Assembly (NCBI RefSeq): GCF_026571515.1
Contig: NW_026857281.1
Span: 1-64,000 of the forward strand
Direction of reading: 5' to 3'
Length of the DNA: 64,000 nt
Origin: Ruditapes philippinarum
Taxonomy: Eukaryota
The notes beneath the pieces were generated by a model. The model was not told where the DNA came from. It searched no databases and worked only from the letters and a program-made list of their open reading frames with translations. Each line of letters begins with the position of its first letter. Position 1 is the first letter of the stretch. Positions 1-64,000 of this stretch are shown one piece after another. The translations under genes were made by a program, and so were the position numbers.

Positions 1-1844
1 CATGAAAAATTGTGTAGTCGACCTCTACCAAGATTGTTTTAATTTTAGCCCTGGGATAAAATTTGCCTTGTGCGAGGGTTGGGGAAGGGAGTCATTAATT
101 TTCGTTATGTACTTGTAGTAAAAAGTTAAGAATGTACAAGGCTAGAGCTTAGGGCTTTGATGCCTAAATTTTGTCAAGTACAAATGCTTTTATTTTGAAT
201 CAATAATTGCACTATGAAGTGAATTTTTTCCAGTGAATGTGCTTTTCATGTTAACGAAAATGTTCACCTAATTTTTAAGTCTGCTGAATGATTCAATACC
301 ACAAACTCGCATGTTGGTCTTGTTTTTAAAGTAATAGATAAAAACACTGAAGACTCTATTTTACTATTTCAGTATTGTATACTGCAGATAATAAACAGGT
401 CTTTGCAAACTGATTTCTGTATTGCTCTTCAGTTTCGCAAACCATATAGTCTTGCTTGGAAAAACACAGCACTAGTCTGTAGGAACAACACCTTTTTCTT
501 GTCCTATTAATAACTTGAGAAGAAATAAGCCTAGATTTGTGTTCGGAATTTACTGTAACCAGAAGATGACTTCTATTGAGTTCAGTAGATTAAAATCACA
601 TGGTCTTGATAACACAAATATATAAGCAATATATACCTCAGTGCTTGCAGCGCTTTGATTTTAGTTCTTAAGGCAACTGATCAGTAGATCGATTTCGCAT
701 TACGACCACTTCTGTCAGACAATTGTGTATCAAAACATTAACCTGTATTACGACCATGTAAATAATGACCACACAATACCACTTGTTCATTGCCTACTCC
801 CTTATTCATCTGGTGTAAAGGTCAGATTACTGTATTGTAGAATAGCCAGCAATTTGCCGCACAAATCAGGAAAAACCTAAAGTTCAAAAGAGATCAGTTG
901 ATTGGATGCAAATGTTAGCGAGTATGGAAATTATTTAAAAAAAACTAACACTGCATTGTTTCTTTAAGAAAAGGAACTGTTTCATGAGTCTCTACGATAC
1001 TATTTTTCATTTAAATACATGTATTTCAGTTTAAAGGTAATCATTGTTGGGGACATTTACCGAAATTTTTTGTCTGTAAACCACATAAAGCAAGATTATT
1101 TTAATGAGTCAGACATACATTCTCCTTAAAAATTCACATCTTCAGCATGCATACTCAATTTTAAGGTAGGTTTAGCGATTATGTAAGTCTACGAAGAAAA
1201 AAACAGCTCTCCCCAAAATGAATACAGTAGTAAGTCTGACCAAATACACTGATTCAAATGACGCTTGGTTAATGGATAAGCATTCAATCGTCAGCATGAT
1301 TGAGATTCAGCTATGGTGTGAGTCATAGAAACAACAAGTATTAACATTTACAAAAATGTTTGGAATCGCCAAGCTAGATTTTGAGATGTTTTTTATTCTG
1401 AAAGAGAATCTGGGAGATATTGCCCATATTTGATCATAAGTAAAATATCACAATAATTAAATGCGTAGTACTATTACATTTTCATAGAATTAAACTAGCC
1501 CGTAAAAAATCTATTAAGTTATTAATTTGTTTTCTTAAATTTCAAGTGCAAAAATAGAGAAGCAAGATATCTCAAAAGAGAGTCCAAAACAGCAAAATTG
1601 AAAATATTGCAGGCTCGGTTTGATTTAGCGTGTTCATGGTTGAACGGTCAACTACCGTCCATAAAATGGTAAACTTTCGAATTTAGAAACATCCGTAGAT
1701 GTGTTTATACGGCGGTTATCATGGAACTTTCAATGTGACACGTAAGTGCCATTCCATAAAAAGCGGCGTTTGGTCCCTAAGTAATACAAAGTGTGTTCCC
1801 TAAAAGCCTGTATATCGCAGAGAAGACGTCAAAAGACTAAGTAA

Positions 1845-3027
1845 AATAGAAAAGTGTCCATAGGACACGGGTGCCCCCACCGCGCCACTGTTTTGTCAAT
1901 TTTATGACTCTCGGTCAAATATTTTTTGAAAACTAAAAATCTTTACTAAGTAAAGGGCAAGAACTTTCCTTGTTGATCTTGTTTATCATATTTTACAAAT
2001 ACTGAATAAATCCACAAGCAAACCCCAAGGTGCATTAGTATACATGCTGACCAACATTCTTGTAAACTTTCAGGCCTACAAGTGAAATACTTTTTGAGCT
2101 ATGCATGAACAAGTTGAAAATTGCAAATTTATACTGCTGTAAGTCAAGGGCAATAACTCTAACAAAACTGAAAAAAATCCACATGCAAAGTCCCAGGTGC
2201 ATAGCTTCACAGTGATGTGAATCATTATTCCTGTAATTTAGTGATGTTGATCATTATTCCTGTAAAGTTCGTTGATTCTACCTCAAGCACTCAAGGAACA
2301 AATAACAACATAATGAAACGGTTTTTACTAAGTCGAGGGAAATAACTCTACAAATACTGGATCAATCCACAAGCGAAACCCAAGGTGCAAAACTAAATAT
2401 GCTGAGCAACCTTCCCGTAAGGTTTAATGACTCTCGGTCAAATCCTTTTTGAATTACATGCAACACAAGTTGAAAATTGCAAACATTTTATAAGTCAAGG
2501 GCAATAACTCTAAAAATACTTAATAAATCCAGACGAAAATGCCCTATGCATAACTACACATGCTGATCAATATTCCTGTAAAGTTTCACGACTCTATGTC
2601 AAAAACATTTTTAGTTTCATGCGACACAAGTTGAAAATTGCAAAATTTTACTAAGTCAAGGGCAATAACTCAAAAAACACTAAACATATCCAGATGAAAA
2701 TACCCAGGTGCACAACTACACATGCTGATCAACATTCCTGTAACGTTTCATGACTCTATGTCAAATACTTTTTGAGTTACGAGCGACACAAGTTGAAAAT
2801 GGTCAAATTGTTACTAAGTCAAGGACAATAACTCGGAAGTAAACTAAAAATATTCAAATGAAAATACCCAGGTGCACAACTACACATGCTGATCCTGTAA
2901 AGTTTCATGACTCTAGGTCAAATACTTTTTGAGTAACGTGCGACACAAAAGAGACGGACGGACGGAAGGACGGACGGACGGACAATGGTTAATCTAAATG
3001 CCCGCCACTAAAGTGGGGGCACATAAA
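1845..3027 (+). mobile_element. Helentron-like non-autonomous (HINE/pearl-type) element carrying a satellite of about 162 bp
   Basis: 5' gtgtcc-ata-ggacac...gtgccccc, about 6 units anchored on aagtcaagggcaataactc, (GGAC)n microsatellite at about 2952-2982, 3' hairpin gcccgccact-aa-agtgggggc. Confidence 0.8.
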
Positions 3028-6000
3028 GCAGGCAACATATCATAAGTGTGATATAACATTATTCATGAAAAAATACTGGAACCATCTAACTAGAAAATGC
3101 CAAAAGTTAAAACTTACAATACCACGAACAACAATAATGTCGTTTAATAAAATCTTTAAGAATCGGAATATATAACATCCCTAATTGAATGTACGAGGAT
3201 TGGAAAGGAAACAAATTATAATCTTATTGAGACTACATTTTCTAATCAGAAATGACATGCAATTTGCTTGAGCATTAAGACTGGTACTGTGTTCTTACAT
3301 TGATAATGGCATGTTTCAGTTATACTAATAAGAAACTCGACAAATATGGCCGTTAAGTGAGGCCATTTACGCATACATTAATGCGCAATTTTTTTAAAAT
3401 CCAATTAGAAATAACATTACTTTTGTCTGGCGACGAACATCAGTGGAACTTTATTTACGGTGATTGGGCGTTTGCCACAACTTTTCCGCGCAACGTCAAA
3501 ATATTATCCTTCTGACCGAGACACCTTATATTTCTGTACAAAATATTAATGGCGGGATAACCAAATTGCAGGTAATAGCTTGCAAATTATCTTTCTGCTG
3601 GACATTGCAAAATTATTCCAACTGTTTAAGTATTCCATCGAATTTTTTAAACAATTTATCCTTAATCTAGCACAACAAAATTCACAAAAAATGCATACTT
3701 CGAAGAAATAGTTTTTAAAAAAGATCGTGTCTCCCTAAACATGTCTCGTACTTGTCACAAAAACATGTGTTATAACGACGATGTATTTGTTCTTTGACCT
3801 AATGAGCTCGTATATATATTACGGTTAAGCATAAATTCAAGATCCATACAAAATTGTGTGTTTCTATTGTAAGTTTTAGGGAATATATGTTGAAAAAAGG
3901 ATTATTGACCAGCATATTGGAGCACCGTACAACACTGATCTCAAATGCCGCATTCTTGTTCCGTTAGACCGATAAATACTGGCACCATTTTCTTTTGCAC
4001 AGTACTTTATAAGTTACTGTAGAATTATATAGATCTTCTTACAAATATGTTTTATTTGATGGAATACTGTTTACTTGCTGTTATGTTGATGTTATCACAG
4101 TCATGTTATTTTATGGAACAACTTCAGAAGGTCTGATCTATGTAAATACTACCAGTTAGATAAGTGCAATGGTATCTATATGGATAAGTAAGTCTTTTCT
4201 TTTTCGAATTTATTCAGGCATGGAAGGATCATTCTTCAACCGAGGTTACCAAGCATTGAGTTGTGTAAAGTGTTTCCTTCAATAATCATTTCCCAACTGA
4301 TTCAGATGATTCATCGATTAACTCAATCTGGCCAATACTTCCGTCAGACGACACTAATACATTTACACATACATTAACATTTTCACAACTGACATATGCA
4401 ACAATTTATTAACTAAATGCTAGCTGTCTAAAATATCAGATTAGATTGTACCTAATGTACTCGATATACTTTCATCCCTTACGAACATGAAAAGATCTTT
4501 TGGGTAGGGGCAAATTTGTTGGCTAGGTAGGTAATGGGAAAGAAATGAAATTTTATTTTAGGCCCTATGTGGTACATTTAGCATATCGTCCTGAACTGCA
4601 GGGAGGATCTGATCAATTGGCGTACTGCTGATACAAGAAGGCTTAGTTGGGCGCTCCCTAGTTGGCACACTCATACTCCAACATGCTTCAACATGCTTCA
4701 GTAACTCCTGAAAGTAAATGTAGTTTTGCCAATTTCGCACATTGCTTTGGTTTGTTCAGATATAGGTTTGAACGTCTCCTTTTTTCTGAAAGCAAACAAA
4801 AATTTTGTCAAATGTCAAAAATAAACGGTGCTAAAAATACAGAAAATGCGGTGATTTTAAGGACGAATAAAGCGGTGTCCTAATCTTATAATTGTCAAAG
4901 TTGTGCGGTGTATTAAAATATACACATGGAAACATAAAAATCATGCCAAATATACAAAAACGGGTAATTTAGGTGGTGTAACTTGTTCAAACGACAATAG
5001 TGTACATATTTATATTGTATCTTGACCGGTTATATAGACTGAACGGACGAGAAAGACGTTATATTTATAATTAAAGCAATATCTTTTTCAGCATGCCCTA
5101 AATGTTTTCACTATCCTGACTTAGTTACACTATCCTGACTTAGTTAGTGAAGTATTTTGCATGTAGTAAAGATAAATAAGTTTCAGATTGAATGGCACAT
5201 TCGATGAAAAAGAAGAAATGATGATTTTACCTTGTTTTGAGCAAACAATCTTCTGTTTTTGTCTCGTTTACAGGCTTGCTGTCCATTTTGTGTGACAGAA
5301 AAACACGGTGTCTGGGACAGAAGTAAGATATTTTTGACGTTGCGCGGAAAAGTTGTGGTAAACGCCCTATCACCGTGTTATTAAACTTTTGATTTAAAAG
5401 TGTGATCTTGACTCTTGAACTAGAAACCCGATTGTTGCGCACGACACATTACCACTATGTTCAAAGCATTTATGCATAACATGTTTTTACATCTATCTGT
5501 CAATTAACACACATGTATTGTTAATACAAAAAGACTAAATGTTCCGAAATAGAATATCATGCTACTATTCTACGAATGAATTTTAACCGTTTGGCACTGA
5601 TTCCGTGCATGTGCTATTCACTCTTAAAGGAGTATACACAAATATTTTTTATACACCTTGTAATAAGGGACCTTAGAATAATTAATTTTCATGATTCAAA
5701 GAAACATGTTATACACTATACACTATTATAGAAGAAATATAACTTCCTACACTTTAAATAGTATAAACTAGAAAAATATTTCTTTGTCACGATAAATTAT
5801 CTCTTTATTCAGAATACCTTCACTTAATTATATGATACATATGTCTCCCAGTTGCTGAAAATGAGATGAATAAAATAAACAATAAGTTCCTCAAAATAAA
5901 AGAAAATTTCTTTAAATGAAATAAATCAATAAATACGGACAATTATGTTTACATAAAATCGTAATCTTACTATCGTTAAGTACGAGATAATTTTCACTTA

Positions 6001-6949
6001 AAGTGGCACTGTGCACGTCGAAGTGCAAAAGGTCAGTGCAGAAACTTTTCCATTATTGAGTTCAATTTTTATATTACATTTATTTATGACTGATTTATTT
6101 ATTTATTTATTTAAGTCTTATCTTTACATGTATACATAAAATATATATAAAACATAAAACACAAACATAAAATACATGAAAAGCCATTCTAAACAGTATT
6201 ACAAGAGACTATTTACTTATGTAACTCCACAGACCATATCACAGCAGTTTAATGTCTTATGCACTGAGGAATTGTCCCTCCTACCTACACATTTTTTTAT
6301 TCATTAAAAGCTCATGTTATATTTTAAAGACATAACATCAATATTTTCACACGATTGTATGTTTTTCTTACAGAAGTTAACATTGTGGTATAAAATGGGA
6401 CACAATGACTTAAACAATAGTAAACGTTTAAATGTGGACATAATGAATGGTAAGAGAAATAATTGACCATTTTCATTTAACATTGGAAAGTATGTAATTT
6501 GTTATACTTTATACTTGACATTCTAAAAATGTTACCAACTTAATTATATATCAATGACTTACTAAGGTTTGTTTTCCTCAACATAATTTACATAAACATA
6601 TGCTCTATCAATACAATAATACATTGGTTTAGTCATACAGATGCAACATATATTTGTCCAATATATAATGTTATGGTCGTTAATACTTAGAATTATAAAT
6701 CAATTAATGACATTTTTAAAACCATATCCTGTCAAATAAATGTTTCTAAGACTCTTTAATTATAAAATTGTGCACTGTCCAATTAAATTTAACTAAGGCA
6801 ATATAAAGTATAAAATAATATTCATTTTTCGAAAAAGTAAGTAACAATGTTTGATAGTTGCAAGAGATAACAGTCTTAGTGTAGAAAAAGCATTCATCTT
6901 GGAACCTACATTCCAGTAAAAACATTTATCTCTTTTGTTTCTTTTATAT

Positions 6950-7110
6950 ACAATGCACATACCTTAAAGTAAGATAGTATTTCGCAATAAACTCCAGTTC
7001 CAAAAGTTGTCTTTAACTGCATATATTTGCGCAGTTTGGTGCCACCGACCCCATTTCCACTTCTTTTTGATGTAATATTAACATTCCACTTTGCAATGAA
7101 ACATTGCATT
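6950..7110 (-). mobile_element. Old LINE ORF2 C-terminal remnant (RTE-X-like)
   Basis: FIAKW...GNGVGGTKLRKYMQLKTTFGTGVY resembles the W...KLRTY..FK..F..E.Y motif. Confidence 0.45.
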
Positions 7111-8269
7111 GTTCTAGATATAATGTTTTCTAACAGCTGTTTTTGATATCATATTATCAATATAACATACTTCTATACTTCTGTCAAGATTATAAACAAT
7201 TTATTTTGTTCCGGAAAAAAAAGTTTTTTTCTTCAGGTTTTAGCTCTACTTCTTTAAAATAAAATAAGTATACTGCATATATTTATACTGTTAGTTTTAA
7301 AACATTTGCCTCTACTAAATCCTCTGATATATAAAAGGATAAGGGCACAGCAAACATTAAAATAATCGTAACAGCCATACCTTTAATTCACTATTTACCA
7401 TGAAAAAAATATGGAAACACTATATTTTACTTTAACAAACTTTCTGTAAGTTGATAGGCAATGCTTAAATATTATCCAATAAGACAATATCAATAGTGAG
7501 GTTAAATCAATACAAACATCATCATTTCAGATATAATGTAGGTATGCATGATAGTCTGATTGACTACTATGAGTCTCAATAAAAATAGGGCTTTGTAAGT
7601 TTTTGTCTGGTGAAAATGATTGAAATATTTATTCTGCATAGTTATCTTTCGAATTAAACTTAAATATATTTTACTGAAGTTTTCCTTTGTTAGAATATTA
7701 ATAGACTTGCTCAGTATACATGCAGTTAAAAGCAAACATATGGAGTCATATTTCAATCATGGTTAGACATGTAGGATTGCTAACTTGCAGGGGAAGTGAA
7801 AAGAAATCAATTCGTATCATTATGAAAACACGCATTATGTTATTTCCATTACCTTGCATAATATGAATGATTAAATGTAAATCATATGTAATGTATTTAA
7901 AAGAAAATATTTTTTTAATACAATTCTTCTTCTTATACATAAAAAATTTGGTACCTTCTTTCCGTTTCTGATATGTTTCTTCTGACATCTCCGCATTGGC
8001 ATCATTGTAGCTTGCTGAAATTTGTTTTCCAAATGTAATTAATGTTAATGAATAAGTAAGCTCGATTTCAAATAAGATTAAATATATTTTATGTAATAAT
8101 TATGTCCTTCAATAACATTATAGCTAGACGCTTTGTATCTTAATTTAATCATTTTAAAAAGTGTGAAAAGGTAAATTAATAAATAAGAAGAGAAAGTTGT
8201 AAAAAAATAGAACAAAAACTGGCAAATTTATAGATACTCCGGCAGCAAAACTATAAACAAACTATGTAT

Positions 8270-8686
8270 TTAAAATAATTCAAGCAGTGCCTTACGTCTT
8301 TGTTCCACAGCTTTCTGTACCTCTTTTATAACATTTTCGGCCTCTTTGGTAACCTTTTCAACTCCTTCATTAGCAGCAGTTTCTAGTTTTTGTTTTTCCT
8401 TTTCTGTCTGATTCTCTATCTCTTGAATTGATTTTTGTACTCTTGCATCAAATGCATCAACACACGATTTTAATGCATCGTTCAGCTGCGTAAGTGAAAC
8501 ATTACCTTTATCTTCAATATCTTTAACTTTCAAGTTAACAATGTCAATCAGCAATAACTTCTGTTTCTCAGTCTTATATTTGTACTCATCGATCTCATTT
8601 CGTATTTGCTCTTGAACCGTTTTCCCTACGTCTTCCAAAACTTTACGTACAACGTCTTTACCAATAATCAAATCATCAGTTTGAAG
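8270..8686 (-). CDS. CXorf38-like gene, terminal exon (coiled coil)
   Basis: tttcag|CTT CAA ACT GAT GAT TTG leads in frame into ORF 8270..8671; E/K/Q-rich helical sequence. Confidence 0.8.
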   Translation of the reverse strand, partial: LQTDDLIIGKDVVRKVLEDVGKTVQEQIRNEIDEYKYKTEKQKLLLIDIVNLKVKDIEDKGNVSLTQLNDALKSCVDAFDARVQKSIQEIENQTEKEKQKLETAANEGVEKVTKEAENVIKEVQKAVEQRRKALLELF

Positions 8687-10289
8687 CTGAAAGTTTGAAA
8701 AGCTGTGTCAGCATGATAGGAAGTAAAAAAATTATTTTCATTTTCTCCGTTCTTCGAAACGTATTTTCTGATCACATAGCAGCATTGCATGCTCAAGTTA
8801 TCCTTCTATCCGGAGCTTGTGAGAACAAAGTAAAGAATAACATTCAAATCTATTTTTAATTCAATTGTAATAAAATGCTTAAGCAACATATGTCTAGACA
8901 CATTTGCATTATGAAACTGTCTTTTTTGAAACTGAATTTTAAAATGATGTGCACAATTCGAAGTTAAATCTGTATTTTCTTTGCTCTCTTGTTATAAGTT
9001 AATCTTGAAACAATATCTATCAGAAGATATAGTAACATTGCATGTTCAAGTAGTGCTTCAATTCGAAGCTTTTGAGAACAGAGTAAAGAATCATAAATTG
9101 TTTGTTTGAATCTATTTTATACTTTCAATTGTGTATATATGCCATTATAGTAACATATGCCTTTATATATTGGCAAAATGAAAACTGTTTCACAAAATCT
9201 TTTTAAACTTTGCATTATTACCATTTTAATTTTTAAACAATTTGTGGACGGGAAGATCATTTACAAATTAAATTTGCAAGGGCTTTTAAGATTTCTAAAT
9301 TAAAACAATTTTAACATATCGCAAAATGTCATGGAACAACAGGATGACTAAAATGAAATAATCTTACCTTTGACAGTTTCTGAATTACTTTATTTGATGA
9401 TTTATTCATGGCTACGAATCCAGGATCAGTCAAAATATCATTTAGAATGACAAAATACTGTGAGAGATCTGTATCTTCTACTTCAAGATTAGGAGAATGT
9501 CTGACAGCTTTACCAACATCTCTACCCTTAATTGAAATATGACAACTAATGTAAAGACAGCGAATAACCAGTTCCTTGTTTTATTTCTACGTTTTTAAAT
9601 ATGTACTTACATTGGAAATTAAATCAAATTGTTTTTGCATGTTAAGCAGCGATTATTTGATATTGCAAATACTTGTAAAACAATTGTAAATTATCGTTTA
9701 AAGATAAAAGTATTACCTTTTCAAATATGTTCCCCTTTTTAGACAGGTCATCCTTTATTTTCACTTCAAATTCTTTGTGATTGATTATGACACTGATGAT
9801 GCCATTAAAATCAGTTTCGGCTGCACTCGATACATTGGCGTAACCATCAGGAGGGAGAAAACACTTTGCGATTTCCCAAGTATCATTGCACCACTTGGTT
9901 GCGTCCGTGTTTTTATATGATGGGCCTTGGAAACGATGTGCATTTTGAATCTCAGATTTCATACGATCGCAAATTTTGTTGGGGCAGCCGGATGGACGAT
10001 ACTGTGTCGCAAAATTTCTATGGTATTTACATTTCCCACGTTTGGCATTGCAAATTCTGTCGGTAGGGCAAACAATAACATTTTCTGTGTTACAAGTTGT
10101 ACATATGCTCCCAACTGGTAAGCCATTTGTTGTGCAAATGTCTTGTAGACACCTACGCTGGAACTGTTCTATTTCATCTTGAACAACAGGCTCAATCTCT
10201 TCTTTTGTAAAATGCACAGCCAATGCCGCCTTTATCCAATTAAGAAATTTCGATTTTGATAATTTGTGATCCGTAAGTACTGAAGCCAT
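8270..10289 (-). CDS. CXorf38-like (DUF4559, HEPN-like fold) protein with C-terminal coiled coil; 3 coding exons 10289-9717, 9526-9368, 8686-8270; about 382 aa
   Basis: Exon 1 has family-typical motifs (NWIKAALAVHFTKE, CPNKIC, KNTDATKWCNDTWEIAKCFLPPDGY, ETDFNGIISVIIN). Donors AAG|GTAATA (9716) and AAG|GTAAGA (9367), acceptors TAAG| and TTTCAG|; all phase 0, exon lengths 573+159+417 nt, no internal stop. Exon 2 = GRDVGKAVRHSPNLEVEDTDLSQYFVILNDILTDP... Confidence 0.8.
8776..9200 (+). repeat. Diverged tandem duplication (period about 254 bp) in intron 2 of the CXorf38-like gene
   Basis: cattgcatg.tcaagt...gct..tgagaaca.agtaaagaat near 8780 and 9035. Confidence 0.75.
9368..9526 (-). CDS. CXorf38-like gene, coding exon 2 (53 codons; not in ORF track)
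   Basis: AG/GT-bounded 159-nt open frame containing the AVRHS motif. Confidence 0.85.
9717..10289 (-). CDS. CXorf38-like gene, coding exon 1 (191 codons)
   Basis: ORF 9642..10289 up to donor GTAATA after NIFEK. Confidence 0.85.
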
Positions 10290-10477
10290 TTTAATTTGTT
10301 ATTAGGAGAAAACTTCCATCCCAATTTCTAAAATAAAAACCTGTGTATGCTAATTACCTTATTCTGTGTAACTATCGATCATATTCATTTCTAATTTAAG
10401 ATTATAAGTTTATGTACTAAGAGAACTTTTCCTGGCAAACAGTTTTAAAAATTGTGGGACTAATAAAAGCTTATAAA

Positions 10478-10745
10478 GTTGCTACTGAAGTCATGGATTC
10501 TTACAAAATTTCAGTGGTGGTTATGGAAGCCAGTGATTGTTATGGAAGTTAATGCTATGGAAATGACTTATTGCTATTGAAGTAAATGGTTGCTTTCGAA
10601 ATCACTTGATGCTAAGGAATTAATTGATTGCTAAAAGGACTGATCGCTATGGAAATTTAATTGTAGTTATTGTTATCAATAGTTGCTATGACAATTGGTT
10701 TCTAGGAAAGTCAATGGTTGCTATCATTGACACTGGTTGCGTAAC
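10478..10745 (+). repeat. Degenerate tandem array with a unit of about 19-20 bp (gttgctatggaagtcaatg)
   Basis: Recurring ttgcta/tatggaa motif at roughly 20-bp spacing. Confidence 0.7.
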
Positions 10746-10928
10746 ATTCTGTTGGTAACATTCACTTATGCTCTAATCTTTGACTGTTAGTTGGCTACAT
10801 TATGTACGAGTGAAAAGTTCGGGTTTAAAAGGCCAGTCATAACAAGTCGCTAATTTTATTTCCTATTCGTTTTACGTAATATTTCCCCTTTACAAATATA
10901 TTTCACAAGTTAAACGAAAATATTAAAT

Positions 10929-13535
10929 ACAAGAGGGCCATGATAGCACTGAGTCGCTCACCAGAAACAACTGCTTTTCAGTGTTGGAAATTATTTTTCA
11001 AAAGAACTTGCTAAAAGGCAAGTCCAGCTCTTTCGGCAAGCTCAGCTCAACTTTAACTTGCCCCTCTAGTAAGTTACTTTCACAACACTGATTGTTTTAG
11101 CTTTCTTCCTCATAATTAACAATAGGGCCACTGAGATGGCCCTAGATGACTCATCTAACCCATCATTTCATTATTCACTATATAAATTGTAATATTTTGC
11201 CATAATATTTTGGAAAGGATTTGTGAAAAAGATGTATGTTGCAAGTGTGTTCCTATGAGACTATGTAGAATAAATGCAGAATAACTGACCACTAGAGCAG
11301 GATTAATGTTGATTGGACAATCTTTTTTATAACTTTTTTTGAATGAAAACACAAAATGTCACATGCAAAACATGTAAATTGTAGAGGTTTGAAGTTCACA
11401 GTTTGGGACAACAAATTTTTTATACCTTCTGTATGGTTCCATAACTGTACCTCAAAAAAAGACAATAGGTCAAACATTGTAAAAAATATGAAAAGTAGAC
11501 CAGTTGATATAAAAATTTACACCCCTAGATCTCATCCAAATTTCAAGTCTGTATGTAAAAGAACACAAGAATGAACGTAAATTATATCAAAAATATCCGA
11601 ATTTAAAAACTGAATGTCAAAATACAAGAAAGAGGGTCAAATTGTGTCAATAATACCTAAAGTAGGTCAGCTGGTATCAAAATTGAATTCAACATCAAAC
11701 ATTACACCCATAGTCCTTATTTCAAGTCTGTACATAAAAGACAAAAAAAGTAGGTAAAGCGATATCAAATATATCAAAAGTAAGCCAGTTTATATCCAAA
11801 TTCAATTCAGGATCAGAAATTAAACCTATTGTCCCTTGTTAATTCCACAAAAAAAATAAAAACATAACAATTTTTAACAAAATTCAAAAAAAAATTAAGC
11901 ATACAAACTCATCTTTAATAGTAAAGTACAGGAGAAACAAATTTCATGTTTCTTTAGGCCTATTTTTTTTCCTGGTTAATGACCTACAACTGACCTTACA
12001 ATGATGCACTATGATGTCCGAATTCCAGAGCTGAAAGATATTTACACATAATAAACAGGTCACCCAAGCCATTTAAATTTATGAAATTCTTACTGAAAAT
12101 GTCTTATTTGGATAAAAGAATTAATAAAATGTGTATGGAAAACTGCATATGCTATTATAGGCCAAGTAAAGATGGTATTTTCTATAAAAAAACAACAGTT
12201 TTTTAATGACACTATCATTATATTTATACTGTGACCACCTATAGTGTGAAGAGTTTAAAACATAACATGTCTACTTTGTGTGAAGTCAAAACACGTTTAT
12301 TTTATATTTATAGACTGTGTATCAATTGTCAATATTTTCTAATATAAACTTTTGAGCATAGAATATCTTAAAACTTTAATTTAAAGAAATGCCATGACCT
12401 AGTGCATTTAAGCTTTAGCTTAAACAGGACCAATCAAATTAATATGAGCAAACTTAATAAAACACTACCTAAGAATGCTACAAACAAAGTTTGATGATCA
12501 TCCATCAATTAGTTCTGTAGAGTTTTTTTCTATTTTTAGCCCTAGAGATCCCTTTAAAGGGGCCAATCAAATTAATATGAGCAAACCTGATAAAAGACTA
12601 CCTAAGAATGCTACAGACAAAGTTTGGTGACCATCCATCAATTAGTTCTGTAGAAGAAGACGTTTAAAGGTATTTCTATTTTTTAGCTTTAGCGGCCCTT
12701 AAAAGGGGCCAATCAAATTAATATGAGCAAACTTGATAAACGACTACTTAAAGATATACTATGCACATCTTTGGGTAAATTATTTTAATCGAAGAAATTT
12801 ATTAAAACCTATGGAATTCTTACTGAAAATATCTAATTTAAATAAAAAATGAATAATAAACTATATTGGAAGTCACATTCTCTAATACAGGACAAGTAAA
12901 GTTGGTATTTTCTTTAAAAAACTGCCAGTTTTTTTAACGACACTTTATTTTCATATTGTGACAACCTATGTGTGTATAGTTTTAAACATGACATATTAAC
13001 TTTGTGTGAAGTCAAAACATGTTTATTTCATATTTACAAAGAAACTGTGAAGCAATTATCAATATTTTCTGATATCAAATTTGAGCATAGTATATATTTA
13101 AGAATGCTACAGACAAAGTTTGGTGATCATCCATCAATTGGTTCTGTAGAAGAAAATGTCTAAAGGTTTTTCTACTTTTAGCCCTAGTGACCCCTATAAA
13201 AGGGGCAGATCAAATTAATATGAGCAAACTTGATAAAAGACTACCTAAGGATGCTACAGACAAAGTTTGGTGATCATCTATCTTTCAGTTCTGTAGTAGA
13301 AGACGTTTAAAGGTTTTTCTATTTTTAGCTCTGCTGACCCCTAAAAGAGGCCAATTGAATTGACATGAGCAAATTTAAGTGTGACTGTCACAAGGATGCT
13401 ACAGACCAAATTTTAGTTAAATCTGCCCAGCAGTTTCAGAGAAGAAGACTATTGTTGACGCATGACGACGGACGCCGGAGTATCCCCCTTTTGATACTAA
13501 TAACTCACCCTGAGCCTTCGGCTCTGGTGAGCTAA
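10929..13535 (+). mobile_element. Helentron-like non-autonomous element with tandem units of about 146 bp
   Basis: 5' acaagagggccatgat...tcgctcacc, units ggggccaatcaaattaatatgagcaaac, gacgacggacg tract, 3' hairpin ctcaccctgagcc-ttc-ggctctggtgag then ctaaaa. Confidence 0.8.
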
Positions 13536-16500
13536 AAAAAGCTGATGTATGTTTTAATTTGGCAAGAGGAAAATATAATGCCATTTCTACAACTAAAGAG
13601 AGACTTATACCTGTTTCATTGACCATACGACTATCAAACTACATATTCATATCAAAATAATAATATCAGTTTAAATCTACCGTAAATTCAAACGAGTATT
13701 TGTTTAATATATGATTGCTGACAAACAAATAATTTTAGACAAGCCATGTGATATTTTGTTGGCCTTTAAGTCTCCTATAAATAAATTTTACCAGGATATA
13801 TATTGTAAGGAATCAAATCTTTACAGGTACTTTACTATCAATCGATTTAATTTAATGCAATAATAAAATAGTATTTTTTGTTCATTGTCAATAGCTATAA
13901 TGTGAAGCATTTGTCCTATTGTTTAATCTGTTATTTTTTGTGTACGAGCGTATAAAGCAATGATTCTTCGTTGAATTGGGTAATAAATCTAGAATTACTT
14001 TAGAATGAAAACGTTAATTATATAAAGTTTTAAGATATAGTTCTTTTGAAAGAATCGTGATATGCTTCATTTCAATTTTAATATTTAGAGATTGAAATTT
14101 CGCACACTCGGAGAGCCAATTAGATATCATATTAAACACGCTTGTTTGTTATTTTCAGTAATTGACGTCAATGGTATCTAAAATTAAGTGATGCATTGAT
14201 TTGTAGTTGGCAATTTACAAAAGACTTTAGGCTACAAGCTGTAATTGATAGGAATCCAAAAGAATACTAGTATTTAGTTAACATTTGAAATTCCGATTTT
14301 TTTCCCATGGTTAAGTGATTTGATCTTCGTCTAAAATTCAGAAATAATGCGTAAAGAATGGTCCCTCTGAAACATTAATGGCAACATAATTACAAAATAA
14401 TGCATACTGGAATGATTGAGCGTGTGCATGACGGATAATAAGCTTACTGAATACAATCAATATTGTTTGTATTCACCACAATTTGTAAAAATGACTATGA
14501 AACCTGCTGTAGTTAACGATTTTTATACTTGCTCGGTTGAGAAGGTATGCCTGTTTAAACAAATGATTAAAATAAACGAAACATTAAAATAATATAATAC
14601 AGTAATTTAAAATATTTTATAGAAATACAACTGTCAAATTCAACAATAATTTTAAAAGTGTTATAACAAAGCATAGTTATAGATGTCATTTTAAACACCA
14701 TGTATAATTTTGCATGATATTCATTTAAGATAAGCTCACGTTCAAAACACTTAGAAAAAAAATATGCTCATCTTTAATTAAAGGAAAATTATTTATTGAA
14801 ATCTAGACAATTCATACTTAAAGTGCCTAATTTGAATAAGAGAAAGCACAAACAATATTTGGGGACATGCATCCTCTTAAACTGGTCTTTTGGCAGTTGC
14901 ATCAATAAGACAGTGTATTTATCTGTGTTAACCTAAAGCGTGTGTGTTTCAACAATAAAAATCTTTTCTGTAAGAAGATGATTATTTAAAATTGATAAGA
15001 GACTGTGTAGAAATTTTCAATAAGAGACCCTATAGAAGTTATCAATATTTTCAAATATCAAATTCAGGATTCTAGTTATACTTAATATCAAGACAAGCAC
15101 ATTATAGTTATTACAAAGAGTACGATTACATGACATAAGTAAAATGGAAGTAAGTATTATTCTAAAGTTGGTGATTTTAAGTCAAAAACCTTTATCAATA
15201 TGCAGCATGTCACCCGGTCCCACCGGTAATTAAGCCACGAATATACACATTACTTTTACCTTAAAGCAAATATATATACCCGCATATAGCTAAAAGCAAA
15301 TGTTATAACTCATAATATGACAAGGATTGGCTGAAAATTAGCGATACAATAAAAGTATTTCGCAGTTTAGCTAGACCACACCAAGACAAGACAAAAACTG
15401 ATATAGATATGATTCCAGCTTGTTTTTTACCGTTCACCTATCGAATTTGTGTTATAAGTAATATAAAAACTGTCCATATTAATTTCAAAGATTTTATACC
15501 AAAACAGAAAAGCTAGCTACCAGCAGTATGTAGAATCTGGTCTTGTTGCACGGTGGTTCAGGATGCCCTTGCACAAAATACTAGACACTTTTGATTCCAG
15601 GAAGTTAAGTGTTTATCAAAATATTTCATGTGGTTAGTTTATTGTAAGTTCTTCATATTTTTATGACGTCTGTTTGCTCATGATTCGGGATTGAATGTTT
15701 TTATGTTTTTAAATTTTAAATTATTACACCTAATGTTCTTCTAGTATTTGAACTGTGCTGGTAATTCATTCGTTTCTTTTGTTGTTAATTTAAACAAACA
15801 AAATTTACAAAAAATAAATTAGGATAGATATTTAGGCACCGTTTTGAATATCATTTTCAACGCTGATCAAACATTTATGCCAATAAATCAAATCATTTAA
15901 ACAAAAACAATGTCATTGGAAGTAACTTTAACTATAGTAGGTTAAAAAGCACTCTAAAAACATGACCAATACCACTTAAATTCTTATCTGTTATTGTTTT
16001 ATTCTTCTTAAATCTATCAACCGTTTCTAATAACCATTTTACAAAGCAAAATGTTTTAACGGTTCACCAAACAGATATGATAAAAATGTGTTTGTCATTA
16101 AAGTTTATTAAGTTTGTTTTGTTTATTTGCTCATCATCATGTAACAACTGATGTTATTTTAGCAAAGTATCAATCTGGTATTTTATTTTAGCCTTTGTAA
16201 TAAACACACACTTTGGTTACCAACTAACGGTAGTAAAAAGACATGTCTTTTAAAAAGTGGCAGAGCTTTATCAATTAACAAAATTATGGATGGCTAGAAT
16301 TACGTTTAACCTAATGTACTCTTTCAACTTGACCATCAGATCAAAGCTATAAATGAACAATATAATAAAATCCTGTAACACAAAATTGTTATGGTTTTAT
16401 ATCATAAATATGATGCTCAAATTAAGATTTATCAATTTTGTAAGTTTCAAAAAGCATTATATCTAAAGCAATTGCGTTGAAATCTATAAAATTCTTACCC

Positions 16501-19039
16501 ATTATGTTTTATCTAAAAAAGAAAAACTATGTAATAAAATCTGCGTTCACCGGGTCAAACCAAATTGATTTCTTGTTCTATGTATATTTAAAAAAAAATA
16601 AATGGGGGGACGTGGGGAGCAAACAGAAGAAGTTTCCGTATTAAGGAAATAAGGACATATATTATGTTTTACGTACCTCGAGTCATGCTATTTTGTTTAT
16701 GGGTTTGTCCAACTTTCAGTCTTGCCGAAACATTTTTATCATATATAGAGAAAATTAAAAAATATGCATTTACTGAATATCCAACAGTGCTGACCATGAT
16801 CAGTCAGCATGGACATGTCATCAATTCAAGGTCTGAACATGTAGCATGGTAGCAGCAGACAAGTTAAAACCCATTGGAAGCAATTTTAAGTGAAAATAAT
16901 GGTGATCCTAACAACAGATAACAGGTGCTGATCAACAGTTTACTTATTTTCCTGATCAAGTGTCAAAGGTTTGCATGATCTCACTTTAATCTAAAAATTG
17001 ATTTTAAAAGCATTAAGTAAAGTAAATTTATTTCTTATGCAAATCCTAAAATAGAATAAACAAATTCCAGACATAGCCCATAAGCCCCCTCACGCACTTA
17101 AATATGTCCAATTTATTATTAAATCTCACCAGGTAATACATGGTGCTACCCTAGAAGTAAATGACTGCATACTTTAAGACCCATAATGCCTAAGAAATAC
17201 TTTTATTCCCATTTCTCAAAAGTTTATAATTTTTGCTGTTCTGTATAAGTTTCCTTAAATGTACTAAATGCGCAGTTTCTGAACTATATTTTGCTTTGAA
17301 CATTGCTTTATGACAATTAGTACTTTTTCGTAATTAGTTTTTTGTATGGAAGTAAAAATACTACTTTTTTACATTTTGCAAATTTTATGACAAATAATTT
17401 CACTTTCAGTGCTACTTTAAGGTGAAACGCATCTAATATTCTCTGAAAACTTTTTAACGTTATTAAACTAGTGTGAAGTCTTTCTAAAAAATGAAAAAAA
17501 AGCAATCTAAGGCAGTGTGTGCGTTTAAAGAAAAATAGAAAATTTAGAAATGTAGCAAAAGGTGCTATATAATGGTCACCACAGTCATTTAGGGGTGATC
17601 ATCAGATTTTATTCTTCATTTTAGGTCTATATGTTATAATACAATTATATTTATACTTAATTGTATAACCGTGTTCTTTCAAGTATTTATATAAATCTGA
17701 GTGCATATAATATGACATAGACTTATCATTTAAATAAAACTGTATATAAAGTTTGTTAAAAGTATTCTTGTACCTTTTCATTTTTGCCTTTTGAAATTGG
17801 ATGATAATGTTCCCATTCTAAACATGATAATCGAAATTGAGAAAGTGAAAGCATTTCGAGGGTTGTTTAAAAAAAATGTCATTTGCGTGTGTTTTTCTAA
17901 ACTTAAAGTATTTTTATCATTTTAAATTTGTCTCGCCCTCAAAATACCCCCAATTACCTGAATACACCGTTTAAAGTGCTCAATTCAATTTTGAAAGCAG
18001 AGTTAATACTATAAATGGGATTACTCATTAGGTTCGTATAAACAGCAGACCCAAGGGCATTTCTCGACTTGTATCTCTTTCCAGACAGTCGGAATTTGAG
18101 TTTTGAAAACAAGAAAAAGTCTCAATTCTATCGGTCCGAAGTGGTTTATTGTACATAGCACACGATATACACGAGATAATGCACAAATGACATAATTGTT
18201 GGAACACTTCTCATATAAAATGTATACAACAATCATTTTTATTCATATGAAAATATATTCTTTATCAATAAAGCCTTCATTTCTAGAAATTGACCCGGTG
18301 AGGGGAATTCTTTGAAGCGGAATTTCAAGTTTTAAAGGATTATATGTTAATCAAATCCGAAAAAAATTCCTATATATCTCCACTCATATTTCTCAAAACA
18401 TTTATATAAGCAACCCCGATAAAAAGGTTCCAGGAGGTTATAGAATATATCAAAATAGCCTTTCCTGATGAAAAGTTAACCTTATCAATTTATTGTTTTA
18501 CTCAACCATGAAGGAAGCAGGTATTTTCATGAAAATATAGGGTGTAAAGTAGATCTGACGACATTCATTTACTTTGTCAACAAGTACTGTTTTGCAATAT
18601 TGAATATTCAAACGGTTGTCGGTAATTAACGGATTTGAAGTAAACCATGCGGATTTTAATGTAACAGTAAATGTATAATTAAGCAGCATATTACTTTACT
18701 TATTAGTCGAGGTGTAAGGTGTCGGATTTTCAGTTAGTTTCAAAATAAAAAAATGTACATTAGAATCAAATACTTTAAATGTTTTCTTTTTTGATTCTTT
18801 ATTATGTTTTGAAATACTTTACCACTTTGTTTTAAATGCTTGCGAGTCACTCATTGATCGACTTTACATAATTATTGAAATTTATAAAATTAAAAAATCT
18901 AATTATCAAAAATGATGAAATTGAATAGCAAATTCTAGAAATTAATCACATAATTTATCAACGCGTGATTCATATAATTAACAGAAATAGAAATTCCATT
19001 TAGAAAGGTAAAAGGATTAAACTGAGTGATAATTACAAC

Positions 19040-19850
19040 AGATAACAGGACATTTTGAGTTTTGAAATAGCAAAGCAGGTAAAGATCAGGAATCTGGTCA
19101 AGACAGTAGGGACAATGGTAACAACACTAAATCAAAATCAGTATCAATTACAAGTGCAATCAATCAACTGCAAACAAAATAAAAACATGGTAAAAGCTGA
19201 AGTAAATGAAAAAAAAACAAAAAAAAAAAAAAACAAGAGAGCTAAAGGAAAAAATCACCTTGCTAGAACTTGATCAAAGCTTAAGGGAGAGACTAATGAA
19301 AAGAAAATACACAACCAGATGAGTGGATGAAATTGAAGACAGGTTAGAAAAAAGTGAAACGGAAGTGAAAGATGTAGCCAAAAGATAAAATTATAATGAT
19401 TAATACTCAAGAACAAATAACACAAAAATACTAAATATCCCAGAAACAAAACAGAATCATTGGACTCATTGACACATCATGTCATAAACATACTGCAACG
19501 AAAGGAAGTGAATCTTGAAAGAAGGGAAATAGCTGCAATTAATAGAATTTCAACATTTAAGAAGCATGATGGCAGACCTGTCTTAAATCAAACAACAAAC
19601 AATGATTTTAAGTCAAGAGTAATGCGAAAAATGAAAATAATGAAGGAAGCTGGGTACAAACTTGTCGACGACAAACAACATTGAATTCTGGATAAGTAAA
19701 TCGTCTACTACTTCATCCAAATCTAGTGAGTGCATGGGTTTTCAATGGTTTTGTGTACCGGCTTACAACAATAGAAGAAATAATAAAGTTTGACATTTTT
19801 GACAGTAAAGATCATGTGATTAAGGTTTACAGAGAGATGAAAAACTGGGC
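19040..19850 (+). pseudogene. Decayed LINE ORF1-type (coiled coil + RRM) coding remnant
   Basis: YSRTNNTKILNIPE (cf. YSRxxNxxIxGxPE), EIAAINRI...RPVL, VMRKMKIMKEAGYKLVDD, NRLLLHPNLVSAWVFNGFVY. Confidence 0.6.
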
Positions 19851-20421
19851 AGACAACACCTTGGAAAGAATATACTATAGACAGGCATGTAATGGGTCAT
19901 AAAAATTATCTACAGTATACTGGACTGCAAATTAAAAACTGTTAAATTATAAGAAGACTCAAAAGTAACACTTACTAGACTGTTTCGCTAAAAAGCCTGG
20001 TTATTATTTAAAGAGACAATCTTTGTGAGAGTAAATAAGATTAGTTGTCATATAGAGTCATAGAGATCAAATGCTTTAGCCTTAAATATTTCTACGATTC
20101 TTCCCAACTGTTCTGATCCATAATATATATGTTGATGTATACGGCTATGTATAATATATCAATAATATATATAATGTTTTAAGTATACTATTGTTTGCAT
20201 TGTTCAAAGTACATGTGCCAACTTTTTTGTTTATAATACAAAGCTATTTGTAAATACTTGTATATAATAATGTTGCATATAATATGTTTGAATATGTATA
20301 GATTAAGGCATACAGTTACTTCTCTTGAATAATTTCAATGGCCATACATCAATTTCAATTGCTTCCCTTACACAAATTATTATTAGATAATTATTTTTTC
20401 TTGCCGTTTACATTTGATACA

Positions 20422-20555
20422 NNNNNNNNNNNNNNNNNNNNNNNNNNNNNNNNNNNNNNNNNNNNNNNNNNNNNNNNNNNNNNNNNNNNNNNNNNNNNNN
20501 NNNNNNNNNNNNNNNNNNNNNNNNNNNNNNNNNNNNNNNNNNNNNNNNNNNNNNN
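20422..20555. other. Assembly gap (134 N)
   Basis: Run of N. Confidence 1.
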
Positions 20556-20796
20556 TGATTACTCAATAATCACATCCTTTGATGGATATGGGTTGAGGGA
20601 CTTCTCAAGACGATTACCTTATCAATTTACTGACTGGGAGGGTAACTAGTATTACCCTGGTACCCTGGGGCACCCTGCTTTGCAGAGAGGAATAATGCTT
20701 GCATTTAACGTTGTCATTGAGGTGCTTTGGTTGATTCCAGGGCCCCATTCGCAGCTCGGTGGTTTTTTAGTTTAGATATAGTTTGTTTTTATTTTT

Positions 20797-22185
20797 GTAC
20801 AAAATATTAAATCATGTATTTCTGTAAACGATATTTCATCTCCATTTTTTAAAAGTAACTGTGGGGTACGCCAAGGGGAAAATTTGTCACCAGCGTTATT
20901 CTCTATTTATCTTAACGACCTAGAATCGCATCTTGGTTTAACCAATGATGGCATTATAATTGAACGACAAAATGTTCAAGCTGACCTTTACCTTAAACTA
21001 TTTGTGTTACTATATGCGGATGATACTATAATTGTAAGTGATAGTCCTGAATCATTACAAAAATTATTGAACGACTTTTACGAATATTGCTCTAAATGGA
21101 AACTTACAATAAATAAAAGTAAAACTAAAATAATAATATTTGGATCGAATAAACCCGGCAATTTGCGCTTCCTTCTTAACAACAAACCAATTGAAATAAT
21201 AAAGGAATATAAATACTTAGGAGTAGTTTTCTCATCTTCTGGAAGTTTTCTTAATGCTAGAAAATATTGAGTAAATCAAGCAAATAAAGAAATGCATATA
21301 CTTTATTCAAAAATATTTAATCTTGATATCCCAATTGATTTACAGTTGAAATTATTTGACCAAACTATTGTTCCTATACTTACTTTTAACTGCGAAGTTT
21401 GGGGATTTGAAAATCTAGATTTAATTGAAACGGTACAAAATAACTTCCTAAGAACTATTACTAAAAGCAAAAAAAGTACACCATTATATATGCTATACGG
21501 AGAGCTTGGTCGCTATCCAATGGACATAGTCATAAAATCGAGGATGGTAAATTATTGGTGTAAATTAGTTATGGGTAACAGAAATAAAATTTCTAAAGTA
21601 TGTTATGATATAATGCTAAATTCTGACACAAGTTTTAAATGGTCAGAGTGTATAAAACAAATTTTAAATAATACAGGTAACACATACATATGGGAAAACC
21701 AAATGAATATCAATCTTAAAAATTTCAGTATGACAATAAAACGTACATTAATTGACCAATTCTTGCAAAACTGGAATAGTTCACTTACAGGTTCTTCTAA
21801 AGGTCTGACATACCAATCATTCAAATCCGATAATAATTTCGAACAGTACCTCATTGCATTGCCTAATTATCTTAGAATGACCTTTTTTCACTTAAGAACA
21901 GGTAACCACAGGCTCCCTATAGAAACAGGCAGGTGGAGGCAGTCTTTTGTCCCACATGCTGAACGAAAGTGCCAACACTGTCAACTAAACGATTTGGGAG
22001 ACGAGTTTCATTATATTCTCAAATGTCCTTTTTTCCTAGCCTCTAGGAAACGTTATATAAAACCGTACTTTTTTAATAGGCCCAATATACTTAAATTTTC
22101 ACAACTTATGTCTTCTAAGTCTACCAAGGAACTTAAAAATATCGCCCTTTTCTCAAGAGAAATAATGACTACATTTAAAAGATAG
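20797..22185 (+). mobile_element. 5'-truncated LINE ORF2 (RT plus C-terminal CCHC region), RTE-X-like; one in-frame stop at 21268-21270
   Basis: GVRQGENLSPALF, LLYADD, YKYLG, RTGNHRLPIETGRW, CQHC...DEFHYILKC; ORFs 20884 and 21292 are in the same frame. Confidence 0.9.
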
Positions 22186-22892
22186 TCCAAATAAACATAA
22201 TACTAGTGGTCCAATAAGTTAACCTTTCCCTTTCGTTTCGAGAAAGGTAGGCTGTAAATTGGAGAAAATTCTCCGCATAATAGTTTCAAGTAAAATATTT
22301 TCCTCTACTTCTACTAAACACGTGCGCAACAATAATTATATATTTGATAATAAATAGTATAACATCCTAAGCTCGAAATTCAAATTGCATTAATAAACAT
22401 ACCAGTTTGTTTAATAATCCTTTTTTTGCAATATCCTTTTTTGTTTTGTTTTCTTCCCGATGCACTTAACCTTGTTAAAAAAAAAAAAAATAATCTGTCA
22501 ATAACAATGAAATGCCACGAAAATTCATGGAAACCGTGCCTAACTATAGTAAATAAAAATTCCCACGGTATCTGTTTACATTTACTATAGGTTTGACTGC
22601 ATTTTTGATGACCATCATTTGCTGTATTTGTTGTATTTTTATTTGTCACTATTGTTTGTTTGTTGGTTTTTTTTTGTTGTTTTTTTTGTTTTGTTGTTAT
22701 TTTTTTCACATTTGACAAAGAACATGAACATTGTTGTTAAATGTATTTATTATTCTGTCCCCGCAACACTATGCTCATTTACCTTAAATTGATAACTAGC
22801 TAACTAATATATGATCTAACCCACATATTGTCAATATTTAAGATAAATCGTCATGTTGTTACCATGTTTGTAACCTGATTTACCTATAAAGA

Positions 22893-22921
22893 GTATTGTA
22901 TTGTATTGTATTGTATTGTAT
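22893..22921 (+). repeat. (ATTGT)n microsatellite, LINE-type 3' tail
   Basis: ctataaagag followed by tattgtattgtattgtattgtattgtat. Confidence 0.75.
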
Positions 22922-22982
22922 AATGTTTATAATGTATATATTAAATAACATTAAGAAAGTTGTGTTTATAGTTATACATTGA

Positions 22983-23138
22983 ATGTAATCAATTATCAAT
23001 CAATTACTTTCTTAAAGTAATTGTAATTCAATTGATTACAGAGGCAAGTCTGAGTAATCAATTGTAATCAATAACAATAAAATCTGAAAGTAATTGTAAT
23101 TAAATCAATTACTGATCAATGTAATCATCCCCAGGTCT
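22983..23138. mobile_element. MITE fragment rich in gtaatc/gtaatt, ending ccccaggtctg
   Basis: Repeated gtaatc/gattac subrepeats and a TIR-like end. Confidence 0.5.
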
Positions 23139-24244
23139 GGTGACAATCCCACTTAAGATAACATTTGATCTTTATTTTATAAAAATAAATCTTTTATTAG
23201 TAAAACAATGCAACTGCAGAAGGAAAATTGCTCCCTTTAGATACTTGATATATTTCTACTATTCATATCATAACTAGTAAATTCTATTTGAACTTAATTA
23301 TACTTTGATATATCTTTTGATTTCTTTTTCTTCATCTTGATCAATGCCATATACGCTCTAAAGTTTTGTTCAAGTTTATATAGGGAGTGGCTTTTACTTT
23401 TTCCTAGTGGCACAACATTTCTGTTGTTCTTGTTTCTCCTAGCCTGACCTAACTTTTATTTCAATATATACATGTTTGAGTTTATAAATATGTTGATCGA
23501 TAATAGGCTTCAAGCATTTAAAAACGCTCGACGGTTTGAAGTATACGTTATGGGGTGATCATGTAAACATTTGTGATAAGTATTTATCATGTTATAATAA
23601 CATAAAATAATAATTACTCAAGCTCCTGTTGCATTTTGACCAAACTCCGTCAAATAATAAATAACCTATAGCTTGACAATCACCTCTATATCAAGCCTTG
23701 TCGTATTATCTACGAGACAAACAGAAGGTGTATAACATACTGAGTACAAGTCCATATTTAATCCATTTATATAATTATGGATGATTTTTTTGTAATACAG
23801 ATCATTAAATGAAATGTTTATTCGGTCGGAAAAGGGTATAAAAGCAGAAACAAATGCATATAATATGTAAATGTCTGAGATCAATTTTATAGAACAACAC
23901 TGATCAGTTTAAAAAGACGAAATAAAGTAAATCAATGAGTAAGAATATACACATAAAATAGATAACCTTGTTAGGGTGCTGTGTAATCCATTTACAATGT
24001 TTTATAAAAAAAACAACAGTGGTTTCGACATAGAACTGCATTCATCGCTCAAATGGTTTCGTTTATATTCCATTTTACATGTTTATACGACATCACAGTA
24101 TCACAATTACAATATAATTTAAAATCCTGATATAAAACATGTCTTGTTGATCGGTTTTGAATTTTAAATGGTTTGAAATGTAAGTTTTATCAGTGTGATG
24201 GTCGTTTTTCCGCATGAAAGAGCCGCTTTGCAGCTTGCCAATAG

Positions 24245-25812
24245 AAATTCAACATCGAAAAACCTGTAAGCATTTCTATTGGTTATCATTTATTTATATA
24301 CATAACGTAAGAAAGAATTGGAAAACCACTTTAAAGACAACTATCTACCCGTATTTTTGTATATTCCAACGGGTTGTGAAAAGCGTTATTCTATGTCAGA
24401 TAGTTAAAACTATGTCAGAAAGTTAAAACGAATCTTTCTAAGGAGAAACTTAACATCAATAAACAGTTTTACTTTTTTAATATGTTATTAGTTAATGGCG
24501 TTGTAAAACATGTTTTTTAATAAGTCTATTATAACAAAATTGTATATCGTCATGATTTTGTTTTAAATTTCATATTATGATATGGGCATGTTAAGATAAT
24601 GTCACAAGGAAATGACAAAATCTCATTTGTTTCTATATAGGATTGAATGTTTTTAATGCAGTAGTATTGCATTTTTTTAAGTCCTTAAATTAAAAGTTTT
24701 ATATTGTGTGCATTATGTCTTTTTACATACGTAAACAATTAAGAAATAAACGATTTTTTTTTCTTTCAAAATTTTATACTGGATTACAATAGAGTTACAT
24801 ATATCTTTTTTACATACATACTCAATATATAAGGCACATGTCGTGTAGCTAGTTAGTAATTTCAACGTATGTTGTTCATCTTTCAATAATGTTGTGTGAT
24901 ATGTGTATTTGTTTTAATTTAATGTTAAATAGTTAACAAATATGTGATTCATTAGCATATTAATGTTACAAAGATTTAATGACGTAGTGTTTTGTTTATC
25001 GTGTTAAATGCATTTTTCTATAAATCTTCTAACTGCTGAAATTCGACATCAAAAACCTGTAAATAATTGTATTGTAAATAATTTATTTATATACATTACG
25101 TAGGAAAGAATTTGGGAAACCATTTTGAAGACGACTCTCTACTCGTATTTCTTATTTGTATGTTCTAAATTTCGCCTTGTTAAAAGCCCTTTTTTCTATT
25201 TTATGTGGTTAAAACGAATCTTTTTAAGGAGAAACTTAACGTTTTAAAAATTAATAATCTTTTAACTTTGCGTTAGAAAAATATAATTAAAAATAGTTAG
25301 ATATAAAATAATGTATATCCTTGTGATTTTTTTTATTTCGTATTATTACATTTACATTTTAAGATATAATGTCTACAAGGAAATGACAACTATCATTTTT
25401 TCTAAATAGGTTTGAATGTTTTCAATGCAATGATATTGCATATATTTCCAAATCCTAAAATTTAACATTTAATATTAAGAACATTATGTTTTTTCACAAA
25501 CATTAACCGTACAAGCGACTTATTTTTAATTATGTATTTTTTATTATTATTATCCTTGATTGCAATATAGTTACGTACATATTATATCTTTTTCATAAAC
25601 ATGCTCGATATATAAGACGCATCCCTTGATGTAAGTTATGATTCAAAATTGAGTTGTTCGTCTTTTAATAATAAGTATTCTGTGATAATTTATTTCGTTT
25701 TAATTTAATGACAAATGATTCACCAATCTGTGATTTATAAGCATGTTGGTGATACAAAGATTTAATGATGTAGTGTTTTATTTATCTTGATAAATGCACT
25801 TTCCTATAGATT
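24245..25812 (+). repeat. Diverged tandem duplication, period about 790 bp
   Basis: aaattc.acatc.aaaacctgtaa at 24245 and 25039; aaaacgaatctt..taaggagaaacttaac and caaggaaatgacaa occur in both halves. Confidence 0.85.
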
Positions 25813-28508
25813 TAGAATTGGTTCTGATTGGAACAAATGTCTGCAACTTAACTAGATGAAAATATATTACAATCAGAAGATAGTATAGTATAAAAACATA
25901 ATCTTAATCCATAACATCTGATGGTCTTAAACGTTAAACGTGTTATTTAGATTAGTAGCAGAAAACTGACAGGCAATTGTCAAAGATATAAACGATTGAA
26001 ATATTTTCCGTTTAAGTTACTATGTTATCACATATCTGGTTTATTTGTCTTTAGCTTTAAACAGTTATAAAAAATAAATACCGTAGCTATTTTGTCCCTT
26101 TTGTACGTTTGTCGTCTTTGAAATCTGCCTTTTATTTTTTACCGAGTCACGAAACTCAAGATTAGATTTATATATAGTTATACGATAGAACAATACAAAT
26201 GTAACAAGTCTATTGTTAATTAAACAAAGATTAAAATACTTTATTAATTGAATAGTGTTTAATAGGTTAAAGAATTCGAATCCGATTCGTTAAAATTGAT
26301 TTGTAAATAACAACTAAATAATTGAGCTGCCTTGTACTGAATCAAATACCGCATACATTTCATTTCATAGGCAATAACAATGAGCTGTTTTGGATAAACA
26401 CGCTAAAAAGATCTGACTTTTTACGGAAGACCTGTGGGGACATTTTAACTTCGTAAATTCCCGATTCTAACTTCGTTAATTCACAGTTTAATTTTAACTT
26501 CGTAAATTCATGTTTTCAACATACGGAATTCACGTATTCACGATCCAAGGTCATGAATTCACGATATAAGATTCTCAAATTCTCGCTTTGAACTTATTTT
26601 GCAGTTAAATGATTTTATAACTTGATATATAAAGATAAAATATAAGTTTGACACATTTTTATAACAGGCATTATTTAAAATTCAAAAAAATATTTTTATT
26701 CCAATCACCTGTATAAACCAATCACGTTCTTTCAGCAATAATTCTTTACAATTATAGAGAAATGACACCGTATATACTTTGTACATAATAAAACGAAAAA
26801 CTTTGTCAAACACGACTTGTAAAGTTCGTTGTACGGCTAATGATACCCCCATTTTTTCATTTGTGAGAAGCATGTTTTATATCACATACTATAATGTAAT
26901 TATAAGTTGTGCATTTAACGAGTTAAAAATGATGAAAAAAATGTTATATATGCTTAAACAGAAATATGCTATTAAACAAAACAAATATAGTCAATATTTA
27001 TAAGGTTGTAATTTTTTTTTTAAAGAGAAACGTATTTGTTCACACATATCTTCGTTAGTGGTTATCACAAATAAGTTGAACATGAATATAGTTCTCCTTG
27101 CTATAAATACATGTATGTGTTTATCAAAAAAAACTCAAACAAAATTAAACGGATGTTTCTCAATATCTCTCTGAAGAAGTGTGTCAAATGACAAGGGAAC
27201 GTTAGCGTTAATTTGAACAATCACAGTGGTAACCTTCTTGATTCGTGTATATGTATTTATTTGATTTAAGCTTACCTTTATTGTCATTATCAAATATAAC
27301 ATTTTGATATTGTTATTGCTACACTTATAAAATATTGCGTGATGTTCATATTCTGACTTTCGGTATCATTGATTCAATCACTTTTAAGTGTTGGAATATG
27401 ATAACCACTCAATCCGGTGTTAGAGGGCGAAAGATATGTTGCACACTTTCATTATCCCTCATGTACAGAAAAATACATTAGAAATGTCAGGTACATTCAG
27501 GAATTAATATGATTATTCTGCCCTGAAAATACATCATAATTTACACATATAAACATCTGTTTACATTATTATGCAACTAAAAATCGATTTTAAAATGTTC
27601 AGCGTACAAAAAACTAAATCTTTTAAAATAACTTTCAATATTTCATAGAAGTTATCTAAAAGTTTTAAAATGCAACAACATTTAAATCAAAATGGACAAA
27701 AAAACATCTATGGGTACAAATTAATAAAATGTATTTCAAATTATTTTATAGAGTCTGTTATACACAAATGAGAACGTCAATATAGTTTATTATAAATATA
27801 AAGTGGCTTGCTTTTGATTGTAACAGAAAAAACATTCCATGTTCTTTAAATCATTTTACAATGCAGTCAAAGCAGGCTTTACAGGTCCATAGTAAAAATG
27901 TGAAGTAGTTTGCCTCTACAATACTACCAATAATCACCTGTCAACATGATCAGATAATTATCTTTAATACCTTTTGTTATTGAGTGTGATCTCTGAATGG
28001 CGTAATTCGTGTGTATTCATATTGTTAAGGAAGATTAAAGTGTAACATTATAGCCTTTATTGTTTTGGGTACCATTTGATAGTTTGTTTAAGTATTTTAA
28101 GGTGGATTTATGAAACAATCTATAAATTCCGATCGTTCGATAAAGAATTACACTAGATTTCTGTGTGTTAACGTTCCTTTCTTTAAACATTTCAGCTATC
28201 AATCTGTAATTTACAAGATAAACAGTCCTCAACACGGAAGGTTTCAATGACGTTTATTTAAAACAATTCAATCATTTGAATAACAACTTCATACCACAGT
28301 CATTTGTAGAGTAGCAGTGGCTTAAGTTAATAATAATTAAACCGTATAAACAATTACAATCACTATTACCGGTATGAATCATTATCGGTTATTTTCCTCT
28401 TGTTAATAACAGAAACGAATAAAGGAAGGCTTAGATGTTTATGTTAATTACTAAAACTATAAATAACATTCTTACAACCCTTTGAATAAAATAATACTTT
28501 ATCTAATG

Positions 28509-31051
28509 CAGTGAAACCCCGCTTTGCGAACACCTCGATGTCGAGACAAGTCCGCTAATAAGGACGATCCATTTAAGGCCCGATTTTTTTTATTTTAATG
28601 ATATCCAACCTCGATATAGAGACCACCACATTACTTCGTTACACGACAATGCCTTAAAATACGACCGAAGGCACTTTCTAATTTTGATTTAAATGTGCAC
28701 ATTTTTTGACATGTGATGTAAACAACCGTTGTCCTAGTATTATGACATGTAACGGCAAGGATGAAGAGCAGTTTGAATCAAACCTGGAAATAATCGATTA
28801 TTGCTGATCATTTCTTAATTTCTCACTCACATTTAAAATAATGAGAGTTGGCTTGAAAGTCATCATTATTTCTTTTGTTCCGAAACATAAACATGATTCG
28901 ATTAAGTTTTTGAAGTTGTATCGGCGATGAAAACTGTGAAAACTGTTGTTTCATGGTGATTTTCATACTTATTAAATTGAGTAAGTTGCGTAATTCTCGA
29001 GAATATAAAAATATGTTTGTGTTAATAGACATTAGTACACATATAATACAATTTGTATCTTCAAAGAAATTTGAGATTTCATAACGTCTTTTTGAATATC
29101 ATTTTAAATAAGGAATAGGAAACGTAAAGAACTTTGTCTAAAAGGAAAGATTCAGTTAATTAATGAAAGTGTAGGCAAAGGCAATGGACAAATTGCAGAA
29201 AAATATGAAATTGAAAAAAAAACACAAGTAAAACAAATAACTTTGACATTAATAAATGTCTCTCTTAGTAAATTATGAAAATGAAGGATGTTTTTCAAAC
29301 TTTTTAGATGACTGTAAACACTTATCTTTATTTCTTTTTCATTTCGTTAAGGCTCATTCCATTCTCAAGAGGAAAGCAAAATTGATTGAATGATACGAAC
29401 AAAACATGGCCAGTGGCAGGAAATGAATTTTAAACAACCAGAAGCGGAATAATCAATTCACTATTTTGGGAAAGGTTCCAGTTTGGACGCGCTCAGGGTG
29501 TTGCGTCCTATTATTCAAGAGAAAGCTCATATATATGCCGCCAAACTTCGAATACCATTTGATTAATTTAAAGTGTCTAAGTGTAAGTTGTATCACCAAA
29601 AAAATGTCACTGAATTGAAGGAGAAATTACCAGATATTCTGCCTTAGTAAGATATGAGAGACATTTACAAGATGGATGAAACCGGTCTTTTCTAAAGAGC
29701 GGCGACTAAACAGTCACTGTTTACTCGTGGTGAAGAACGTAAAGGAAACGTTTAAAAGAAAGGTTGTCTGTAATGCCATGCGTAAATGTTGCAATAAATT
29801 TGAAAAGCTCTATGTGATGAGAAAATCAGCAAATTCAAGCTGCTTCCGAAACGTTAAGACAAGAATTTCGACAGGATGAACAGTGTGTTATTTAAGGAAT
29901 GAATAAGTATGGTTGATCGTATAATGAGAAAGGCTGGTCAAAAGGTACTTGAAAAGTCTCCATCACTCCCAAATGACTTTAAACTTTCAAACATCAAGGT
30001 TGAATTTCTGCCAGCAAACACATCCTCAGAACTCCAACCTCTGGGTAAAACAATAATGCATAATTTTAAGCATTTCTACAGGAAGAAGTATGCAGGTCTA
30101 CTGGAATCGGTTAGGACAAGATTGCTGTAGAATCCTTGTCTAAGAATGTATTTGTTGTTGATGTTATTCATTAGAAAACTGGTACAGTGAATGAAGTGAT
30201 CTATAAGGCAGTAACAATTTCTCCCGTTATTCTGGCAATGATGATGAAATTTTGGAATCACAAAATTAGTGGAACTTATGAGAATAGTCGAGAAGAAAAT
30301 GAACATTAACAATGCAAAAAAATGCTGTGGAATTTATGTACAATGACTCCGATGTGCACATTAATTATGATATCGAGGAGAACTGAGAATTAAACAATAT
30401 GTAATCAGTTACAGACCAGGTTACAGGTGTGGTTAGTGTGTCTAATGATGATGATGATGATGATAATTGGGATACTGTTTACCTACTCCTGCTAAATCCC
30501 ATCAGGATGTCCTCAAATGGCTAGAATATTTAATACTTTATTTTGTAAGAGAAATCATGAGTGATCTGTCCAAGGTTTTGGGCAGAACAGAAGATGAAAT
30601 GGACTGTCTGTGAAACTGAGAACGTCAAGTAAGTAGTCAACTCTTGATGTTTATGTGGATGAAAGTCTGAAAAGCATTTGTGTTCCATTGGAACAGCATG
30701 GAAACTGACTTTTAAATGTGAGAGGTTGACATGACACTAGTTATTGGGTCTGAATCATTAACATATTTGATTGTAGAAAATTTAATAAATGCATATTTGT
30801 TAAGAAATGACTGTTTGGTTATGTGCTGATACACAACATCTGTTTTAGAAATGATAGAAAAATAAAGTTTCTGTAATAATGTTCAATAGAAAAAAATAAT
30901 GGTGTTTGTATTACGTCTTCTCATTTGAAAAGTCCTGGAATAAACATGCGCAATGTATAGATAAGCCTGTACACGTAATACCTGTTTATCTGTCCAACCT
31001 GACTCATCAAAGAGACCAATCCCTCAGTGGTCTCATTGTGAGGTTTTATTG
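28509..31051 (+). mobile_element. Decayed Tigger/pogo (Tc1-mariner superfamily) DNA transposon
   Basis: Degenerate TIRs CAGTGAAACCCC / GAGGTTTTATTG|TA; HTH remnant KRKELCLKGKIQLI..IAEKYEI, DDE remnants DIYKMDETGLF* (about 29660) and VEFLPANTSSELQPL...NFKHFYRK (about 30000). Confidence 0.8.
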
Positions 31052-32544
31052 TATACATTTCTTTAATAATAAAAAAATGTTATCTTTTAGTTAAATAAAT
31101 AAATGTTATTAGTTTTTTTTCTTAGAAACTCCCTAAACCCCGAAGTACTGAAGTTGATTTAGGAAGCCTAACATACCTTTAAACAATTACTTTGAAGATC
31201 CGGGTAAACAAAAAGAAACAGCGCTCTCTATCCATTTATTTGGTGGTAAAACTTATCGGTTGAACTTTTAAAATCGTGTTCGTTCTGCAGATTTATATCT
31301 TACATATATCGAAAAATATCGTTCATTAAATCGTTAACAGTTAACGTATAAAAATATCAAGGCATACCGTGCCATTTACTAAATTAGATTAATAAGCGCA
31401 CAAGACTATGTAAATAAAATCAATGCGCAGAAATGCCATAGATAAAGGGAAATAACTTTCTTGAATACCGATAAATAAAAAGCTTACAATACTTCTTTTA
31501 CACAGAAATATGTCTTGAAATGAATAAAGGGGGATAAATTCCTGAATGCAAGCAAATAATAGCGTAAAATTTATCTTTCCTTGTTAAAAAATTGTAACAT
31601 TGAGCGATCCGCAAATTTTACAAACATAATCTCCTTTAAAGATATTTAAATTTTTCATGAGGTCTTATTATTTTAAAAGGTTGTTATTCAAGAAGGACAT
31701 TCAACAGACATATCAAAGATATGCATCAATAAAATTTCTGCAACAAGTGTGACCAAAAACTTCATTAGACAAAGGAATCTCAGTCGGCACCAAACATCTT
31801 GTCAAGGCATCATTATCATAAAAAGCACAGTGAGCCCACAGAAGAGATAAAGGGAGCATATCAAAGCCGCACAACCCGCCAAACGTCAATGTTGTACCTG
31901 TCCGGTCCAGTTTCAAGATTATCACGTTCAAGCCCTTTACCAAGTAGGAGCTGGCTGCATCATTAACCTTCAAAACCCTGGGTCAGTTACGATTGGACCG
32001 TCGATGAAGGGCACCTGGACTGCTACAGGGCAGACAGAGATAACAACATTATTTGGACAAGCTTAAAGGATATGTAAATATCTGCCCATTGCCACAACAA
32101 GAGAGCTATAATGGCAGGATCCATTATTTAAAACTAAAACACAGGGGTTACAACTTTTGACAACGAATGCTTCCTAGCTTGTTGTCCTGATTTTCCCTTA
32201 GGTTACAGGGTTGGTCTTCTACTGCTGGAAGCAATGAAACCTCGTTATTTCTTAGTTGAGCAATTACTTGGATGATGCAGTATTTTTAAGATAGTTTAAA
32301 TCCTTCAAAGATTACATATTCTAGTACATTTAAATATACATCTTCAGTTGGATCTATAAGCGCATTGGGTATTTCCTGGACTGAATGAGTAAATTGCCTT
32401 TACTAACCATTTTATGAATTATTTTCTCTAGAGTATTATGGGTTTTTTTCCAATTTGATGATATCTAAGTTTTCGTCGGACCTAAAGTCAATTTCACCAA
32501 TTTTGGAAGAAAGCGTATCTTCTCAGAGGTTGATATACAGTATA

Positions 32545-33030
32545 ATATCTGAACTGAACATAATGATAGTACCAAGAAACATTTTTTTATAACTGAACAT
32601 AACGACCTTAACACTGAACATCACATAAACGTAACTGAAGAAGATATAACCAGCACACAAGATAATGATAGTCTAAAGGTTCTATTTTACGACTGAACAG
32701 AATAAATAAAACACCCACGAGCATGTCATTGCAGCTGAAAATAATGAAAGTATCACCCAATAATACACTGCATCACCTAACCAAAATGATAGCACCACTC
32801 AATTGTTTATTTTAATGATTGAACATAATGAGAATAGCACCAAACGGCATATTATAATAACAGAACTCTATCACCCTTCAACATATCTTTTTATCTCTAC
32901 ACAGTTGTGTTACCACATGCCTGTTTGTTTTTAGAACTGAACATAACGACAAAACCGACAATACATTGACTTGGCTGAATTAAATGTGATCAGCACACAA
33001 CATAACACTTCAATAACTGAGCACATTGAG
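32545..33030 (+). repeat. Degenerate array built on actgaacataa
   Basis: Motif recurs about 10 times with irregular spacing. Confidence 0.55.
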
Positions 33031-34776
33031 ATTTTTACCTAACATACAGGGATTTCACCCAGCATATTGTATCTCGGACTCTACAGAATGGCATTTAACC
33101 AGGTATTTCAGTCAATCTACGACATAGTCCATAAAAATACAAGTAAAATGGTTTCCTGCGGTGAACATTTTAATGATATATATAAAGATATTTCTTTTAA
33201 CTATTTTCAACATTATTTGGCGGGTGGGGTAAATAAACGTTTGTATCAGGGATAAAGTTGAATAAAGAAAATGATTAAATAGGCCTTCATTTTATGAATA
33301 ATTCCGAGCAAAAAATAAATAAAGTAAACACACAAGTTTACGCAGAAAATACCTCTATTTATTATGGCTGATGCCACTACGAATATTTTAATTTTGTAGA
33401 TTTTCAGTATAAACAATTTATTGTTTGTAAAATTTGAGATAGATATGAAAGAAACATTGATAATTTTCAAACACATCATTCAAGTTTTTTCCAACTTTAA
33501 CGGTAAAATAATTATAGAAACCGATAAACACTTTCAGAACTAGCAGATGACTGGCTATTCATATCAGTAGAATTTCGAGTGCGTATCTGACTGTATAAAT
33601 CGTATGTAAAATGGTCTACCATATGGTAGGTTTAACAGTTAATTAAAATACCTTGAAGTCCAAAGATGTGTTGAATTTTATACAGTGACGAAGCTAAGAT
33701 CCAAAACTTTCTATTGGTGTAATACATTTTAAAATCGGACATTTAATCACAACAAACTAGCGGTTTAAAAACAGCTTATTTTGTATTGTTCTAGCATAAG
33801 CGATATCGATTTTACTCGAAGATAAGGGAAGCAACTCGCATTTGTTCACTCGATATACCTCGGTTATTTACGTAGATTATATTGAAAGTGTTTACAGGTA
33901 CGGCAAACGGTATTTAGCTAGGTTTTCGAAAAGGTCAATTAACCAATCATGTACGGTTTACAGATCACATGCTCCTCCATGTACCGAAAACAGGTCACGT
34001 GCTCCTCCATGCCTCAAAAGTTAAACGCGTACCAATACCCTGCGGTCTCCGCAGGGAATAATCAATAAAGGGTGTTATATATTGATCTATACATTCAAAC
34101 TATTAATATTTCGTAATCGTAGTGTATTTAAGATAGTGTTAAATGAAATAAAATAAAATCCAAATGTTTAATCACATGACTAGCTGTTGTCTTTATGAGG
34201 GGAACAACAATGACATAAAAATAGAAAAGGAACAAAAATAGAAATAAGCTGTAATAGTTGCGATCACAATTTGGCCGTAAAAAGGTACATATATGCACAT
34301 GTTTAATGTGGGTTTGTCGTTGGGATATAAATAAAGTGAAGACAATTTATCAATCAATCCGATGTATTACTTTCTAATGTTATAAAGAGAAAGTATGCAT
34401 TCATATATGAGAATATTAATCAAATTATTTGAAGAAAAGTTTTATATTCTCAATGAAGATGTGAGCGTATTTGTATTAAATTGACAATGCTCACACTTTG
34501 TAGTGAATAATTTGTAAAATTTATTACTGACTTTATTCAATCTGTCAACAATTTATCTAAAATCATCATTTTATCCTTGTCTTATGTTTTACATCATTTT
34601 TTTAGAATAAACAACACAAAAGTAGTTTGTACAAGACTTTTGGAGGGCACTATATTAAGCAGCTTGGTATGACCTATTTCGCTATCTTGTATATCATGTT
34701 GTATGGTTTTCGAAAAATAACGTCTTCCTTTGTTCGATACTTCAGTTTATGTAAAACAGGAGGGTTTACATAACAT

Positions 34777-34793
34777 ATGGCGGCAACTGACAG
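34777..34793 (+). CDS. EXD3: EXD3-like putative first coding micro-exon (MAATD-R)
   Basis: ATG GCG GCA ACT GAC AG|gtaaac; phase 2 joins acceptor ttgcag| at 41071 in frame with ATG 41115 without stops. Confidence 0.55.
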
Positions 34794-37700
34794 GTAAACT
34801 TTGTTGCAGATTTAAACATTTTATTTGTGCCTTATGTGTTTTGTTACGTGTTTTGTTTGAGTCAATAGCTCAATTCAATTAGGTTTTCGCATACAAGCTT
34901 TAAAACCGAAAGTACAGTCTTATTTCTACTTTCGATTTTCCCTTTTTAAATACTACGGTTATGGTTTCAGTTCATTTTAATGGTGTAAGTAAATAAGGAT
35001 TATCGGTGAATTTCACATGTTATGAATTTATGTCGTCCGATAGAATTATTAATTCTAATTAGCAAGAGTGGACGGCAAATTATATTGGAGCAGAAAATTT
35101 GGGTATTTATTCGCTGTTTTATCTTTCAATTTCTATTTGTCTAATTTGTATTCGTATTCATTAATTTTCTTATCTATAATCATATATATTTAAATTGATT
35201 TAAACAAGTTTAATTGCTACCTTTTAATTGCCAGTTAAACATTTGTATTTTGATTACTGCAGAATGTAAGGATCCATTGTTTCGACTTCTTGTTTAAACT
35301 ACGTGATTAAATATTATGTTGCATACTTCTTCCTTTTCAATTTGAATAATTTAGTTTTAACTTATGATCTTGAACGTCCTTCCTTTCAAAAGTACAAAGT
35401 GGGTTACATAACAATGAAATAAAATCTATACGAATACACCTAGACAAATACGAACTGCTATAACACGAATACGAAATTACAATGAAATTTAAATTTTATA
35501 CATCTGGCCGGGAACCAATATTTCCGTACAAGTCCGTAATTTCTGACGGTGTTACCATTGAAATATTTTCTTAAAAAATCCACGAAATCCAGGGTAGCAC
35601 CCCACAGTTAATTTCGAGTTTCTGCCGTCAATGTCCTACAAGCAATACATGTACGTCTAATAATTTTGATACCAAACTACACAATCTGGAAAAAGAAAAC
35701 ACATTTTGTTGAGAGCATATATGACATAAGATTGCAAATCTACATAGAAATCATCCCATCTGCAATAGGCAGGCAGTCAAAAAAGTTGCAATTCATTCCG
35801 TTGAAGCCCAAAATCTACAGTGGCCCGAGACCCAAAACAACACATTTTCGTCCCTCTGGCAAAAAAGACCTGCAAATATACAGGCTAACGGAACACCGTC
35901 CCTTTACATGCAAAATATCACAAAGAAACTGTGCCTCAACCTTGTATATTTTTTACTACTGCTTAATAGTTTGTACCCCCTGTAAAATGACTTGTTTTAA
36001 CCGTGCCTGCTGTTTAAAAGCCAAAAGTTTACAAAAAAAATAGCGGCCTTAGCATCTATAATCAAACAGCATGTGATTTCTGGTCATGTTTTTGAATTTG
36101 CAAGTGATCATATTAGATGTCACAAAAACAAATTTCATGCTAAAAATGCCACTTTTTAAAGACAACCAGTCATTTACCTTTTCCCTTATATAGACGTATT
36201 TTGACGCGCTTTTTGCCCCCCCCCCCCCCCCCTTTTTTGAGACCTCAAACAGTGAAAAAATGCCATATTTAGGCCCCAATACAGTTTTTCATTTGAGAAA
36301 TGTTGTATTAAAAAAGTCACCACTTTTCGACGCGCCCCCTAACTAAAATAGTACATCAGGGGGTTGCCAGAAGGGGAATGTGCCCCCTTCTGTTTGGGGG
36401 GGTTTGAAGGTGGCGGTAGCCCCCCTCATCGCCAAGAACATTTTGGACATGTGACAGGCTAAACACGGCCTCATGTCCATGTCAGGATAACTAGTAACCG
36501 ACGCTGAAAAGCCTTTTTACTCTATCTTAATTCATTGAGAAGTTGCAGCACTTTGAAATCAGTTTTGATGGGAAAAAAACAATGCAAAATAGTGATTTTC
36601 AGACGTTCCCCGTTGCCGTGGTAACAGAAAATTTACGATTCATGCTGTTACAGAGGTCATGGTCCAGTCAACATGTGTGCTAAGTTTCATCAGTATTGAA
36701 GCATTTTTTATAGTTTTATTGCAGTTTGAACTTGTAGCAGGAGGCTTTTCAATGAAAACTGTCATTTTTCACAATATGCTCATGGGGTAAAAGGTTAAAT
36801 CCAGAATATTCACTATATCCAAGAAATCCTTGAGTTATCTCCCGTCACTAAGATTTTGCGCTAGAATTTTACAGCTAGGACACAGAAAGCAAATATTAAA
36901 CACGTAGTTTCTAGTTTTTATTTGTTCTGCTGTTCTTCTTATTGAAATAAGTCAGTTTTATTTCGCATGTTAATAATTTTCATTAAAGTTTTAGAATTAT
37001 GGATAAAATCTCTCTAATAACAATTTCTTATAGCCTCTACATACAAATTTAATTTTTCAGTGTTTGAATTCGCCGAATTGAGAATAAGAAGTTTGCACAA
37101 AATTCACAATTGGTAAGAAAACAAGTTCGCAGAAAACACACTTTTCTTTTAAAATAAGGTAGAAATAGCACATGTTTTAAAAACAAAAAATAATTATTGG
37201 TATCTAATATTAAATTTAAACCGAATTAAGATGAAGTACTGGCATTGGCTTTGATATTACAACTCACTATAAACATAGTAAGAAAGAATAAATAAAATAT
37301 TTAAGTAAAGAACTTTGAAATTTACTCACAGATGAATCAAATTTGTAGGAATATGATTTAAACTTATGCAAATGAAAACAACAAGTAGTCAAATGAATAA
37401 ATACCCCAATTCTGCTCCATAAAATTACGCTACATTTTTACGATACATACCGCGACATTACGTTTATCAATTTATGTAGAATAAATATATACATGTATAT
37501 AGAAGGGAGGCGACCGAGAGTTCAGAATATAGAATTTTACATGAGCTACCACGTATGTGTATGTAGGTACAGGGTTCACAGTATATAAACCAGTCTATTT
37601 CCTGTAATCGCAAGAAAGAAACAAGTCCGACTATATAGGCTCACAAGAAGGGTACAGTGATCGACATCACTCGTACTTATTTTCTTCACGTTACAAGGTT

Positions 37701-40700
37701 TGTATGTTATTTTGATTTTTTAAATGCCCATTTCTTAAGGCAATGTTTTTGACACACACGGTTATAGGTTTCAACTTCTTAGTTTCTGATTCGAGGAAGT
37801 TACTGAAGATATAATCTGGTAGTGTGCATTTTTTAAGATTTGACAAGCGATTTCTATCACCGAACAAGACATAATATGTATCTGTTAATATTGAATAAAT
37901 GTTTTAATTTTCATGTTCCAAACAAAAGTTAAGTACACAAACATAACTTTGTTGTTTAAGTGCCTTTGTATTTCATAATTGTATTTCAAGTATTTCTGGT
38001 TGCAAAGTAATTCTATAAGTTTTTAGTCAAATATAAAACTGCAAAAAGATTCAAAGAATATCATTTTAGTCCAAGATTTTTTATTGATAATTTTATACAA
38101 TTGTGTTAATTCACTTGCTATAAAAATGTATTAAGATGGCTTTGACATTTTAGGGGTTTCTTGTACAATCTTGTCAATTGTACAATCACTCCATGTCCTC
38201 TTCTGTGTTTTTTGTATTTGCTTCGCGGTAGGCCAGTGTGACTGAATTTTGTCGGGGCTTCATTTTCTGAATGCAGCTTTGCATTGTTTATATTTGTTGT
38301 TTTATAGCTCATGTTTTACATCATAATGCACGTGCGTATTGCTTTCATGAATAAGCATTATGTTATATAACGGGAAGTGATCAAAATAGACTAGTAACTA
38401 ATGATCGCTAGAGTCATTGGTTCAAACCCCGTCAGGGACAAGTCGTTGTTTTTCTTTCAGCTAGAAACTTTACACTCATTGCTCAGTACTGGTTTGTTCC
38501 AGGAACTAATTCGAAAGTGTGTCTATAAGCTTACAGCTTCCTACACAATCGAACTTAATTAAATTTTGTATAAACCAAACAAGAAAATAAAGATTTCATC
38601 AAGAACAATGCAACGCGTGGATATTGTCGCGTTACAGCTTCTGATGTCACTCGGCTAAAACAGTAAAATGTATCAAAATATGGGCAAGGGTGATCACTCG
38701 GAAGCATTAATAACAACAATATAACATGAAAATTGCAGTATCGGTTTGAATGAGTCTATACTTAAGGGGTAATGAAAAAGTGCCACATTTCTCACTCCCA
38801 ATAACCCCGGCTTGATCAGTGCTAAATTTTCAAAATTTAAAGGATTGGAATAGATTATCTCGATGGGCAAGAAAAATATAACAAAACTGAAGTATAACAA
38901 TATGGAATGTGTTCTTTTGCTTGTCAGCAGTTACTTATTTGTTTACATTCTGAGCTATGTCGCACTTGAAAATAGTGCATTTGATATTCACTCAAGTTGG
39001 CAATCAAAATGCACTGGAACAACATATATGTTTATGGATTGAAACTTTAATGGGAACAAGCAAATTAAAACATTTACACAGTAATGACAGAAATATATGA
39101 GTTTTTGTTCTCTTGTTCGGTGAACTTAAAAACTTAAAGATTGGTGAACTTAAAAACTTAAAGATGTGAATAAATGAGTAGAAAATCCGTCCAGAATGAT
39201 CACCTGTCAAATCACAAAATATGAACATGACCTGTTTATCTCTTCAATAACTCAGAAGCTAGAAAGCTAAAACCTAAATACGAGTGTGTCATAAACATTG
39301 CCTTAAGAAATGAGCATATTAAAATATTGACAAAATGACATACAAACCCAATTACCTATGACTGTGTTGTAAATATTAATGATGCGGTAGGTATTTTGTC
39401 AAGTTTGCAACCACTTTTCTCGCTTGAACCAAGTGTGCAACCACGTCACGTTCTGCCTCTTGTAAAGGATGACATACATTTGTATTGGTCCTCCGTGCAC
39501 CCTTGATTTTAATGCATATGAAAATTGGGGGAGGGGGCAGACGGGCGACGGGGTAAGAATTTTATTTTTCTACGAGTTATAAAAGAACGCAACCTTTTAT
39601 TCTTAAAATAACCTCCCTGAATTTTAAGAAATATCCATATTGTTATTATATTGAAACACACAGTACCAACCAAAACTATTGCTTAAACCTGAGATGTAAT
39701 TTTATATTTATTAACAATAAGTATTGCACAAAGACAATATGCTATCGATCAATATGGACCGGCAGAGTTTTCTTAAGAAAGAAAAGGTTCAATGCATTCA
39801 TGTAAATTTCAAAGACAAAATTAATACACGTATTGATCAAGATCAAAGCATTAAAGATCCATTTATTATTCTTCTGTTACATGAGAAGGAAAAACTAAGT
39901 TTGTAAAAACTTACTGAGATATTAAGATTCATCTACAAATATTGAGAGGATATCCATGAACGCCGCCATCTTGTAATTATGATGTTTTATTGTAAGTTTA
40001 AAGGTGAATAAGGTGACATGAACATGAAGCAGACGTCAGAAAACAATTAACTTGCAATCATTGAACAAATGAAGAAAGGTTTAGTAACAATTTGCAAACA
40101 TGTCATCATATCTAAGGTGTGTGGTAAATGGCATACTTATTTCTTCATTACTTGTAAGTACGTAGTGCTTCCCTATCCATTCGGACAAATCTTAATTTTG
40201 TTCATATAAAATCATTGCATTGTTTATTTCAAAGTTATCTTGTCCGGTGAGTTATGGCTCGTTTAAAGTCATAACAAACACAGCACTGTTGTTAGTGTTT
40301 TAAGAAATAACAAAGGAACGTTAGAACGCGACAAAACGGTTTTTCTTTGTGAGGGTCTTGAGTGCTTTTTCACACGAATCATTTAAATGTTACGACAATT
40401 TATCTCTCCAAGACGGCATCATTTATATATTTCTTACAATTTTTGGCCTAGAGGGACATTAGAAATAAATGAACATTCCATATCAGCAGCATCGATGCCT
40501 ACGATTATTTTGAGCATTCCACTAAGCTTCTATCAATAAATATTTTTAAAGATAAAACCTTTTTGCTTCCGGTTTCTCGACTTTGACCCCTGTTTTTAAC
40601 CATTCATGTATTAATAATTCAGCGTTGCCCTAGAAACTTTATAAGGCTTTCATTGAACGTCGCCTTTCCTTGTTGATCTCGTTTATTATATTTTATCTTG

Positions 40701-43700
40701 TATCTTCTTATATTCTTTCTATATTATCATCAAGTAATTCAGCAATGTCATACCGAATCTCCCTATATTGTCTGGTTCAAGAATTTATCTGGTTTCCAAT
40801 CTAAAATTACTACATGTATTTGCCTGCTTCCCAGTTGTACATTAATATATTTGTATGGTTCCCTGGCGGATGTTTTACTGATAAAACAGTGAGTGGAAAG
40901 GTATTCACAAATGCAAAATCGTAGGTAATGCGATTTTTTCTGGTCGTATTGAGATATTATACAGGTAGTAGACACAGTCAAAGAAATTCTGAATCACTTG
41001 AAAACCCTTATGTCCAGAAAATGGCACATTCGCCTTTTTTACTACACGTGAATATATTTTTGTCGTTGCAGAAAATTTATCAAATCTGCAAAGGATACGA
41101 CATCAAAAATAGCCATGTCGACTGATAAACAGAGAGAAGAAACAGAACTGCACAAGCTTCTGGCTGACTTAGAACAACAGTGGACAGACAACAAGACAGT
41201 GGATATAGCTAAAATCCTAACGAAGCAACTCTCTAGCTCGGATAATCCATTTGCTCTGGTTGTGTTTATATTAGACAATGCAAAGCAAACGCAAACTTTG
41301 AAAAACAAAACGTTATCATTATTTGCGCTGACAACCTTTGAACAATGGGTCAATGAACATAAAAATGGGATCGATTTTACTCAACTCCTAAGTAAAGATG
41401 TTCAATTGCAAATATTTACAATTTGCACAAGGCATCATACGAAACTATATGATTCTGCTATCAAGTGCTTCCAGCTCTCTCAAGTGAACAATGAGTTTTA
41501 CCTTCAAATTATTCGACAGTTCCTAGAAGATCATAAATTCCAAGAAGCAGCCTGTTGGACAAATAAACTTGGACTGCAACATTACTTCGATATTACAGAA
41601 ATCGTGCTACCACTGCTTGTAAATTGTGAAACGCTAGCTTTAGAAAATTATGTCCGTGGAATACCAGAGCTTCAAGAGAAACTTGTCCTGTATTTGGATC
41701 ATCTTTGCGATAAAAAGACGGACCTTGTTTCACTTAAGCAATATATACTAATAGATGGCGTCACAAAGAAGGATAAATTTGGGATAGGGTATCTTAAGAA
41801 GCTAGCTATCAAACTTCTCAAGTTATACGATATACCGCAAGGTAAATATTCTTTTTATGTTGGTAGGATAAATCATTTTTATGATAAATTAAGATATAAA
41901 ATTGCAGAAGATTCATTTGACGCTTTTAAGATAGATATTGGGGTTTTTTTTGACATGAGATTAACGTTGAGTGATTCAATGTATCATCTTAACGCTGTGA
42001 CATTCATAGCAGTTATAGCCATAGCTTCTGTAAAATTATGAGTTTTACACTTAACGTAAAATTTGTAATATTTGTAATTGTAATATTTTTAATTCCCTAA
42101 AAAGACGTTTGACGGGAAGTTTGACCGTTTATCTAAGAATTTTTCGAATTGTCAATTTATTTGTTGAATTCTCTCATATATAGGAGAATCTAAATTTATC
42201 ATTCATCTCTGTCGGTTGGTTGATGTTGGTTGATTTTCAATTTCATTTTGATCTCTGGTAGAAAATTATCCATTTCTTGTTCACCTATATTGTTAAGTGG
42301 GATAAACAATTTCTTCCTGGTCTCTTTTGTACTCTTGGTGGAAACTCAAATTCTTGTTGAACTAGGTGAATGGTTAAGGTGTATTTTCTCGTTGATCTCT
42401 TTTGTATGTTAGGAAATTATCAATTTCTTGTTGACCTCCGTCATACATTTTGGAATTATCAATTTATTATTGACCTCTGTCATGCGTCGAGGAATGAACA
42501 ATTTATTATTAAGCTCTATTACATGTTTGGGGATTGTCAATTTCTTTTTTATCCGTGCCGTATGAATGGGAATAAATGTACCTTGTTGTTTAGTTGCACA
42601 CTCAGCATAATTTAAAGAATTTTTGGGATGTTATTTGGTCCAGTGAGTATACCATTACTTGCTGTGCGGTTGTCTGGGTCTACTTTTACTTCACGACTGC
42701 ATCATATTTATTACTATTTCTCTTCTTTTCAGAAAAATGTCCAAATATTGCTAATGCAATAGCTGACGGAGATATAAGATATGTAGTTATTTCTAGATTT
42801 GTCGAGGTAAGAAACCTTTTGTAATTTCTAGAAAATGTTACTGTTTGCCAGTGTGAAAATACACCATTTTAAAAGTTTGTTAAAGGTAAAACTCAGTGGA
42901 CAGTTAGCATTTTGATTTCCGTAATAAAATTATTGTACAAAGCACTCTGTAATACAAGCGTGGGTAAATTTAGTCATACTATTAATATATAAGGTCTCGC
43001 TTTTTTGCAATAAGCAGAATGCGCTTGCCTTGCACGAAATGCTATTTCCGTTTCTTATTTCGTATTATAAAATGATCTATATCATTAAGAGGCTGTTTAA
43101 AAAAGAAGTAGAAATGTTGGTATTTTTATTATTTTTTCGTCGGGCACAGTTTTAGAAAGTTATATATGCTAGATAAAATGTACATTCCTTATCTATGCTA
43201 AAATAATAGAATATCCATTTTTTCTTATAAGGTGCCTTCTACATTTTTTAATTTGAGTAGTTGTTCAGATTTATTTCAGATACATTTCCATTCAAGCAAC
43301 ATAAATGCGGTACAAATCAGATAGCGACTTTTTAACTTTATGACTGATAAAAGAATATTTAAATTTGTTTTTCATGAACCCTAATAAGAACTTATTCCGA
43401 ATACTTGAAATGTATCCAGCAATTATGTGAAAATACGAAAAAAGACTTGTATTGATTTAAATGCACAACTTTCGGGGTGATATAAAAAACCGAAATCCTT
43501 AAACATAGTACCTATTGCATGGTGTTATAGAAATATTGTAAGAATATTTTTAAAAATCAGAATGACATTGGCCATGACTGCAAAATGTAAAATAGTTTAA
43601 ATGTTTTTAAATCAGAAGGACATTGGCGATGTACTGCGGGAAGAGACGGTGCGTATGATTGTAGGAACAAATGCCTATAGGAAGAAACAATTGATTCTTC

Positions 43701-46700
43701 AACTCGTTGTCAACAACAAAGCTGATGAAGCTCTTAAATGGGCAAACAAGTTCAACCTTCCCGATGCTGAGTTACCTTGGTCTGTTAGAAAAGCCAGATA
43801 TAAACAAAAAGGGTATTTATCGTTAGAAAATAAGATGTAGCGGGCTCACTAGTTAATATGGAAATATTCACACTTAAAATTGTTGTCATATTGAGTAAAA
43901 ACATTTAATCTGTGTATAGACAGTGAGCTCGCTAATGAGTATAATCTGGAAATTTATGTAGATTTAGATATACTTTTGACTCCTGAAATCTGTTGGCTTT
44001 TTCCCTTTCCATGCCTCCTTTTCTGTCTTTGCATGATGGCATTATTAATCACGACGTAAGCATTATATTTCGTGTGCATATAAAATACCGGTTAATCATA
44101 TATGTTTACCACCAAAATATCGAATGGGTTGACACGAACATGAAATCAGCTTATAAGTTCAATAAATGTATAGTCTCCGAATTCCTCCCAAGGAGTGCAC
44201 GTCGCACAGAGGGAATACGGCAGGCCAAGGTCAAGTCATCCTAAATATCAGGGATGTTTGGTTTATTTTTCGTGGCTATCTCGAGAGTGTCTGGTCGTGC
44301 AATATGGTCGTTGATATGAAACAAAGATGCATTTAAGTATTGTCGAACTTTATAAGCACCATTACTTATTATTTTAAATTCAGCAAAATACACACAATTA
44401 AAGGGGAAGTCTTCCGAATCGTAAGGTCAAAAAAAGAGAAAAGCTATATGTACATGTATATTAAACCGTGAAAATATTGTTTTTCTTTAGATACGGGATT
44501 TTTTTTAACATCTTGCAGTATATCATTACTACTCGTGGCTACCGCCACTCATTTATTTTTTTTTTCATATCACTGGATGGTTACACCGTAACAAAGTTCC
44601 ATTATCTTTTATATACATATACATATATCTATTTTGATCAGGATTAATCAGAAAAGTCCAATGAAAGCTTCACAGTCTTCAACTTCCAGTTCCGGAGTTG
44701 GGGGAGCAGATACAGGGAGTTCTGATAGTGCCAACTATTACCATCTCAAACTTCACCCGGAGTGTTTAGTTATAGTCGACACGTTTGAAAAATATACAGA
44801 TTGCATGAATTACATTACGCGTCCGGAAAGTACTGTTGGGATAGATTGTGAATGGAGACCGTCATTTTGTGGGCATGATGAGAGGTAATGTGTATATATC
44901 ATCTGTTCAAAACAGGGTTGCTAAATCATGTTGCTTTGACAATCCATCAGAAATCTCTCGTCGTTGATAATGTTAATAGTTTAGCCTCCTTATCAGCAGT
45001 AAGCCACATTGAATTGAACAGAGCCCCCTTCTATGCATTACTCAATGTAAGGAATTAAATTCATCAAGCGAGCATTATCAGTTTCAGGCTAAACGAATCC
45101 TGCGAATCCGCAAAATTTTTCCTTTGAATTTTTTACACAAGCTTACTTAAATTGTACCTAATTAATGCTTCACAGTCATTTAAAATTCAAATTTAATTTT
45201 ATTTAATGTCATTTAAAAGCTTTTTGTTCGGGTAAATTAATTTAAGTTGCCAAATATACCTTTGAACACATTGAAAGATTGATTTATTTAATAAAGTCAT
45301 AATATTCGTACATATGGAAATTGGAGTACGAAGCCATTTGCTCTGGTATGTCACAGATGCATTTGAAAAAAAAAAGGTTTCAGGCCACTAATAAAATTAA
45401 GATTCTATTTTATTTTATAATGCACCTAAATTTTTTTTAATTCAGAAATATGTACAAAATATCAATTTTTCGTAAAATTTACAGGCGAAATAAAAAGAAG
45501 CTAAAAAATACGAAGGAATAAACTAACATAAATTAAAAGTAAATTTGGATAATTTATTAATGATATATTTTCTTTTTAAATTAAATAAATTAAAACTATA
45601 TTCAAAAAGATCTGCTTAATACGAAACTTATACCAATAACATCATGTCTGATGTATGTGAAGCTTATTTTAAAGAGAATAACATTGTATTTTGTCGTGAA
45701 TCATGTCAAATGTAAGTTAACAATACATAATCACATATCATAAAAAGTTAGCAAGGGCATGGACATTTCTGAATCAATTTTAACAATTTATGAATCAATT
45801 TAATGTATAATCTAAACAGAATTTCGCACATAAACCCCGAAAAATGATTTTAAATTTATTTGTGTCACTTTAAGAAATTTACTGTTTTTGTTTCGCTACT
45901 TCAATTTGCTACTTCAATTTCAAAATAAAACGATCATAACGTAATCATATACTTTTCTACATATAGTCTCTCTTTGAATTTGTAAGATATAATCATATTT
46001 TGTCAGTTTTAGATTTTCATTAAAGTCAACAAGAAATAACACAATCTTTGCAAAACGTTTCAAACGTCATTAATATGTGAATGCAAATATTTTTTTTTTT
46101 TACTTTTCTAAAATACTATAATACATTTTTACATTGAATAATAGATCTTCTATTCAATAAAACCATTAAAAATATCATAATTGTATATATACAAAAATTA
46201 TATAATGTAAATCCATTGGTAACATTAGTGGCATAACAGTTTTGCGTATACATCGGTACCGTATTTTGTCTAAGGTTCTTATTGACCGGGTCACGTGAAT
46301 CAGTGGGCGGAGCGATCCCTTCTCTGGCGTAATGTCAATTAACCAGAGCGCTTTATGACATTTACTTTAAATATTAAGAAACTTTAAATTCTTTCTGTAT
46401 ATTTCAGAGCAATCTTACCTATCGAGAGCATTTCATGATCAATAACAACTAAAATCATCTTCACCGTCCGGGAATCGAACGCGAACATTTGGTTTCTACG
46501 AATTTTTACAACAGCTTACATTATAAACTATGTAGCCTACAGTCTTCGCTTTCACTAGAGTACTTGAAGTATTCAACATTTTCACGCACTTTGTTTTGTA
46601 ACTTCTTGATAAAAAGCATTTATGTGTTCTGTCGTTAAATGACATTTAGACGTGCTCAAATATTTCAGGGTTGCTTTGGTTCAATTAGCATTGAAAGAAA

Positions 46701-49700
46701 GAGTATTCTTGCTAGATATATTAGTTCTCCAGAAGCTATTCAGTGACGCAATATGGCAAAGCTTTGCCGAGTCACTGTTTTGTTCAAGCCATGTGCTCAA
46801 AATAGGTATGTCCAAGTGATGCTTTCTTGTATTTAGTGAATATGTATGTAAAACAAGCATAGTGTTTTCATCCTACAATAAATGGGTAAGATAATATATG
46901 TCGATTTTATTAATGCTGCACCTAAATTTATTTTAATTGAAAATAGTGTTACATACAATATCAATTTTTGACAGAAATTTACAGAGGGAAATAAAACAGA
47001 AGTATATAAAAATAACGTAAGGAAAAACTCAACATACAATTGAAAATTGTATCCAGATTTGAAGAGTAAAAGATTTATTATTTTTTAATATATTTTTGTC
47101 GTTTTTATCACATTGAAATAATTATTTTGAAAAATAAACGGAATTAGAGAATGGTCAAATGTTTGGCACACAGTTAATTATTGCTTCAGACTGAGATGAA
47201 AAATAAAATTTTCCTGGCAAACAAAGTGTTGATCACTGGCACGCCTATAATTGGTAAAACGGTTGGATAGTTGAAATCCAAAAGTTATTTTAAATAAGTA
47301 TTTTGTTTTGTTTTTGGTCAATAAGGTTACGGAATAACAGGTGATTTGAAGATGATTATGAAAACATTACCTTGTATGAGGGACGTCATGGCGGGCGTGA
47401 AAAGAACAATAGATATAGAACCCCTAGCTAAGCAGGTAATTTTGTTCGTTTTTTTTCATACCCAGTTGTTTCTAGTTGCGTAAAATAATAATATTTCATT
47501 AACCGGGTATTCATTCCAGTTGTCACTAACATGTGAATTTTATTTTGTTTTCAACGAAAAAAAAATGAATTTCGCAATATACTTTCAATTTTACCAAATT
47601 AGTCATTTACATGGCGAGAGGAAACAAATGACATTAAGCATATAGTTGCCAACATAAATTGTCCAATTGAAACACTTGCCTTACTGAAGTCGGAAGGTAA
47701 ATTTCCTTTTTGACAGATTAAATCAAGGTCTTTACAACCGAGTCATCCATCTGTCTTAGTGCAGTGTTATCTGTTTTTAGCTCATGCGTCATCTCAAACA
47801 CTAGGTCACAGGGCCCAAAATGTTTTTAACACTCTAGAGCCCACTGTTCAGGCCAAATATCCGGGAAATTTGTCAGTACAGTTCCAGGTTCCAATATGTC
47901 TCACCTCGGGAAGAAAAAGGTTTCAAATTGGATAATTCTCAGAAGATGTGTACTGATGATTTCTCCAACTAGGTTAAACAGCCCAAATATTGTTTACATT
48001 TGCACTATTTCAGATTTCGATATCAATTTAGCATTAAGGCATTAAATCTGTTTTCCATTCATACCTAACAATATGAATTGTTCCTTGTCATAAAAAGCTT
48101 CTGAATCAATTATCTGTTGACCGGTAAAAGGACCATTTTGGACCTCTTGGTTATATGCTTCCAACCACAAACTATTTTACAGGGCAAATGTCTAATGTCA
48201 TCTTTCTCATCAGATTGTGTTAAAAGAAGGAAAGACTCAGCCACATGCCGGTTCATCGATTGATTCAAAGCAAGACTGTACATTGATGGATTCAGAACAA
48301 GTTCATTCATCCATGGATTCAGAACAAGCCTGTCAATCGAATGAATCAGAGCAAAATTTTAGTGCTATTGATAGCAAAAAAGAAAATGAAACAAAACAAC
48401 TAGCTCACGTTGGTAAAAAGAAAGGCAAATCATCCAGTAAGTAGTTTCCATCCAGTTAAAATGTATATGACTTGTATATGTGTTAAGTTAATATCAAATG
48501 TTGAAATGTCAGAAGGGCGATTAAATAATTCACTGTCGACGATATGAACTAGTGGGTTGTTAACAAAAAGTTGATATATGTATGGTACATAGTCGCACAG
48601 CTGGGAACAATGGGGAAATGTAAAAGAAACTTTTCGGGCACTATCCCGTTTTATTATATACAATTTTACTGAAATATTTAGGGTCTCAGTTGGTCGAGTG
48701 ACAGACATAATTGACATTTTGGCAAATATTGTAATCATTGGTTGAATTTAGATAGCTTTGAACTGTAAATAAAATCCCTTTGTATATGTTTTAGGGAAAA
48801 GGATACCTTTTTTCAAAAGTAAAGTTTTTTACTCCACTATTGCTTTAAGATTATGTTGATGTGGTTTTCGTGTGTTTATTCCTATTGTTAGAAGCCATTG
48901 CGCCAACAGAGAAGGGTTTGAGCAAGATTGTGCGGTTATGTTTTGGTAAACCGTTAGATAAATTAGAACAATTATCGGATTGGGAAAGACGACCGTTGCG
49001 AGACCAACAAATACAATACGCAGGTAACAATAAATATTGATCTTATGAAAGAGAAACCTTAAGTCAATTGTAGCTTAGACTTCGTGCAACAAAAAACACT
49101 TATTTTCTATTTTTGTATGGACGCATTTTAAAATGAAATTATATTTTTAATAAGAAGACTTTACTAAGGGTAATTGTGACCAATAGTTATATTAAGTTAT
49201 TGTTTCTAATAATTACAATTAGTTATTTTTCCAAAAGTTATAATGATTTATTTTTTCAGAGTATATTTTTTCTGAAGTTATTTGAGTTATGGTTTCCAAT
49301 TTTATTTAATTAATTGGCATTTTCTGAAAGTAATAAAAACTAATTGTTAATTAGTTATTGTTCCTAATAAATACCGCGAGTTTATCTAGAATGCGTACTC
49401 AAATTACAGCTTCACGGCTTTTAAGTGTCTCCGAATGTATTTGTTTATCTCAAGATAAGTGTAGAAGTTATATGTGTCCGAAAGTAACGCATCGTAACAT
49501 GAACCCCTCAAATATAAGAATTATCCAGAGTACTTCTTGTGCATTACTTGCACTAGTAGTGAAAGCAGTGCAAATCATTTTAGAAGATCGCACTAATTTT
49601 GGAAATGGTACACTACCGATACAACAGAATATTTATAAGTTAATAATAACAAGCCTGGTTGCATGTAAATGCAATGAAAGAAACTACAATTCCATAGAGT

Positions 49701-50363
49701 ATATTTATTATACATTTAACGAGTAAACAAGTTTTATTTATATATAAATTATTGTTGTCAATCTAACATGACCGAAAGTTGTCAAAACCTCTTTAAGCTC
49801 TTGATGCCTATGTCTTGCTGGAAGTATATGAGGAACTGTTGAGATTAGCAAAGATTGAGAACCTTGATATTGATGTAGAACAAAACATTGGAACGACTTG
49901 GTTGAATCAAAGTAGATCGGAGAGACGCAAGACACTACATAGAGAAAGTCATTCACAGGTTTACCAAATTAATATCTTCAAGATTGTGTTGCAAGTCGTA
50001 CTATTTTTTCCAAATAGTTGATGTTATTAAAGTTCTTAGAAATATTCTCCCTTTTTTGAAAGATAAAATGTACATGTTCTATATTTCAAAAGATTCAATG
50101 TTTTAAAGATAATAAAAATGTTATTTGTCAAAATGATATTTTTGATCTTTTAATATGAAATGTGTCACAACTACATGCACTAGTGGAATAGGCAGCATTT
50201 TCATGTCATATGTGTAATAAGGATATTCATTTTTATTTCATTGCCCAATATGCATATTTAAAGTAAAGGACATTATCATTAAGTTAAAAGCTACTGTACA
50301 TTTCAATTTAAACATCGACTTGTTTTTCTTCAGGCAACAGACAAGGGGTCACCAAGAAAATGA
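34777..50363 (+). CDS. EXD3: EXD3/Mut-7/Nibbler-family DEDDy 3'-5' exoribonuclease; exons 34777-34793 (putative), 41072-41841, 42733-42806, 43616-43812, 44642-44884, 46669-46805, 47326-47435, 48214-48436, 48892-49023, 49798-49958, 50334-50363; 697 aa (677 aa from ATG 41115)
   Basis: All introns GT-AG with matching phases (2,1,0,2,2,1,0,1,1,0); summed CDS 2094 nt, open. Helical Mut-7-type N-terminus (KCPNIAN..IRYVVISRFVE), ExoI VGIDCEWRP, VALVQLA..RVFLLD, ExoII KIGYGITGDL, KGLSKIVRLCFGKPLDKLEQLSDWERRPLR, ExoIII QIQYAALDAY. Confidence 0.9.
37697..39348 (+). mobile_element. Non-autonomous foldback-type DNA element with long imperfect TIRs (more than 250 bp), CAA flanks
   Basis: ggtttgtatg.tattttg...catttcttaaggcaatgttt.tgacacac matches the reverse complement of the 39250-39348 region and similarity continues to caccgaacaaga; CAA at 37694-37696 and 39349-39351. 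Confidence 0.8.
38400..38580 (+). mobile_element. 5'-degenerate CORE-type SINE nested in a TIR element
   Basis: B box GGTTCAAACCCC, then CORE-like aaactttacactcattgctcagtactgg..ttccaggaac..ttcga, tail acacaatcgaact. Confidence 0.7.
41072..41841 (+). CDS. EXD3: EXD3-like large N-terminal exon
   Basis: ORF 41115..42041 up to donor CAA G|gtaaat. Confidence 0.88.
42733..42806 (+). CDS. EXD3: EXD3-like exon (EKCPNIANAIADGDIRYVVISRFVE)
   Basis: ttttcag| ... GAG|gtaaga. Confidence 0.88.
43616..43812 (+). CDS. EXD3: EXD3-like exon (KDIGD...EALKWANKFNLPDAELPWSV)
   Basis: aatcag| ... AAA GG|gtattt. Confidence 0.85.
44642..44884 (+). CDS. EXD3: EXD3-like exon with ExoI motif (GIDCEW)
   Basis: gatcag| ... 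GAG AG|gtaatg. Confidence 0.9.
46669..46805 (+). CDS. EXD3: EXD3-like exon (VALVQLALKERVFLLD...VLKIG)
   Basis: tttcag| ... ATA G|gtatgt. Confidence 0.9.
47326..47435 (+). CDS. EXD3: EXD3-like exon with ExoII motif (GYGITGDLKM)
   Basis: aataag| ... CAG|gtaatt. Confidence 0.88.
48214..48436 (+). CDS. EXD3: EXD3-like low-complexity insertion exon with 9-aa repeats
   Basis: catcag| ... TCC A|gtaagt; bridges phase 0 to phase 1 as required by its neighbours. Confidence 0.8.
48892..49023 (+). CDS. EXD3: EXD3-like exon (GLSKIV...LDKLEQLSDWERRPLRDQQIQYA)
   Basis: tgttag| ... GCA G|gtaaca. Confidence 0.92.
49798..49958 (+). CDS. EXD3: EXD3-like exon with ExoIII Asp (ALDAYVLLEVY)
   Basis: tttaag| ... 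CAG|gtttac. Confidence 0.88.
50334..50363 (+). CDS. EXD3: EXD3-like terminal exon (ATDKGSPRK*)
   Basis: Strong pyrimidine tract tgtttttcttcag|, phase 0, stop TGA 50361-50363, followed by AU-rich UTR-like DNA. Confidence 0.65.
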   Translation, partial: ATDKGSPRK

Positions 50364-50803
50364 CAATCTAATTCTACATGCTGAAAACCATTCTTGGGAC
50401 GGTTAAAAGGAATTTGTGCTTGTATGTCTTTTGTCCTCAACTTATGATAGAGGTGTATTTTGCTCTGATTAAATAACATATATAGATCTAATTAAAAACC
50501 AATTTAACAATATGAACAACCAAAGTGATTAATAAATTCAAATTTTATGTTTTAAGACTTTTGGACCTCAGTTGAGTTCCGCTAAATGAAACTTATTTAC
50601 GCTAATTATTGTACATCAGTATTTTTTTTCATTTATTTATTACTATATGTACTTTTTGTATATATTTACTTACTGAATATAGCATATATTTATAATCTCT
50701 TCTCATAATGGTGCAATGCTTTTGAAAGTACCTATATTAACATGACATGTTTCAGTTTATTATGTTATCATGATTATACGTATTGTGTATTTGCCTTTAT
50801 CTC

Positions 50804-50809
50804 AATAAA
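50804..50809 (+). promoter_or_regulatory. Candidate polyadenylation signal of the EXD3-like gene
   Basis: AATAAA followed by a GT-rich tract (tgtgtgtttt); alternative AATAAA at 50531. Confidence 0.4.
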
Positions 50810-52073
50810 ACAATAACGACATACGCTGTGTGTTTTCAAATATACTAAGACTCGAACCATTTTTATTAACTAGATAGTCTAACATAGTTGTCTATATTTA
50901 TCATATAGAATTATAGGCTAGATCCTTGTCTTCAAAACAAAGTTTATCATCGTCGTCCTCTTTCACAAACCTAACACCGCAGTCGCCGACCTGAACCTTC
51001 TTGCAGTCTTTTGGTAAACCAACTAATCGGGCTAGTCGCCATCCAAACCTACGATGATAAGATAAAGTAAAATATGTTAAAAAGCAATGCGGATAAAGTT
51101 TCATCCCTTGGAAACATGAACCACAAAAATATATGAAAATTTCAGAGTCGACTTTTTTTATTCTGTGCAACAGGAATAATGAGAAACATACCTCACGCCC
51201 CCTAGCAGCGGTTTGAGCGATACTCAATTATAAACACTTGTGTTGGGATCAATGATCCCGAAATAGACCATTTCAGGGACACTGTACACATAAATATCAT
51301 TGAGCAAACATTGACTTTCCTTGCTCCACTGAGAGGTTGGTATAATTCGGTGGCCACGATGTAGAGTAATAATCGGCCATATGCGGCATGAATATCTGCC
51401 CTAGGAGATAGGTAGATGAACAGTATAGCAGCCTAATGGCCTAATAACCTAACTGCATTATACACTATAAAGTACATTTTTTAAAAACTTTTATTCTTCA
51501 AAAACTTACTCGCAGACCGACATTCCGGATTCAAAGCACGTGATATTCAAGCACGTGGACGTTTGTATGTTAGAGCCAACTTTGACCTTGAATCCAGGGA
51601 ACTCCGGATGAACGCAGGAATTCTCGTCATCTGATAATAGAATAAAACAATGATCAATAAATAAAACAAATAAATTTGAAAATGAGTATGTTTTGAAAAT
51701 AAATCATTTTTAACGTAATAATAACAAACAATCCCACCGTTTAAAACGAGGGATATATTAATTTTATTTAGATATTCATAACTACATTTTTTCAGATGAA
51801 AATGGGTGGTTGTATTTCTGCTTATTTAATTGTTGAGATGATCCCTATGTCGTGACTAAGATAATAAAGGGCTTTATCTAAAAATAAAAAAAGAACTTAT
51901 AGACATATTCCGACATAATGTAAGGATAGAGTCAACAACTAGTCTAAAACTAATATGTAAGTGAGTCCCTTTTAACAGGATTTGCTAGGCCAACACATTA
52001 TGACTTGATAAATCTATGAGCAATCCCTTCTTGTAAAATTCGAAGAAGCAAAATAAAAGATATAGATCAAAAT

Positions 52074-52710
52074 ACGAGCGTTCTCTTACAATGATCATTT
52101 TATTGCGCACCTCTACGTATTTTGTATTAAGGAGCGTTCTCTAACGATGATCAATTTATAACGTGCCCCTACGAATTTATTTAAGTTTATCAAATTACGA
52201 GCGTTCTCTAAAAATAATCATCTACGTATTTATTTTAGTTTGTTAAATTACAAGCGTTCTCTAAGAATGATCATTTTATAACGTGCATCTACGTATTTAT
52301 TTTAGTTTATTAAATTACGAGAGCTCCCTAACAATGATCATTTTATTCAACACCTCTACGAACTTATTTTAGTTTGTTTAATCACGATGATCATTTTATA
52401 AAGTGCCTCTACGAACTTTAATCTTATTTTTGTTTGTTAAATTACTAGCGTTCTCTAACAATGATCATTTTATTGAACACCTCTACGTCTTTATTTTAGT
52501 TTGTTAAATAACAAGCATTCTCTTTATACAGTGATCATTTTATAACGCGCCTCTACGTATTATTTTAGTTAGTTAAATTACGAGCGTTCTCTAACGATGA
52601 CTATTTTATTCCGCAGCTCTACGTACTTGTTTTAGTTTAGTTACGAGCGTTCTTTAACTGTGATCATTTTATTACACACCTCTACAAATCGATCTTAGTT
52701 TGTTAACTAT
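52074..52710 (+). repeat. Minisatellite, about 10 copies of a 60-69 bp unit
   Basis: acgagcgttctctaacaatgatcattttata...ctctacgtatttattttagtttgttaaatt repeated head to tail. Confidence 0.92.
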
Positions 52711-53324
52711 TAATATGAATCAGGTAAAGCCTCAAATCTTGCTCTTTGGCAGAAATTATAGTACATTATAATTAAAACCCATCGGCGGCTACACATTTTA
52801 TGTGTTTAATACATTTAGAGCTTGCTATGAATGAGCCGCCTTTACTATCATTATAGAGCCGCGCAAACCTGAACGTCTGTACAGTATAGCCACGTGACTA
52901 ACTTCTAATTTTCATTTCTATTTTTTCGAGATTGATATTTGAAATTTCCAAAAAGAAATTATCAAGGAGAAGACATTTTAGATATCCATCAGTTTAATTG
53001 GTTAAGTGTGTAAATAAGATAAAAATAACTGCTGACTTACCACCTTCTTGTCTCGTGGAATAATGACATCCTGATTCCACTACAGTAACAACAATACAAA
53101 ATAATAACACAAGTTGTGTAGTTTTCATTTTGTTTTATTATCCACGGTGATAAATTGATAATATTACTGTTTTGTTGTGTTGCTCAATTTATATACATGT
53201 GTTTGTCCGATTAATGTCACATATGGGATTGTGTCTCGCAAATTTTTGACATCTGCTAACACTCTGTGCACAGATGGACGACCTGAGTGAGTTCACGAGT
53301 CGAGCGTGATTAATAGCGCAGTAA

Positions 53325-53796
53325 GGGACACGGCCTACTGAATTTTCGACCCATATATCCTATAGTAAATCCATCACATTTAAGGCTAAATTCTGGACAA
53401 AACAAATCCGGTACCGAAACTTCATGACCATTTCTTTAAACACCAATGCAGTCCAAGTAAATTTAGCACAAAAAAATAATACATTAGCCCTTGGAGTTTT
53501 TCTGCAGCTTTTAATTTCTGTAATCACTATAGAATATTCCAAATAGTAACTGGTGTGTATTCTTGTGCATAGTGCCTCATGAAACCTTCCACCCAGAAAT
53601 GAAATCCTGCAAAAATACATAAAAAACAACCTTTAAAGTACTCAGAAATGAAACTTCATGTACATAATTACTAAATATATACTTAAAATATAACCAGTAT
53701 CAATTAAGATGATATGAAATAGGCCATTTCAAAATTTAAAAGAACTACTTTCTAGACTACAACGGGCTGGGTCTAATTCCGTACCGGGGTGACACC
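53325..53796 (+). repeat. Left long terminal direct repeat (472 bp)
   Basis: gggacacggcctactgaattttcg...gtaccggggtgacacc, repeated at 56725. Confidence 0.95.
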
Positions 53797-54485
53797 TAAA
53801 TGAACATAAAATTTCATTTAAAAGAACATTTACACACATTTTTTGGTAATTTTATGTTGAACAAGTAATATTAATCAAGAAATCAATGTCTCTTACATTT
53901 CACATTGATACAGGAGCATTTCTTAAAGGGTGACCACTTTGCGGAAAATCAGGCTCGGCCAACAGAATTTTAGATAAAAAAATGGCATTACAAATTATAA
54001 CATATCTTCAGAAATAGAAGACAGATTTTCATGAAATAAAGTTTTTTGTTGTTGGCCAATATTGTACAGGTTTACTATGCATGAATTATACCTTGTTTGT
54101 ATAAAATGGTAAAATTTATCCATTTTTTCTTAAAAAAAAGCTTAAAATTTAAGTTTGAAATAGTGAAAAATGGGCATAAAGTTTGCCATTATAATGATTT
54201 TTTCCCTAAAAATTGCTATAAAACTTCCCGATTAAGACTTTTACTTAAATTTATCAGTAAACAAAGCAAAGTATATACATACACAGACTACACTCATTGT
54301 TAATACCATCTAGAAACATCTCTATTACCCTAGTACTATATATGGCCTTTTGTAAGTAAATTCTTACTCAGATAAGGCCTTTAAAATTGTTATAGAACAA
54401 GGCAATCAATTCAAATAATTGAATAGGAAGTATTAAATCAATTTACTCTTCAAGCCCATCATACTCTTAAAAATATCATTTTACA

Positions 54486-55580
54486 ATGGAGAAGAGACGC
54501 CTTAATAGTGGAACTTTCAAGAAAGGACACAAGATTTTACCTCCTCACTTGAACGCTGCCGAACAAACCAAACAGTAGTTCTTGCATACATCTCAGCCAA
54601 ATCAGGTATGAACTTCCTCAAAACCAGTGCTTTGCTCACAGAAAAGTCTGCAAAATAAAAGATAACAGTGAACCGCAAGGGAATAAAGTGATCAATTTAG
54701 ATTTAAAAGCAAATTGCTATGATGAACAAAGTTTATGAAGAGCACAGTGCTCAAAAATGTGATAAATTAAACATCAACTTACACTGTGAACAAAAACTTG
54801 GACTGGGTTCAAATTGGAGCCCAACAATGTTTGAAGGAAAAACCCTATCTGGCAGTGCAAGACAAGCTATTAGAGCTTTTGCTAAGGATATTAAGGCTAG
54901 ATGCAGTGCTATTATAGAAAACTTGGCTTAAAAAAAATGGTCTCGAAGGAAATTTACATACCTTAGGCTTACTGACAATCCGTATAGCTACATTAGAGTG
55001 TTATGCTGGTAGCTGTAAGTTCTGTCCAGAGGAATCCCTAGTTTGTTCCGGTGTAGGAAATGTTGGTGATTGGTGGTATAACTCTTCCTATCTACCCACA
55101 CATGGTATTCATCCTAGAATTGACAAGAAATGACCGTGAGCTATAATCCGCTATTCTGAAAATACGCCTAAGTGAGTACGCCATCAAAAGTGTGACAAGC
55201 AACACTTGAAGTGCAAAAGTTTTAACAGATCTGTGTTATCCACCCTGCCTAAAGAAATCAACTTTTCGAGGAATTTTGCGGGCAGCTTAGCTTCAAAAAC
55301 TCTGCAAATTAACAATTCATTTCAAGTTTCTGCTGAGAAAAAATGTCCGAAGTATAACAGGACACTCCCTATCACCAAGAACACTTCGATACCTAAAATC
55401 AGCATCAAAACAGACTTCAAAGGCCTTAGCATTACCAAAAAACAAGACAATTTAAGATGAAAAGAAAAGAAACACGGGCAAAACTAGAACACATGTACCA
55501 CCTTGCGAGAAGTGAAGGCCAGTACAATGACGAGTACCACAAAGGACAACTTGATGCAGCAGGCCCTTCAAAGTAGGGCT
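54486..55580 (+). pseudogene. Frameshifted, probably internally deleted Kolobok-type DDE transposase
   Basis: Fragments MEKRRLNSGTFKKGH, EPQGNKVINL, NKVYEEH..C...EQKLGLGSNW, MFEGKT..FAKDIKARC, LECYAGSCKFC..SLVCSG, CKSFNRSVLSTLPKEINFSRNFAG. Confidence 0.7.
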
Positions 55581-56724
55581 ACCAGGAATTGATGTGGCTG
55601 TGCATTGTTATTTCAACTGAGTTATGGTGAAAATAAGCCCCGTCACATTCATGGCAGAATGTCTGATGATGACCTGATTGCCGGTCGAAACGGGAGAGCA
55701 TATTTTTGCCATTTGTAAACATGACAACTGCGAAGAAAAATAAAAATACCCTCCCAACAATCATGTGAAAACAACAACAACAACAACATCATCATCACTG
55801 TTGTAACAGACTATAGACAAGTGCAATTTCTTATTTGCCATTTGCACTCCCCAACAGGATAATGTTATATCTATAGGCCTATGTATTACACTTATACACA
55901 ACATGCATAATGAAATAAAATTCAAAGCTGCATATACATATACAAATTTACAATATCCTTGACTGTCAAATACATATCGTGTCAATTCAGTTCTATTTAT
56001 CTATTTCAAATATGATTATCAAATGAAACTAGTCTATAACAGCTTTAATAATGACAATATAGCACTGTTTCTATATCTGCCAGCAGATGAATGACAATGA
56101 CCACAGTTATTTCTACTTTATGTTCTATATATACTGACCCGAAATGAAATTGCACTTTCGAGAAGTTTGAAACAAACACCATTTTCACTTAATTTTGTTG
56201 ACAATCAAAAACTTCACCCTAAATGAAAAAAATGATGTGCGCATGAAAATATGCCTGTCAAGTTTTGGCTGCAAACAGGCAGTAAACTTTCGTCAATAAT
56301 GTTTCATTTTGCTTTCTATAACATATGAAATTATTTCAAATTTCAATCTGTCAATAATTTTAATCCCTTTTTTAAATTATGACTTTTTTTGCAAAGTCTT
56401 TCATTCAATACTTCATAAATATTTAGCATCAAACATAGGCACTTACTTCTTGTGTAACCACTTCCGTATTGTGGTCAACGAAATGCATGCAAATGGAGTG
56501 AAGCAAATGGTGTCTTATGGCAAGGGGAGACAACATCAATAGAAAGTGGCAGATTTTTAAATTGTCAAAATTTAATTTTTAAATAAAATTTGAAATATAC
56601 AAAACCTGACTGTTATTCCTTTAAAAAATTCAGATTGCTATCCACAGCATTACCAGTAGGTGAAGTTTTCATCACTTTTATTCCAAGTAGTTCCTTAGAA
56701 ATCCATTTTAACCTGTTACATTTA

Positions 56725-57203
56725 GGACACGGCCTACTGAATTTTCGACCCATATATCCTATAGTAATCCATCACATTTAAGGCTAAATTCTGGACAAAA
56801 CAAATCCGGTACCGAAACTTCATGACCATTTCTTTAAACACCAAATGCAGTCCAAGTTAAATTTAGCACAAAAAAATAATACATTACCCTTTGACTTGGA
56901 GTTTTTTCTGCAGCTTTTAATTTCTGTAATCACTATAGAATATTCAAATAGTAAACTGGTGTGTATTCTTGTGCATAGTGCCTCATGAAACCTTCCACCC
57001 AGAAATAAATCCTGCAAAAATACATAAAAAACAACCCTTTAAAGTACTCAGAAATGAAACTTCATGTAACATAATTACTAAATATATACTTAAAATATAA
57101 CCAGTATCAATTAAGATGATATGAAATAGGCCATTTCAAAATTTAAAAGAACTACTTTCTAGACTACAACGGGCTGGGTCTAATTCCGTACCGGGGTGAC
57201 ACC
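56725..57203 (+). repeat. Right long terminal direct repeat (479 bp)
   Basis: Same sequence as 53325-53796 apart from small indels. Confidence 0.95.
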
Positions 57204-57828
57204 TAAGGGCAGCACCGGACAATTTCCGTTTATCTCATCCAAGCGATTTTACTAGGCCAATTATGCGATTTTGCGTTCATTGAACGCCGCCTTTCCTTGT
57301 TGATCTTGTTTATCATATTTTACCTTTATCTAGTTATTTTTATACATTTAACTTACATTACTTGATTTTTGTAACTTGTAAGTGAAATGTGGATAATTTT
57401 ATCCCGATGCAAATTCTACAGAATATTAGTCAAAGAGATAAATGTTGAATCACATGGAACGAACATTTACCTCAGGTAGTTTTGTCCCTACAACCGCCAA
57501 TCGCGCCGTCTTCTTAGTTGAAACATATTTGTTGCATATTAAATATAATTAGACTATATTATATAAACATTTTAACAATCATATTAATCAAAAATACACG
57601 CAATGGATTTTGACGGAAGCACTGGTTGATTATTAAAGTCAATCTGAATAATTGTAAAGTTACAATAAAGATGATACATGGCTGGTAGATGTACATGTAA
57701 CGAGCTTTAAAAACAATATAAAAGAGTGTACCACTACCGCCTCTATTGATTGTATATTAAAAAAGTTTGGAAAAAAACGCAAATCTAAGTCTTGGGGTAA
57801 GTGACTTAAAACAATAGTGAATAAAATA

Positions 57829-58055
57829 TGAGCCGCGTCACGACAAAATCAACGTAATGCGTTTGCGACCAGCATGGATCCAGACCAGCCTGCGCATCCG
57901 CGCAATCTGATGCTGTCCGCTTACCAACCCTATAACAAGTAGTGAAACTGATAGCGAACAGCATGGATCCTGATCAGACTGCGCGGATGCGGAGGCTGGT
58001 CTGGATCCATGCTGGTCGCAAACCCATTATGTTGGTTTTGTCATGACGCGACTCA
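57829..58055. mobile_element. Palindromic MITE (hairpin arms of about 80 bp)
   Basis: tgagccgcgtca.gacaaaa...tttgcgaccagcatggatccagaccagcct / aggctggtctggatccatgctggtcgcaaa...ttttgtcatgacgcgactca. Confidence 0.9.
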
Positions 58056-58888
58056 AATATTATCTTAGTGCCAGTCGAGGTCGTCTATCACCCTTATTCA
58101 TCATCTGTTAGAAAATCGGCAGTTGCCAGTTTATGCACAGTAAACAAAATTTTGCCAGTGTTATAACAATAACACTAGGTGCTGAAATTCTTCGGACGAT
58201 CTCCTTTGCCTATCTAGACTTCGATTACTCCTGGTATAGATTTAATGTGCACTTCTTTTTCAGGCACGTCATTTAAGGTCAGACTATTATCCCATATACT
58301 TACATTATAATAAATGACCTTAAACCTGCCTCAAAATTTAGTATTCCTGCTAAAGATGTGATTTTTTTCTAGGAGAATGACATGCCTGACATATTAAAAT
58401 GATCTTGTTACAAATAGGTTGACCACTAAATTTTCCCAAAGATGAACCAAATTTTCAATGAAATTTCTGCTCATCACAGACCAGGCATATACATGTACAT
58501 GTACCTTTTTTAAAATTGGGATAAGCTTTTGTTTATATTCTAAAGAAAACGTCTCATATGGGATGTGACGGGAAAAGAAAGACTGCATTTATTTTAATAG
58601 CCTTAGCTTGTCCAGCCTTTTGTTCTCATAGGGGACAGGACTTAATTAAATTTGGTCTGTGGGTATACTTAAGGGCCTTTAAGTGTCCAATCTATTATCA
58701 TCCTCTAGCTTCTTAAAAAATTTTGAGTAAACTTTATAATAATACAGTCATGTTATTTTGTGTTGGAGATGTTTTTATCTAAAGAGTATATTAGTAATTC
58801 CACTGTAAAGCAGGTGATAAACTGGGCTGACATCATGTTACAATATATTTAAACAATAAGCTACTTATCTTAACACCAAAATGAAGTC

Positions 58889-59213
58889 TTTTTTAATGCT
58901 TTTATTTAAGGTCGTCGCCGGAAAGTCCATATGGGCGACCGTGCACTCAAGTCGGGCCATACTAGAGCGTCCCGCCGAGATTTTTTCGTCGATTTTTTCC
59001 CAGCTTTTATTGGTGGAGGAAGACCCCAGGTGCCCCTCCGGGCATTATTTCAAGCACGAGCGGGCACCTGGGTAGAACCACCGACCTTCCGTAAGCCAGC
59101 TGGATGGCTTCCTCACATGAAAGATTTCGACCTGAGTGAGGATCGAACCTACAGCGGTGAGGGACCTGTGATCTCAAGTCAGCGACCTTAACCACTCGGT
59201 CACGGAGGCCCCT
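58889..59213 (-). mobile_element. Full-length tRNA-derived SINE with 11-bp TSD
   Basis: Head GGGGCCTCCGTGACCGAGTGGTTAAGG (A box) ... GGTTCGATCCT (B box), GC-rich central domain, A-rich tail; TSD AAAATGAAGTC at 58878-58888 and 59214-59224. Confidence 0.92.
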
Positions 59214-59679
59214 AAAATGAAGTCATCCTGTCATAATCAGATTTATATGCTTCACTTGTTTGGACTATTGTGTTGATCTCAGTTCTTTTTGTTATGACCT
59301 GCCTTTGGGCCCTTTTTGGGGGATTTATTTCATTTTTATAAATACTAAGTATTTGAAGTATGCTGTTTTACTTATATAATCCATTGTTTAATGATTTTTA
59401 ATGAAGAAAAAACAACTTGTCATTTAAAATATATTTTATTATTTCATCACATAAATAACAAATTTTAAGCGCATGTTTTGCAAATGTTGTGTACATAGTT
59501 CATGACTTCGACGTTTGATGCTTCGGTTTTAAGAAAATAATACAAAATGCATTCACATTCATTGAAAAAGTACTAAATAAATTGCACATAAAATTTTATT
59601 GATATGTGACGAAAGAAAAACTACACTAAACATTTGCGTGTACAACTTTCTTCATAAAAAGAAGAAAAGACAATATAAA

Positions 59680-60530
59680 TACAAGAGAACCACAAAGGCG
59701 GGACAATGTACGCCCGAATGTAAATTTCTCTGAACAATGAAATAAATCTTTCACTTAGGATAGAAAACCAATCAAGAACCTTGTCTGTAAAAAATGTTTT
59801 ATCTCTATTATCCTAACGATAATGTATTTTTACTCTAAGTGCATGATTAATAAAACCCCTAAATGCGTGATTCTTAAAAGTTTATAGAGGTTTACTAGGC
59901 AATATTATACGCGAAATATAGAGTCATAGTATTTATGACATGAAGCAATTGATTACTGGAACAGGCTCAATTTTTACTGGATGGTTATGATGAATGTACC
60001 TTTTGTAAAAATATACAATTTGAAGCTGCCGGAAGCTCTGGGCTTCATACAATAAGACTTAAATGTGTTCTCAATTTTCCTTCACAAAAATATGTTGACT
60101 ACGTGATATCAAGGACCTGATTTATATCAATTTAGCGACCATTTACAAGGCTATGTAACATGCAAAATATCTTAGCTTGGCATTGCAGATTTACAAATTA
60201 CATAAGACTGAATGGTGTTTTCTTATACAAGACTGTGTCAGCTTTGTGACCACATCGGCGGGCCTACATTGACCAAAGGAGCTTGATTGATGCCAGTTTT
60301 TTTTAAGAAAATTAAAACTCTAAGCATTGTAGTTTCACCACAATAAGACTTAAATGTGTTTTCCTACACAAAAATATATTAACTAAGTGACACCCGGGCT
60401 AGGCCAATATTGACTCATGGGGCATTTTAATACCATTTATATTGTGGTCTACAAAGTGATGTTACGTGCCAAATATCTAGGCTCTGGGCATCTTAATTTT
60501 ACACAATACGTCTCAGATGTGTTTTTACTA
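59680..60530 (+). mobile_element. Decayed Helentron-like satellite-bearing element
   Basis: Starts acaagag...gggacaatgtacgccc; degenerate units (caataagacttaaatgtgtt twice, ccaaatatctaggctctggg). Confidence 0.5.
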
Positions 60531-62326
60531 TATAAATCAAGAAATCCCTTATAGTGCGGCCAATTTTAATCTCAGGCAGCTCGAACCTAAATCGGCACTC
60601 AGTCTCATATAAAAGTAATATTTCTGCACAAAAATAATTCCTTTGTATTTGATCAAAAAATACAGAGCAGAAACATTTTTTAAATGATATTAAAAGACTA
60701 AGTATGACCTCCTTATGATTAACATTTCTGGCAAAAAGTTCCAATTTCCTTTCATCGTCTAAAAGACAAAACTGCTAACAGATGGATAAATGAAAACCAG
60801 GAACATTAAATTATACGCCAAAATTGTTTCAAGCCTATAAAAAGAAAATATTGTCAAATGCGTTTCTTTACAAAAAAAGTCATATGTTCAAATGTAACTA
60901 AGTAATTTCTGTTTTAAAGCTGCATGCCACCAGACAAGCCAAAATATTTCAAGCCAGAAAATCAAACTTGACCAAAATGTACACTGATTTTAAGAAAAGG
61001 AGGAAGATTCAATATTCAAGTAATAGTTTGTATGTTATATGCGATAAATAACTGAGTTAGCATTTATTATCTATCACTAAATGTCTAGTCAGTTTAGTTT
61101 AGTAAGTGCTATTTTTGCATATTTTGACCTATTTTGGTAATTTACGTGAGATGTAAGTACAGAGGAAAGTTCAAAGTACTTTCTTTTTTTGTTCACTTCA
61201 CAAGTTGATTTCTTTGAAATACATATAAAAAATCAAGAAAATTAGCATAAATCTGGAGGCATGCGTCTTTAAGAAAAGAGAGTCAAAATAAAAGTAACAA
61301 AAAAGTGTCAAACATAAATTACATACATAGTTTCTATTCAACGTAGTCCATGAAAAGTGACTTTATCTGTCATTATTTTACGTATTAAATACATTTATTG
61401 CTTTAAAAATGTCTAGTTCATGTGAACTTTTTTGTTGTTCTTGGTTACGCCGACGCTTACACATAGTGACGGAACATGCCGAGCTTAAAATAGCGAAATT
61501 ATTTATAGATGTTGTGCATTCATCATTCATAAGTACGTTGTATGAGAAAATTAACTTTATATCCACATGTCATTCTCCCTTAGATAAAATACATGTATAT
61601 CCAAAGCTGCTCTATATAAAAACAAAAACCCGTTAGATATAAGATCAACAAAGTGAAAAGAATAGAAAAACATTTTTTTTATCCTATGAAATTATTATTC
61701 CGAATTATCATATTTTTATTATATATATGACGTGAATCAGACTGTCAATTTTGTTTTGATTCTTTTTTCAGCAAGAAAACCTTTAAAAGCACATAATGGC
61801 TTAAAAGCAAATAAATCTTTCCTTATTAAGAAAAGGCAAACATAAGTTTTAAAACGTTTAAAAATTAGTTTTAGAGCATGGTAGATGCTTATCGCCTGAT
61901 GTTATTCGCGCTTAATGTGAAATTACTTGTCTTAAATTAGCCAAATGTAAGCAAAGCAGTATTTTGACGTCCATACAAAATATTTATTTTAAATCACTAT
62001 AACTTACTAATTGCCTAAAAAAACAAATCAACAGAAGCAAATGGTGGTTCAGGTAATTAGCCAGAACGTATCATTTTGGAAACTATAACTGTTCACCAAC
62101 ACAATATAAAGCTTTTTTCAATTAAAAATAAAAGCATTTTCTGGGTATAATCGATCTTTAAAACATTGTCTTGCGCAGCTAAACACATATTCAAAACTTA
62201 ACAAAAATATATATAAATATTCAACAGAAGCATTCCACAGATCAAGTAAAAATATATACACAATTATTTCACCAACATCACAAAATGAGAAACTTTTTTG
62301 ATCATTCAACTAGGGGAACTAAACAA

Positions 62327-62482
62327 TCAAAAGTGAGTATCGTTTGAAACACCCCCTCCGTCCATTTCGTCTTTTTCTTCTAACTTTCCGTTCATTGATC
62401 CATATTTCACTGAACTGCTAGTTCCGTTAGATAAAGATTCCTTTGAAATATTCGTCTGTAGTTCTTCCTCTGTGTCCACGGT
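62327..62482 (-). CDS. Probable terminal exon of a gene continuing beyond the window (TVDTEEELQ...GGVSNDTHF*)
   Basis: atttttag| acceptor, 52 open codons with protein-like composition, ends in a class I PDZ-ligand-like T-H-F. Confidence 0.5.
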   Translation of the reverse strand, partial: TVDTEEELQTNISKESLSNGTSSSVKYGSMNGKLEEKDEMDGGGVSNDTHF

Positions 62483-62779
62483 CTAAAAATAGAATGATAA
62501 TGGCGGTCTAATAGTAGAATTATAATTTAATATATTTAAAGCAAGTAAACAACATTTTTGGAAAATATGGTTATAAGTATGGTAAAACAATTGTTACTTA
62601 ACATTATAGTATGGGCAAACTCTTTGTAAAATATGGTACAAAACAAACGAATGAAATGTGTGTAACTTTGACATAAAACGGCATGTTTGTTGACTTACCG
62701 TGCTTTAGAACTCTGAAATAAGAGTTACCCCTGATTTCATGAAAGCGTTTATATATACAAAGATTACACAAACCACGCC

Positions 62780-63300
62780 TGAAAGTGATGACCTATATAC
62801 AGATTCTTCCAAATAGAGGCAACTGCTTTAATAGTACTTATAAAAAAACGCCATACAGTTAATGTTTATGAATTCATTGAAACACAAAAGATATTATGCC
62901 GTATTGTTTATATCTTTAAACAAATCTTATTCGAGGAGGGAACATTATTGTTAACTAAGAAGATTATCTTGAAGAGACAAGATCTGACAGAAGCAACCTG
63001 CCCCCTTTGCAAAGTGTAAACTTGTGATAAAGTAACAAACCATTTGACAATAAACATTAAAGATATATCATACCCAAACTTGATATTTGAAAATACTGAT
63101 TTCTATACAGGCTCTTTTTTAGATATAAAATAAACATAATTTGGAGTTAACAAAAAGAACACATACTACACTATGATATTATGTTAAATACAATATGAAT
63201 ACATTGGGTCATAAAAAAGACTGGCACTCTTTAAGAAGGGATCCAATTTACTTGAGCAGTAATAAGGAATGCAGAATTAACATTCGTTGAATGTCAATTC
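62780..63300 (+). mobile_element. Possible decayed L1/Tx1-type LINE 3' fragment
   Basis: LLTKKIILKRQDLTEATCPLCK resembles the zf-RVT region; heavily disrupted. Confidence 0.3.
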
Positions 63301-64000
63301 TCTTATTTAAATAAGACATATTCAGTTAGAATTTCCTAAATTTCAATAAACTACAATAAAAGTATTTTACCCAAGATGAGCATAGTTAACCATTTTATCT
63401 ATTCACAGTGCTAACAGTCAAACGATCATTCAACAGTTCACAAGTAAAACATACTATAAAATTTGCCACGAAAATATGCAATAGAATTTTATTTTATGCT
63501 AAGAGGATATATCCACACATGGACTAAAATTTATGAAGCTAAAGCATAAAAAAGTATATATGCATGTCAGCTTAATAAGGAATAATGCAAACAAAGTCAA
63601 ACACAAGTGATAGGAATTATGCACTAAGATATTTAAGCAGATATGGATTAAAATATCTGAATCAGCAGAAGTCAATACAGAAATATGTGATTGTTATATG
63701 TGATGGTTATATGTATTAGTTATAAGAATGGGTTATATGTATAAGTTCTATGTATTTGTTATACATGTATGTAGTTATTGTTTGTATAAATGTCTGTCTA
63801 TTCGAATTGGAATAGGCGTTCTCTGGCCCTTATTCATCTAAAAAATCAATTAATCAAACTTAGAACAAATATGTCAAGAGGTTTAGGAATATAAATTTAT
63901 TCACACTGAAAGAAACAGAAAGTATTTCACACTTCTATTTTTATCAGTATATATATCTACCACGTTACCAAATGAGAAAGGGCTTTTCTATATATGTTGT

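Follow-up and report, generated by a model that had tools for sequence, protein, structure and literature searches.

Self-cleaving ribozymes are known from transposable elements that move through RNA, and Penelope/Terminon and R2 elements, which move in this way, use the cut to define the RNA that is copied. The predicted ribozyme described below shares with the hammerheads of Penelope/Terminon (PMC6431247, available sections) and with the HDV-like ribozymes of R2 the placing of a self-cleaving RNA within a transposable element, and differs from them in its host, KolobokP, which is thought to move as DNA. The KolobokP class of animal DNA transposons was described by Kojima and Bao in 2022 (PMC9587614), and the comparisons made here draw on the available sections of that paper and its supplement. 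According to these, the listed long terminal direct repeats (LTDRs) include lengths of 470–480 bp (Table S1), terminal inverted repeats typically measure 11–18 bp, with families of 1–7 bp also found in Table S1, and LTDR-(INT)n-LTDR multimers, in which INT is the internal region, are common. The nearest listed family, KolobokP-3_MeMe, has the LTDR-INT-LTDR structure, LTDRs of the ~470-bp class, RR...YY ends and a 4-bp target-site duplication, all of which are shared by the element studied here, as are the first four bases of the interior; the LTDR end, the interior start and the transposase are homologous by eye, and a hammerhead is present, unannotated, in its consensus. The present element differs from KolobokP-3_MeMe in the 5' half of the LTDR, which has diverged by eye and points to a different family, as well as in a deleted core, the lack of a His-Me nuclease, the relic of an LTDR from a second lineage and a weaker terminal inverted repeat. 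[quoted passage not shown] Compared with those two families, this element stands at the long end (3,878 bp) and keeps about 60% of the transposase together with the ribozyme.

The words "hammerhead" and "ribozyme" did not occur in a search of the whole main text of PMC9587614, and the available sections of a 2026 review (PMC13565253) discuss KolobokP without any RNA motif. No prior report of a ribozyme in KolobokP or in a cut-and-paste DNA transposon was found, in a search in which subscription papers and Repbase Reports were barely covered. The element class itself is published, and the hammerhead in it is apparently unreported; taken alone, the element described here is ordinary, a non-autonomous family that is new within a class already known.

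Structure of the Element

The window, that is, the whole stretch of DNA analysed, comprised 64,000 nucleotides (positions 1 to 64,000, forward strand) of contig NW_026857281.1 from the Ruditapes philippinarum assembly GCF_026571515.1. The window is AT-rich, animal-type DNA, and the likeness of the element to a clam family would suit a bivalve host. The following features were recognised in it:

53322–53325, no strand: left target-site duplication TAAG, identical to 57204–57207
53326–53796, + strand: left LTDR, 471 bp, GG...CC, with a weak terminal inverted repeat (self-alignment)
53797–56724, + strand: internal region (INT), 2,928 bp, multi-copy (LTDR alignment and read depth)
54486–55576, + strand: relic of a KolobokP DDE transposase, frameshifted in the assembly, with residues 108–362 of the protein P0001 missing (tblastn of P0001)
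54806–54813, + strand: in-frame deletion junction, about 255 codons (tblastn of P0001; crossed by contigs of runs X1 and X15)
55639–55694, + strand: type III hammerhead ribozyme motif (descriptor match and covariation)
56099–56482, + strand: relic of an LTDR from a second KolobokP lineage (KolobokP-2_MeMe/1_SiCo type), termini degenerate (motif matches and by-eye end alignment)
56725–57203, + strand: right LTDR, 479 bp (self-alignment)
57204–57207, no strand: right target-site duplication TAAG, identical to 53322–53325

The element spans 53326–57203. Its LTDR pair was the best off-diagonal self-match of the whole 64-kb window (96.9% over 485 columns), and the left and right copies, compared over 482 columns, differed by one substitution and 10 indel events. 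Both LTDRs start with GG and end with CC, in agreement with the 5'-RR...YY-3' termini of KolobokP, and their lengths fit the KolobokP classes near 450 or 660 bp. The terminal inverted repeats are weak, with about 6 of 16 positions matching ungapped and a better match when two gaps are allowed, and the last ~190 bp of the left LTDR resemble the LTDR of KolobokP-3_MeMe by eye. The TAAG found on both sides is a 4-bp target duplication, within the 3–5 bp of the class. An earlier note, made from the letters of this DNA, had described near-identical direct repeats with GG...CC ends and weak inverted termini, and both observations were borne out; the start that it gave, 53325, was found to be 53326, the extra G belonging to the target duplication, and the TAA that it had read on the outer flanks is the four-base TAAG.

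Copy Number and Family Status

Reads and contigs were taken from four runs (X1, X8, X15 and X19) of the 24 listed, all of which are recorded as types other than RNA, using the best-supported rows only, with three marine-sediment runs (shares of 0.29–0.43) and one more left out of the read analysis. The raw-read depth of X19 was 33–57 over the interior (bins 54017–56731), compared with 1.4–2.9 in the single-copy flank, and 182–425 over the left LTDR, where reads fitting both repeats were mostly placed; this difference between LTDR and interior is larger than two LTDRs per unit would account for. Contig depths, which are not copy numbers, were about 220–295 in X1, compared with 3 in the flank, and about 220–380 in X8, compared with 10. 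X1 record 5, at a depth of 265, and X15 record 12, at a depth of 43, run across the deletion junction, and since high-depth contigs carry it, the deletion of the catalytic core is family-wide; the contigs of X8 break at this junction, as expected if deleted and undeleted forms coexist. One X1 contig joins the interior end directly to the interior start with one base lost, after the LTDR-(INT)n-LTDR pattern of PMC9587614, such INT-INT joints being absent among the matches listed for X19, X8 and X15. The element belongs to a multi-copy, non-autonomous KolobokP family whose transposase relic is of KolobokP descent and which has been amplified in defective form, and the possibility of a new non-autonomous family, raised in the earlier note, was upheld both by the deletion in the high-depth contigs and by the interior depth relative to the flank.

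The copy in the window has many indels that are absent from most reads and from all high-depth contigs, and the flank contig matches without difference. Since the LTDR differences are nearly all indels and most reads lack the indels of the window, we infer that these are unpolished long-read errors in a repeat and that the insertion is young. Record 16 of X8 departs from the window at the left border and is only 87% alike.

Coding Content of the Interior

A search of public data with one piece of the relic gave P0001, a 571-residue PF20700 protein with 93% identity to the best-aligned C-terminal piece of the relic, counted over the aligned part only. Four other protein matches (P0002, P0007, P0010 and P0025) resemble repeat-protein noise, P0002 having been checked, and were set aside. 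The Kolobok identity of this partner follows from the catalytic and zinc-finger residues that it retains (D218, C263/C278/H281/C284, D320, D347-H350 and E500), and the intact DDD/E transposase, CCHC finger and C/DxxH of an autonomous element are present in P0001 and lacking in the window copy. The relic jumps in frame from residue 107 to residue 363 of P0001, and with the deleted stretch it has lost the two catalytic aspartates as well as the CCHC finger and the DxxH signature; the last catalytic E reads K, and about 60% of the transposase is kept in frame. None of 10 ORF pieces of the relic and interior had a significant Pfam match, including to any retroelement family, and no gag/pol-like ORF was found. 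The DDE-transposase relic and the lack of retroviral genes reported in the earlier note were thereby confirmed, and its assignment to KolobokP is sustained by the LTDR end, interior start and transposase, which match KolobokP-3_MeMe by eye, together with the Kolobok residues of P0001.

The His-Me finger nuclease, which the earlier note had attributed to such elements, is not encoded by this copy: nothing was detected in 53001–57500 by tblastn or by a profile built from the nuclease ORFs of related loci, and the same profile found the nuclease in 22 of 56 loci. The relatives L002 and L005 carry it (PF05551). A minus-strand stretch near 55810, taken by eye for a nuclease motif, was unsupported by the profile and tblastn searches.

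The spot at which relatives carry the nuclease gene is occupied here by the captured LTDR relic (56099–56482), both ends of which align by eye with the LTDR of the second lineage. Exact matching of five window motifs from this segment in supplement file 3 of PMC9587614 (1.06 million characters, in which line ends may hide matches) gave three matches, all in the LTDR of KolobokP-2_MeMe or 1_SiCo, with the other two unmatched. No homologue of the captured LTDR was found among the 56 related loci. Neither this relic nor the hammerhead described below figures in the earlier note. The flat read depth across 56099–56482 ruled out an independent solo insertion; because of it, the captured LTDR is recognised as a fixed part of the interior that travels with the family.

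Hammerhead Motif Downstream of the Transposase

The hammerhead descriptor had its sole match in the 64-kb window at 55639–55694. The motif consists of the core CUGANGA (55663–55669), GAAA (55687–55690) and the NUH triplet GUC (55642–55644), with stems of 6, 4 and 4 bp and an open stem III, and the cut is predicted after C55644, 68 nt past the transposase stop. One extra U, located after the core and before stem II, is common to the window, L001 and KolobokP-3_MeMe, and hammerheads tolerate such inserted bases after the core. In a MAFFT alignment of eight homologues, which was not fitted to the structure, 13 of the 15 pairs showed changes on both sides and 95.8% of the cells were paired, the homologues having been chosen as descriptor matches, which favours pairing; a slid control alignment gave 31–40% paired cells and 0–3 pairs changed on both sides. 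A 4-bp complementarity between loops I and II is also predicted, with 31 of 32 cells paired, one of the four pairs compensatory and two invariant. The window and L001 are identical at 50 of 57 positions inside the motif and at 91 of 189 outside it, and the non-coding stretch past the stop is almost identical in the KolobokP-3_MeMe consensus.

The Rfam scan of the element and of a 151-nt stretch left the hammerhead motif of the window copy unscored, and among 20 loci no hammerhead match attained the gathering score; L005 matched Hammerhead_3 with an E value of 5e-05 and 29.8 bits, under the gathering score of 48.5. Free folding of the window stretch was no better than that of shuffles (z = −0.24), and the hammerhead fold ties for the lowest energy. 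Taken over its homologues, the hammerhead fold is conserved, covarying and a well-supported motif, with self-cleavage predicted. The core, the GUC triplet, the open stem III, the closed stems I and II and the loop-loop pairing are shared with the type III hammerheads of plant retrozymes, viroids and HDV-like circRNAs (RF00008; PMC7761336, available sections), from which the window motif differs in being a single copy in the 3' UTR of an animal class II transposon gene and in having the extra U.

Devices at the Same Position in Related Loci

Metagenome contigs were screened with an alignment built from 35 transposases, which yielded 56 loci, totalling 201,818 bases, in which the hammerhead descriptor had 13 matches, all on the transposase strand; 11 of them lie 15–123 nt past the stop and the other two are on permuted contigs (L006 and L007). 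Five shuffles of the locus DNA gave 0 matches, a test that the relatedness of the loci inflates. A covariance model added L010 as a hammerhead, its own eight sequences matching by construction. Leaving aside 14 loci that end before the transposase end and eight with less than 250 nt downstream, 34 loci were counted, and a device was found in 15 of these (hammerhead in 10, HDV-like ribozyme fold in four and histone stem-loop in one). No device was detected in the other 19 loci with at least 250 nt downstream, which include L006, where a hammerhead is displaced by an inserted repeat, and L023, L024, L025, L026 and L040, where the nuclease ORF is apparently whole. Among the eight short loci, a hammerhead was found in L002, L003 and L007 and a stem-loop in L022. 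The hammerhead is also kept in L004, a unit-length contig without the nuclease.

The HDV-like folds lie 96–142 nt past the stop in L011, L019, L020 and L054; matches to the Rfam HDV model had E values of 0.013 and 0.086, and the HDV descriptor, written after examples had been viewed, had a background of 1.2 matches per shuffle. The histone stem-loop lies 35–49 nt past the stop in L021, where the Rfam gathering score was reached, and L022, and 20 nt past the stop in the published KolobokP-3_MoPh consensus. All three kinds of device occur in the available part of the published consensus file (PMC9587614, supplement), with hammerhead cores, an HDV-like stretch and two stem-loops, the counts, made by exact words, being lower bounds.

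Clustering at 80% protein identity gave 10 hammerhead, four HDV and one stem-loop clusters. In a quick IQ-TREE tree of 47 rows, from which loci with fewer than 220 profile positions were left out, the devices follow transposase clades, with hammerheads in two, HDV-like folds in one that is weakly supported and the stem-loop in one. Because kin share labels, this distribution shows inheritance of the putative devices, not independent origins beyond the three unrelated folds. The transposases of the hammerhead-bearing loci match P0001 at only 39–64%. In 6 of the 15 loci where transposase and nuclease genes were both placeable, the device lies between these two convergent genes; in intact elements the gap between them, into which the cut would fall, measures 140–530 nt. 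A fourth device was not detected in the device-less loci (Rfam on 19 loci, with short stretches of L025 and L031), and a twister-like look of L031 was not supported by the Rfam scan. Poly(A) hexamers lie downstream of the window motif at 55739 and 55914, and such hexamers failed to separate device-bearing from device-less loci.

Proposed Role and Alternative Explanations

The window element is best explained as a young insertion of a KolobokP that is multi-copy and non-autonomous and was probably mobilised in trans by the P0001-like transposase of an intact relative; mobilisation in trans is derived from the model of Kojima and Bao (PMC9587614). Its hammerhead would, by prediction, sever the transcript of the transposase gene 68 bases past the stop and likely end it, with no poly(A) tail, ahead of the right repeat and of the nuclease gene on the opposite strand; in intact elements a cut in the gap between the two genes would restrict overlap and the formation of double-stranded RNA. 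Hammerheads, HDV-like ribozymes and histone stem-loops each cut RNA in such a way that the upstream piece is left without poly(A). Since this is the one property that the three devices share, their common function would be to define where the transposase mRNA ends on its 3' side, the cutting by the present motifs being expected from the known chemistry of the three families. In the family with the deletion, the ribozyme was probably inherited and may still terminate a truncated transcript. The explanation that we consider best, and moderately probable, is that of a trans-mobilised, non-autonomous KolobokP in which the ribozyme would form a poly(A)-independent 3' end, so that the sense transcript stops before it reaches the antisense gene and the right repeat. 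The device is not required, because 19 of the 34 loci are without one, several of them with a whole nuclease ORF, and shielding of the nuclease gene cannot be the whole story, given that the hammerhead is kept without a nuclease in L004 and in the window family. Messages that have no tail should be poorly translated, a difficulty if the two ribozymes are taken simply as terminators. The poly(A) hexamers downstream of the motif, the missing or low Rfam scores, the unremarkable free folding and the background of the HDV descriptor also speak against this explanation.

A broader proposal, advanced tentatively and falling a little short of probable, is that KolobokP repeatedly recruited unrelated RNA-cutting devices to one spot past the transposase gene. 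Among these would be the first self-cleaving ribozymes known as a built-in part of a class II transposon, and the transposase messages would not depend on poly(A). The histone-type device would couple transposition to S phase, and the ribozymes might release RNAs of unit length from tandem arrays. The presence of three unrelated devices at a single spot points to selection acting on the end of the transposase message, and it offers a natural test of whether ribozymes and histone-type processing are interchangeable. Additionally, the 56-nt RNA would be a cheap experimental handle on the proposed KolobokP model, with its convergent genes for transposase and homing nuclease, its multimers and its spread coupled to replication, and the hammerhead exposes a wider, overlooked RNA layer in the class.

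The formation of a 3' end is favoured over control of dose or timing, release of a downstream RNA and passenger sequence. The first of these, in which the devices would hold transposase at a low level or limit it to a short time, irrespective of the antisense gene, is considered unlikely as the main cause of their retention; it is compatible with 3'-end formation and differs from it in the selective cause. Here the ribozyme cut would destabilise the message, and expression would be linked to S phase by the histone stem-loop. The hammerhead retained in nuclease-less elements (L004 and the window family) agrees with attenuation. A mammalian 3'-UTR hammerhead reportedly has a repressive effect. 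This mammalian motif provides a precedent for attenuation (PMC7761336, available sections), and the KolobokP model as published includes an action coupled to replication (PMC9587614, available sections), which also favours this reading. Nevertheless, the devices would have opposite effects, the stem-loop stabilising and the cut destabilising, so that one dose-lowering purpose misses some of them. Histone stem-loops stabilise the message and promote its translation. A hammerhead or HDV cut leaves most of the ribozyme fold on the downstream piece, and this fate of the fold, expected after either ribozyme cut, is in keeping with a role in setting the 5' end of a downstream RNA. Such RNAs could be unit-length pieces freed from (LTDR-INT)n arrays by successive cuts, as in retrozymes, through which KolobokP would have a way to multimers via RNA, or else an RNA antisense to the nuclease gene. 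The processing of plant retrozymes by type III hammerheads (PMC7761336, available sections), the frequency of multimers (PMC9587614, available sections) and the INT-INT joint in X1 are consistent with such a role, which was nonetheless judged improbable: the histone stem-loops found at this position determine nothing but the 3' end of the upstream RNA, the element is without a reverse transcriptase and has one motif per unit, and INT-INT joints with a few bases lost fit DNA excision.

That the hammerheads and other motifs were brought in by unrelated repeats and do nothing for the transposon appears very unlikely and, from the covariation, largely refuted. Hammerheads are common in animal repeats (PMC7761336, available sections) and 19 of 34 loci have no device at all, as would suit a passenger; the fixed strand and position, the strong local conservation and the compensatory changes across transposases only 39–64% like P0001 argue against it, as does the type, animal repeat hammerheads being mostly type I (same source) and those of KolobokP type III. 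The remaining reading, a remnant of an LTR retrotransposon or a duplication in the assembly, has almost no probability. It is suggested by the long direct repeats and by the many indels of the window copy that most reads lack, and is opposed, for a retrotransposon, by GG...CC rather than TG...CA ends, a DDE Kolobok transposase, the lack of a gag/pol-like ORF and the 4-bp target duplication. An assembly duplication, named in the earlier note as an outcome that would overturn it, is contradicted at the inner borders, both LTDR-interior borders being crossed by short-read contigs of other samples (X8 and X15); among the pieces listed, all from short-read contigs, none spans the whole element or the right outer border. 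At the left outer border, an X1 contig crosses from flank to LTDR without difference, and X1 may be the source sample.

Coding Potential and Read Evidence

The deletion that removed the catalytic core from the transposase relic (54486–55576, +) was found to be family-wide and in frame, and among the 12 of 71 indels listed, at least two frameshifts of the relic were undone by reads. These two features suggested that a catalytically dead transposase, retaining both of its ends, may still be encoded by the family of the window element. The KP derivative of P elements is a trans-acting repressor and, by analogy, such a role would be possible for the dead transposase. At the 5′ end of the long terminal direct repeat (LTDR), positions 53328–53330 read ACA in place of the TGT present in a related published LTDR and in the element's own opposite end, an inversion-like change of 3 bp that weakened the left inverted repeat in both LTDR copies.

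In one contig of sequencing run X1 (depth 265), position 56724 was fused to 53798, joining the end of the interior to its start without an LTDR and with the loss of one base. When the runs were compared, X1 also presented the highest interior-to-flank and the lowest LTDR-to-interior depth ratio, which, together with the joint, suggests a tandem array or circle lacking the LTDR in this sample alone. In run X15, contig depth rose to 88 (vs. ~40) only across 54808–55665, covering the 3′ part of the transposase and the ribozyme, and thus a second element that shares just this stretch with the window element is present in that sample. Contig record 16 of run X8 followed the left flank (52775–53332) at 87% similarity and continued with 159 letters unlike the LTDR, possibly representing an allele without the insertion.

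Further 3′ Motifs in Related Loci

Two related transposase loci, L025 (2622–2667) and L033 (3290–3334), carried a two-hairpin motif, 83% identical between them, ~150–200 nt after the transposase stop. Both belong to mutually distant families in which no hammerhead, HDV-like fold or histone stem-loop was detected at this place. The motif gave no match in Rfam and may be a fourth 3′ device. In locus L014 (~2585–2665), two tandem 39-nt units directly after the stop resembled, by eye, minimal hammerheads with the first core base altered. A perfect histone-type stem-loop was located in L038 (3372, minus strand), 1.6 kb past the transposase stop and on the opposite strand; no long ORF was found directly upstream of it.

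Other Features of the Window

The remaining repeats and coding features were as follows.

9642–10298 (−): DUF4559 exon
20782–22185 (+): LINE reverse-transcriptase remnant
41052–42041 (+): 329-codon frame, no match in Pfam
52069–52706: degenerate satellite, units of ~53–67 bp, left of the element
57271–57322: fragment of a repeat present in very many copies, short and close to the right border of the element, depth ~4,200
57821–58063: hairpin MITE with 91-nt arms, also close on the right, raw depth ~13,000 vs. ~2

A MITE similar to that at 57821–58063 interrupted the related locus L006. The 329-codon frame may resemble the EXD3/mut-7 N-terminus.
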